NCBI GenBank assembly: GCA_964019335.1
Contig: OZ025677.1
Location: 310,001 to 374,000, forward strand
Length of the DNA: 64,000 bases
Origin: Diplonema japonicum
Taxonomy: Eukaryota; Protista; Euglenozoa: Diplonemea
Direction of reading: 5' to 3'
In this document: piece by piece, positions 1-64,000 of the stretch
How positions within the stretch are numbered: position 1 is the stretch's first letter
Layout: every line of letters starts with the position of its first letter
The notes under the pieces: model-generated
What the model saw: the letters and a program-made list of their open reading frames with translations, nothing else
What the model was told of the DNA's origin: nothing
Database searches by the model: none
Translations under genes and position numbers: made by a program

Positions 1-301
1 AGAACTAAGTGAAACCACCACAAGTTGGTGTGCACTTAGCTCGCCTGATGTACCTATCCAGTCTTTTTTTCCTCTTCCCCCCCCCCCAATATATTTTTGT
101 TTCTCCATCTTCCTTTGCTCTTTTTCTACCACCACCCCCATCTTTTTCTCTCTGTTTTTTTCTTTGCTTTCTTTCTTTTCCTTTTCCTTTCCCCCTTTTT
201 TTTTATATCGATCTTCTTTTTCTTCCTCCTAAAGATATTAAATGCGCAACTCACAGAACTCATTTTCCTCCCGTCGTTTCATCGTCAAGAAAAGAACAGA
301 A

Positions 302-2043
302 ATGAACGGCGCCAACTTGGCTAGCCTGCTCTTCGTTGTTCTTATTTGTGTCATTGCACATAATTCTTGGCAAAAGACTACAGTGCTCGTTGTAGACAGT
401 GCCGAGTCAAGATTAAAAGAACTGCTACATACCTCTGCTCCTGCCTCCACCACTGCCCCCACTCCGACCCCCACAGCGGCCCCCACTCCGGCTCCCACAG
501 CGGCTCCCACTCCGACCCCCACAGCGGCCCCCACTCCGACTCCCACAGCGGCCCCCACTCCGACTCCCACAGCGACCCCCACGACGGTCCCCACCCCTGC
601 CCCCCCTACACGCCTTCAGAATTCAGTTCAGATTATACGACCAAAGGGGCCTTGGTATGTTCTGATTGCAAATAAAGGGAGGGGTTATTATTATTTAAAA
701 AAAAAAGGTTCCTCGGGACATGCACCGGCACCAAGAGCAGCGGCGCCTGGATGCGCGAGTGGATCGAACTCCAAATTGCCGTCGGCGTGGACCACGTGTG
801 GGTCGCAGATGATAACAAGCCCAACAGCACCGACATCACCACCAATGTTCTGAAGCACTACGTCCGCCTTGGCTACGTCACCATCATACCAGTTGCTGCG
901 ACAGCCTACCCTGGGTGCGAACAGCTCTCCGGCCCTGATGGTAGACACAACTGTGCCCCTGTGAAGCACTGCTTCGCGCATGCCTCACCCCATGTGAAGT
1001 GGCTCCTCTTCGCCGACACCGACGAGTTCATCTTCCCCCACAACGGCTGCTCTCTGAAGGAGCACATCAAGAACCACTGCAACCCTGATGCCACACACAT
1101 CTATGTTAGGTGGGAGAGGTTCGGGACAAGCGGCTTTGAAGCCCACCCAGCTGGTCTGATGCTTGAGAACTTCCTCAGCTCAGGGGGGGTTTGCGAGAAG
1201 TTCTATGATGGATCCTGCGGGAAATGGCCTTTCACAAACTGCCCTGAGTGCAGGCACTCGAAGGTGATCTACAACACGGAGTGTGCGAAGGTGGAACATG
1301 CTGGGTGGATCCACTGGCCTGTGAACACCACCGACTGGAAGGCCCGTGGGATCAGAGAGTACACCAAGAGGAGGTGGGTGCACTCTGATGGTCCTGGTGC
1401 GCACTGGAAAAAAGGTGTTTGTAACTATACCGGGCTAAGAGAAGATAGCCGGCGGTGCAATGATTGGGCGATGAAAGGGGGCGGGTCGCAGAGGCCGAGG
1501 GAGTACACACCCGACTGCTGCACGGGGGGTATTGGGTACAACCATTACGGGACGCAGTCGAGGCAGTACTATGAGAGGAAGCAGATGAGTAGGAACACGA
1601 ACAAGAGGGGTTGGAGGACTGCTATTCATGGCATTGATCTGAACAACGTGTTGTCGTTCTCAATTCTAAAGTTCTTGAGGGCTGTGCGGAGGAGGTTCAT
1701 CGGGATGGGGGTGCAGGTGTCGGACAATGTGAAGTTCATGGAGCTGGGCGACGGGAAGTCGTGCTTCTTGGAGCAGAACTTCGTGTACAAAGCTACAGAC
1801 AAGACAACGACGGTGGCTGCGCCTAATGCAACTTCATCCTTTCAGTGCTGCTCTGCCTGCCACGAAGCTGAGATGTGCAAGGCCTTTACAGTATCTGATG
1901 GCTTGTGCACGCTCTTAATTGGTGCTGAGACCATCGTAAACACCGATTACAGAGATAACCCGTACCACCTAGCTGCCCAAAGAAAGTGGTCCATAAAGGA
2001 AGTCAGCGGGATACCCATGCTTGAGGGAGAATGTAGCCGATAG
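302..2043 (+). CDS. Type II membrane glycosyltransferase (GT92/GT-A-like) with Pro/Thr stem and C-terminal PAN/apple-like domain; exons 302-654 and 708-2043
   Basis: N-terminal TM (LASLLFVVLICVIA) and TPTPTAAP stem repeats. A GTATGT..AG intron at 655-707 restores ...GPW-FLGTC... in frame with ORF 751-2043. Motifs REWIE..GVDH, WLLFADTDEFIFP (DxD) and C-terminal CCSAC..CKAFT..CTL. Confidence 0.85.
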
Positions 2044-2744
2044 CTGGGGAATCGACTCGCACCTGGCACATTTCTTCTTCTTCTTTTTTTTTTTTTTTTT
2101 TTTTTTTTTGTTTTTTTCGAGAAAACAACAGAACAGGGTAACATAACATTAAGTTTAATTAGGTTTCGCGGTTTCCCTTTGTGAACCACTATGCTTAAAA
2201 TGTTTGCTTTCCCACCATGCCACCAACTTTACGTTAACTTGTCAAGTAACTTACCCTACGCTGTGACCCATCATGAAGCAGCTCCGGTGGAAAAACAGAG
2301 AACCCTTTTTTTTTTTGAACCCAAGTTTCCCGCTATTTAGCTTAACTTATGTTTCATCAGACACAACCCCTCTACCGTTACGTGATGATCCCCATGTACC
2401 TACCAGGGAGAAACGGGTTTTTTATCTTGACATGATAATGACCATGGTAACTTGAGCAAAGTTGTGGTTTGTAGCCCGGCCACCAGTGCCAGTCCATCAT
2501 TGCCAGCAGGTTAACCAACACCCATCTAAACGGTGATAAATAAAAAAAGTTCGGGTAACTGCGTGCGAAAGCGAGCTAAAGGTTACCTGCTCCGTTGTTT
2601 CTCTCTCTTTTCTCTTTTTTTTTCTTTCTTCCCCAGGAGTGTCTTCCTTTTCGCCCTTAAAGGATGGAGCACTGATTTTATCAGGAGACCAGTTGGTTTT
2701 TTTCTCAGGAATCCTGCCACATACTGCAGGTACACCTTGAATGT

Positions 2745-2809
<65 letters not shown>

Positions 2810-5012
2810 TTACTACCTGTGGCGAAGTTATCGTTTTTCTTTTTGTAAATATCAAGTAACGCCTCAGAGAGCGCGGCCCACGGCCCACGGCCTGTCCTCC
2901 ATCATTTAAAACAAAGTCTTGGGAGTTATTTAAGACTTTGACATCTTTTGCAGTGACTAACAACTGGTATGTGCTTCATCTTTAAGGGCGGAGAGAAAGA
3001 AATGAAAAAGAGGGAAGAAAAAAAAGCTGTATCTTAACGTCGTGTCCATGCCCGAAGCGCACAGCAGTGCTCAGCGCAATCAACTTCTCTTCTACCGGGT
3101 AGGAGAATACGTTTACTTTTTTCTATATCCTTTTCTCAAAAGCCATCCATGACTGACAACCACGACGGCCGGTACCAAGATGCAACTGCAAAACGGTGGC
3201 AGGCAAGCCCCCCCCCCCCCCCCAGCCAAATGGTGTCAAATATAGCGAGCGAAAAAAAAGGAAAATAGATAGTTTTACCCGGATGTGGATTTAATATTTA
3301 ATATTTTAATATTTAATATTTAATATTTATGAAAGCGGAAAAAGTTTCAAATCTGAATCTTTTCGCCATTTGTATTTCCAAATTAATTTCGTTATTCTTT
3401 TTTTAAAAGTTTTTCTGGCCCCGTACCTCTCCGACAACCAAATTTTCCCTCGACCTTGAATTCGCTTCAAGTGTTGGTGCATGATGGGCATGCGGTTCGT
3501 CTGACATTGTCCGTAATTGTTGCCTGCACATTGACAGACCATAACTCCGAGTCCTCAGCACTAGACTCATCAAAGAAGATGCAAGGCTTCAAGCTACGGG
3601 GCGAGAAAGGCTACAACCCCTCAAAATCATATTGAGTATTGAGTCCAAATCCGGTATTTTCTTTTGTTTTTTTTAACCCTCTGTCTTATTACCGGGTGGA
3701 CCGGGAGGCCCAGGATGATAAGGCGGGGAGGGGTGTTTAAGAGAAGTCTTTTTCTTCCCCCCTTATTTGTTATTTCTTTTTTGTTTTAACCAGATTCGTG
3801 CACACAATATCTCTAACCGCACCCCTCCTGGTACGAAGAAGGATTGCAGTTGTTACTACTTGTTACTCCAGTCTTCAATCCTTGAAATTGTGCCTGTGAA
3901 GCCTCCAGCAACCTTGCCCTGGGTGACTGCAAAAACCAACGTTTTCATCTGACCGTCGGCATTGCTTTTGACGGGTTTTAGAGATATGCAGCGTTGCCCA
4001 ATCACTGGAAGCTCCTCTTTGGTATTAAATGGTGCACAATTGTTTAACAAGCCCTCGCTTCTTCCTCCCCTTCTTCCCCTTCCCCTTCTTTCATCCCCTT
4101 CTTTCATCATCTTCTTATAACAAAAGGTTCTCACCAAAGGAAAAAAGAAAAAAAGTGAAAACCGTATGCAAAAAAAAAATAAAGAAAAACAGAACGATAA
4201 AAAAAAATAAAAAAAGAATAAATAAAAACCAGTGATCAGTGCCGTGCTTCCGTGGTTGTCGCCTGTCGGCCACGGTAGTGTGTGCCATCACGGCTGTATT
4301 CTAAATACTGCAAAGTGGAAACTGTCGTACTGACAAACTTCGGGACGCCAAAGCACTGTCAGCTCGGAATTGATTCATAGTTATTTAGTTACAGTAGCCC
4401 TGGTCAAGTATTTTTTTTTTCTTCACCAGATTCGACCTTGGGTCGGTACTTGAGGCTTCAAAGAACGGGGTTTAGACCCTTTTTTTTTTAAAAGTTCCAT
4501 TTAAAATGCGGTATCAATCCGTATGAATGAAGAAGAAGAAAAAAAGAAAGTCTGTTTTCTTAAGAAATAATAAAATATATCTTTTTTTTACTAGATACCC
4601 CGTTCGTCATTTTCTTCACACAGCGGCGAAGACTCGGCTTAAAAATGGGTGGATTTTTTCATTATTGCACTGGAGTGCAATAATAAACCCTCGTTTCTAA
4701 GAGGGAAAACAAATGAGATCGGCCCGAAAGAACCGGTGTCTGAAATTTCATTTTCATTTTGAGCACTCCCCTGCACACTGAAACTTTATCAAAACCTTCT
4801 TGCAGTTTTGTGAAGTACAGTGACAAATGACGAAAAGAGGATAAGAATGACTTTCTTACTCTCAAATGGGCCATAATTTGTCATTTGGAAGCTTAATATT
4901 TAGTGTCATTTGGTTCACGTAAAAGATAAAGAAAAATTGAATAGAAAAAGAATATAAATATAAAGGCTCCTGATTACGTGTAAATCTCTTAATCTTCTCT
5001 CCAGTGTTTCCT

Positions 5013-5079
<67 letters not shown>

Positions 5080-5648
5080 AATCCAGATTGTTTTAACCCC
5101 GCATTTAGGGGTTAATATAAAACCTGTTTGCACACCAAGGTGCAATAAAGCGTCGTTTGAAAAAAGAAAAAAAAAAAAATCAGCAAACCCTGATACCCGA
5201 AAGATCCGGAAGTTTTTTGACATGTGGCCGAGGCTTTCAAGCCATGGTTACGATTGACGGAACCATTCTCACCAATTCACGAAGGCGAGCCACCTTATTC
5301 CGAGATAGGCTGCGGTGTGCATCAGGTTAAATTGGATTCCTTTCCCCGAGAGATACTTATGAGGTTTGCATGACGTTCTTACGCTTTACTCTTTCGTCAC
5401 TTTCACTCACATGTAGGCCTGTGGTATTATGGATCCAGAGCTTTGCAGTGACATGTATTGAATCGATATCTTATGGGCTCTCCCGTGTCTGCCTCAACAG
5501 CAGCTAGCAACGACGGTCATTACAGTGAGTCTAAAATGACGAAGGGTTAAGGTACTTGCCCTCCAAATGAGCCAATTCTTTTTTTCTTTTCTTTTCTTTT
5601 CTTTTCCCTGAACGGTGAGCACCCACCCGCACACCGAAATTTATCAAA

Positions 5649-5653
5649 TTTTC

Positions 5654-5684
<31 letters not shown>

Positions 5685-5890
5685 CTTTTCTTTTCTTTTC
5701 TTTTCTTTTCTTTTCTTTTCTTTTCTTTTCTTTTCTTTTCTTTTCTTTTCTTTTCTTTTCTTTTCTTTTCTTTTCTTTTCTTTTCTTTTCTTTTCTTTTC
5801 TTTTCTTTTCTTTTCTTTTCTTTTCTTTTCTTTTCTTTTCTTTTCTTTTCTTTTCTTTTCTTTTCTTTTCTTTTCTTTTCTTTTCTTTTC
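5649..5890. repeat. (TTTTC)n microsatellite
   Basis: Direct pentamer repeat of about 240 bp, followed by poly-T. Confidence 0.97.
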
Positions 5891-6025
5891 TTTTTTTTTT
5901 ATACAACTTTTGTTGCCCCCCCCCCCCCCGTTGGAAAAGGGACTGCCATATCTTTTAATGTCTTTCAATTTTGCGATTAGTCTTTCCTTCCATCACTTTT
6001 CGATAGGTATCTATTTCATTTAAAA

Positions 6026-7831
6026 ATGAACACATCAAATATTATAAGCATTCTGCTGATTGCATTATCTTCTTTTCTGCTGGCGTCACTTGGCAAAAGC
6101 CGGAACAAGGCACCCGACGACATCGCTGTGGCCGACCGGGAGGCAGTTGTTAAGGAAATCGACAACATTCTGAAGTCGACCACGGACACCACCAAGGTAG
6201 CAGCACCCCCAGTTGTAGAGAAGATGGTGACAAAAGAAGTGCAAAAACAAGAAGCGGCACCAAAGCCCTGCACCCAAAACGCCAAAAAAGATCAAAACAA
6301 AGACCAAACCAAAGATCAAAACAAAGATATGAAGAAGGGATCCACCCCGTTGACAGGGGACGAAAGGGACATCCATCCCAAGGCAAAGACGAAGTTCCTG
6401 CGCCTTCAGAACTCCGAGAAGACGATCGACACCCAGGGACCTTGGTATGATCGGTAACTAGTTCTTACAATTCTCTTTCCTAGGTTCCTCGGGACATGCA
6501 CCGGCACTAAAAGCAGCGGCGCCTGGATGCGCGAGTGGATCGAACTCCAAATTGCCGTCGGCGTGGACCACGTGTGGGTCGCAGATGACAACAAGCCCAA
6601 CAGCACCGACATCACCTCCAGCGTTCTAAAGTACTACGAGCGCATTGGCTACGTCACCATCATCCCCGTCGCCCCAACCGTTTATCCTGGGTGCGAGCAG
6701 CTTTCAGGTCCGGACAACAGACACAACTGTGCCCCTGTGAAGTCATGTTTCAAGCATGCCTCACCCCATGTGAAGTGGCTCCTCTTCGCCGACACCGACG
6801 AGTTCATCTTCCCCCACAACGGCTGCTCTCTGAAGGAGCACATCAAGAACCACTGCAACCCTGATGCCACACACATCTATGTTAGGTGGGAGAGGTTCGG
6901 GACAAGTGGTTTCGAGACCCACCCCAATGGCATGATGCTTGAGAACTTCCTCGCCTCTGGGGGCACCTGCGACAAGAGGTTCAACGGGCACTGCGCGAAG
7001 TACCCGTACCACAACTGCCCTGAGTGCAGGTGGTCGAAGGTGATCTACAACACGGAGTGTGCGAAAGTGGAACATGCTGGTTACATCCACTGGCCTGTGA
7101 ACACCACCGACTGGAAGGAGAGCAAGCTGCCTGAATACAAGAAGATGCAGTGGGTGAAGTCTCCCGGGACTGGAGGGAATTGGAAGAAAGAAACGTGCCA
7201 GTACACAGGACTGATTGCAGATGCAGTGAAGTGCAACAAATGGGCGAAGTTTGGTGGTGGGTCGAAGAGGCCGAAGGAGTACACACCCGACTGCTGCACG
7301 GGGGGTATTGGGTACAACCATTACGGGACGCAGTCGAGGCAGTACTATGAGAGGAAGCAGAAGAACAAGAACGAGAACAAGAGGGGTTGGAGGGCTGCAC
7401 TGAGGGGCCTTGATCTGAATGACGTGCTGTCGTTCTCTGTGCTGAAGTTCGTGAAGGCTGTGCGGAGGAGGTTCACTGGACTGGGGGCACAGGTGTCGGA
7501 CAGTGTGAAATTTGTTGATTTGAAGGGAGGAAAGGAGGATGGCAAGAGCTGCTTCATAGAGACAAACTGGGCCTACACACCAACAGAGACAACTGTCTCG
7601 CTTGAAGTAACCGAAGCGAAGAAGTCACAGCAATGCTGCAGGGCATGTCACCAGAATGCTATGTGCAAGGCATTCACTTTCGTCAACAGTACCTGCAACC
7701 TACTTATCGGAGCGGACAAAATCCCCCGCACAGAGGTGAAGCACAACCCGTACCAAGTCCATGCTAACCGGAAGTGGGCCATCAACATACTCTCAGGAAT
7801 CCCAATGAGGGAAGGCATTTGCGGGGTTTGA
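6026..7831 (+). CDS. Paralogous GT92-like glycosyltransferase with PAN domain; exons 6026-6444 and 6484-7831
   Basis: N-terminal hydrophobic anchor. A 39-nt GTATGA..TAG intron (6445-6483) sits at the same position as in the first paralog. Same DTDEF motif and Cys pattern. Confidence 0.87.
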
Positions 7832-10800
7832 GATTCTTTTTTGAAGGCAGAAGTGAATAAAAATTAATTTAAATCACCCCCATACGGTCCCCTGGTTCGG
7901 GATGCGGTTCATTAAAAAATACCCCCTATCTAAATAATGCAAACTGTTTCCCCTCTTTTTTCTTGCTCTGTGTCCTGTGTTCCTTATTTTCTTTTTTTTC
8001 TCCACGTCTCCTTTGCTCCTCCCGAGGCGTGGAGTGCCTACGCCTCGGATCATAACCCGATTCGAGGCGCAGAAAACTCAAGTACTACACACTTCTGGTG
8101 AAAGGGAAGGCTGTCAACCGTATTTGTACTTAATTGGGGGGGGGGGGGGGGGGGGGTGCAACCTATCAAGTAATAGTGACACGTTCTCCTTGAGTAGCTG
8201 TGCCCTCGTTCCGTAATAAGTACAAATACCGGTAGAAAAGAGTAAATGGCGCTGGGAGCTGGTGCCCAAAGAAGGAAAAAAATAAAAAAAATTAAAAAGA
8301 TAAAAAAATGAATGGCGAAAAGACCTTCGCTGCCAACAATAAAGACGACTTATTTCATCTTGTTGTTTACAGCAAAAGGGGAAAATGTGCTGGCAGAGCG
8401 AAAAGAAGGTGGGAGGGGGGGAAAAATCGGCTCTTGGTAAAAGAGTCGCAAAAAAAAAAAAGATTTTTTTTATTCCTCTATAATTTTCTGCTCAGTGTAT
8501 TAAGTTTTCTCTTCCTCACCCCTCACCCCTTTTATTCTGGTTGAATGAAGACCCAGGTAATCAGGCAACACCTCCCTTTTTTGTGAGCCAACGAAACCCA
8601 CCGCCGTCGAAGTTATAGGACTGGGCCCGTTGGTGTTGTTAGCAGCTAAGGTGAGTGGCGACACCCCAGGTGGCGTGTTGGCTGTTTAATACCAGGAAGA
8701 ATGCCCCTCCCCTGTCGCCGGGTGGCACCACACGCCCGATGATATGATCATAATAAAAGCTGACACCCACGTGGCGTTGATTTGGCTGGTCTTTTGGAAA
8801 AGCGGCCTTTAATTACGTAGTACCACTTCGTTTTACTATCTGATTTCTTTTTCAAATTCTTCGCATCTTCCCCCTCTAAGCTATTTAATATTCTTTCATT
8901 TCTGTCGCATTTCTTCTTTTCCATTGTTCCCCCCCCTCGTTTTCCTGCCATCCCTTCCATAAAGGAAGTCCCTTTTCTTTTTCTTTCTCTTATCGAACGC
9001 TTCACTGCGCGGAAACCCGTTGTTTTCGGGGTTAGGAAAGCAAGAAAACCGGAATCTTTGACAGAAGGGAGGGGGGAAAAGTCATCAAGGGAACAGGAGA
9101 AAGAAAGAGAGAAAGAAAGAGAAGAAAGAAGGAAACGAAAAAGAAAAAGAGAAGTGGGTAAACTTCCCCTGAAAATATCTTATTGCCAAGACATTCTTTT
9201 GCCCCCCCCTCTCCCCCCATTTGATGGCGGTATGCTCCGCCTGTGCTTCCCGCTAGAAGACAAGTAGCTTGACATTCTTTTTTTCTTTTATAGCTTGCTC
9301 GGGTTGATTGGCACGATGCTGGCTATTTATTGCTTCTTTTTTTTTTGTCCCCATCTCTTTTCTCCTTGCACCCCCAATTCATCATCTCAGCAGCAAGCCT
9401 ATACAAGTCGTGAGCTTTTGGTTTCCATAATGAGAACCCCCCCCTTTTTTTTATCCTTTCTTTTTTTTACTTGCCAATATATTGCTGTGCAAGACTATGG
9501 CGCTTGGTACATGAAAGAACTGCTGCAAACAACCCCAGCGAGAAAAGAAAATTCAGTTTTGTTCTTTTTCTCCTTCCTTTTTTTTTTGATATTACCTGCA
9601 GTATCCTCCCTATGGCCGTGGTGAAGCCATTTCTTTAAAAAAGCTGCTACTTGAAACCCCTTTGTACTGGTCTGAGGAAGAGCGGTCTCTGACCTAGTTT
9701 CTCCCTTTTTTCTTCTCCCCCCTTCGAAACCAAAAAGGCTAAAAAAGAAAAGATCCCATTTTAACGTGGTGCCCTTGAAGAACTTCTTTTCTTGTTGTTT
9801 GTTTCGTCGCTAGGATTGAAGAGCAGCCTTTTTTAATTTATTGCTGCGAACCTCTATGTCTCATGGAGTTCCATGATGTTAAGAAAAAAATTAAATACAA
9901 ATTTCGCAAAACATTTCTTTAAAAATCTTCTTTTTATTGCGATAAAGAGGTTCACAGTGTTTTTTTTTTTTTTTTTTTTTTTTTTTCGGATTTCCCCTCA
10001 TTCTGCACTCCATGACAGGTACTTCGTGGGGTGTGCTTCCGGTTCGTTTCTGTTTTTTTCTTTTTTCCCCTGATTTAAAAAAAGGGGGAGGATTCGAGTC
10101 TGCAATATTTATTCTTTTTCTTCATTCTGTTTATTTCTTGCTCTTGATTCTGCCTTCAGGGGCCTTACATGCCACGATATTCTACAACGGGTAAGAGAGC
10201 GGCCACCGTGTCAGCAGACCTATATCCATTTCTTGAGCATAGGAAAACAGTGTTAGCAATAAATGAGACAAGAATCTTTGCAGGATAGCACGCTTTTTTT
10301 TTTTTTTTTTTTTTTTGCCCAACAAAAAATCTAAGAAATAATTATCTTGAGTTCTGAATATTAGTGTACAGGGGCTTTAATTCAATGGGGAAGCGTAAAA
10401 GAAAGAAAGAAAGAAAAAAAAAACAGAAACCAAGGGGGGTGAAATTGCGTTGCCTTGACATCATGTCAGGCTTTCTGCCATTGGCATGGGAAAGCAGCAA
10501 TTTTTATGCTTTTTCTTTTCCCTGTGTGGAGAGCAAGAAAAAAAATACAAAGGCGGAAAAAGAACAAGACGTTGGCAAAGCACAAAATAAAAAAGATTCA
10601 TAAGCTGTGGCTATCTCATAGATTTGTATCTCGTTTTAGCAAGATTTCTTTTTTTCTTTTTTTTTTTTGTTAGGAAAAAGTTACAATGTCAAATGGGCGG
10701 GGGTACACCTCCCCCCCTATTTTTCCGGCTTTGAGTATGGCCCTAAGAAGGGTAGGCGTTTTTGCTTGGTCGTTTCTATTGAGAAGGAGAAAGAAATATA

Positions 10801-11796
10801 AAACAAAAAGAAAATAAAGCCAATTACTGTAAAAGTGCAAACTGGAAAAGCACCCGTACTAATTCCCGACGCGCCCAAATCCCCCCCTAATCTCCCCCCT
10901 TCAAGAAAACTCCCGAACAAAAAATGTAGTCCGGCTTGTTCTCGGCCGCGAAAAAAAAACCCTGACATTTGTCACAGTATTGCCCGGGCAACCGTGGCAA
11001 TAGAGGGAGTTCCTTTCTTTTTTTTTATTTTATTTTTTTTAAAGTGGGCAATGAAGATAGCAAAGGTTGTGAGATACGAACAAAAGAAAAGGAAATAAAA
11101 AGATCACCAATTGGTTTCTTTAGCTCTTCGAATGTCTACTATTGTTCTCTTGTTCCTTACATCTTTCAATCTTTTTGCAGTCTCTATCTTGTTCATGCGC
11201 TTTGAATTCAAGTATTAGAGTTTTGAGGCTTGATAAACGGGACAAATTCAAGAAGCCACAAGCATCCTTAACAACACTCCCAACACTAGCTGCACAGCTG
11301 GTTTAATCCCCCTTTTTCTTTCATTCTCTTTCTTTTCTATTTTTCTCCATCTCCTGTTTTTCTTCTTCTTTCTTTTCTTCTTCAAATGGTGCAACAATGA
11401 GGCTTTAATGTCTTTTTGTGTGCATTTTCGCAGCTTTTTTTTTAATCTTTTCTGAACCCCCATTTCCCCTCTAAATTTCTGAAATTGTATGCGAAGAGTT
11501 TTTGAAAGAGAAAAAAGAGAAGAAAGGAAGAGAGAAATAAAGTAGCGTCTTCGATATAGCAAGATCGCAGACCATTTGTCTCCCTTTTTCTCTTTATTTT
11601 TCCTTCTCTTCTTTCTTTCTTTCTTTCTTTCCCCCCTCTCATTCACTTTCTTATGATACTTTATATTTAACAAACCCAGCAGGAAAAACCCGCAAACATT
11701 GAAGAAAAGATCTTGAGGAGAAGGAAAAAAAAAAGAAGGAAAAACAGGATCCGGTTAAAAAGAACAAAGAAAAAGAAGAAAGAAAAAAAGAAATGG

Positions 11797-11833
<37 letters not shown>

Positions 11834-12345
11834 TCACACAATAAAATAAATAAATCCTTTGAACGAACTTTGTTTTCCGTTTATTTTTTGTCTTCTTTTT
11901 TTTTTTTTTTTTTTCCCGAAGAGGGAGGAGTAAAAAATATCAGCAAAATCTTTGCCCCTCCCCGCCACCATACCGTTCTGCCCCATTCTTCTCTCCCGGT
12001 TTCCCTAAGCACCCCCCCTCTCATTTCCCCTTCAATTTTATTGTTTTAAGACTCAGAATTCACACATTGCCCAAGGGGTATCGAATAGACAATTACGTTC
12101 ACAGGAACATCAGACGGGTTCTTCTGTACAAATATGCTCAAGCAGCTTGTCGGATATGATGTAAATTCACCTTTTTTGAATTCGAAAAGACCGGCCGAAG
12201 GAGGCTAAAAGCTACTGGTTCTCGGGCCGAGGATTTTGAGAACATTTGTGAGGCTACGGTCCTCGACACCTTGTTGGGCGTATTGTCGATTCTGAGTCTT
12301 AAAAATCTTGTCCTCCCTTTAAACAAATGCAGAAACATAACAAGA

Positions 12346-13560
12346 ATGCCCCACCGCTTCCTGCGGAGATCGTTGAGGTTTGCAACCAGCTTCCCAACCC
12401 CTGTGGATGCGCTAGTGGAACGCCTTGAAGTACAGCGCTTGCAGCATCCTGGTGGCCACCCCGACACTGCTGCTACTCTTAACAATATTGGCAACGCACA
12501 CTATGTGCAGGGGGAAACAAAAGAGGCTTTGAAATATTATTCAGAAAGCTGTGATATTCTAGAGTCCAGCTTCCCCGATGGGCATCCCGACCTCGCGGTG
12601 TGCCTGCACAGCATGGGCTCTGCGCACCGTATTCTCGGAAACCGTAACGCAGCCTTAAAGTGCTGGGCAGACGAACTTGCAGTCTTGCGCAATGTGCACG
12701 GAAATGACGCCCACCCCAACATCATTACTGCACTTAGATCCCTTGCAGAAGTGGACCTGAAGCAGTCTTCACGACACCTCCTTGCCGCACTGGCTATATG
12801 CCGAGCGCTTCCCGACAGACGAACCACTGCTTTGCTCTTAACAGATCTCGGTCATGCATGCAGAGCTAATGGCAGCTACGACAAGGCGCTGCAGTACTTT
12901 GAAGAAGCCTTTGGCGTCTTAAACGAAGAAGAAGATGTTGTTGTTAAATCAACTGCGCACCTCAATGTAGGCGAGGCACACCGCGACAGGGGTGATAACG
13001 ATGCCGCATTGCAATGCTACGAGGACAGAGGACGCATGCTTGAGAAACACTACCCGAATGGGTCGCTGGAAACGGCCGACAATCTGAAGGCTATTGCCGG
13101 ACTGAGCAGTGAGCGTAGCGACCTCAGCATGATGCTGAAATGCCTTTTGAAGGAGGTTGACGTGCGCATGGGGTGTAACCCACACGATCCTCGAATTGCA
13201 GTGTGCTTCAATAACATCGCTGATGCGCATTTCAGAAATGACGATCTCAGAGCTGCGTGCACGTACCTTGCAAAAGAGCTGGAAGTGCAGCGCAGCACCC
13301 ATCACAGCGACCATCATTCGCTTGTTCTCAGCCTCAGCAACATCGGCAGTGTTTTTACCATTCTTGGTGAATTTGATGCAGCCCTGCAGCACCTCACTGA
13401 GGGCATTGCCATGCAACGCCGCCTCCACCCAGGCGATGACCCTGCTGCTCTAGACATCTTGAACAACATCGGGAGAGCGTACAAAGCGAAGGGTGACACG
13501 GAGGCTGCTCTGAAGTATCTGGAAGAGGCACTTGCCATGCAAGAGAGATTGGAGGCATAA
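12346..13560 (+). CDS. Tetratricopeptide repeat protein (kinesin light chain-like TPR_12 repeats)
   Basis: Repeated HPDTAATLNNIG..Y..QG...EAL.YY-type units throughout. The first ATG is at 12346. Confidence 0.85.
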   Translation: MPHRFLRRSLRFATSFPTPVDALVERLEVQRLQHPGGHPDTAATLNNIGNAHYVQGETKEALKYYSESCDILESSFPDGHPDLAVCLHSMGSAHRILGNRNAALKCWADELAVLRNVHGNDAHPNIITALRSLAEVDLKQSSRHLLAALAICRALPDRRTTALLLTDLGHACRANGSYDKALQYFEEAFGVLNEEEDVVVKSTAHLNVGEAHRDRGDNDAALQCYEDRGRMLEKHYPNGSLETADNLKAIAGLSSERSDLSMMLKCLLKEVDVRMGCNPHDPRIAVCFNNIADAHFRNDDLRAACTYLAKELEVQRSTHHSDHHSLVLSLSNIGSVFTILGEFDAALQHLTEGIAMQRRLHPGDDPAALDILNNIGRAYKAKGDTEAALKYLEEALAMQERLEA

Positions 13561-13677
13561 CAATCTGATGATTGTCGGTAGACAGTTTGCTAGCAACAAG
13601 CATTAATTCAGAATAGTTATTTATTATTTGCAGCACCACAGGAACGGGAACATGGCAACTGGCACGCTGTCAGCAAG

Positions 13678-14445
13678 ATGAGTTTTAGCCCGTCGTCGGA
13701 CACGAGCAGTGTGTCTGTGTCGAAGATATTTTCTGTCTACGAGGCACCGGTAGAAATGCCTAGGCCAGTACATGATGAAGACGAGGATGAGGCGAACTCG
13801 GAGCACGTGGTGAGACGTCTTTCGTTTGATGGATCCATAGGAATCTCGGACAACAGCTGCTGTGTTTCTAAGGCCAGTGATAATGATTGCTGCGGTGACA
13901 GTAGCAGCGCTTCAGAGTCATCTACAAGTAGTGAACTGTTGGATGTGGCTAAGACATATCCACAGGCCCTCGTAGCTACACGAGGGTTGCTTAGGCTAGT
14001 TCGAAGCGGGCATGTAGGTCCCGTGTCAATGGTTACGGGACAAGAAATTCGTGACTTGTTAAAAGCTCACTGTTGCTGCGCAGCCACGTGCACTGCCTCT
14101 GTCCTCGGCAAGGCACTCCACCAGCTCGAAGGAGTCACCTCTGCAAAGGACAAAACAGGCAGAATCCGATACACCTTTCCTAGCGAGCCGAAGATGCCAG
14201 ATACCGTGCCCCCCAACGCACGCCCTGCAAGGTCGCCCTCACCTTCGTCATGTTCCCAAGAACCTCTGACCTGTCAGTACTGTCGAACCAGCACCCTTGC
14301 CAACGGGGACCGTCTTACTCAAACTTTGATGCCCCGCCACGAGGCCAGCTGCGTTGCTAGAATGCAAACTGATTTCAAAACCCTTGCCACAAAAAGAAAG
14401 TCCCCCACTTCCCCTCCCACAAAACCAAAGCGACGTCGCCGTTAG
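13678..14445 (+). CDS. Hypothetical nuclear protein: acidic/Ser-rich N-terminus, possible small winged-helix, C2HC Zn-finger-like motif, basic C-terminal NLS
   Basis: 255-aa open frame containing CQYC-x18-H-x3-C and ending KRKSP..KPKRRRR. No recognised family. Confidence 0.5.
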   Translation: MSFSPSSDTSSVSVSKIFSVYEAPVEMPRPVHDEDEDEANSEHVVRRLSFDGSIGISDNSCCVSKASDNDCCGDSSSASESSTSSELLDVAKTYPQALVATRGLLRLVRSGHVGPVSMVTGQEIRDLLKAHCCCAATCTASVLGKALHQLEGVTSAKDKTGRIRYTFPSEPKMPDTVPPNARPARSPSPSSCSQEPLTCQYCRTSTLANGDRLTQTLMPRHEASCVARMQTDFKTLATKRKSPTSPPTKPKRRRR

Positions 14446-15919
14446 TGTTCTTTTTCTTTCATGATGTTCTGTAGCCTGCCATTCCCCGGCTCGTGTTGTT
14501 TTCGGGAGGGGTTTTTTTTTTTTAAACTTTTTTTTTTAGGATATTCTCTGTTTCTTTTTCTCGCACGCATTTTTGCTGTGGAGGATCGATGCAGAGAGCT
14601 GGGGCAGAGATCGGTTTTCGCTAGCAACAGTGCAGGCGCTCTGCAAGGCGCTGAAGGCACGATGGGAACGAATGTAAAGGCTATAGATTGTCTTTTAACG
14701 ACAACTTCTTCGTGGCGTTAGGTGCTTCAAGAGGCGCTTAGGCCGCGACAGTGTATGGGTGATGAGTGTCATCAACTATATGATGCGGGGAATCCTTCAT
14801 TCTCTGCACTGTTCATTCATTTAGAAAACGAACATGAAAAGCAGCCTAAACGCAGCACATATCATGTTAGCAATTGCTGTAGTTGCTGTGTTGTTTGTAC
14901 AATAATATTGTTCTTGCATGAACTACTAGTTTTGTTATTTTGTTACTTGCAGCAAGGCAACTTGATAAGAAGAGACTTCCGGATTCTTCCAGTACACGAA
15001 ACCCGCATGGGATGACTGTCGCCGCGACGCTCCACATCCTGCCGTGAGCGAAGCGCCAAAAGAATTTCCTCACGCAGATCATGAGGCAGGCCTCTGAGGC
15101 ACATTCGCAAAGTAGTTTGGGAGTCTTGGGAATGGAGACGAAGGCTAGATGGAGATGAAGGCTGCGGGAGACCTACTCGACAGATAACAAGATCCTTCCG
15201 CCACGCTGCACACATAACACCTGCACCCATTTTTTTCTCGTCTTTTTTTGCTACATTTTTTGATTTTCAACAATAGGTTTTCTTCGATAAGATTTCATGC
15301 ACAGGAGGATCGAGGATAGAAAGAGAAAAGAAGAATAAAATGAGCTGATGAAGACGCGTGAGTTAAGACGAAAGCTGATGTACACGATATGGGGTGTGCT
15401 GGTTTGCTGGAAAAGATGTTGATGGAGGGAAGTGCCAAGCGTTCGGGGGAGAAGAGGTTCAGGGGATCGGGATCCAACCCCCACGTATCTTCAAGAGTTT
15501 CAGTCTTGAAAATGAGAAAAAAAGAAAAAAAGAGAAAAGAAAAGGTGTAAAAAAAAAAGAGAAGTGATTTCCTTTTGTTGATTGTGTTTGATGTTTTCTG
15601 ATTAGAATGGGTCTTTTTGTTTTTTCCCTCAACCGGGGGCAGAGGCTCACATAGTCTACTTTTTTCATTTTTATTTTTATTTTTGTTTTTTTTCTCTTAT
15701 TTTTTAAGCCCTCCAGCATCTTGTCCGCGCAGCTGTCTGCGGCGGCAGCAGCCTCCTCCTTCGGTTGTATAAATCGCGGCCTCTCCTATAGTCGTAGAGC
15801 TGCGTGGTAGAGCTGCAGTGGGTACTCACTCGCGCTAGGGGAGGGGTCTTGCTTCCAAACACACGCACACACACACACCACAGTTTCCTTTCTCCTTCTT
15901 TATTTTACTTTGCTTTAAT

Positions 15920-17104
15920 ATGATGAGGTGTGGTCTCCTCCTCGCTGCGGCCTGTGCGGTGAGCGGTCTGTCCCTGTCGCCCGCGACGGACAAGGTTGTG
16001 AAGGATGAGTTCATCTTGTTGCTGCACTCCAACATCACGGTGGCGGACCACGATGCGCTGAACGAGAGGGTGAAGGGGAAGAAGTTCTCTATCGGGAAGG
16101 GGTTCCGTGCGGTCCACGCGACCCTGAACGAGGAGTCCCTTGAGTGGGTGCTTGCTCAGGAGCACCTTGTGAAGAATGTGGAGCACAACCAAGTGGTGCG
16201 CCTCGTGCAGGAAACTTGCAACGCGCAGCAGAGGGACGCGTCGTGGGGTCAGGCGAGGACCACGAACGCTGGCCCGCAGAATGTTGTGAACACCTTCGCC
16301 CACAACCCTGACTGGGGCAAGGACATCGACATCTACATTGTTGACACCGGTATCAGGTGCACCCACGTTGACTTCAAGGACACCGAGGGGGAGAGCAGGT
16401 GCTTGTGGGGGGCGAACACCGCTGGCGGCAGCAACACCGATGTGAACGGACACGGGACCCACTGCGCCTCGACATCGGGCGGGATCCGCTACGGTATCGC
16501 AAAGGCCTCCACGCTGATCGCCGTGAAGGTGCTCGGGGACAACGGTTCCGGGACAACGGCTGGTGTGATCGCCGGTGTGCAGTTCGTGGCGGACAACGCC
16601 GCCGCAAGGAAGAAGAAGTCTGTTGCGAACATGTCGCTGGGAGGTGGCTTCAGCACGGCGTCGAACAACGCTGTCGACGCTGCTGTTGGCACCGGTGTTT
16701 CCTTCGCTGTGGCAGCCGGGAACGACAACGCTGACGCGAAGAACTACAGCCCCGCCAGTGCCAAGGACTGCGTCACCGTCGGCTCCACCGAGCTCGCCAA
16801 CTCGGGCGGCACCCAGGTTGACGCACGCTCCAGTTTCTCCAACTTCGGCAGCACCCTCGACATCTTCGCACCCGGCTCCAACATTGTGGCTGCGTACTCC
16901 ACCTCCGACACCGCCTACGCCACCCTCTCCGGTACCTCCATGGCCTCCCCTCACGTTGCTGGTGCTATGGCTGTCTACGCCCAGACAAACAGCCCCGCTG
17001 AGGTCAAGAAGCTCCTCAACGACAACGCCGAGACTGGTATCCTTCAGATCGGGACCGGGTCCCCGAACAGGATGCTTCACGTCCCTTGCATTAGCACCCG
17101 TTAA
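15920..17104 (+). CDS. Secreted subtilisin-like serine protease (S8A, proteinase K-like) with I9 propeptide
   Basis: Signal peptide. Catalytic motifs IYIVDTG (Asp), HGTHCAST (His), AAGN (oxyanion Asn) and SGTSMASPHVAG (Ser). Strong GC3 bias. Confidence 0.96.
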   Translation: MMRCGLLLAAACAVSGLSLSPATDKVVKDEFILLLHSNITVADHDALNERVKGKKFSIGKGFRAVHATLNEESLEWVLAQEHLVKNVEHNQVVRLVQETCNAQQRDASWGQARTTNAGPQNVVNTFAHNPDWGKDIDIYIVDTGIRCTHVDFKDTEGESRCLWGANTAGGSNTDVNGHGTHCASTSGGIRYGIAKASTLIAVKVLGDNGSGTTAGVIAGVQFVADNAAARKKKSVANMSLGGGFSTASNNAVDAAVGTGVSFAVAAGNDNADAKNYSPASAKDCVTVGSTELANSGGTQVDARSSFSNFGSTLDIFAPGSNIVAAYSTSDTAYATLSGTSMASPHVAGAMAVYAQTNSPAEVKKLLNDNAETGILQIGTGSPNRMLHVPCISTR

Positions 17105-17666
17105 ACTCGGGATTCGCTGATCCTATCAATCCCCCTCCCCCCTCCCGAATGATTAAACCAATAAGTGTGGCGTTACCTAACGTGTTTTTTTTTGAAAGGA
17201 AAGTGAAATAAAAAATGAAATTTAAGAGTAAAAAACCCCCCCGGTATTTGTCGAATTATTGCACGCAACAACCGAACAGGGTGTCTAACTGTGATCTTTT
17301 TTTTTTCGATTGTTTTGTTTTTGATGTTGTGTGCATGTCGGTACAAAAGAAAAAGGGGGGAAAAATATTTGTAGGCACTATCTTTCGTTCAAAATCTCTT
17401 TCCTGTTTTCCTCTTCTATTTATTTTCATTCTCTGCAGTTTTCTACATCTCAAGGGGAAGTCTAAACAAGGGGGTGGTTTCTCTGGTGTTTGGCACTTTA
17501 CTTGCCCTTGAATGACGAAATCAAAAACTTTTTTTTTTGCGCATGTGGTTCCGAAGTACTAACAAGAAAAAGGCTCCTGGTGGCGAATAACGCATATGGG
17601 GACGATTCCAATTTTCCCTTTAAGATGATCTCTTCTGTCCCGACGGGGGTGGTTGGGTGTACACGA

Positions 17667-17785
17667 TACACCATATATGTCATCTTCCTATTTGCATGCT
17701 GCCCTTTTTTTGCTCAAATAATCAAACAGAAATTTTCGAACTGCCACAAAAAAGTGTTGACATTTTAATCCCGGACAAGCTCATA
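17667..17785 (-). mobile_element. Truncated end of the TATGAGCTCGTCC-TIR MITE family
   Basis: Reverse-complement similarity to 57293-57412 (gcatgctgcccttttttgctcaaataatcaaa...tgttgacatttt...ggacaagctcata, followed by TA). Confidence 0.75.
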
Positions 17786-17845
17786 TAATAAATCTCGTTT
17801 TCGAGTTCGCATCCAATTAATCTCCAACACAGTCCCTCTACTTGC

Positions 17846-18056
<211 letters not shown>

Positions 18057-18059
18057 AGT

Positions 18060-18385
18060 ATGGAGCTGTCGGTACTTCAGAGTACGAGGAAGGGTGTGCC
18101 TCGGGTCCGGCGGACAGGGGTCGGTGTACAAGGCAGTGAGGAGGGTGGATGGAGGTATCTTGCGATGAAGGCGTTCGCAGAAGAAGAGCACAGGAAGAAC
18201 GTGGAGGAGGTGCGGCACATGCTGAAGCACAGGAACTTGATTCTCTGCCTTGACTTCTTCGAGACGACAAGCACAAAGGAATCCCTTACTCTATCTTAGG
18301 CACACCAGCTTACATGGCACCCGACTTCTACGGAATGGGCGGCTACACCAACAAAGTAGATATGTGGAACCTCGGGGTGACTGTG
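18060..18385 (+). pseudogene. Ser/Thr protein kinase relic (frameshifted, internally deleted)
   Basis: LGSGGQGSVYKAV (Gly loop), then a frameshift to YLAMK...EEVRHM..KHRNLILCLDFFE, then GTPAYMAPDFYGMGGYTNKVDMWNLGVT (subdomains VIII-IX). The HRD/DFG region is absent. Confidence 0.8.
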
Positions 18386-18885
18386 TCAAGTGGTTCAAAG
18401 CAGATTTGGGGGATCTCTTTCTGAGGTACCTGCATGATAACCGTGAGCTTGGAGAAGCTTCAGACTCACCTCTCCCCTGCCCTCTGGGAGGTTGTGTTCC
18501 GCCTCCTCTCCACCGACAAAGCCTCTTGTTAGTTCCGCGGTTCGGTAACTCGCATTGCAACTTATTTATTCCATTGGTAATCACTTCTTGTAAGGTGACG
18601 CTATCGAAGCCGCTTCTACCAGTTGTGAGTGAGGTTTATCTCCCATCCGGTCCATGCTAGGAGTCGAGAACGTTCAAAAAAGCTATTCTTCTACCTATAA
18701 TCTATCCAAACGGGTTTGCGGAAGGAAAGAAGGGTATCGGGATGAAATAAAAGATTTGTATTTCTGGCGGAAATAAACTTTTTGCGAAACAGTTGGCACG
18801 CACAGGATGGACTGACTTTACCGTGACGAAGTTCGCGAAGAGGCCTCCTCCCTCAACTTTGATAATTACATTAGATTATAGTTAA

Positions 18886-21056
18886 CCATTAAAGGACGGG
18901 GGTTTTTGGGCAAAAAAAAGGTCACCATCGACTTTTTTATTTTCTAAAATTAAAACATCCTCGAGCATGCAACCATAGAACGACGCTTGTGTAAAAGAAA
19001 ATACATCACCCAGGAGGGACAAAAAACACCCCCAGACGCCCCTCAAAGGCCCTGGGAAGTGAATAGAATAAGGAATTGAAGTGAAATTTATTGTGAAAAC
19101 CCACCCATAGGTTAGACACTTCCTTACTTTTTTCGCTTGGGCCTCGGAGTGCTAGGGGGGGTTTTGCTTTTGGGACTTGGCTCAGATGACGACCTGGGGA
19201 AAGGGTATGTGTTTGGAGACGCTGGTACCTTAGGCGTTTCTTTTCAGAGGGGGTAGATTGGGGTGGGTAAACCACTGGTTCGTGATAGTCCGCAAGCAAG
19301 CTGGGCACAGATGCACGTTACAAGCCTTGCAGATGAAGATAGTTTGCACCCGGACCCCCAAAACACGCATGTGGTGTGTGCATTGTCTTGCTGCATCCAG
19401 TTTTTTGGACCAGTGACCTTTGGTGAAGTCGCGCCTGGCATCTTCCCTGGACCCCTCGGTCCCCATTTCAGAACGGGTGCTTGCTGGGCGGTTGTTTCCG
19501 GACTGGCGCATAACAGTCGAAAAGCTGTTGTCGCTCATCGCGAACCCGTTTTTGGGCCTGCCTGGGCCTACTTGCTTCTTCGCTGGGGCAAGATTAGGTA
19601 CATTCTGGCGGTTTTCTTCGGATTGTTACCACCATTGACTGGACTTTCCTCGGATTGTTTCCACCACAAACCCGATTCCCACATCTGTTGTACAAGGGTA
19701 ACGCCAGGATGCCGGGGTACAAGGGGAACGCTACCGATGCCGAGCCATCCACCAGGTGGACACGAATAGTGGCATCGACAAGTCACGTGGGGTGCGCTTT
19801 CAGACTGAGCACGACGTTCACTTCATGTCAAGCAAGACGCCATTGAAGGCACCGCAGGAGATATGAGAGAACGTTGTAAGAGCTTTCATTGTCGCGCTCG
19901 AGCTGCAGGACAAGAAGCTCGAAGTAGAGCTCCGCCGCCGAGACATTCTGGTTGCCATGTTGTCCTTTTTTGGCATCATAAGCATTGGTGCTTCTGCAGT
20001 GATCACGTGGTACGCCAATCCTGTACGCGAGTCAGGGCTCCCAAACACCAGCACCCCCCTACAATGACCTCGATCCTTCACCAAATGGGAAGGTAATATG
20101 CCAAGTGCTGAGATACCTCACATCGGGGTCCACAGTGCTGTGTTTGATTGCTTTTTCACGCTTTTACAATGGTATTAGCAAGGTCTTTACAGTAGATCGA
20201 CAAGTTGAACACGACCCTGTGTCAGATCCTGTCCGGTGCACAGCCTCACCTGTCCTCTTTGCAGGCTGGAATACTCTGAAGCGATGCCTACCGTGTGACT
20301 TGATCATACTCTCATCAATGATCGATTCTCCGGGGGAATAGTGTTGCAGACAGGTAGGGGAGCAAGAATCTTATTTTTTGCAACCTGTCTGTCTCTTCAC
20401 CCCTCCAAAATGCAACGACCGCTGTAAGCGCAAAAGCAGTAACGTTTCATTACACTTGCCAAAAAAAGGTGTGGCGAGGGCACAAATGGTCGGCCAGTAA
20501 TCTTTTATGCCAGCCTTGCGGATGATGTCCATGAGCACCCACAAGGCCAGAAACTGATAGATATCGTCCACAGTGAAGTCAAAGTCGGGGTTGTGGTACT
20601 TGCAAACGGTGCAAAGAGATTTCACAAACCCCATTGAGATGAACAGCTTGGAAATCCTTGATGCACACATGTGGGAAATGGGTGATTTCTGCCCCCCCCA
20701 TGTGCCCTGTCACTTCTTACGCGTAACCTGCGTAATATCGCTCTCCCAGGGCATATTTTCACTCTTCTCGTCACTACTGGCGCTAGGTGAGGTCCCATCG
20801 TCAGTGAGAATGTCCCCTTAGGCACTCCCGAACTCGTCTGAATCAGTACTGCTCATCTGAGCTTTCGTGCCACCAAAAACTGGTTTCGAGGGTGTTTTTG
20901 GAGGTTAATCTAGGGGCCAAAAGTGATTTTCGATGGAAAAGAAATCGCGGAACTAGGTCATTCTGTGCAAGGGTAAGGGTCTATGGTACTTAAAATGCCT
21001 ATACAAAAATTTTAATTTTTTGATCGCTAGATATCTAGCGCTTCGTCCTTTAATGG
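18886..21056 (-). mobile_element. piggyBac DNA transposon, full-length but decayed
   Basis: TTAA at 18882-18885 and 21057-21060. Perfect 13-bp TIR CCATTAAAGGACG (18886-18898 and 21044-21056). Transposase fragments on the minus strand. Confidence 0.93.
19230..20856 (-). pseudogene. piggyBac (DDE_Tnp_1_7-type) transposase pseudogene
   Basis: Fragments DIYQFLALWVLMDIIRKAGIKDYW..TPFFGK and YSPGESIIDESMIKSHGRHRFRVFQPAK, plus C-terminal Cys-rich TIFICKACNVHLCPAC. Multiple stops and frameshifts. Confidence 0.85.
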
Positions 21057-21436
21057 TTAATTACATTTAGCATGATGTCCTTAATTGCTTTAGTTAGTTG
21101 GTGTGCTTTAGTTTTTTCCCAGCGGGTGATTTTGGAGAACTTATCTTAAATACTGTCACCCTTCGATACCCTTCATCGCCTAAAAACAAAGGAGTGAAAT
21201 GATCTCGACAAAACAATTCCAATCAAGTAGACATATCTCATATTTATTTTCTAGGTGGTGGGGATAATATGGAGTATAAAGAAGTCATCAGATGTGTTGT
21301 TCGCTGTTGACCTCCTCGTCGGTAGAATGCACCAAGAAACATTTCCGACTGTTCAGAAAATAGTCATTTTCGAGTTTTGTTGCCGCCTCCCTGTATTACC
21401 ACTTGTTATAATCTAACCATTGATCTGCTAGGAAAG

Positions 21437-22611
21437 ATGTCTGTGGCTCTTCAGGTCACTCTTCCATCAACAGCGACTTACACAGTCGATGCACTGCATA
21501 GCGACACTATTGGCGAGGTGAGGGCAAAGATCGCAGCGTTATGCGAGCTACAGCCGGCGAAGTTCATGTTGACGTTTGAAGGAGACAGGCTCGAGGATTG
21601 CGCGAGGGTGGGTGGGTATCCTTTCGAAGACCTATCTACAGTGAACGTAGAACCAAGCAGTAGCGAGAAGAGGCGGATGAGGCTAGAAGAACTGCGGTGG
21701 GACCCAAAGGATACTGACATAGACTTATTACTAAAGTTGCAAAAGCTTTGCAAACATAAGGCCTTTGAGCAAGCAGATTCGTTAGACGCAAGATATAGCA
21801 AAGTGGTCGAAGTTCTCGCTGATGAGGCTGATGACTTGTTTGAAGATATATTGGTGTACGCTGCGTGGCTCGGCATGCTGGAGTGTGTTGCAGTGATCAT
21901 GGGCAACATAGACATCGACATCAACAAGCGCACTCTGACGTCGGTCTCGGACAGAGCAGGTTCATGGACGCCGCTCCACGCAGCAGCCGCGAATAACCAC
22001 CTAAAGCTCGTGGAGTACTTTTTAGCGCACTGTGCTGACCCCAACATTCCGTGCCTTCTCGGCACTCTTGCCGTCTGCTCACCAATCCACGAGGCAGCAT
22101 GCGGAAATCTCGTAGAGCTTGCCCACCTTCTTCTTTCACATGGCGCACATCTCGATGCCCGCGATGACAAGGGCCGCACCCCGCTGCACCTCGCTTCACG
22201 GCATGGTCACGTTAGTGTTATGACCGTGTTTCTGGAACAGGCATCTGCACAGGACATAGATGCCAAAGATACACAATGTATGCATGAGCTTTCTTTAAAA
22301 CTAAAAACTCAGGTAAAACTCCTCTTCATCACGCTGCAGGCAATGCTGACATAGCAAGGTTGCTACTCGACCACGGTGCTGATTGCGATGCACTCGACAT
22401 TTACCGCAGTACGCCCCTCCACGAAGCGGCCACTGGGGATCATTTCTCCACCCTTTCCCTCCTCCTTGGCTACGGGGCAGACCCCGGCATCCGAGACAGA
22501 TACAACCTGCTTGCCATCGACCACGCCGCTTATCACAACTTCAAAGAAGTGGCTGCGTTGCTGCGTGTAAAGACGGGCACCTGTCGACAAAATTGGTGCG
22601 TTATTTGTTAA
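21437..22611 (+). CDS. Ubiquitin-like domain + ankyrin repeat protein; exons 21437-22277 and 22313-22611
   Basis: N-terminal Ubl (DTIGEVRAKIA..LTFEGDRLED) and ankyrin motifs WTPLHAAA, GRTPLHLAS, STPLHEAA. A 35-nt GTATGC..CAG intron restores DTQC-KTPLHHAA. Confidence 0.88.
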
Positions 22612-22839
22612 GAAACATGTAAACAAGTTGTGTGGACATTCTAGAAGAGCCTTTACGTGCTGTAAAGCCCGTGCAGCTATCGGCGTCGAAAATAAGAGTT
22701 TACGAAATGAGAAAATAAAAAAGGTGCTTTCCCACGAGTTTAAAAAGTGTCCCCACAAGTGAATTCTGTCTGATTTTTCATAAATACCTGGGCCCCTCAG
22801 TAAGGTAACCTGTTCTACAGCAGCGATCGAACGTAAACC

Positions 22840-23156
22840 CTCTGTCTCTCTCTCTTGCCGCTACGTCCGTTGCCCGTCGGCCCGCCGCTAACGAAAGCCC
22901 TCCCCCAAAGGATCCCCTCCCCCAACACATTAATAATAATAATAAAAAAAAAAATGGATCCAAAACGACCCGCAGGAGAGGAGCCGACGCAAACCCGCAG
23001 GGAGAAGGAGCCGAGGCAGCGCAAACCCGCAAAGGTCACCAGGTTCGTTATGACTGGTCGGGCAGTATGATTCTCCCCCTAGATCCCTCCACTCCCTAAG
23101 AAAAAAAAAAAAAAAAATAAACAACAACTAGAGACCACCACAACCAGGGACCCGCA
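22840..23156 (+). repeat. SL-less copy of the MDP[KR]R 5' module (copy 0), interrupted at a CCCGCAAACC unit
   Basis: Shares ...aaaggatcccctccccc aacac A-run ATGGATCCAA.ACGAC.CGCAGGAG and ggcagtatga...ctaga with 23290-23570. Confidence 0.75.
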
Positions 23157-23195
23157 AACCAACGATTCTAAAGCTACAGTTTCTGTACTTTATTG
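23157..23195 (+). other. Complete 39-nt spliced-leader (mini-exon) sequence, genomic copy
   Basis: AACCAACGATTCTAAAGCTACAGTTTCTGTACTTTATTG contains the euglenozoan SL core CAGTTTCTGTACT.TATTG and, from memory, closely matches the Diplonema SL. It is followed by GTCGTT rather than the GTATG SL-RNA intron start. Confidence 0.9.
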
Positions 23196-23366
23196 GTCGT
23201 TCGTGTTCTGCTGGTGCCTGCCGCCTCTGCCTGGGTTTGCCGCTGCGTCCGTCGTCCGTCGTCGCCGTCGTCCGGGGGGGTTGTTTTGCCCGTCGGCCTG
23301 CCCGCCGCTCAACGAAAGGATCCCCTCCCCCCCAACACACACTATAAAACAAAAAAAAAAAAAAAA

Positions 23367-24227
23367 ATGGATCCAAGACGACTCGCAGGAGGAGGTGACC
23401 GCAGCCGCAGCCGCAGCCCGCAGGAGCAAGCCCGCAGCCCGCAGCACACGGCGCCGAGACCCACCCAACCAGGCAATCTGGTTGGGCAGTATGAATCCCC
23501 ACCCCCTAGATCCCCCCACCCCCCTTTAGAAAAAAAAAATAATAAAATAAAAAAATCACTAGCAGAGACCGCGGTTTTGACCGCCGCTGCTACAGCCACG
23601 GCCGCCCCAGCCGCCCTGAACGCCGCAGCCGACCCTGCCGCCCTGATCGCCGCAACTGAGACCGCCGCAGCCGCCTCTGCCGCAGCCACGACCGCCGCGA
23701 CCACGACCCCTGCAGCCGACCCTGCTATTGTTGAAGAGGGAGGAAAAGAGGGAGAAAAAAAGGGGTGGGTACTGGTGTATGGTGAACACCCTCCCGGGTT
23801 GAGGACGGGCCCGGCCCCTGCCTTCCCGAAAGCCCTGCTTTCAGGAAAGTGGGAGGCCCTGTCTGGGAACTCAGGGAGGGAGACCCTCCAATACGGGTAC
23901 CGGTGGGAGGGGGCGAACGCCAAGGTGCGCCCCACCACGGGGATCCCAGGGGGGGCGGAGGGGTGGGTGAGGGAGGTGGCCGCCGCCGCAGGGCTCGAGG
24001 TGGTCCCCAACCAGGTACTTGTCAACAAGTACAAGTCTGGTTGTGGGATTGCCGCCCACAAGGACGACGCGAGGCTGGGACCGATTGTCCTAGTCCTCTC
24101 GTACGGAGCCGAGACCACAATGGTCATGAGGAGGGGGGGCAGGGTGGCGAAATACTGCTTTTTCGCATGGACATTGGTCACTCTGCCCCTTTCCCCTTTT
24201 TTGATTCTCCCTCTTTCCCCCTCCTAA
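23367..24227 (+). CDS. AlkB-family 2OG-Fe(II) dioxygenase, C-terminally truncated, with basic/Ala-rich N-terminal extension
   Basis: RETLQYGYRW...PNQVLVNKYKSGCGIAAHKDDARLGPIVLVLSYGAETTMVMR contains the NxY and HxD motifs. The distal His and the 2OG-binding Arg strand are not seen before the low-complexity end. Confidence 0.75.
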   Translation: MDPRRLAGGGDRSRSRSPQEQARSPQHTAPRPTQPGNLVGQYESPPPRSPHPPLEKKNNKIKKSLAETAVLTAAATATAAPAALNAAADPAALIAATETAAAASAAATTAATTTPAADPAIVEEGGKEGEKKGWVLVYGEHPPGLRTGPAPAFPKALLSGKWEALSGNSGRETLQYGYRWEGANAKVRPTTGIPGGAEGWVREVAAAAGLEVVPNQVLVNKYKSGCGIAAHKDDARLGPIVLVLSYGAETTMVMRRGGRVAKYCFFAWTLVTLPLSPFLILPLSPS

Positions 24228-24559
24228 ATTTTACCCCCTGCCCCACTCATTCCTCCCTAGTATGTTTTTGAATTTGCCTCTTCTTCTTTTAAGCCTTTTT
24301 TGAGATTTTTATTTTTGAATTTTTATCATTTGGAGTTGCTTCTTCTTCTTCCCCTCTCCCTCCCATAAAGAAAAAGAGAAACCCATGCCTTCCTCGCAGG
24401 TTGGAACTTGATTGTCTGTTTTGGAATATTTTTATTTTCTCTTAAGATTTATCGTGCCTTGTGTGTCTTTTGAAGAAAAAAAAAAAAAAAAAACATTCTC
24501 AAGTCCCCCTTTTTATTTATTTTCTCAAGTCCCCCTTTTTATTTATTTTCTCAAGTCCC

Positions 24560-24629
<70 letters not shown>

Positions 24630-24643
24630 CTGGTGCCCCCCTT

Positions 24644-24836
24644 CCGCAAACCCGCAAACCCGCAAACCCGCAAACCCGCAAACCCGCAAACCCGCAAACC
24701 CGCAAACCCGCAAACCCGCAAACCCGCAAACCCGCAAACCCGCAAACCCGCAAACCCGCAAACCCGCAAACCCGCAAACCCGCAAACCCGCAAACCCGCA
24801 AACCCGCAAACCCGCAAACCCGCAAACCCGCAAACC
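24644..24836 (+). repeat. (CCCGCAAA)n octamer array running into the gap
   Basis: About 24 perfect units. Confidence 0.97.
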
Positions 24837-25036
24837 NNNNNNNNNNNNNNNNNNNNNNNNNNNNNNNNNNNNNNNNNNNNNNNNNNNNNNNNNNNNNNNN
24901 NNNNNNNNNNNNNNNNNNNNNNNNNNNNNNNNNNNNNNNNNNNNNNNNNNNNNNNNNNNNNNNNNNNNNNNNNNNNNNNNNNNNNNNNNNNNNNNNNNNN
25001 NNNNNNNNNNNNNNNNNNNNNNNNNNNNNNNNNNNN
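24837..25036. other. Assembly gap (200 N)
   Basis: N run. Confidence 1.
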
Positions 25037-25114
25037 GGGTTTGCGGGTTTGCGGGTTTGCGGGTTTGCGGGTTTGCGGGTTTGCGGGTTTGCGGGTTTGC
25101 GGGTTTGCGGGTTT
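25037..25114 (-). repeat. (CCCGCAAA)n array on the minus strand (reads GGGTTTGC on +)
   Basis: About 10 units, inverted relative to the array left of the gap. Confidence 0.97.
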
Positions 25115-25378
25115 CGGTCTGGTCGGGTGGTCGGCTTGGTCGGCGTCTCTCGTAGGCGTTCCTCCTGCGGGCGGCGGTCTCCGACGACGTTTCGTCTTCT
25201 AGGGTCCATTTTTTTTTTTTTTTGTGTTGAGGGGGGAGGGGATCCTTTGCTAAACGGCAGGCGGGCCGGGCCGAAACAACCCCCCCAGACGACGACGAAC
25301 GGACCGAGCGGACGCAGCAGGCACCAACAAAAACACAGACAATAAAGTACAGAAACTGTAGCTTTAGAATCGTTGGTT
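25037..25378 (-). mobile_element. Second SL-capped unit (SL 25378-25340, ATG 25209 MDPRRR...) running into the octamer array
   Basis: Identical 39-nt SL on the minus strand, followed by TCTGTG (no GT). The 5'UTR is homologous to 23196-23366. Confidence 0.75.
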
Positions 25379-25392
25379 ATCGAAGTTTTTTT

Positions 25393-25535
25393 AGGGGGAC
25401 TTGAGAATAAAAATAAAAAGGGGGACCCGAGAATAAAAATAAAAAGGGGGACTCGAGAATAAAAATAAAAAGGGGGACTCGAGAATAAAAATAAAAAGGG
25501 GGACTCGAGAATAAAATAAAAAAGGGGACTTGAGG
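25393..25535 (-). repeat. 26-27-nt minisatellite TTCTC(A/G)AGTCCCCCTTTTTATTTTTA, about 6 units (3' end of the preceding unit)
   Basis: The same repeat occurs 3 times at 24496-24566 just before the A60 tail. Here it is followed (minus sense) by A7 and then the SL. Confidence 0.85.
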
Positions 25536-26350
25536 ATGTTGCCACCTCCAGCGGAACACCCAGCGACCCGGCCTTCGCAAGAAGCATCTCCTCAGTCCTC
25601 TCCCTTCCAGGGTCCGTTCCTTCTTCAAGGATGATCCCTACCCGGCCCTCGAACTGGATGATGAACTTGAGCAGTCGGCCCCCCGGCTCCACCCGGGTTT
25701 GCGGGTTTGCGGGGTTTGCGGGTATGTGGGCGGGTAAAAAAAAAAGGTAATCCTCCTCCTCTTTCCTCACACGTCTGTTTTCTCCTGACGCCTTTCGTTT
25801 CGCTCCGGCTGTCGTTCTTCTTCTTGGGCGCCGGCCTTGGGTTTGCGGCTGCATCCTCAATACCTGTGGTGATAATTGTGGAGTTAGACTTCTTGTCGAA
25901 AAGAATGAAAGAAATGATGAGGAGGTGGTGTAGCCTGTGGCAAGTAGACCGACATATTTTGATAATAAAGTCTCAAAAAAAACAAAATGAAAATAGTACT
26001 AATCAAATACTCCTTTTTAAAAGGTGCAACGTTGTAAATTCACACGAGCACTATAAGAAGCACGTGTGACCATCCGGTAATACACATACATGAGTCACGT
26101 TGTGCAGTCCCGGACGTGGAGTGATTCCTGTTGAAATAAACTTAAGATAAAAATGGTGAAAGAAAGGACGTTAATATACAAAACAGTGGGATAAGTTCCT
26201 TTTGAAGGTTATATCTATGGAGCGACTATGAAGAGAACTAGATGATTACACTTTCTTCTGCTTTCTTTTCCTTTCTTTCACTAATTCATCTTAAGCCCCG
26301 ACAAATCAATGACTATTAAATGGGGAAACAAAAATCTTATCCTAACAGGA

Positions 26351-29300
26351 TCACGTTGCAATCACGTCTTCACCCTCCTCTGGGGGGGAGTTTTCGTCAA
26401 AACCACCCATCTCAACGAAGTCATTTTCATCGTACTTCTGTGATGAATTAAAAAGAAAACAAGACATACCAGCAGCTCGATCTGGCTCGTCAAATCCATA
26501 ACGTTCCTGTTTCTCGATTTCCACCACATGAACCCGAACACCAGACATAAAGTGCCAAGAACCCCTGCTATCACTGCCAGAATAACAATAACAGTGCTAC
26601 TGCCACCATTACTACTAGGAACCGGTGTAGGTACTGCTGTAGTAACCGAACCGGGCGAAGTTGTTTGTCTCGTTCCTGGTTCAAGAGAATCAGGAGCAGT
26701 AGTGGGAACGGCTGTGGTTCCAGGGACAAGAGTGTTCGGCACTTCTGTTGGTTCTGCTGTTGTTCCAGGTACCAGAGTAGATACTGTGGTGCTTGGTGGT
26801 GAATCGGTTTCTGGGACATCATCTGGACCTTGTGTCGTGGGAATGGAAGTCGATCGCGCAGGTACAGAGGACACCGGAGCCCCAGTTGATGCAATAGGAA
26901 TACCTGTTGCAGGAACATCACTGATAGGTTGGGGTGTTGATGGTGCTGAGGTGGGATTCAATGTTATTGGTGGGTTTGTAGGTACAGCCGTACTTGGGAT
27001 ACTTGTAGCAGGTACATCTGTTGATGGTGCTGAAGTCGGAATCGATGTTGTTGGGTTTGTAGGTACAGCCGTACTTGGGATACCTGTTGCAGGTACATCA
27101 CTGATAGGTTTGGGTGTTGGCGGTGCTGAAGTCGGAATCGATGTTGTTGGTGGGTCTGTAGGTACAGCTGTACTCGGGATACCTGTTGCAGGTACATCAC
27201 TGACAGGTTTGGGTGTTGGTGCTGAAGTTGGAATCGATGTTGTTGGTGGGTCTGTAGGTACAGCTGTACTTGGGATACCTGTGGCAGGTGCATCACTGAT
27301 AGGTTTGGGTGTCAACGGGGCTAAAGTGGGACTCAATGTTGTTGGTGGGTTTGTAGGTACAGCCGTACTTGGGATACCTGTTGCAGGAACATCACTGATA
27401 GGTTTGGGTGTTGATGGTGCTGAAGTGGGACTCAATGTCGCTGGTGGGTTTGTAGGTACAGCCGTACTCGGAGTACCTGTAGCAGGAACATCACTGATAG
27501 GTATCGGTGTCAACGGTGCTGAAGTCGGACTCAATGTTGTTGGTGGGTTTGTAGGTATAGCTGTACTCGGGATACCTGTGGCAGGTACATCACTGATAGG
27601 TTTGGGTGTCGATGGCGCTAAGGTGGGAATCGATGTTGTTGGTGGGTTTGTAGGTACAGCCGTACTTGGGATACCTGTTGCAGGAACGTCACTGATAGGT
27701 TTGGGTGTTGATGGTGCTGAAGTGGGACTCAATGTCGCTGGTGGGTTTGTAGGTACAGCCGTACTCGGAGTACCTGTAGCAGGAACATCACTGATAGGTA
27801 TCGGTGTCAACGGTGCTGAAGTCGGACTCAATGTTGTTGGTGGGTTTGTAGGTACAGCTGTACTCGGGATACTTGTAGCAGGTACATCACTGATAGGTTT
27901 GGGTGTTGATGGTGCTGAAGTCGGAATCGATGTTGTTGGTGGGTTTGTAGGTACAGCCGTACCCGGGATACCTGTTGCAGGTACATCACTGATAGGCTTG
28001 GGTGTTGATGGAGCTAAAGACTGCGGGACTGTGGGACTCAATGTTGTTGGTGGGTTTGTAAGTACAGTACTCGGGATACTTGTAGGTACAGCCGTACTCG
28101 GGATACCTGTTGCAGGTACATCACTGATAGGCTTGGGTGTTGATGGTGCTGATGTGGGAATAAATGTTGTTGGTGGGTCTGTAGGAACACTCGTAGGGTC
28201 TGGAATGCACTGCGGAAAGTTCGACGCATTCGGCTCGCAGTAGGTGCCTACTGGGCATGTTGTGTTTACACATGGATCGGAAACGGGAACACATTGAGGA
28301 ATATTGGAAGAGTCTGGTTCGCAGTCGTGGTAAGGTGCACATGTCATGTTCGCACAAGGGTCGGAAACTGGAATGCATTGAGGAACATTTGCAGCGTTAA
28401 GCTTGCAGTCGTAGTACGGTTGACATGTTGTGTTAGCACATGGATTGGGATCGGGAACACATGATGGAAAGTTGTTGACTCCAGGTTCGCAATGGTAGTA
28501 AGGCGCACACAACATGTTTCCACACGGATTAGGGTCGGGGATGCATTTTGCGACATAGTTTAAATCAGCCTCGCAGTGGTTGTATGGCAAACATGTTGCG
28601 TTAGCACAAGGGCATTTGTCAGCGCATGACTGAGTGGCACCAACCCATACGCATTGCGAGTCACTGACGCAGACACTAGAGGAGAGTGACTGGCATGGCT
28701 GCCTCACAGTCACTGCTTTCCCCACATTCTTTCCCCAAGTAGAGTTCAGATCGCACAGGCTGCTCAACGAGTCTGTGATCGCATCTATCTGAACATTCAC
28801 AAAATGTTCATCAGCAGGTAGAGACACAACGGGCCGCAGGGCTTGTTGGACCTTCTCGTCAGGAGGTGTTGGCGCATCCGAAGAGCGTACCGCAATACCG
28901 AATATTTGCACTGCCGCTTGGGTCAACTCTGTCAGCGCGGTAGAATAAGAAGATGTGTCTTGAAACTCAGTTCCTGTTACAATGATCAGCACCCGCTTCC
29001 TGCCGTCAACAGGGGAAGTTCTGAACAAGCTCACAGCCTTCTGAAGTCCGGCAAGCAAGTACGTAGTCTGAGGTACAGGCTGCATAACCAGACTCCCACC
29101 CATAAAGTTCGTTTCCTGATAGACAAGGTCAGCTTCTACTTCATCGCTAGCGCCCGTGAGAAGCCCCATACTGGTTCCTGCGCCTGTGGGGGCGAGTACC
29201 TGCCTACTGTCAGACGGGGACCACAACTCACTACCTGCGAACTGCAGGAATGCAAGGCGAACCGCCCGCGTACCTGAAGTAGATGCGGCACCAGAACGCT

Positions 29301-32300
29301 CGTTGCTCAAAGGCAGAGACTGTGCCCAGTCTCGCATCACTTCCACCAGTGCATAGTACCCCTGAGGGTGGCGCCCAAACCTCCTTGCCATAGACACCCC
29401 TCCGTCCAGCAACACTACCAAGTCGAGAGTCGGACACGTCTCATATCGCTTGTAGATGCAACGTACAGATGAAACACTCCAGATGCAATTGGAGTTCTCT
29501 CTGCAAGCACACTGGTCTGTGAAACTATTGCAGTCTTTTTTCATGCACTTCGTTTTCCTCGCTGCGCCCCACATGCATGCCTGCTCGGCTTTGCAAGCAT
29601 ATTCATCACCCTCTAACGATCCACAAAACTCAGCGCTGCAGAAGGCAGGTGACTGTGTCACATTCCAGTTACAACCTGCTGCCTGGTTGCAGCACATCTC
29701 ATTTGTATAGGCGGAACATGCATTAAGCTCACAGCGTGCGTCATTTACCCACGCGCAGCGTGCATCGGCCATGCATTCCGCTGGAATAGAATGTTGGCAC
29801 GGCAGCGGTACACACACAGCAGGAGCACAGGCTGTGTTCCACGAACACAGTGGGTCAGTAGAACAAGTCGTCTCTTCAGCATGTAGGCAGCTCTTTTCTT
29901 TACACACGTTACCAATTGAGTGCCATTCACATTCAAATGTAGAGTCTGCTAAGCAGCTGTTCTCGTTTGGATAATCGCACGGCTTTCTCGGCTTTCCCAC
30001 ACACATGCTACTGCGCCAAATGCATGAGTTATCTGCAGTACACAACTGCTGAGTGACGTGAGACGAACACACTGCACTGTTACACGTTTGTTCAACATCG
30101 TTATAAGTGCACGTCTTGTCCGCCTCGCAGACAGCCTGTTCACAGTGCTTGATGCAAGGTGACTTCATGCAAGCGACGAGTGAGTTATTGAAGATGCATT
30201 GAGAGTCCGCGGTGCAAGTAGCCTTATTATCATAATTTCCACATGGCCTGCGGGCCGCTGGGTCAACAATGTGTCTACCCCATGTACTCTGAGGATCACA
30301 CAACTCATCAAGGATGCCTGGGATACCATCCATTTCGGAGTTGTAAAAATGTTCCGAAGTGGGGGTCGTAGTGATAGGCTTCAGAGCAGCCTCGGCGTCA
30401 GTGTCAGCTGCTGTGTGGGAAACGAAACGCCTCACTACAATGCCAAAGACTACTACATTCAACTGCAAAAGCTCCTGCCTTGGAATCAACAAATTCTGTG
30501 CGTCCTGAATTTGTCTATCAACAAATATCAGCAGCACCCGAGTTACTCCGTTCGGTGAGGTCCTAAACAGGTCTGAAGCAACACTCAACACCGCAGCAGC
30601 GAAGGTTCCCTGAGCCATGAAGTTTCCTTCTTGCCAATCGATGTCCTCCCTCACTTGCGTTCTGTCGCCAGACAGCCTGCCAGCCGTGCCGATCCCCGGT
30701 GGGGTCCATTGAACGCTACCAGCTGTAGCTGTTGACGAACTCCCACTGAACTGCAGAAGACCGACTCTCGTCCCTTTATTACGAATAGGAAGTGGCATTT
30801 CTGCTTTCTCTCCACTTAACGCAAGCTTCGAGACCCACACCTTTAACAACTCCATCAACCCGAAGAAACCTTGTGGGTGGCGCCCGAAGCTCTGCGCCAT
30901 CGATGCAGACCCGCTAACAGCTAATACGATGTCAAGAGCAGGACACCCTCCAAACACTGCAGTTTTGCATATCCCAGCTTCCCAAAAGCAGTCATTATCT
31001 CTATGGCAGCGACACGCATCCAATGTGCTGCAGGTTTTCTCCACACAGCTGGTTTGCTGCCACATGCACCGACTGTCACCGTCGCACGCATTCGAGTCTG
31101 CTGCATACCTCTCACAGTACTTTAGCTGGCATTCGGTAGTCCATTCGCAAGTCGAGTTTTTGTAACATTCTATTTCGCTAGGGTATTGCCTACAAGGAGC
31201 AATAGTGCACATATTGTGTTTCCACACGCAGGCTCCCGGTTCAGTTGTCTCACACGCAGTTTTGTCACTATATAAACACTGTTTGGGTGTGCATTGCGCA
31301 TCCACGGTAGTCCACACACACTTCGTATCCAATAAACACTTATCTGCGCTGTTATAATTACATAGCTTCTTTGTGCAGGTCTGATCTAAGTTGTCCCATA
31401 CACACACGTTAGGGTCAGTTATACAACCTTGCTCATTAATATGATCGCACATAACCTTTGCACAGGCTCCGGCTTCCCAAGCACAGACGGGGTCAGCATC
31501 ACAGGTAAGAGCACTTGCATAGCTGCATGTCTGTTTACTCTCGCAGGACCCCCCATTCCAAACACAATTGTTTGCAACATCAGAACTGCAAGAGGGCGGG
31601 TCACAGTGCTTAAGGCATAAACTGTCCACGCACGACAAGGTGCTGTCATACCACACACAGTGAGTATTTTTGCTGCAGGAAGTCACATTTGTGATGAGGC
31701 TGCATGGCATGCTTGAAGACTGCGGGTTAGCGCCTACAAATTGACCCCATTGGCTGTTCGGGTCGCAGAGGCCGTTTAATGAGGCTGCAAGCTGGTCTAT
31801 CTCTACACTAACAAAGTGACCATTTTTTGGCACAACTTCCTGCAGATCGATGTCGGTTTGGTGGTCATCCGCGGAAACCGCAGCAAAAGGACGCACAGCC
31901 GCTCCAAATACTTGAACTTGAGAAGCAGCAAGTTCCGCCAGTGCTGTCTGGTACTTGTCCTTGTCGTCAATGGGACTGTCAATCACAATGATCAGCACAC
32001 GCTTTCTCCCATCTACCGGACTGGTCCTAAAAAGGTTCACACTCTGTTGCAAGCCTGCAAGAAGATATGTGGTAGTGGGAGCAGGCTGATAGGCACTACT
32101 CGCACCCATGAAGTTGTCCTCCTGGTATTCGAGGTCCTTCTGTATCTCTGAGATGCTACCTGTGAAACGCCCTTCACTGGTCCCTGCGCCGCTGGGGCTA
32201 AGTATTTGCTTTTGATCTCCAGCTGGCCAGAGACTGCTTCCTGCGAATTGTACAAAAGCTAAGCGTATACTGTTCTCGTTGACTTGCGTATCGCCTGCTG

Positions 32301-35300
32301 GGTTCCCAGAAAGGGGAAGATCTTTCGCCCAGTCTCTCATAATTTCCACCAGGGCATAGTACCCCTGAGGATGGCGCCCAAACCTCCGTGCCATGGACAC
32401 CCCCCCGTCCAACAACACCACAACGTCGAGAGTAGGGCATGTCCCGTAGCGCGCGAAAGTACAACGGGCACGGCCATTGATGTTTGTGCTAAAAAAGCAA
32501 TCTGGATCCGATTCACAGGAACATTGTGTCACCCTGGCGCTACACTGCTTCTCCGAACATGTGGAAGTGCTCGCGTCCCACATGCAGCTCCCCTCAGCAT
32601 TGCAAATATTTTGCGAGTACACACGGCAAGGTATCTGCGAACACACAGCTGGCAATTGGTTCACGTTCCAGTGGCAGCCATCATTGCGATTACAACACTT
32701 CTCGGTTGGGAAGGACGCACATGGGCGAACAACACAGGCTCCACTGCTCCATGCGCACATCACGTCTTCGTCACACGATGTCTCATCACTGTGCAAGCAT
32801 GGCTTAGCAATACACACCTGGTCATCAGCAGCAGCACACGATGCTTCCCATACACACGCACTGTCAATCGCGCACTCATCTCTGGCGCCATGGTTACACG
32901 GCTTCGCTTTGCACACCTTTGCATCCACCCATACACAATCGTACGCAGCGTCGGAGATGCAGCTCACCTCATCAGAGTGGGCACACGGAGCTTCAATGCA
33001 TCTTGCGGCAGTAGCATTCCAGATGCAGGTGTGATCACTGCTGCACGCCGTTTCAGATACATAATCGCATACCGGTCTGTTTAAGCACAATTGCGTTGCA
33101 GGGTTCCATTCACAGGTGGTGAAGCTTACGCAAACAGGTTCATCGCATTTCTGAACACAAACAGATACTAAACACGAAGTAAGGTTGTCGGACCAGCTGC
33201 AGCCACTGTCCGTGTCACACTGAATCTTGTTAATGTAATTCATACAGGGCTGGAGCGTGCCACTTATCGGAGAAGTGACAATATATCTTCCCCATGGCGA
33301 ATTGGGGTTGCACAACTCATTTAGTGTATCAAGGACTTCATTAAACCTCAAGTTCTTGAAATGACCTTCCTGGGGGGCAGACACAATAGGCTTCAGGGCT
33401 GCTTCGGCGTTATAATCGGCTTGCGTATGCTGTGTAAATCTCCTTACTGCAATGCCAAATGTTTGCACACCGAAACCATTCAGCTGCTGCATGGACTGCG
33501 AGATATCTGTTTCCGCGTCTTGGAAGGCTGTGCAAGTAAAAATAATGAGAATACGCCGCCTACCATCGGCAGGTGAGCTCCTGAAGATTGTAGTTGCCCT
33601 CTTTAAACTTTTGTCTATGTAAGCCCCAGACTTAAGATAATTATTCTCATGCCAGTCCACATCAGACTCCAACTCCGTGTGATCACCAGAAAGACGTCCA
33701 GCGGTTCCTACCCCTACCGGACTTGTACCAACTGACTCCACGACGGGGCCACTCCATGTGTTGGGAGGAGAAAAGAACTGCGGGTGTCCCGAAAACTGCA
33801 CCAGAGCAACTCGCACCTCGCCTGTGTTTGCTGAAGTAGCAGCCGCAGCACTCTCTCCGTTTAGTGGCATACTCCCCATCCAGTCCCTGAGCATTTCCAT
33901 CATGGCGAAGAATCCATGAGGATGTGCCCCAAACGACTGTCCCATATCTTGTGAACCGCTAATCAAGAGAACGATATCCATCGTTGGGCACTGTCCAAAT
34001 GTGTTCGCTACACACATCTGCTTTGACGGGTTCGTCGTTCTCCAGAAGCATCCCGGGGCTTCTAAGCAAAGGCACTTTGCTAGATCATTACAGTTCAACT
34101 CCTCACACGTACTCTTCGTGGAATTCCACTTGCAACCGCTATCAGCGTCGCAAATGGAGCTGATCTTAAATTTTGCACATGACTCCTCTGCGCACATCCC
34201 CGGAGAGCTTGATGAGTCCCAGTGGCAGCCTACCTTTTTATTGCACAGAAGCTCTTCTTCTACTTCCGAGCAAGGCTTCTGTATGCAAGCTGCAGAGCTA
34301 GCATTCCAGTTGCAGTACAGGTCGGCATCACATGCCGCTTTGCTAGTTGTAGTGCATTTCTTTTCTACACAGCCACCCATACTCACGGCTACGTTCCCAA
34401 CGGCGGTTGTGCACGCTGAACCTGGGCTGCCCCACTCACAGGCGTACCCAAACACCGCCTTGTCACTCATTCGAGCTACGCTGCCCCACTCTCCATTGGG
34501 AAAAAAGTAGCCGCTGCCGTTCGTCACAGAAGGCTCTCCTGACATCCAGCTGTTGTAACTGACTATAGACCCGCCCTCTGGGCCAGTGCTCCACATCCAT
34601 ACTCCGTTCGTAGCGGTGGCCCCCATCCACCCTTCTGCCGCGATCTTGTCTCTTGCGGCTTCTGTTTCAGATTGACTGGTGACGGTCATCAAATAACCAG
34701 CTGATCCAAATAATGTTTGTGCACTGCATGCCTGCTTCGCATCCTCCCACGTGCACCCAGCAACTTGCGCTCCACCTATCCCTTGGCACTCGGTACTCGA
34801 TGCATAGTAGCGGTAGTAGTGACCCGTTCTTGCGTCATAAGCCCCCTGACCATAGTTCCAAGTGAGCCTCTTTGTGTACCCTGTGTCAGAAGTCGTCATG
34901 AAGGACACCTTATTCAAGGACTCGACAAAAAGGTTTAGATTTTTGTTTTGCCCATCGACTGATGTCAGGATAAGAATCCCAGTCGCAGAAACCCACTCTG
35001 CTATCGTCCCATCCGGACACTCCGCACACTCCAACCTGTCTTTACCCTTTGCATAATTATCAATGCTGACAACAATACCCTCAACTAACGCTAGGCAACC
35101 CGATGGGCATGTAGGGAGAGGATCACAATGCGCTGTTGCAAAGGGGTACATTTTCATGCCTTTGCTGTAGGTGGGGCCGCCGTTCCCGTTCCAGTTGCAT
35201 GCTGGATCGTTTTCACAAGTGGTCTCGGTATGGTAAGTGCAAGTTCTGCTCTTACAACTTTGATCGATGCTACTCCACACACATGCATTACTGTCACCAA

Positions 35301-38300
35301 CACAACTCTGCTCGGTGCCATATTCACATACTTTGTCGATGCAGGCAGAGCCATCTGCCGATAGTTCACATTTGGAGTTCTTGCTGCACTCGCCAGTAGA
35401 GAGAGAGCTGCACAAAACCAGAGGTTGCTTATAACACAGTTCTTTCATGGAAGACCAGGAACAACGATTTACAACGTCACTGCTGCACGCAACTTCGCCG
35501 CAATGTTGTAGGCAGGGGGAATCCGCACACGAGAGTGATGCTTCGTACCATACGCAACCGAGATCAGCCTCGCAGTAGCCTTGTTGCGTTTGCATTGTAC
35601 ACGGCTGGTGCTCCATGCTTGCGTTCTTAGCTACAAGACTGCCAAACCTGGTACTGGGGTTGCATATGTCACTGAGTACGCTCGACACCATGTCGATCTC
35701 AATGTTCTCAAAGTGACCGTCTTGTGGGGCAGACACAACAGGCTTCAGAGTCTGTTCTGCTTTGCTGTCTACCGTCGAGTGCGTGCTGAACCTTCTTACC
35801 ACCAATCCGAACACCTGTACGTTCTCTCTATCAAGTTCACCACGCACTTGTGAGAGAGAGCCCGTGTCATAAATCTGCCCGTCCACAATGATGATGAGCA
35901 CTCTTAGCCTCCCGTCGGCAGGTGAAGCATGGAACATCTGCACCACGTCACTCATCCCTTTCGAGATCATGGTCCCGCCACCGTAGTAGTTAGCTTCTTG
36001 CCAGTCGATGTCCGCACTGAGCTCTTGAATGTCTCCAGTAAGCCCCCCTGAGGAGCCAACACCGTTGGGAGTGGCCTGAGAATCGGCTCTCCCAGGGTCC
36101 GCTCCTACAGCATTCTTCCCTGAGAACTGCACAATACCAACACGCACCTGCTCATTGCTCTTCGAATTTATGCCAACAGTTGCTTTCTCCCTACTCAGGG
36201 GCAGGCCCTCGACCCAACTTCTGACCATCTCCATAATGGCTTCAAAGCCGTGCGGGTGACGCCCGAAAGATTGGCCAAAAGAACTGGAACCGTCAATCAA
36301 AAGCACAATGTCTGATGTAGGGCACAGCCCATATTTCTGAGCTGTGCAAAAGCCCTCTTTACTGTTCCAGAAACAATCAGAGTCCATGCTGCAGCTACAC
36401 TTATCAAACTTCCCGCACTCCTTTTCGACACACTTATCGTTCTCATACATACACATATTGCTACTCTTGCACTCTGCTTCATCGCTCTTCCTCGCACAGT
36501 GAGTTATGCTGCATTGCGAAGGTGCTACAGAAACGTCCCAGTAGCAGTCTGCGTCAATATTACAGCACCGTTCCCCTGCATGAACAGCACATGATTTCTG
36601 TGCGCATGCGCCATTCACCCATTGGCAGCGGGTGTCCTGCATGCATGACACTTCGCTTGTGAACACCGAAGGTTTGCAGGCCTTTATCTGGCAGGTGCTG
36701 CTGCAGCTGTCCCACTCACAAACATCAGAAATGCAGTCAGAAGGGCTGATAAATACACAAGGCTTTTCATTGCAAGACTTAGTTCTTGAAACCCACTCAC
36801 AAGCAACGTTCGTTTCGCACTCAACTTCACTTCCGTGATGACAACGTCTCTGAACACATTGTAAGTTCTTCCAATCGCATTGTACATCCGCCTCACATGA
36901 TACCTCATCGCTGTAGGCGCATGTAGCAACGCCCCAACAGGAACCTGTGGTAGAGTTCCACATACATCTATTTAATGTATCTGCAGCACAATTTGGCCGA
37001 TCGCAGTGGGCTATGCAAGGCGAGTCTACGCACGACCCCGACACACTGCCCCACAAACACCCAAGGTCACTGGCGCAATTGGCTAGAGTCAAATACTGTT
37101 GGCACGGTTTGTGTACGTCAATCTGGCTACTTTCAACAAGCTCCTGCCCCCATTGGCTATTCGGGTCGCACAGTGCATCCAAAACCAGCTTAGGCATGTC
37201 ACTGATTACAATGTTTTGGAAATAGTTGTCGTGCGGGTCAGAGGTGACATAGCTTAACACATCAGCGTCGATGTCCTCCTTTGTGCTCAGGGTCGCCTTC
37301 CTCAGAACTACTCCGAAAATCTTTACACCAATTAACGCTTGTTTCGCAGAAGCGACGGCCACGGAATCTTTCAAAGCACTGCCAGCCATAATAATAAGTA
37401 CCTTTTGCCTCGTAGAAGGAGAGGATTGAAACATTATAGAAGCCCAGTAGATCCCCATGGCGATGAATGTGTCCCCTTGGATATAGTTCGATTCGTGCCA
37501 ATCTATATCTGCATGAATCTCAGTTAGATTCCCAGTCAGCGAACCGGAAGAGCCTACGCCTACTGGGGTCTTCACAGCCTCGGGAACTGGCCCTGAGAAC
37601 TGGATGATTCCTAACCTCAAGCCTCCAGCAGGCGCTGTTGAGCTTCGTTCAACTGTGTGATCCTCACCAGTCAGGGGGACTGATTTCGCCCAATCCCTGA
37701 TCATTTCCATCATAGCATAGAAGCCGTGCGGGTGGCGCCCGAAGGATTGGCTCATAGAGAGCGAACCATCAAGAAGCATCACTATATCAAGCACAGGGCA
37801 CTGCCCATACTCCTCCTCTACGCACCTTGGCTGATGTGCCGACTTGTCCCAAAAGCACCTGTCCTCCAATATGCACGCGCAATGATTAAACTTGCTACAC
37901 CTTTTCTCCTCACACTTTGTCAGCACGGGGTCCCACATGCATTCATCTTCAACATCACACTCAGCAGACCCTTCATAGGCCCTACAGGGACGCTTTTTGC
38001 ACACGGCCGGTGAGCTACCAACATCAAAGTAGCAATCTGAATCCTTTAAGCACGCTTTCTCATTCGGGTACAACGCACACGGTGCAAGAACACAAGGGTC
38101 TAATGTCCCCCCAACCCAGTCACAGTACGGGTCTACTTCGCACAGAGACTCATTCCCATAGCTGCACTTCACAGTATCGCACTGCCCGCCCACCAAATGG
38201 GCCGTTCCGCTACACGCGGACATAGACAAATTCTGCGTTACTCCAAAGTTCCAAGTAAGGGTTCGCTTTTCGCCGTCATTCGAGGAAGTAGTAAACTCAA

Positions 38301-41300
38301 TGCTTGCCACCATTCTTGCGAGAATAATGCCATCAGAACCACTTAAAGTTATGGAGCCGCTTGACTGCCAATCGACTATCACCCCTTCTGCAGCGCACTG
38401 TGCACAGAGAAAAGAATCTTTCCCGTTTACGTAGCCATCACCGATATGGATAAAAGCCGCCTTGTGCGAAGCACATGAACAGCCAGCAGAGCAAATCGCG
38501 GCAGTAAATGGCTTAATGGGTACTAGTACCTCATAAGGAACAGTACCCGTGCCTGCGGAAGCATCCGAATACAGCCATTTGCAGCCATTTTCTGCATCAC
38601 AACTTGTTATCTTTGTGTGCTGACAAGGAGGAACCATACAAGTAGGGGTGGGGGCTTGTGCCCACTCACACTCATCCAGGTCCAGCTCGCATGCGAGCTC
38701 ATTGTCATGCTCGCATCTTTCAATAGGGGCAGGGCTGGGGTTGTTGATACACATCTTGCCGTTTGCCCAGGAGCACATATTACTTGCGTCGCACGCGGAT
38801 TGAGTGCAGTGCTTTAAACATGGTGAGTTTAAACATACGATGCCAATGTCTGACCAGATGCAGCCAGGGTCTTGGCTGCAAGTCATCCGCGAGATATAGC
38901 CAGAGCACGGGAGGTGCAAACCCGAAGATGGCGGCACAGGAGTCACAATGTGCTGTCCCCAATCGCCGTGGGTGTCACATATACCATTCATCAGAATGGG
39001 TATCTTATCAATCTCAACGCTTGCAAAATAGTCGGGGTTAGAAATGACTTGTTTCAACGCAGCCTCAGAATCGATCGAATATGTGCCAGTTCTCCTTACC
39101 ACGACGCCAAACACCTGTGCTGCCTCTTTGTTGAGCTCTGACATCGCCATAGGGATGTTGCTAAGGTCTTGTATCTGCTCGTCCACAAAGATGAAGAGCA
39201 ACTTCTTCCTCCCATCCATGGGGGAGTTATGGAACATGTTTACTGCCTTTATCAAACCTTGCTCAATCATAGTTCTTCGTCCCATGTAATTATCCTCATG
39301 CCAGTTAATGTCTTTCTGCAGCTCCGCATGTACACCTGAGAGCCTGCCACCTGTGCCCACACCAGCGGGGGTCACCCTTGCCTTGCTTTCTCCTGCATAA
39401 CTCGAGAACTGCACAATACCCACTCGCACACCACCGTTGTCCTTCCTGGAATTGCTCCCCACAGAAGCGAACTCCCCGTTCAAGGGCAGGGTCACGATCC
39501 AGTCTCTCATCATTTCCATAAGAGCGTCAAAACCGTGCGGGTGGTTCCCGAAGTTCGTAGACAGGGAGCCCGACCCGTCCAGCATCAGCACAATGTCAAG
39601 GGTGGGGCACTCGGCAAACTCAGCCGCCACGCAGACGCCTGCACCGGTCTTCCAGTAGCACTTGTCTCTCTGGTTGCAGGGACACATGGTGGGGTGAAGA
39701 GAGCACTCGAGGTCAGTGCATGCCGCGGGACTTGCTGCAGCGCTCCACATACAGTCACTCTGCTCATTGCACTTCTGCTCTGTTTTCATAGTGGGACATT
39801 TCTTAGATACGCACTGAACTGAGCTCGTGATGTCCCACCTACATAGCGCGTCGCTACCACAGCACCTCTCTTCGCTGTACTGTGCACAACCGTCACGGTA
39901 CTGGCAACCTGTTGCGTTCCACTTACAATGCAAGTCAGCTTCACAGTCTGTCTTTGCAAACTGGGTGCAGCTCCTCTGTTTACATTGCAGTTGTGCAGTC
40001 TTACCGCACACTGGATAGTCCCACACGCACAACCCATCAGCTACGCATTGTGACTGGTCACCCCAAGAACAAGGCTTCACGATACACGTGTCCTTGCCAT
40101 TCTGGTTTACCCATGTGCAGCCAGCACTATCAGCATAGCAATCTGCCTGATTCTTGTTTAGAGTGCACAGGGGTATTGCACATTTCCCGTTTTCCCACAT
40201 GCAGAGATCAGGGGAGCTATTACATTCTGCCTCGTTTGTGAAAACACATTGCATCATCCTCTTGCACTCCATTCCATTCCATGTGCACTGGTTTGAGGTT
40301 TCTTTCAAACACGCCGCCTCGTCACAGTACCTGATGCAAGGAGAGAAGCTGCATTCATTGTTCGCAGCATGCCATTCACATCCCTGGTCGGCACTACATA
40401 GGCTCTGGCTAAGATGGTGTGGACACGGGGCAGGCATTCCAGCATGAGTGGAAGTCGCGTTCTTAACAAACATTCGCCCGATCCCCTTGTTTGGATTGCA
40501 TATGCTTCTCAAAGTGTCGGGAATCTCGTCCAGCAGAAGGCTCTGGAAGAAAGCATCAACAGGGTAAGAAGTCACTAGCTTTAGTGCTGTCTCGGCATCA
40601 ATTTCGACCTTCGTGTGCGCCAATTGCTTGCGGATGACAACCCCGTAGACTTGCACGCCTTTTTGCTCAAGCACCGCCTTTGCAGAACCTAAGGCATCAG
40701 GGTCGTTTATCCTGCTATCTGTGAAGATGAAAAGCGCTCTCTGTCGCAAACCATGCACAGTGTCAAACATGTTGCCTGCCAGTGTGAGACCTTTCTCGAT
40801 CATGGTTCCCTGCCCTAGGTAGTTGGTTTCATGCCAGTCTAAGTCCGCGCTGATCTCTGCCAAGCTACCGGAGAGGTGCCCGCTAGCTCCTGTTCCACTA
40901 GGAGTTTGAATGGCCTCTGACTTCCCACTGCTTGACCGAGAGGGGTCAAACCCTGAAAACTGCACAAACCCAAGCCTCAATCCATTCACGAAAAAACCCG
41001 GCATCTGTTGTGTCTCGCCTGTGAGGGGAAGTGTTTTGGCCCAGTCCCTTATGACTTCAACGAGTCCGTAGAAACCGTGTGGGTGATTACCAAACCATGT
41101 ATCCATAGAACCCGAGCCGCCGAGTAGGAAAATCAAATCGGCTGTGGGACACTCCCCGTACGCCGTTTCAGTGCATTTAGCATGAACACTGTCCCAGAAG
41201 CAGTTTGGACTAGCCTGCTGGCATTGACATTTCATGAGTTCTCTGCAGTACTTTTCCACGCACCCCTTCTGCGTGTCCCACTTACACTTGTAATCGGAGT

Positions 41301-44300
41301 CACAATACTTTTGCATTGCCGCTTGATAAGTCTTCGGACAGTACTTCTCTTCGCAGATAGGAGAACTTGCAGCAGTGTCCCAATAACAGTTATCATCGTG
41401 GCTGCAGCATTTCTCGGTTGGATATTTTGCACACTTTGCAAGCTCACAAGTGAGTGTGCTTGACCATGTGCACCGCGTGTCCTTTATGCATTGATCTTGG
41501 CTTTGATGCTTGCATTGCTTCAGCTCACACAGTTGATCACTTGAACAAGCGCTGTTCCACTGGCACTTGCTGTCAGCTGTGCATGATGTGACATTATGGT
41601 AGCAAGGAGTCTCTATGCACGTAGCACCAGTCAGTGTTACTTCCCATGTGCACTTTCTTCCTAAACTATTGCATGCACTCTGACTTTCAACTTGGCAGGA
41701 CTTCTTTGGCCACGCATAACAAAGACTGTGAATCGTGTCCCATGCACACTTGCTGTCCGACAAGCACTCAGCCTGGAAAAGGTGGGCCTCGCAAACTGTC
41801 TTTGAGCATAGCTGGTTCTTAGTGCTAAATATGCATTTATTTGCTGCGTCTGCAGTGCATTCCGCTTCGTTGCAGTGGCGCACGCAAGGGTGGGCTTCAC
41901 ACAATGCAGTAATAGAGTTCCACTGGCATGTTGATTGTGCTATACAATCAGTGATACTTTCAAACATATCACAAGATGGCTCCGAGCTTTGCTTGCTGAC
42001 AAGCGCGCCAAATATGCTTCTCGGGTCGCAGAACTCATCAAGCATCTTATGTACGTCGTCTATCTGCATCATGAGGGCACTCCCATCCTTTACAATCTTT
42101 CTCAAGGTTTCCAAACTCTTCCAATCAACAGAAGTAGGTTGGTTTGCCCTCGTTAGCGCGATACCAAGAACCTGGATGCCCTTTTCAGCAAGCAGCCTTA
42201 GATTTTCGTCTAGTTTACCGGTATCCTGGATGATACCGCTAGTGAAAATCAAAAGGACCTTTCTCCTGTTGCTAGGGGATTCTTTGAATACTTCGCCAGC
42301 AAATTCCATCGCTTCCTTTATCCTCAAGGCAGGTGGCCCGCGGACCGCTCCTTCGTGCCAATCTAAGTCTGCAAAAACTTGCTCTTGCACACCTGTTAAC
42401 TTACCGCAATGGTCAGCGGGTCGGTTGCTTCCCTTCGTGTTCATAGAACTTCCAGTAGGGATGCCATCACCAGTACTTGCTAAAACGGGGTTACAAGCAC
42501 AGTCGGGACACTCGGCCAACCTCACCCCTTGCCCCCACTCGCTGAATCCAACTCTGACGCTCCCACTAGTATCAGTTGAGGGCTGTCCAGCTTGCTCTCC
42601 TGTGAGTGGGAGCACGGCCACCCAGTTCCTGATGGCCTCCATCAGTGCTTCAAATACACTAGGATGGAATCCAGACACGCCATCCGAACTGCTGAAGGTC
42701 ACCACCAAGTCGAGGTCGGGGCACTGTGTGAAGCGCTGATCTCTACACGAAGACGCAGAGCGATCCACCATGCACTTCGGGTCAGCTTGGCAGTCACACA
42801 ATTCATGTGCGGCATACGAAGCGCACGTTTTTGCGATACACTTGTTGGTCGATGCATCCCACGTGCAGGTCCCACTCGAGTCAGACCTGCAAGAAGCGGC
42901 ATCGTTGAAAGTGGCGTAGCAGTATTTCTCAATACAACCTGCGCACCCTGTAGGATCCCACTGGCAGTCACTGTCGTGATAGCATGTAGCCTCGCTCGCA
43001 TACTGATAGCACTTTGACTCACTACACACAGAGTTACTCGGGTCCCACTTGCAAGCAGCGTCGGAAATGCATGAATTCTCATCTGTCACGCGGCAGCGCA
43101 CCGCGTGGCATAGATTACTGTAGCTGTCCCACTGGCATGTACTGATGGCCTCGCATTGTATTTTGGTGGGCTTTCCACAAACGTTCGCTACGCAGCTGTC
43201 AGATGCACACTCCCACTTGCAGTGGCGACTCGCATGATTTAAGCAGTTTAGATTGTCGACTATTGAGGCACAGTCGGGAAGAAGCTCCACACATGCTAGT
43301 GTGTACGTATCCCACAAACAACCGGTAGCTGCGTTGCAAGTTCCCGGTGTTATGTGCTGACATTCTTTTGGCTTGCATTCCGCAACAGAGGTGTCCCACA
43401 CGCACAGCAGGTCGGTACAACCAGCCTTGTCTGGAGCGTTGCACATCTTTCTTTCGCAAGTTTCCACGTTCCAGAAGCAGTTTATATCGGCATTGCAACT
43501 AAATTCATCACAATGTGGCTTGCAAGCACTATCAATGCACTGACCGTCAGCGAGGCTACTTGAACCAGCTGCGCAGAGGATTGCGCCTTCAGACAGCTTG
43601 CAATTCGTGCAGTGCATCCCTGCCTCAATCTGAGAAGCGGGAAGCTCCATGCAATTCAAGTTCGTACAACCATTATTCAAGCACGATACTGGAAGTTGTT
43701 TCCAATCGCAAGCTTGGTCAGACCTGCACGTGGACTTCGATCCTCGTTTCGAGCAGGGGACGGTGCTTGGGCTCAGCTCACCCATCTGCTTGAATGATCC
43801 AAACCATCCCTCAGGTTTGCAGAAGTCGCTGAGCACGTAGGGCATGCTGTCGAGTGGCACGTTGACGAAGTCTTTGGTGGCGAAGGTGGTGAAGGTCCTC
43901 GCTGTGGCCTCAGCATCAATATCTGTCTGCGTGTGCTCAACCGTCTTTCTTACAACTACACTGAATATCAAGACATCTTGCGCCAAAAGAAGCTGGACAA
44001 TGCTAGGCATCAAGGTTCTCTCAGGCTCTAATGGGTTCAAGCTCCCTTCGATGATGACGAGAGCAATGCGCTCACGGTGCGCAGGCGAATCACGGAATAT
44101 CTGGTTTGAATACTGTAAGGCAGCCGACAGGGACGTGGCAGTACCACCCATGTAATTGGCCCCATGCCAGTCAAGATCTTGTTGCAATTCAGCGAGTTCT
44201 CCAGTGAGCCTGCCATCAGAACAGGTTGCTTGCGGGGAGGGTTCTTTGCACCCCGATAAATGCACAGGGCACCCACTGCCATCGTTCTTGCAGACCCAGT

Positions 44301-47300
44301 ACTCGCCATCTATGGAGAACTGCACCAAGGCGACACGTAAGGTTCCACCTATTGCCGTAGAACGTGTCCCAGTCGTGTGACCTTCTCCGGTAAGTGGCAA
44401 CATTCCCATCCAATCCCTCAACATCTCCAGGACTCCATGATAGCCGTTAGGGTGGGTCCCGAACGTCGTTTCCATCGAACTAGAACCATCGAACAATACA
44501 GCCACGTCAAGGTCAGGGCAGCTGGACATTTGTATGTTTTTGCACCCAAGATTTTTATCCCAGTAACAGTTTGCATCGCTGCAATCGCAGCTTGTGGAGT
44601 GGTCTGAGCAACGTACTGGAGCGCAGTATTGCCCCTTTGAATCGGTGCCAACTTTGCAGGTTGGATCGTTAGTGCAAGCCATTTGGTCGATAGTACTTGG
44701 GTATCGCGAGGTGTAAGCCTTTGTGCAAACGGTCTCTTGACATGTCCCAAAACTCCAGTGGCACCTTAGGTCGCGGTTGCATATCATCTCGCCCGTGTAT
44801 TCTGCGCAGTAGTCTCTAAGGCAGGTACCGAAGTCCCAGAAACAGGTCGTACTCACTGCGCACTCCGCACTGTTCAAGAGCTGGCATCTATCTTCAAAGC
44901 ACGTCGAGTGTTCTGAGTCCCAGAAACACCTGTTGCAATCCTTGTTGCAGTCAGATAGAGTTGCAGACGTACACTTCTTCTCCTTGCACATGGTACCTGA
45001 CCAACTGCATCCCATGTCTACAGAGCAAGAACCAGGGTCAGGATACATGCAAGTGGTTTCTCTGCAGCGAGAGATAGAACAGTCCCACTCGCAGTTCGGG
45101 TCACCCGTGCACGAGGTCATACTTGCTGCAGAGCAGGCGGACACCCGTTTGCAGAAAGGAGGGTCTATGGAAGTGTCCCATTCGCAGCTATCTGCGCTGG
45201 TTATGCATATGTTCTGCACGAATATCGAGCTGCATGACTTCAGCTTGCACGTACCCCCGTCCCACTCGCACAGCAAGTCAGGATCATTCATACATGAATC
45301 TTGGTCTGTGTAATCGCAAACCTTCCTGATGCACATGTCTCCCACCATGCTACATTCAGGATTAATCAAGCAGCCCGTTTTGTCGCAGTTTTTCGTACAT
45401 GCAGACCTTACGCAAGCACCTGAAATTGATGATAGCACTGAAGCACCGCAGATGACGGTGGCTCTCTGCAGTTTGCACTCGCTACAATCATACAGGCCTC
45501 TGTACTGATGTGGTACCTCCTGACAGTTCAGCTGCGGGCATCCAGTGGCTGAAGGGCATGTCGTGAGCTTCGATGTCCATTCGCACAATGGGTCTGTATT
45601 GCATTCGTCCTTGAATCCCCATGTATTGCATTGGTAGCGGGCTTCTGTTGGAGCGTACATTGCCTCGCCAAACATCGAGCTCGGGTGGCAAAAGGGCTTC
45701 AACACCTGTTCTGAAAGATCGTCCAGCATGATATTGACGACATTAGAATCTTTTGGGTCGCTCACAAGAGGCTTCAGCTTCATCTCAGCATTGCTGTCTT
45801 GGAAGGTGTGGTAGGAGAACCTCCGGATCACGACCCCGAACACCATCGCTCCTTCGGTGCGGAGTTTCTGCTGTGCGTCATTCAAGGCATCAAAACTAGC
45901 AGGTGTCCATTTAGAGTCGCACCCACTAGGGCACTGGCCACAAGCAGTCCCACTGCAAGCATCACCGTCGTAGTCAGTGATACCTCCATCAAGGATGATC
46001 ACCACCACGCGCTTCCTGTGAGGGGGGGATTGGGTGGGGAGGAACGTGTGATCTGCAACTGCACTAAGTGCGTTGGCGAGATACTTCCATCCTGACTGGA
46101 AGTTTCTTTCGTGCCAATCAATGTCACCCATCAGCTCACTTAAACTCCCAGAAGGGAGCCCGCCGCTGCACTGGCCAACAGCACAGACGTTGGGATAAAG
46201 AGGTGCCTGTTTCGGGAATTGAATAAATGTAACACGGAAACCACCCCTCGCGGTAGATGCGGCTCCCACGGTGTGGTCTTCCCCCGTGAGCGGGATTGTT
46301 CCTACCCAGTCCCTCAGTGTTTCCAGCAGCCCATAGAATCCGTTTGGGTGTCTCCCAAAGGACTGTGACATTGAACCCGACCCATCGATCAAGAATGCTG
46401 CATCTATGGCAGGACAGGTAGAGTATGAAGTCGAAGTGCAGCGCCTGAGGTCCGCAGACCACGAGCACCTTAAATCTTGTTTGCACGCACACTGGTCCAT
46501 TTTGTGAATTTCACAAAAGGAAGCCATAGTACAGACAGCATCCCACTTACACTGCGGATTAGTTGCGCATGCTGCTTGCGTCCCATACGTCCCGCATTCT
46601 GTTGGCAAACAAATCGCTGGGCTTACAGATATGTCCCACTGGCACGCCTTATCTTGCTTGCACACGAATACGTTAGAATGCATGGCACAAGGCAAGACTG
46701 AACAGGTGGTCTGTAAATCATCCCATTTGCAATATGGATCATTTTCGCAAAGCTGCACAGTAACATGCTTGCACTTCTCTTCTGTACAGTACTGAACGAT
46801 GGCAGAGGGGGGGCCGGGTTGCGAAAAAGCCCATTGACATCCTGTCTCGGCAATACACGTAGCCTCTGTAGTGCGCAAGCACTTTTTTGAACTGCAACTC
46901 GATCGAAAAGTGTTGAACTCACATATATTAACAAAGCAATAACTGGGGTCCCAAGCAGGAGGAGTGCAAGCAGTGGCTTCTAAAGCAACCGCGCTGCAGG
47001 ACTCCTGTTCGGTGTGGGCCCAGCACGGGTTTTCTACACAACTATCCGCAGGCCCCCACATCGTATTCCACAAGCACTTGATGTCCTGTTGGCACGATGC
47101 TGCGTCCGTGTGTCCCGAGCAATGAAACTGCTCCCTGCGACAGGACTTCCCATCCCATGCACATCCAGTCTGTGATGCACAGGAAGACTCCATGCAGGAA
47201 GAGTAACAGGCAGATACCTGGCAAAGAGGGGTCTTCTGATTATTCCAATGGCAAGTAGTATTTGCCATACACAAATATTCAGTCACCAAATCTCCACAAG

Positions 47301-48660
47301 TAGGGGCGCTAACAGCAGTGGGATTAAAACAAATACCCAGCGAATCATCCCAGGCACACAGTGGAGAGGACTGCACGCACGCACACTTGTCAGTTACTTC
47401 GTCACACACTAAGGTCTGACATTTTGAATCCCAAATGCACGGCCCGCTAGGGGTTTTGTCAGCGTTGCAATCTAACTGAGTGCCGTATTTATAGGTCATT
47501 GCGCAATAGTTGTCCACACACTGCGGTGGACCTCTCGTCGAATTATCCCAATCACAAGCTGCGTCGGCTTTACAAGTAGCCATATCTGCATGAGCAAAAC
47601 ACCCGTTCTCCACGCACTTCTGAGCGACCCATTTACAAGAGCCCGCCGGGAGGCGTGCCTCGCACGACCCCTCGTTGTAAGTAGCACATCCAGCTAGCAC
47701 AATCAACGTCTCATACACATCACTGAGGCTCATGATCAAGTCACCCACCCCGCCCCACTCGCACACGTAACCTTCAACCAGACCATGCTGAAGGGGGTAA
47801 TCGTACCATTCGCCTGTGTCTTTCAAGTACCCGTAGTTCCCCTTCGTGTCATCCACATTCGGTTCGCCAGACGCCCAATTTGAGTAGGCACCCGAGGCTG
47901 TAGCAAAGCCCGATCCTTTCCCAGAGCCAATGAAGGTGCCATTCCGGCAATCAGGCCCCTTGCAAGGGTTGCCTGACACCGGGAGGGGAAAACCTATATT
48001 GCAAACGGATCTACTGCTGCTCATGAGATCGTAAGGGGGGCACCCTTCAGGGCCTGTCAGCCAGCGCCACTTGCCGTCTGTTGTGATGTCTGCACCCCCG
48101 AGCCAACCCATTCCTTGCAACTTAGCAGCAACGTCCTGCTCAGACTGCGTTGTGATAGTGACGAGATATCCCGCAAGGCCGAGGAGATCATTCGACTTGT
48201 CTTCGCATTTGAGCTGTGCATCATCCCAGCGGTAGTTGCCCGAGTAGGATTTGTAGAAGTGCCCTGTGTGAGTGGAGTACACGGCATGTCCAAAGTTGTA
48301 AGTCAGGCGGCGAGCAGTGCCTGCTCTTGAGGTAGACGTGAAAGTCACGTCGGCGATGGCATCTGAGTACGTTTGGATGGCGGACGTGCCAGAGAGCTGC
48401 AGGACGCCTGTTGTGGCATCGAATGCAGCAACGATACCCAAGGTGGGGCACATATCGCAAGCCAGAATATCGGTGGCGGTATCGAAACCGTCTTCAATAC
48501 TTACAAAAGAGCCTTCAATCATAGTCTGGCACCCTTCACCAGGTATGAACATGATACTTGAACAGTTAATGAATGGGAAGGGCTGCATAGGGGCCCCCCT
48601 GTCATACAAGACGGCATGGCAAGATGCTGTCAGCGACAACAACAGTGTCGCACACCGCAT
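26351..48660 (-). CDS. Giant type I membrane adhesin-like protein (~7,425 aa): signal peptide, 2 Ig-like + C-type lectin modules, 11 VWA domains, many Cys-rich CxxDxxCxW repeats, mucin-like stalk, TM; exons 48660-26470 and 26437-26351
   Basis: 22-kb open frame. VWA starts such as FLIDGSGSM, each followed by FGxHPxG(F/Y) or a variant. CTL motifs GWLGG..WRW..WASGEPN..YVCEW. PT/ST repeats at about 26600-28200 and TM VIVILAVIAGVLGTLCLVFGFMWW. A 32-nt GTATGT..CAG intron (26469-26438) gives the acidic tail KYDENDFVEM...VIAT. Confidence 0.93.
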
Positions 48661-49903
48661 GGAGCTTTTGTTTTTTTTTTACCTATTGTGCGTTTTGGAG
48701 AAGAGTCGTACCGAATATAAATTCCAAAAATAGAATTCGACAGGTGTTAACCGACAAGATGATAAATCACTTTCAGCTATGTTGCATTTGAAAATACACT
48801 TGGTTAGCGAGAGAACAAGCCAGCTCTGTACCTGAAAAAAGATCTTCGATTCTAACGCAAAGACACGAGATCGCATTCGAGTCTAGTAATGCTGTTGATA
48901 CCTGCTGTGCCCGAACACTGCTTGTCACTGCCCAGCTATCCGGCGGCATCTCACAACAGTGCTCCTGTCTCCTTCGTTCATTTCGGAGATGCAGAATTGG
49001 AGCTGCGTTTTCGTGGGGATAGATAAGTCAAGAGACACGCTATACCCGCAACACGACAGGAAGCCCCCGCAACCTGGAGAGAACTGTGTGTGAACTGCGT
49101 CTCCAAGGTTGCTTTCAGAACACAAAGCTCAGTCTTAGACGCGAACCTACACCCTAAACCAACCCCTCAAGCAGCTTGTTGGTGAAGTGTTCACTCAAAA
49201 TATAAGATGCAGGACCCACAGTGTCGCGGAAGTGTTTTACCAGTCGTATAGCCACTGTCAACACAGGCCGCACACCTTTTCGAAGCTGTTCAACAGCAGC
49301 ATTTTTAATTGAGCTGTAGTTAGACAGCAGAGGCAGAACAACAACCACTTAAATAAAATAAGGTAAAACTAACCACGGGTTCGCGTTCTACTCATAGTTG
49401 AAAAAAAGTTGTCTCGATTTTAGTGGTGCCATGCAGTATGTGACACAGCGGCCACCCTTGTGAAACTTCGCCCCGAAGCCTCCCAAGTCCCTGTGGTCCC
49501 GTAGAAAGTAAAAGTGGAGAGGTAAAGAAAGCTTGGAAATTGAAATAGGGAGAGGGGCCACAGAAGCAATTAAACACCAACTAGAGAGTTGTGGGAGGCT
49601 TGCTTCACTGGCACGATGCCGCGGGGAGGCTACTTGCCTGACCTGGTGAAGCCACCTCCTTGTTCGATGTAATGGGATAAGGGACTCTCCGTTGAGGGCG
49701 ATGCTAACTGGCGCCACGCGTAGGGTGGGCTCTCCACCCCCGTCCAGGTTTCCCCACGTGTACGGCTTTAGAACGAGAGTTTCCCTTTCGCTTGTGTTTC
49801 TCCAAACCACAATTACCAGGAACCACCACAGGGAGGTTGGAAACATTGGTCCCCCAAAAAAAGCATGATCAAATGCAAAGGCTAGTGGATTTTAATTCAA
49901 TTG

Positions 49904-50680
49904 TTAGAGCTCGAAGGCCCTCACAGTCGGATCGGCACCTTGGCTCAAAAGATATTCAACGACATCTTCCTCTATGGTGCTGAGGAGCGCTGTTCTTCCT
50001 GAATAGTCCTTGGCATCAATCACTGCGCCGGCATCAACAAGAAGCTTTGCAATCTCGTAGCTCGGTGCATAGTGCAGGGGTGCTCTTAGCTTGTTGTCGC
50101 ACAGGCGCACGTCGGCGCCATTGGAAAGAAGTACCTTAACCAGTTCAGCTTTGTTGTGCTTCACAGCAATGTGCAGGGAAGTGGACTTGTCTACACACCG
50201 ATCTGCATTCACATCTGCCCCAAGGCCGATCAGGCTCGCGACGAGCCTAACATGTCTATGAAGGCACTTGTGCAGCACAGTCTCCCCATTCTCGTAAGTT
50301 TCGAGCAGTGCCGGGTTGCTCTCCGCAAAGAGCGACAGCACAGAAGTATTACAAGGAGCACCACCACCAGTTACGCCTAAAACCCGCATGAATTCATTAA
50401 ATGTAGGAAACAATCCCATCTCACGTAGATGCGCAGCTGCGCGTGCTGCCTTGTCCACCCTCACTACCACCTCATCACCGTCGCTGAAACAATGTCCGCT
50501 TATTGGTAAAGTCATATCCCTTAATATCTCCTCTTCATGAACCAACACAAACATTCCTTTTGACAAACCACAAGCAGAGGCTGCTTTCAAGGCAAGGTCT
50601 CCCATACACTGCTTCCCCGCTATCTCCACATCAGCAGCTGATGTCTCCCCTTCCACACGGAGGGACAGTGAGAGCGACAT
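49904..50680 (-). CDS. Ubiquitin-like domain + ankyrin repeat protein
   Basis: Ubl-like N-terminus ending FSDGDEVVVR. Ankyrin motifs GETVLHKC, STSLHIAV, APLHYA and GRTALL. Same architecture as 21437-22611. Confidence 0.85.
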   Translation of the reverse strand: MSLSLSLRVEGETSAADVEIAGKQCMGDLALKAASACGLSKGMFVLVHEEEILRDMTLPISGHCFSDGDEVVVRVDKAARAAAHLREMGLFPTFNEFMRVLGVTGGGAPCNTSVLSLFAESNPALLETYENGETVLHKCLHRHVRLVASLIGLGADVNADRCVDKSTSLHIAVKHNKAELVKVLLSNGADVRLCDNKLRAPLHYAPSYEIAKLLVDAGAVIDAKDYSGRTALLSTIEEDVVEYLLSQGADPTVRAFEL

Positions 50681-51080
50681 ATTGAGTACCGTGTAATGCA
50701 ACGAATTCTACTGAAAGAAATAGTTGTACAATACGTGTTAAGGCGAATAACAATGAAAGGAGCGTCAAGGGGGAGGGATGTAAAAGAACAGGACAAGCAA
50801 CGATTAAGGGCTTGAAACACCACACGATAAAAAAAGAGATAAGAAAGCACATAAAAATAAAACAAAAGAAAGTCCTGTACGATGAAATAAAGTAAAATAA
50901 AATCTACCGCATTCAAAAGAGAAATGTTTTTCGCCAGGAATTTAATCTAAAATGGGAAATACGTTCACCATGAGCCAATCTTCGCCATTCTTCCCATCCA
51001 GAAAAATATACTCAGTTACCACCACGCGCGCGAATCTTCTTTCCGAATACTGTAAAATAAAACTAACTAAAATACAAGCT

Positions 51081-52721
51081 CTACGGGTTGTTGTTGTAGC
51101 CCAGCTTATCCCACATGTCGCAGGCATCGGTATAGAGGTTCGTCTTCATGGAGATCGGGGTAGTGAGGTCCATGTGGTTGTCGGTGCCGGTCTTAGTGTC
51201 CTCGTTGTAAGTGTATGGTTCCCAGGAAACACACGAGGGGCAGTTCGGGTAGCCGTCCTTCGGGAGGGACGTCCAGAAGCCGCTCATTTTGTCAGACAGC
51301 ACGTAGTCAGAAGTTGTCCAGTTTGTCCCCTTGCTCGCCAGAGCGAAGACATATGGGATCTCCGAGCTGTGGTAGTCCCCCGTCTTGTTGTAGGCGGGGC
51401 TGTTCAAGACCTGTGTGAACTGGTACTGGAAAGCAGGCGACTTCCTCCCAGGGTGCTTGACAATGGCACGGAGCAGGTGCCTCGTCGGGCATGTGAAAAT
51501 GAAGTCTCTCAGAATCCTGTCCATGACCTGCGTGAGGGACATACTGTTCGTCTGGTAGAAGTCAGTAACTGTCTTGGCCGTGGACTCGTTCAGGAAGTGC
51601 CTCAGAGACTTCTGGAACCCTTCCGGCGTGAGGGGGTACACCACAGGGATGGGGTCGTTCACTACGAGCACCACACCGGGAACGAAGATGGTGCCTTCAT
51701 CCTTGTTGGTTCCTATGATGAGCGGGACGTCAGCTGTCTGCCCGTTCAAAGCCATATCGATGGGGGACTCGGGCAACGCCCTTCCGTCAACGACAGGCCA
51801 CCAGTTCATGATGGGAGCTACCCTAGGCATGATACCTGCTTCAGCTTTCGGGTATGCCTTCCTCCATGCGAGGAGGGGCGACAGCACGTCGTCGAGGGAC
51901 AGTGAACGGAGGCAGTCCAGCTGCGAGGGCCCTGCAGAGCAGTTCACGTGCTGTGAGTAGAACTCACCAAAAGTGGTAGCATTCTTGTACGAGTACCACA
52001 TGATGTCAGACACCGGGAGCGAAGACTCGGCGATAGCACCGTGGAAGAGGCCACGCGACCCAGGCATCGAGATCTGTGCCACAATAGAGCAGCCGCCTGC
52101 AGACTCCCCAAAAATAGTCACCTTGTCCTTGTTGCCGCCGAATGCCTCGATGTTCTCTTGAACCCACTTAAGGGCGAGCTGTTGGTCAAGAAGGCCGTAG
52201 TTACCGGTGGTGTTGTGCTCGTTCATGAGGGACTGCAGTGCGAGGAAGCCGAGGTTGCCAAGACGGTAGTTCATAGACACAACTATGACATTGTGCTTCC
52301 TTGCCAGCTCTTTCCCGTTGTAGTCGCCGCCCTGGTCGTCGCCACCGAGAACGAAGGCACCGCCATAGATCCACACCATCACGGGGAGCTTCTCGGTACG
52401 GAGCGATGGCCTGTAGACCTCTAGCGTCAAGCAGTCCTCCTTGCCTGTGAATATATTTTTTGTGGCATGCATCTGCGGGCAGAATGGCGTTTGCTCTAAC
52501 CCCGTGACAATGGTCTCGTTCCAAGGTCCCTTCTTCACAGGGGGGCTGAACCTCAACTTCCCTAGAGGGGGCTCAGCGAACGGTATCCCGTAGAAGTACT
52601 CTGTGCCTTCTTCCACACTGATCCTCCCCTTCACAGCGCCCTGCTTCGTCATAACTTCGGGTCCTGGAAGCTGCCCAGCACACGTCCCTACGAGGACTGC
52701 AAACATAGCCTTTGCGAGCAT
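51081..52721 (-). CDS. Secreted type-B carboxylesterase (alpha/beta hydrolase, cholinesterase-like)
   Basis: GIPFAEPPLG.LRF, EDCL.L.VY, WIYGGAF, GESAG nucleophile, NKDEG (Glu), DYHSSEI (His) and a signal peptide. Confidence 0.96.
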   Translation of the reverse strand: MLAKAMFAVLVGTCAGQLPGPEVMTKQGAVKGRISVEEGTEYFYGIPFAEPPLGKLRFSPPVKKGPWNETIVTGLEQTPFCPQMHATKNIFTGKEDCLTLEVYRPSLRTEKLPVMVWIYGGAFVLGGDDQGGDYNGKELARKHNVIVVSMNYRLGNLGFLALQSLMNEHNTTGNYGLLDQQLALKWVQENIEAFGGNKDKVTIFGESAGGCSIVAQISMPGSRGLFHGAIAESSLPVSDIMWYSYKNATTFGEFYSQHVNCSAGPSQLDCLRSLSLDDVLSPLLAWRKAYPKAEAGIMPRVAPIMNWWPVVDGRALPESPIDMALNGQTADVPLIIGTNKDEGTIFVPGVVLVVNDPIPVVYPLTPEGFQKSLRHFLNESTAKTVTDFYQTNSMSLTQVMDRILRDFIFTCPTRHLLRAIVKHPGRKSPAFQYQFTQVLNSPAYNKTGDYHSSEIPYVFALASKGTNWTTSDYVLSDKMSGFWTSLPKDGYPNCPSCVSWEPYTYNEDTKTGTDNHMDLTTPISMKTNLYTDACDMWDKLGYNNNP

Positions 52722-55617
52722 CTTGTGTATGTCTTAACTGAATATGCTTCATTGTCAGAGTATGAGAAATGGGTCATATGTAATGTTAAAGAGAGAAATA
52801 GAATGGAAAGGAAAGAAGGAAACAAAAAGAAAATAGAAGAAAAGCCCTCGTGTATCCAAAGGTTTCGTGAAATAAAAAAAAAGGGGGGGAGGGGAGGAAA
52901 GGAAAGTGGCTATAAGAAACTTCCGTAAAAAACAAATGAAATTATAATTGCGTTCATTTCGTTTTTCTTCTGCAACAAGAATTGAATGGAAAAGTAGTAT
53001 AAATGGAATATACTTGGTTCACCGAACAAGTCCTCCGTGGGAGCGCGCGTCTTATCCCATTTCTGCTTGCTCTTGCGCGCTGATGCCAAAGAATATCACC
53101 TGGAACGTGCATTCGCTGGGCCCCACGGAATACTGCCATGCAGTGCGCTTTAACAAAAAGAATGTCGAAGACCTTTCGTTTTACAGTAGAAAAGTCATGT
53201 GTGTTCCTGCTGCGGGTGGTAGTTGCACGTGCTTATGTTTTCTTTTTCGTTTTCTTTTCAAAGGCGAATTAACAAAATAAAAGGGTCTTGGGGGGAGTAA
53301 AAAAAAGACTCTGTAAAAGTCGCTGTAAATGAAAAGAGCGAAAGCTATTGGTATACTTATATGGTCAATTATTCGCTATTTGTCACGAAGCTATTTTCTT
53401 TTTTCTTTTCACCTTGTCATAGAGTGGCTATACAAACTAAACTATGGCAATTTTTCTCTCTGGGGACATTTCTTGGCATTGTCCTCTTTGGTACAAAATA
53501 AAAAAAAAAAGGGAATTTCAAGATTTGCTTGACACGATTTGTGACATATACGAATACTTGACTGTTTATAGTCTAGAGAGGGGGGGGGGGGGGGGGCATT
53601 AACCAAAAGATATTTTCCTTTCTTTTTTTTTGGCTTTTTTCCTTCCACACTTTTCCCCTTGACCACTTGGAAAAAAAGGGGAGAGAAAAGAAAAGACCAA
53701 GAAGAGTCACTGGCCTTTCTGCGCGCCTAGATTTGGAGAAGTTTGTAACCCGTAAACACGTTTTCAATGCCCCCCTTTTTGAAAAAAGAAGAAAATGAAT
53801 TGTTGGGAGAAAAGAAAGGTAATGTCGCATTTGAGTTCGCGCCCTTAATAGTTCCACACAAGATATCACGCAACTACAAGAGAAAAAAAGAGGCGGAATA
53901 AATAAAAAAAGTAAAAAAAAAAGAAAAAGAGACTTTTTAAGGGTGCCTATAGGCCCTGCTCAAGCATCGTCTACTTGATTACAGGGGGCGCGCCTCGGCC
54001 TAGCTTCTTCTGCGTTCCGCGTCGTGTCCTTATTGCGTGCGGTGTGCAACTCAACCCCAGCCAGGGCGCCCCTGATAACCAAGATTCTGAGCCCAGCTAT
54101 TATCACAACAGATAATTGTATTTTACGTCACTCGAGCAAAATAAGAAATTCACGAGCGAGTTCTTTTCTTTTTTTCCAAGAGAGTGAAGTGACATAAAAT
54201 GTATTGGAGGGTGTGTTTTCATTTCAGAATCCCTAAATAGGAAAAAAAAATCAAAATCCAAAATCTTGCAAAAAGAAAAATTAAAAAAAGAAAAGTCTCA
54301 TGCCCACCCCAATTCGAACCGGGCTGAAAAAACGAAAAATAAAAAAAAAGAAAAAATAAAAAAAGAAAAAAACTCAAATTGAGCTCCCTGAGACGAAGCT
54401 GCATGCCCTAAAAGGGGTGGGGGTATGGCCAGTACTAGGTCTCTCAGTTTCGGTCAAGTCTCGCGAATCCTCCAGGTGCTAACCTCATCAGGCGAGAGGC
54501 ACCCTTCAACGGAAAAAAGAAAAAAACGGGTTCACGGAAAGATTTGAAAATACCACCGCCTGAAATAAAATCTGAAAGAATAACGTTTCCCAAATAATAT
54601 GAACGCAGAAAGAAAAAAAAAAGAGATAAAGGAGGTTCCTGTTTTAAAAAAAAAAAAGAATGGGACGCACAGAGCGTAAAGGCTGCTGGTGCCTTTCACC
54701 AACAAACTTCACCATGGCGGGTGACCTATCTACCTTCAGAAATCCATGTGGGGGGGGGGGGGTCCTTCGAAAAAAGCACTACTTTATTCTTTTTTTTTTT
54801 TGCCATTGGGTATAACATCGAATCACTAAAGATGGACTTGTCCGAAAATTTATACATATAAAAAAAAAAAACTCGTGTTACTTTCTTTCTGGGGGGGAAA
54901 AATCAACGTTTTTCAGAAGAAAAATAAGGCGATCTAGGAGATGTTCATGTTGACGAGCAATGTGAAGGCGGGACCTTCTTTTTTGCGTGGGCTACTGAAC
55001 GTGACCAAAAACACCCCCAACAAGCTGAAGTTACTGAAAAACGTTGTTTTTTACCTTTTCTTTTTTGCTTTTTGGGCGCACAAAATCGTTAAGAGCGCTT
55101 TTGATTCGACTACATACTTCACACAGCAACTAGACCGGGCGAGGGAACATAAAGAGAGGGAGGGTGGAGAGGGGTTCACCAAAAGGATAGAAGCAGGCCT
55201 AAAAACCTCCAGCTGGCTGAGCACAGCTCAATCACAGCCGGGGGGAAGTCAGGTATGTAATTATTTGTGTTTTCGCAAAAAAAAAAAAAAAAAAGAAGAA
55301 GAAATAAAATAAAATAAACTAAATATATACTGTAAAAAAAGCCGTGGGGTGTGACGGAGAGCGTGGCAAAGAGGTGGCCTATCAAATCAGCTCTATTGAT
55401 GTTCCTTGCCCGCTCCCCCTCCTTTCTTTCGCTGTATTTCTCCCGTTTTACAGTATAAAAAAAAACCAAAACAAAATAAAAAAGTAACAAATCCGTATTT
55501 CATTTCGCTCGTCCTCAAAGCAGCACGGTAGTACCAGCTTTCCCCTTCCCCTGCGTACAGTAAGCAGAAAGAGGAAGAGGAGGGATAAAAGGGAAAGAAG
55601 AAAAAAAAAAAAAAGAC

Positions 55618-55802
55618 TATGAGCTCGTCTGGAAAAAAGATGTCCACACTTTTCTTGATTGAGGGTCCAAAACTTCTATTTAAAAAGGGGAAGAACGCAA
55701 CCAAAAGGCTTCAGGTGGCGATGCTTGTTTCTACAGAAGTCCGAAAGAAATGTACTGGGGTGCAGGGTCATTTGTAGACATTCCTTTCCGGGCGAGCTCA
55801 CA
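55618..55802. mobile_element. Short MITE (~185 bp), TATGAGCTCGTC-TIR family
   Basis: tatgagctcgtctggaaaaaagatgtccaca ... tgtagacattcctttccgggcgagctcaca form an imperfect ~30-bp inverted repeat matching the ends of 57293-58079. Confidence 0.7.
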
Positions 55803-56349
55803 TCGAAACAAACAGAAAAGAAAAGGAAACAAAAAGCAAAGACGCGATAATAGGAAAAGAGTAGTTCACATGAAAGGGATATTCTGATTTCTTTTTTCAA
55901 TTTATTTATTTTTCTTTATCGGCATTATTCTGATTTTCTTCTTATTGAGAAGCAGTCCTGAATCCTTCAAGAGGCTGGGCAGTGGGTGGTAATAACGGGG
56001 GGAGAAACCTTTAACAATGCAAAAATAGATAAAAAAAGGGAAAAGAAAGTATGAGAGTGCCCCTGCAGCCTCAGCGCCAATTCTTTTCTGAAATGCATGA
56101 GATGATTCTGGATAAAAAGCGTACAAAAAAAAAAAAAGAAGGAAAGAAAGAAGAAAAAGAAGGGAAAACAACGTAGTTGTTGCTTCTTCTGGGGTGTTAG
56201 GTTCCAAGGTGGAAATCTAAACACTGCAAAAAAAGAGTTACTAAACGTTGTTTTCCTCAAAAAAAAAAAAAGAAGTAGAAGAATTTTTAAAAAAAAAAAA
56301 AAACGTCTCGCATTTTCTTCTTTTTGTTGAGGCTTGCAACATTTGATAA

Positions 56350-56688
56350 CGCTTCATATCCGCTAGTGACCCGGCACAGCCATTGCTTTTTCTAGGGATG
56401 GAACGGATTTATATGTACCCGGGGCCCAATGTCCGACATATGAAATTCTTCTTGTACTAAAGTTCTTTTGTACAATGCAGTTTTGGTGGAACCTTGTAAT
56501 TTTTCGTCTTCCTTGGAACTCACCGTTCTTTGATGTCCAATATATATTACATGGATCTTTTGGGGAAAAAAAATCAATGAACCTTTGGGCGACCTTTGCC
56601 ATTTTTCGAGGTTTTTAATAAAATTCCCCCTTTAAAACCCCTATGACCAATTTGGACATAGGCCGGGTCATTTAGCGGATATGAAGCG
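56350..56688. mobile_element. 339-bp MITE with ~26-bp TIR and TAA target duplication (PIF/Harbinger-like TSD)
   Basis: cgcttcatatccgctagtgacccggc and gccgggtcatttagcggatatgaagcg. TAA at 56347-56349 and 56689-56691. Confidence 0.85.
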
Positions 56689-57292
56689 TAAATTTCGGTG
56701 TGCGGGTGGGTGCTCACCGTTCAGGGAGAAATTCACACTAATCGGTCACCGTGCTGCGGTTGCTGTCTGGTGCCTGCTGTGGAAAAAAAAAAAAAGAGTC
56801 GACTGATTGTTTGTGCAAGCCGGTCGCAGCCGGCAGCACAGTCCGGGTCCGCCGGCGCCGTGGGGGCCACCTCCGGGTATAGCATAACCGACAACTCCGA
56901 CGGGTCGATGTCTGCGCAAGCCATATTTTTGTTTGTGCAAGCCGTTTTCACCTACAGTAGGGATAAACGGACAAGCTGCCTCTACTCTTTTTTGCAATAA
57001 CAATTCTTTTCAAAAACTTGTTTACTTGTTCCAGCAAAAAAAAAATGCCAAAAAATATATATGCAGGAGGACGAGGTGTGGTGTCCCCGGGCAACCTCCT
57101 AAGAAAAAAAGAAACTTAAGAGTTAAAGGAAGTCTTTCCCCCCAAAAAAAGAAAAGTAATAGCCGTTTTGGTTTCAACTCGAGCAAAGAAGTGTGAGAAG
57201 CATAAGACAACGTAAAACCTAATGAAGTGGAATTCCTTGCTCGGCACAAAAGATGACCAAGTTCTAGTTAAATCATTTTTTGCGCTTTTATA

Positions 57293-58079
57293 TATGAGCT
57301 CGTCCGGACTAAAATGTCAACACTTTTTTTGGCAGTTACGAAAACTTCTTGTTTTGATTATTTGAGCAAAAAAAAGGGCAGCATGCAACCATAGAAAGGT
57401 GACATATGGTGTACCTGTTGCCGTTCTTTCAATTGCGGTGCTTGTTTTGCCATAAGGGCGGCAGGCTTTGCAACCGGCTGCCCCGGCGAAGCGAAAAACA
57501 GAGGTCAGAAAAACGGCGGAAAATGTTTAAAATGCAATTTTATTGCTTAAATGCAGCATCTAGGGTGCCTAAGAGTGGTGATCACTCGCGCACTTGTGAC
57601 CCCTGGGTTACTGTTAAAAGCACCCCGAAAATCCGGTTTCTTACACCCTATTCTTTGGCTTTTTCAAGGGTTTAAGGAAGGAATTTTAGCCTTAATAGGC
57701 CAAAATGGCACTGTAAGGGTAAGTTCTCCCCACCCCATTTTAGAGTCCAGACCACTCAAAATGACCCCAAAGGTTTCACAGATTTGCAATCCGCGTCCAT
57801 TCCTCCTGTCGCTTTTCACGGAAAAAATGGAGTCTGGGTTACTTGTTACTTCCAAATTGAATCGTTTGCCAAAAACCAAAAGAAACCATTCTAAAAAACA
57901 TGTTTTTGCACGCGTTTTAAAAATAAAACAAACGGCGAGCATTTCGACCTATATGGTGTACAAGCTTAGACTCTGCACACAAAGTTGTGTCGGACTATTT
58001 TTTTAGTTAGAAATTTAACGGGGGTTTTCTGCCGCATAGGAGGGTCATTTGTTGACATTCTTTTCTGGACGAGCTCATA
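57293..58079. mobile_element. 787-bp non-autonomous TIR element, TA-flanked (Tc1/mariner-like TSD)
   Basis: tatgagctcgtccggactaaaatgtcaaca ... tgttgacattcttttctggacgagctcata, with TA on both flanks. No transposase ORF. Confidence 0.82.
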
Positions 58080-58204
58080 TACAAAAAAAGAAAAAAACGC
58101 ATGAGTTAAAGGAGGTTTTTGTGAGACGCCCCCTTGTTCTCATCACTCACCTTTAAAAGAAATAGACAGCGACACATGTCACATAAAACCTTCAAAAGAA
58201 AGTA

Positions 58205-61200
58205 TCAAACAACAACAATAGATGTCTTGCGGGACAAGGAGCTTGTTGGCTGGAGTAGGAAGCTCTCCGAGAGCCCGTTCTCTCCTGTAATGGCGCCCCT
58301 GTACCTTCTGAAGGATGAAATACTGCTTCGCGACATTCTGTTAGAGGGTGTTGGCGTTGCTGAAGGTGTGGGCGTGCTGATTGTGTTCGACAATGGTGTC
58401 ATGATGTCCGTCTCCAACGAGAGGTGCCGCGACAGAACGATGTTGACCGGCGTCGTCTGACAAGCAGGCACAGAGACAGACGCCGCATTCTCTTCCCACA
58501 CCTCAGCCTGGAGCTTGGACCTTCGATTGACAACAAATATGTATATCTCCGTGCAGACGTCAAAGGAGATCTTTATGATAAGTACCACAGCAGCTGCCAT
58601 GTATAGTGTGGCAGCTACCTTGTGTGACCAGTTCCCGTCCATGTCGTGCCCTTGGAAGAACCCGATGGACATGAGGACCAGCCCCGTCCCTTGCATCCCC
58701 AGACTCACAAAGTCCAACACGCAGTCTCGCATCCTGGCATGCGGCCAGATACACGCTTCCAAAGCTAGCAACAAAAAGAAAACAATAGCCATCGCCATCT
58801 TCACCCAACCGCACTGCTCCAGAGAATCAACCGGCACCGCTGCGATCCCCGCCAGTGTGAAGGACGACGCAAACTCGATCACAGAAAACCAACTAGCCGC
58901 CTGGAGATACGGACGTGTCACCGACGCATATCTGTTGATCCAGTGCACCTCAGAGCAGACGCTTACCCATTCGCCAGCACCTACGATGGCAACGAGCTGT
59001 CTTGGAAGCGGCTTTTTGTCGATGCGGTACACAGCCTTGCTGGGGATGTCTCTCTTGATGATAAAGAAGATGAACACCGGCACAGTGCAGCACACCAACA
59101 GCGCGACGACGCCGCCCACTATTTCCATCACACTGCGGGACTCTATCAACATCATAATCCCCCCCAATGCCGTCCCCTGGTAGAGCGCCTGAAATATCGC
59201 TAACTGGGCAGAGGGGAACCTAATGAACCCCCGCGTGTCGAGCCCCTCCTTCATCTTGGTGCACAGCCCAGTGCCTGCTTTGCTGAGGACAAACAGAGTA
59301 ATCTGTGCCACTAACGTGACACCAGTGATGATGCACAGGTTTCCCACAACAGCACCTGCCGCGTGGCTGCCCCATGCACTGATACCTGTAGGGTGCAAGG
59401 CAAATGGAAAAGCCCTATCATCTTTCATTGTGCACCGCCCGTTGATCAGAACAAGTCTTGTTGCTGTGCCAGCACCTCCAGAGAGGCCAAGTGCCCCAGC
59501 AGCGGCGGCAACACTTCCCATGGTGCTCACGCCCTCAGCTTCAGATGGCTCTGTGATGGAATCTGTACCCTCCATTGGTATAGTCATAACCGTAGCCGGT
59601 GGCTGCGTGGCAGGGGACTGCGTTGTGTTCGGCGACATTGTCTCAGGAGATGTTGGGCTTGGAGTGGGTGGCACACCAGGAATGCCCGTTGATGGAGCTT
59701 GCGTGACTGGGGACTGCGTAGTAGGTGCTTGAGTTGCTGGAGCCAGCGTAACAGGGGGCTGGGTGTCTGGAGGTTGCGTAGCAGGAACTTGCGTGACAGG
59801 AGGCTGGGTATTGGGCGCTTGTGTCAAGGGCGAAGAAGTCGCAGGGGCCTGGGTTGATGGGTATGCGGTAACAGGAGGCTGGGTGTCGGGTGCCTGGGTC
59901 TCTGGTGCTTGTGTTGCAGGGGCCAGTGTATCAGGTGACTGAGTTATGGGGGCTTGTGTCAGGGGAGACGAAGTCGCAGGGGCTTGGGTTGATGGGAATG
60001 CGGTAACAGGAGGCTGGGTGTCGGGTGCCTGGGTGTTTGGCGCCTGTGTTGTAGGGGCCAGTGTATTAGGGGGCTGAGTATCGGGTGCTTGTGTCACGGG
60101 TGCTTGTGTCACGGGTGATTGTGTCACGGGTGATTGCGTTGTCGGTATTTGTGTTTTAGGTGCTGAAGTGGCAGGAGGCTGCGTTTCTGGTGCAGACGTC
60201 GGTGTCTGTGTAACAGGAGTCTGGGTATCGGGTGCTTGTGTCACAGGTGACTGAGTTGCTGGTGCTGATGTGAAAGGTGCGGGAGTCGGGGGCACGCCAG
60301 GAATGCCAGTCGGAGGTGCGTTAGTTGCTGGCGCCTGCGTAACAGGGGCGAGAGTCGGGGGCACACCAGGAATGCCTGTCAGAGGTGCTTGCGTGGCAGG
60401 TGCTTGTGTTGGAGGTGCACTAGTTGCTGGTGCCTGCGTAACAGGGGCGAGAGTAGGGGGCACACCAGGAATGCCTGTCAGAGGTGCTTGCGTGGCAGGT
60501 GCTTGTGTTGGAGGTGCACTAGTTGCTGGTGCCTGCGTAACAGGGGCGAGAGTAGGGGGCACACCAGGAATGCCTGTCAGAGGTGCTTGCGTGGCAGGTG
60601 CTTGTGTTGGAGGTGCACTAGTTGCTGGTGCCTGCGTAACAGGGGCGAGAGTAGGGGGCACACCAGGAATGCCTGTCAGAGGTGCTTGCGTGGCAGGTGC
60701 TTGTGTGGGAGGTGCGCTAGTTACTGGTGCCTGCGTAACAGGGGCGAGAGTAGGGGGCACACCAGGTGTGCTTGTTGCTGGTGCCTGCGTAAACGGAGCA
60801 GAAGTAGCAGGGGCAAGAGTTGATGGTGCTAGTGTTGCTGGTGCTGACGTGGGCATAGCTGTGAGAGGTGCGAGAGTCGGGGGCACACCAGGTATGCTAG
60901 TCGGTGGTGCTTGTGTGGTCGGGGGCTGCGTGTCGGGTGCTTGTGTCAGAGGAGATTGAGTGTCTGGTGCCACCGTGTCTGGTGAAATCGTTGCTGGTGC
61001 TGGTGTATCGGGAGATGCAGTGTCTGGTGCTTGTGTGGCTGGTGCCTGAGTTGGAGGCACACCAGGGGTGCTCGTTGCCGGTGCTTGAGTAGCTGGGGCA
61101 GGTGTCGCAGGTGCTGGCGTTGCAGGGACAGGTGTGGTCGGGGCAGACGTAATGGGGGTAAGAGTTGGAGGTACCAGCGTGGCAGGCACTGAGGTCGCAG

Positions 61201-62938
61201 GGGCAGGTGTGACCGGGGAAGGCGTATTTGGCGCAGGAGTGGAAGGTGCAAGCGTTGCTGGTGCGGGTGTCAGGGGCACAGCAGTTGCAGGAGAAGGTGT
61301 GGTCGGGGATGGCGTAATTGGCGCAGGGGTGGCAGGTGCAAGAGTTGCTGGTGCGGGTGTCAGGGGCACAGCAGTTGCAGGAGCAGGTGTGGTCGGGGAT
61401 GGCGAACTTGGCGCAGGGGTGGGAGGTGCGAGTGTTGCAGGAGCAGATGTCAAAGGTGCGGGTGTTGAAGGCGCTGGAGTCAGGGGCACAGCAGTTGCAG
61501 GAGCAGGTGTGCTCGGGGATGGCGTACTTGGCGCAGGGGTGGGAGGTGCGAGTGTTGCAGGAGCAGGTGTCAAAGGTGCGGGTGTTGAAGGCGCTGGAGT
61601 CAGGGGCACAGCAGTTGCAGGAGCAGGTGTGCTCGGGGATGGCGTACTTGGCGCAAGAGTGGGAGGTGCGAGTGTTGCAGGAGCAGGTGTCAAAGGTGCG
61701 GGTGTTGAAGGCGCTGGAGTCAGGGGCACAGCAGTTGCAGGGGCAGGTGTAACCGGGGAAGGCGTACTTGGCGCAAGAGTGGGAGGTGCAAGCGTTGCTG
61801 GTGCGGGTGTCAGGGGCACAGCAGTTGCAGGGGCAGGTGTGGTCGGGGATGGCGTACTTGGCGCAGGAGTGGGAGGTGCAAGTGTCGGCGGTATGGGCGT
61901 AGGAGGTGCGACTGTCGCAGGGGCCGGAGTTGCCGGAGCTAAAGTAGGTGGCACAGCTGTTGGAGGGGCGGGTGTGGTGGGGGCGGATGTTACCGCCAGA
62001 GGGACCGACAATATAAGAAGCCCCGCCCCTGAATCGGCTACATAAAGGTACCCACCTTCCAAGTACAATGCAACCGCCTTCCCGTTGGTGTTGTAGCTTG
62101 CGATCACGGCTGAAGGAAATGCCGGATTAATTACGTCATGAACCCCCACCCCAGATGTATCGCCAGCTACATAGAGGTACCTTCCGTCACCGGAGACGAG
62201 CACGCCCTCGGCATCCGTACCAGAAGTAGGGATGGTGGCTAACAGCTGCGGAGTGTAGGGGTCGACTACCCTGACGACCTTCACGCCGCCTGCCATGTCA
62301 GCAACGTAGACAGTACCCGAGTGGTACCATACATCACGTGCGTTGACGGTGGCTAAGCTGTTGGTGACGATGGGGTTGTAGGGGTCGGACACGTCCATGA
62401 TGTACAAGCCAGCGGAAGAAGCAGCGACGTAGATGAAGAAGCCGGAGGAAACGACCTCGAAGGCGGCATCTGCGGTGGGGACTGTTCTGAGGATGGTGGG
62501 GCTCGAGGGGGTGCTTACATCCACGATGACGAGGCCAGTGTTGGCGGCAGCAACATAGAGGATGTTCCCCTTCACAGCCATGCCCTTTGCGTAGGGCCCG
62601 GGGATGACAAAGGTGGTCAGGACGATGGGGCTGGAGGGTGTTGTGATGTCGAAGATCTTTACGTCACCAGGCCCCTCAGCGCAGAACAAGATGTTCCCAG
62701 AGATCTCAACGTCCCTAGCATTGTCAAAGGTGGGGTAGCTCGCTATGTTGAACGGGGCATTACGGTTTGTCACGTCTACAAGCAGCAGGCCACTGTTCCC
62801 GTCCGCCACGTAGCAGATATTCCCAAGGCACCTTGTGTCCCGTGCTGTTCCCACCGTGTCTATCTCGCCTACGTAGGTAGGCCACGCCATGGACAGACTG
62901 CATAGCAATCCCACAGTTGATACAAATCGTAGAAGCAT
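58205..62938 (-). CDS. Surface protein: signal peptide, LVIVD-repeat beta-propeller, long Pro/Thr/Ala mucin stalk, C-terminal multi-TM domain of the Bodo/diplonemid DGF-1-like type
   Basis: Repeats YVADGNSGLLLVDVT, LYVAAANTGLVIVDVS and others; TPAP/TQAP repeats; C-terminal LHPTG..GAVVGN..FPS..YQG..WF followed by about 7 hydrophobic helices. Confidence 0.9.
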   Translation of the reverse strand: MLLRFVSTVGLLCSLSMAWPTYVGEIDTVGTARDTRCLGNICYVADGNSGLLLVDVTNRNAPFNIASYPTFDNARDVEISGNILFCAEGPGDVKIFDITTPSSPIVLTTFVIPGPYAKGMAVKGNILYVAAANTGLVIVDVSTPSSPTILRTVPTADAAFEVVSSGFFIYVAASSAGLYIMDVSDPYNPIVTNSLATVNARDVWYHSGTVYVADMAGGVKVVRVVDPYTPQLLATIPTSGTDAEGVLVSGDGRYLYVAGDTSGVGVHDVINPAFPSAVIASYNTNGKAVALYLEGGYLYVADSGAGLLILSVPLAVTSAPTTPAPPTAVPPTLAPATPAPATVAPPTPIPPTLAPPTPAPSTPSPTTPAPATAVPLTPAPATLAPPTLAPSTPSPVTPAPATAVPLTPAPSTPAPLTPAPATLAPPTLAPSTPSPSTPAPATAVPLTPAPSTPAPLTPAPATLAPPTPAPSTPSPSTPAPATAVPLTPAPSTPAPLTSAPATLAPPTPAPSSPSPTTPAPATAVPLTPAPATLAPATPAPITPSPTTPSPATAVPLTPAPATLAPSTPAPNTPSPVTPAPATSVPATLVPPTLTPITSAPTTPVPATPAPATPAPATQAPATSTPGVPPTQAPATQAPDTASPDTPAPATISPDTVAPDTQSPLTQAPDTQPPTTQAPPTSIPGVPPTLAPLTAMPTSAPATLAPSTLAPATSAPFTQAPATSTPGVPPTLAPVTQAPVTSAPPTQAPATQAPLTGIPGVPPTLAPVTQAPATSAPPTQAPATQAPLTGIPGVPPTLAPVTQAPATSAPPTQAPATQAPLTGIPGVPPTLAPVTQAPATSAPPTQAPATQAPLTGIPGVPPTLAPVTQAPATNAPPTGIPGVPPTPAPFTSAPATQSPVTQAPDTQTPVTQTPTSAPETQPPATSAPKTQIPTTQSPVTQSPVTQAPVTQAPDTQPPNTLAPTTQAPNTQAPDTQPPVTAFPSTQAPATSSPLTQAPITQSPDTLAPATQAPETQAPDTQPPVTAYPSTQAPATSSPLTQAPNTQPPVTQVPATQPPDTQPPVTLAPATQAPTTQSPVTQAPSTGIPGVPPTPSPTSPETMSPNTTQSPATQPPATVMTIPMEGTDSITEPSEAEGVSTMGSVAAAAGALGLSGGAGTATRLVLINGRCTMKDDRAFPFALHPTGISAWGSHAAGAVVGNLCIITGVTLVAQITLFVLSKAGTGLCTKMKEGLDTRGFIRFPSAQLAIFQALYQGTALGGIMMLIESRSVMEIVGGVVALLVCCTVPVFIFFIIKRDIPSKAVYRIDKKPLPRQLVAIVGAGEWVSVCSEVHWINRYASVTRPYLQAASWFSVIEFASSFTLAGIAAVPVDSLEQCGWVKMAMAIVFFLLLALEACIWPHARMRDCVLDFVSLGMQGTGLVLMSIGFFQGHDMDGNWSHKVAATLYMAAAVVLIIKISFDVCTEIYIFVVNRRSKLQAEVWEENAASVSVPACQTTPVNIVLSRHLSLETDIMTPLSNTISTPTPSATPTPSNRMSRSSISSFRRYRGAITGENGLSESFLLQPTSSLSRKTSIVVV

Positions 62939-64000
62939 ATTGCCTGAGAACGTGAGCAAAAGATAAATAGTTTAAAAATGATATTTGAAAATAATAAATA
63001 ATAATAAAAAGAAAAGGATGGGAGGGCAAGGGGAAGAAGAAAAAAAGAGGGGGGGGGGAAAGGATGGGGGAAAAGATTTTTAAAAATAAAAATAAATAAA
63101 TAAAAAAGGAATGGGGAGGAGCAGGAGGAGGAGGCGAGATTCGTTTACATCGCCACCATTTCCCCCCAAAACCCCACCCCATGCTTTTCTTCTCTTTTCT
63201 TTTTTTCTTGTGTTAATGTGGGGGGGGGGGGTTCTTTATTTTCCTTGCATGCCTCTTAATACTGTCCCGTACAATAGAACTTAAGAGATTTACAATGTTT
63301 CTTTTTTCTTTTTCTTTTGTCCTCTTGAGCTTGTTCGAAGAAAAAGGACAGCAAAGCAAGCCCATATCCTATTTTCTTTTTTTATGATACTAAAAGTTTC
63401 GAATTGAAGACAGAGTTCGGGGGGAGAAAAAAGAAAAGCGTTGACTGTTGCGCACGGAGACATCCCCAAATCTCTTTTTTTTCTCGCCAATAGCATCTTT
63501 TCTTTTTCTTTTCATTTTTGTCCAGACAACAAGAGAAAAGAAAAAAAGGGAATTGGGCAGTTATGTGAACTTCTACAAAGATGCCCGAGTGGATTAAGCA
63601 CCATTTTATTATTCTTGGGGAAAATGCGGTAAAAAGAAAATCTTTTTTTTTTTTGTGTGCGCGTGTGTTTTTCTTTTTCTTCTTTTTCTCTGCTTTCACT
63701 TTCTTTGTTTCTTCTTATTTTCTTTTTCTATTTTTTTTTTTCTAATTTTCCAAAAAAAAAAAAAAAAAGAGAAAAGTACTTATATATTGTACCTTCTTCT
63801 GTACTTAAGAAAGCAGTTTTTTATTTCTTTTATTTTTTATTTTTTTCTTTTTCTTATTGCCATAGGATATAAAAACTAACAAGAAAATTTAACAAGAAAA
63901 AAAAAAAGAGAAAAAAGAAAGGACGATTATGTATATTTTGCCTTTTTCTTTTTTTTTCTTTCTTTTCGTTCTCAATGGAAAACCATTAATTTCTACGAAA

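Follow-up and report, generated by a model that had tools for sequence, protein, structure and literature searches.

The block at positions 22855-25723 of the window (the 64,000-nt stretch of Diplonema japonicum DNA that was analysed) consists of two subtelomeres set end to end by the scaffolder, each made up of truncated copies of one family. With a probability that we put at roughly 0.8, it is explained by an autonomous telomeric retrotransposon that carries the spliced leader (SL) and encodes AlkB, OTU, RT and restriction-like endonuclease (RLE) domains, together with the mechanism of movement and the origin of the SL proposed below. At the sequence level, every part of the units in the window maps onto one RT-encoding element, represented by a full-length copy at the right end of contig C16 (the C16 copy).

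Organization of the block

The 39-nt SL, AACCAACGATTCTAAAGCTACAGTTTCTGTACTTTATTG, is matched exactly at 23157-23195 on the plus strand and at 25340-25378 on the minus strand, and is absent from 100 shuffles that served as a control for chance matches; the two identical leaders described in an earlier note on this DNA are confirmed. In both cases (units B and C), the SL is followed by a homologous 5'UTR that ends in an A run and an ATG, and the shared MDP[KR]R start that the same note had recognized is seen in three copies: MDPRRL at 23367 (unit B), MDPRRR at 25209 on the minus strand (unit C) and MDPKRP at 22954 (unit A). Unit A (22855-23156, plus strand), which is the innermost and, judged by alignment and sequence, the most diverged copy, corresponds to the third, SL-less copy reported previously. 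It is 5'-truncated, starting at ~22855; its 3' truncation lies just past an A-rich tract inside the unit (A17, 23101-23117), and degenerate terminal repeats (~23133-23160) form its end. Contigs from an independent study cover 22600-23179 with no mismatches and confirm the junction between unit A and the SL that follows; a contig of another sample departs from the window at 22858, inside unit A.

The 5' end of unit B is a complete, DNA-encoded SL (23157-23195, plus strand), joined to the preceding ...CCCGCAA through AAACC microhomology. Within its 5'UTR (23196-23366, plus strand), the segment 23196-23318 begins with GT and ends with AG, and is precisely missing from four other copies, which read SL|GATCCCC. 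There follows the start of a polyprotein, of which the first 263 codons (MDPRRL...; 23367-24155, plus strand) are delineated by Pfam and by copy comparison. The ORF at 23367-24227 matches the Pfam family 2OG-FeII_Oxy_2 (AlkB-like) with 38 bits (cut-off 31.2 bits), the AlkB-like 2OG-Fe(II) domain lying at ~23865-24137; this stretch of the polyprotein is 97% identical in amino-acid sequence to copies within open frames of 2,800-3,000 aa. The AlkB domain attributed to one unit is thus upheld by Pfam, but the ORF is not intact: the domain breaks off ahead of the RxSxTxR motif and of the distal catalytic His, and keeps only the HxD at 24057.

The break in the frame, at 24155/24156, is due to an inserted 3'UTR fragment. 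This is a young, 5'-truncated retro-copy composed of the 3'UTR of the element only (24156-24626, plus strand), 99.4% identical to that of the C16 copy; 2.8 copies of a 26-nt minisatellite (24496-24567) lead into its A60 tail, which consists of A only (24567-24626). The insertion is flanked by the TSD AAATAC (left copy 24150-24155, plus strand; right copy 24624-24629), the corresponding empty site, GGTGGCGAAATAC|CTGGTG, is found in 11 other copies, and loose read ends occur at 24155/24156, i.e. at the left edge of the insertion. The interrupted ORF resumes at 24627-24644 (plus strand; TACCTGGTGCCCCCCTTC) and then breaks into a terminal array; unit B is a 5' fragment with terminal repeats as its cap.

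On the other side, unit C (25112-25378, minus strand) comprises the SL (25378-25340), the 5'UTR, the ATG at 25209 and 32 codons, and is truncated at ...GACCGAAA, from where it passes straight into the terminal array; its 5'UTR lacks the four initial bases, GTCG, next to the SL, and the unit is 94.6% identical to positions 1352-1625 of the C16 copy. Directly before its SL lies the junction with unit D (25379-25392, minus strand), formed by an A7 tail (T7 on the plus strand, 25386-25392) and a 7-nt filler, CTTCGAT. Unit D itself (25393-25723, minus strand) is, by comparison with the C16 copy and by TRF, an internally deleted copy: relics of terminal repeats (25694-25723) are followed by a 147-nt C-terminal ORF fragment (25541-25687), 96.6% identical to positions 8727-8873 of the C16 copy, and by 5.5 copies of the 26-nt minisatellite (25393-25534; TRF). 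Both the minisatellite and the A60 and A7 tails are as the earlier note had described them.

Terminal repeats and the scaffold gap

Two convergent arrays delimited by TRF occupy the centre of the block, namely, (CCGCAAAC)24 at 24644-24836 (plus strand), which caps the left-hand chromosome or contig end, and (GGGTTTGC)9.8 at 25037-25114 (minus strand, where it reads (GCAAACCC)n), which caps the right-hand end. Such (CCCGCAAA)n arrays had been taken for shared parts of the units; they are present, but they are the 8-nt terminal repeat of this genome, and the same repeat caps contig ends across it. TTAGGG arrays were not found in this genome, and a TERT candidate is present. The polarity of the repeat is unorthodox: its C-rich strand runs 5'→3' outward.

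Between the two arrays is a 200-N gap (24837-25036). Elsewhere, subtelomeric blocks are bordered by four further 200-N gaps, of which three directly adjoin terminal arrays, and the published assembly was scaffolded with YaHS Hi-C. The gap is a Hi-C scaffold join of two chromosome ends, and no unit or frame is continuous across it; the ORFs listed across 24837-25036 were rejected as artefacts of repeat translation.

The full-length element and its protein

The full-length element measures ~10-11 kb and consists of the SL, a 5'UTR of ~170 nt, a single ORF, and a 3'UTR of ~0.7 kb that ends in the 26-nt minisatellite before the poly(A). The ORF (~2,800 aa) encodes, in order, an AlkB-like dioxygenase, an OTU protease, an RT, an RLE and a C-terminal region of ~700 aa. 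The longer copies with RT and RLE that the earlier note had proposed to look for do exist: at the right end of C16 and the left end of C9, the SL and MDPRR start lead into a frame of 2,866-2,959 codons with Pfam AlkB, OTU and RVT_1 domains. The AlkB domain of the full-length protein (AHKDD ... HQWTHH ... RVSITLR; 50.5 bits) has a complete HxD...H triad and RxxxxxR site, and its best PDB match is ALKBH8. RVT_1 scores 60 bits in the C16 copy, and the RT domain is absent from the truncated copies in the window; the best PDB matches of the RT are R2 proteins (E = 9e-8, as against 0.014 for L1). C-terminal to the RT (aa 1602-1805), an RLE module, CX4CX10HX3CX6RHD..E..RPAD..D, begins at aa 2082; its columns are kept in 14 aligned homologues, and its spacings are slightly off the pattern published for SLACS/CRE (PMC12857005). 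Among named homologues, the best are Diplonema papillatum proteins automatically named 'SLACS' ('SLACS 132 kDa'), and AlkB-OTU-RT homologues from that species have already been deposited under automatic names. Judged by motif pattern and these automatic names, the element is a SLACS/CRE-like non-LTR retrotransposon of putative CRE placement. The predicted activity of the AlkB domain would most plausibly be the removal of base methylation from the template RNA, such that the RT could copy it in full; the OTU domain most plausibly serves polyprotein processing or ubiquitin removal.

These copies bear on the view, favoured previously, that the units are mobilized in trans by an RT encoded elsewhere and that AlkB is cargo. 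On that view, the units would be non-autonomous retro-copies, i.e. processed RNAs of an AlkB subtelomeric gene family. The copies in the window indeed encode no RT, and short units composed of SL, 5'UTR and A-rich tract recur (unit A, unit C and the L001 end) and could act as SINE-type passengers. However, all parts of the units map onto a single element with its RT in cis, and in at least 11 long-ORF copies the MDPRR start and AlkB are in frame with OTU, RT and RLE; AlkB is one of the domains of the polyprotein that the element itself encodes, and we consider mobilization in trans improbable.

Copy number, position and orientation

The genome holds 96 copies in which the SL is followed by GTCGT (161 SLs are found if up to one mismatch is allowed), together with more than 100 AlkB matches and ~80 RT matches, ~30 of them at roughly 100% amino-acid identity. 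The proposal of retro-copies of an SL-bearing RNA from a CRE/SLACS-related retroelement is supported, and the 96 copies dispose of any notion that the module is single-copy. AlkB and RT matches lie nearly all at contig ends. Similarly, 87 of the 96 SL+GTCGT copies lie no more than 50 kb from the end of a contig; in 85 of these the sense strand faces outward, and in the other 2 it faces inward. Four copies beyond that distance abut 200-N gaps (three with terminal arrays), and the others away from ends are members of related families that occupy internal regions rich in TEs. The copies are collinear, with the sense strand on the C-rich strand of the terminal repeat, and are located in the terminal arrays and in the poly(A) tails of other copies; in the C9 copy, the poly(A) is followed without a break by the ~78 terminal repeats of the contig end. 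They do not sit in SL RNA genes, and the suggested targeting of those genes is, therefore, not sustained. At the left end of C24 there is an exact tandem of 10,659 bp; much of this, and of the high identity between copies, could be owed to subtelomeric recombination instead of transposition.

A proposed mechanism of movement

Derivation of the units from a reverse-transcribed, SL-bearing, polyadenylated retroelement RNA is supported: the hallmarks of TPRT, namely, 5' truncation, the A60 tail and the AAATAC TSD, occur together at 24156-24626. From this directly observed case, we infer a mechanism of movement, the nicking specificity being derived from the one TSD-flanked insertion and from the junction sequences. 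A nick by the endonuclease would fall behind a run of T on the G-rich strand. Candidates are GGGTTT^GCGG within the terminal array, the Ts facing a poly(A) tail already in place and, in rare cases, a similar sequence (for example, GTATTT^CGCC). The TTT-3' end would then pair with the poly(A) tail of the RNA and prime reverse transcription. We propose that G-strand nicking and poly(A) priming account for the fixed orientation and the head-to-tail stacks of A tail on SL, as well as for the CCCGCAA|ACCAACG 5' junctions and the A_n|CCCGCAAA 3' junctions. An insertion into repeats leaves no TSD that could be recognized. The short units may have been primed internally, at A-rich or CCGAAA sites; erosion and re-capping would be an alternative.

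Copies might instead be added at the very terminus without an endonuclease. A 3' end that is C-rich (...GCAAACC-3') or carries an A tail would pair with the 3' end of a free cDNA (the complement of AACC...) and be extended along it, and telomerase would then re-cap the A tail. This would fit the AAACC and AA microhomologies at the SL 5' junctions, the 3' junctions of A tail and terminal repeat, the uniformly outward orientation and the TERT candidate. We nevertheless regard it as unlikely: it requires a C-rich 3' end, which is hypothetical, the RLE module is conserved among the homologues, and the TSD-flanked insertion is inside an ORF and hence not terminal. Endonucleolytic nicking with poly(A) priming is the reading that we prefer.

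Origin of the spliced leader

The true SL RNA gene reads SL+GTACCCAATCTG... (SL+GTACCC…T9), is ~130 nt long with the T9 run at its end, has a conserved upstream block and lies in a 352-bp repeat with the 5S rRNA gene; nine such genes are present in the assembly, all uninterrupted. If the SL-containing units were themselves genes (or pseudogenes) for SL RNA, what follows the SL would be the intron, and the GT that directly follows the SL in both main subfamilies does resemble an exon/intron boundary. Over the 115 nt after the SL, however, units B and C are 0.50-0.51 identical to the true intron (shuffled sequence, 0.51), neither has the T-run terminator or the conserved upstream block, and the units run on into a start codon and an ORF of 2,800 aa. 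We have rejected this reading, which is now extremely improbable, and the comparison with the true gene that the earlier note had suggested comes out in favour of a retroelement.

We infer that a trans-spliced mRNA was the source of the SL, which the element now passes on as part of itself. None of the copies has an AG acceptor before GTCGT, and no AG|GTCGT master copy was found; presumably, therefore, the element RNA must begin at the DNA-encoded SL. Three kinds of junction speak to its history: in the four SL|GATCCCC copies the GT...AG segment has been removed, seven copies bear a relic SL doublet (SL+TTTCTGTACTTTATTG) re-spliced at the SL-internal CAG, and in other families the SL is joined to unrelated sequences starting with GG or GA.

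The SL might, alternatively, not be inherited at all: in each cycle the RT would switch template from the GUCGU... 5' end of the element RNA to SL RNA at UUAUUG|GU, or master copies would lie after SL+GT in unassembled SL RNA arrays and be driven by the SL RNA promoter. The missing acceptor is compatible with either version, as is the GT that directly follows the SL, both in the two main subfamilies and in internal families related to them. Moreover, the SL RNA arrays are collapsed in the assembly (SL depth ~900x that of unique sequence), an SL RNA/5S array adjoins a truncated element at the C15 end, and U6/L1 chimeras are reportedly a precedent. Yet the SL joined exactly after the AG that closes the GT...AG segment, the doublets at the SL-internal CAG, and the GG and GA joins are signatures of splicing and not of microhomology jumps, and at C15 the element adjoins the SL RNA gene as a truncated copy and does not interrupt it. 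We give these versions a lower probability still than addition at the terminus, and retain acquisition from a trans-spliced mRNA.

Implications

New here are a DNA-encoded SL on an autonomous element, terminal repeats with the C-rich strand 5'→3' outward, and the AlkB fusion, which is common to D. papillatum; among the best matches in the literature searched, we found no description of AlkB on a non-LTR retrotransposon. As to the system that had been put forward as undescribed, telomere-targeting SLACS/CRE relatives and, under automatic names, the D. papillatum homologues were already on record. To our knowledge, an outward C-rich strand is the reverse of every described telomere and, if confirmed, it would challenge the rule of the G-rich 3' strand. 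The element represents a retrotransposon's answer to a host that needs the SL on every mRNA, the leader having been incorporated into the element, and offers a natural system for the SL's own roles in initiation, capping and translation. AlkB, a predicted RNA or DNA demethylase, joins the accessory domains of non-LTR retrotransposons and parallels those of RNA viruses; in laboratory practice, RNA is likewise treated with AlkB ahead of reverse transcription. Diplonemids are among the most abundant groups of marine eukaryotes, and the chromosome ends of one of them are here identified: retrotransposons are stacked with an 8-nt repeat of a non-canonical type. In the public assembly, several scaffolds are apparently joined via telomeres.

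It is tempting, albeit speculative and as a whole unlikely to hold, to combine these features: Diplonema ends would be built jointly by telomerase and a domesticated-looking retrotransposon on a reversed 8-nt repeat, the DNA-borne SL would be both a portable start site and a translation leader, by which the element escapes the need for trans-splicing, and AlkB would demethylate the hypermodified SL cap or other methylated bases, allowing the RT to read through to nt 1.

Comparison with known systems

The trypanosomatid elements SLACS, CZAR, CRE1 and CRE2 target SL RNA genes, where they interrupt the SL exon between nt 11 and 12 and are flanked by the split SL. The Diplonema element resembles them in its RT followed by CCHC and PD-(D/E)xK-type RLE motifs, its A-rich 3' end, its lack of LTRs, its euglenozoan host, its association with the SL and the SLACS annotation of its best named homologues. 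Unlike them, it carries one whole SL as its 5' end, sits in terminal repeats, and has AlkB and OTU domains in an ORF more than twice as long; SL-exon-specific insertion, the hallmark of the CRE clade, is not seen in any of the nine SL RNA genes.

Telomere-targeting relatives of SLACS/CRE are known from fungi, namely, MoTeR1 (Magnaporthe), FoTeR (Fusarium) and Cnl1 (Cryptococcus) (PMC12857005, PMC7367193). Like the Diplonema element, they possess RT and RLE, occupy telomere repeats only, in one orientation and in head-to-tail stacks, and have their sense strand on the C-rich strand of the repeat; for both, asymmetric junctions are the basis on which TPRT is proposed. The 5' end of MoTeR and FoTeR is directed toward the terminus, whereas it is the 3' end in Diplonema, because the repeat itself is reversed with respect to the fungal one. 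Moreover, the fungal elements lack the SL, AlkB, OTU and a poly(A)-minisatellite 3' end. TRAS1 and SART1 of Bombyx mori are telomere-repeat-specific LINEs, similarly endonuclease-dependent, inserted at one repeat position in fixed orientation and with the poly(A) abutting the repeat; they differ in having two ORFs, with an endonuclease of the APE type on the N-terminal side of the RT, and are not related to the CRE group. SART1 is also cited in PMC12857005.

In dinoflagellates, SL-tagged retrogenes have been described as 'recycled processed cDNAs' (PMC5585692, PMC6050394, PMC12014239). There too, DNA copies start with the SL, and tandem relic SLs are cut at an SL-internal AG; however, the tag is carried there by host genes that unknown RTs have copied, whereas in Diplonema the tagged RNA is the retrotransposon's own. 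Unlike in those retrogenes, the Diplonema SL is stably inherited, with 96 single-SL copies as against 7 doublets. Finally, plant viral replicases of the Flexiviridae type have an AlkB-like 2OG-Fe(II) dioxygenase fused into the polyprotein, some together with an OTU-type protease; these belong to RNA viruses with an RdRp, whereas the Diplonema case is a retroelement.

Truncated element copies in the window

The block comprises the remnants of an autonomous, telomere-associated, spliced leader (SL)-capped retrotransposon of the SLACS/CRE-like type, on two chromosome ends that have been abutted by scaffolding; we regard both parts of this reading as real and well supported. Re-reading the sequence bore out the description of the region in the earlier note (SLs, 5'UTRs, repeats, A60 and AlkB ORF). 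The 39-nt SL, AACCAACGATTCTAAAGCTACAGTTTCTGTACTTTATTG, is present exactly at 23157-23195 (plus strand) and 25340-25378 (minus strand), and 100 shuffles yielded no match to it; TRF reports the A60 tract, two occurrences of the 26-nt minisatellite and an 8-nt array on each side of the gap, and the ORF at 23367-24227 contains an AlkB-like 2OG-Fe(II) domain.

The copies in the window form units A to D; the first three can be aligned to one another and to a full-length copy from another locus. On the plus strand, unit A (22855-23156) is an old copy truncated at both its 5' and 3' ends, and unit B starts at the SL (23157) and continues through codon 263, where its ORF is interrupted. The interruption, at 24155/24156, is a 471-bp, 5'-truncated copy of the 3'UTR of the element itself: it is 99.4% identical to the copy at the right end of contig C16, carries a pure A60 tail and has AAATAC on both sides, and the uninterrupted site (GGTGGCGAAATAC/CTGGTG) is found in 11 other copies. 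Beyond the insertion, 18 further bases of the ORF precede the terminal array. On the minus strand, unit D is internally deleted; its end is made up of the minisatellite (5.5 units), an A7 tail and CTTCGAT as filler, and unit C comes next, head-to-tail. In unit C the SL and 5'UTR are followed by 32 codons, the array starting directly after GACCGAAA. Public contigs from an independent study (Logan contigs, library kind unspecified) span the junction between unit A and the SL with 0 mismatches, and a contig of another sample departs from the reference at 22858, exactly where the stack begins on its inner side.

Judged by eye, the gene that precedes the left subtelomere (22000-22600), the last before it, resembles one for an ankyrin-repeat protein; it has a short intron (GT...AG) at ~22289-22313. 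Long tandem repeats with a period of 81-135 bp, G-rich on the plus strand, occupy 26350-28460, adjoining the right subtelomere, and 59797-61924; their minus strand probably codes for repeat proteins rich in Thr/Pro/Ala.

The gap and the chromosome ends

The sequence to the left of the gap is (CCGCAAAC)24 on the plus strand, and that to the right is its reverse complement (24644-24836 and 25037-25114, respectively); the flanks are of opposite strand sense and, thus, two arrays converge on the 200 N. CCCGCAAA, the C-rich strand, reads 5' to 3' outward at every array-bearing contig end examined on the assembly, among them the left ends of C1, C4, C5 and C9 and the right ends of C2, C3 and C16, these three being the only right ends sampled (examples in the extracted loci are L041:1-640, L001:1840-1865 and L115:1603-1626). 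The polarity of the 8-mer repeat is the reverse of the canonical G-rich-3' polarity. A terminal array is present at 32 of the 60 left ends sampled; at the remaining 28, other sequence comes first, with no array in either orientation. TTAGGG telomeres were sought, and (TTAGGG)4 is absent from the whole genome. A TERT candidate is located at G000:C41:533974-534300 (G000 being the whole assembly), and a literature search for the repeat motif returned only noise.

Our conclusion is that scaffolding joined two contig ends here, each finishing in terminal repeat, and that there is neither continuity nor a shared frame across the gap, ORFs running through it being translations of the repeat. A true interstitial fusion is possible. 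With regard to the scaffold join, four further 'internal' copies of the family also adjoin 200-N gaps, at ~401.5 kb in C20, ~495.2 kb in C46, ~165.8 kb in C64 and ~188.6 kb in C89 (loci L111, L113, L108 and L110, respectively): in each case a subtelomeric block of the family flanks one side of the gap. In C20, C64 and C89 a terminal array borders the gap, on a single side; in C46 no array is present, and the SL is 30 bp away from the gap. Joining through chromosome ends has probably affected several of the scaffolds. The assembly, of strain YPF1604, was produced from HiFi reads with hifiasm and YaHS Hi-C scaffolding (HiFi reads listed in PMC13598402); it totals 62.5 Mb, with scaffolds that include 1.19, 1.00, 1.00 and 0.98 Mb. 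The published genome note on YPF1604 mentions neither telomeres, transposons nor spliced leaders.

The full-length element and its relatives

The AlkB piece has >100 matches in the genome, most of which are no farther than ~10 kb from a contig end; many belong to open frames 2,300-3,000 aa long. The element was described from natural copies, those at the right end of C16 and the left end of C9, as references rather than from a built consensus. The C16 copy has the SL, the 5'UTR and an ATG (MDPRRN) opening a single frame with AlkB, OTU and RVT_1 domains; its AlkB motif, HxD...H...RxSxTxR, is complete. C-terminal to the RT is a restriction-like endonuclease (RLE) module, CCHC...RHD...E...RPAD...D, conserved in homologues, and the 3' end comprises a 3'UTR of ~0.7 kb with the minisatellite, then an A run. 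The C9 element ends in A7 followed by (CCCGCAAA)~78 at the contig terminus. The earlier note had supposed mobilization in trans by an RT encoded elsewhere; this did not hold, since AlkB, OTU and RT share one frame in full-length copies, the copies in the window simply being truncated.

The RT has ~80 matches, of which ~30 hardly differ at the protein level, and the RT search also found a second family (49% identity) that is likewise terminal. At the left end of C24 (G000:C24:1-46000), the second family is present in three or more exact 10,659-bp copies arranged head-to-tail, plus others, all with the sense strand outward; such exact spacing points to unequal recombination besides transposition.

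Among solved structures, the closest relatives are R2 proteins; among relatives that have a name, the best come from D. papillatum and are automatically called 'SLACS 132 kDa'. The polyprotein family is present in D. papillatum (GenBank KAJ9446222.1 and KAJ9442719.1), where proteins reaching 2,635 aa have the same AlkB-OTU-RT-RLE order, with 34% identity over 1,353 aa; within Diplonema the architecture is, therefore, an old one, and it is already public. The deposited name of one D. papillatum fragment, 'tRNA (carboxymethyluridine(34)-5-O)-methyltransferase', was apparently taken from its AlkB domain. An ESM Atlas search with the RT-RLE region returned only generic RVT_1 clusters. The AlkB domain is nearest to ALKBH8-type and small bacterial-type dioxygenases (35-39% identity). 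In the literature searched, there was no description of an AlkB-OTU-RT architecture, and nothing relevant on AlkB in non-LTR elements or on SL-bearing retrotransposons in Euglenozoa. AlkB may demethylate the template, and OTU may act in polyprotein processing or deubiquitination. The AlkB fusion merits experiments, as do the DNA-encoded SL and the repeat polarity.

Origin of the spliced leader

Genome-wide, there are 161 copies of the SL with at most one mismatch, which were sorted in classes by downstream sequence; 96 belong to the SL+GTCGT class, which includes units B and C. The true SL RNA gene is represented by nine assembled copies, in which the SL is followed by GTACCCAATCTG; the gene is ~130 nt long, with a T9 end and a conserved upstream block, and lies in a 352-bp tandem repeat with the 5S rRNA gene on the opposite strand (L008, G000:C15:777580-780223; L003; L020; also the end of G000:C59). 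Reads cover the SL ~900x as deeply as unique sequence, against only nine assembled copies; hence, the SL RNA arrays are collapsed in the assembly. The sole Rfam match was to the 5S rRNA adjoining the true SL gene, and no family of SL RNA was found. According to the earlier note, a match of the sequence after the SL to the SL RNA gene array of the species would have refuted its reading, but the identity of the 5'UTRs of the units to the true SL RNA intron (0.50-0.51) is no greater than that of shuffled sequence (0.51), and the units were rejected as SL RNA genes.

Splicing signatures are present in three forms: four copies read SL/GATCCCC, with a GT...AG segment of the 5'UTR exactly removed; seven copies carry SL+TTTCTGTACTTTATTG doublets, as expected if an SL-containing transcript was trans-spliced again at the CAG of the SL itself; and in other retroelement families the SL is joined to unrelated sequence. 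The dominant form is SL/GTCGT, a start common to diverged families, and AG is absent before GTCGT in all copies. An SL-less master with an AG acceptor (AGGTCGTYYGTGTTYT) was sought: all four matches are due to chance, and none continues as the 5'UTR. We infer that inheritance of the SL is now through DNA and that the RNA begins at the SL; such an RNA may arise through an internal start signal, processing or template switching onto SL RNA.

A complete SL encoded in DNA also forms the start of other retroelement families, where it immediately follows the poly(A) of the preceding element (L002 and L029, at G000:C3:788 kb and C61:1-2355; L022 and L030; L021). One of these encodes a coiled-coil ORF1-like protein and adjoins an RNase H-bearing LINE, and one starts with a weak OTU-like domain.

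Proposed mechanism of insertion

The SL, the poly(A) tail, 5' truncation and, in one case, a target-site duplication (TSD) show that the copies are retro-copies. They are strongly oriented (85 outward vs 2 inward), and the sequence before the SLs is either the A tail of the preceding unit or ...CCCGCAA. In the TSD case, the first nick would fall at GTATTT^CGCC on the bottom strand, such that the TTT-3' end could pair with poly(A). In the terminal repeat, the G-rich strand would offer the site GGGTTT^GCGG every 8 bp, and where a poly(A) tail is already resident, the T run on the opposite strand would serve as a site. A single rule, nicking after TTT and priming on poly(A), would then account for the orientation relative to the repeat, the stacks in which an A tail runs directly into an SL, the junctions between A tails and CCCGCAAA, and the short units, primed at an internal A-rich tract or CCGAAA. 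Capture of cDNA at chromosome termini is a possible alternative. With respect to the strands of the repeat, the arrangement is that of MoTeR and FoTeR.
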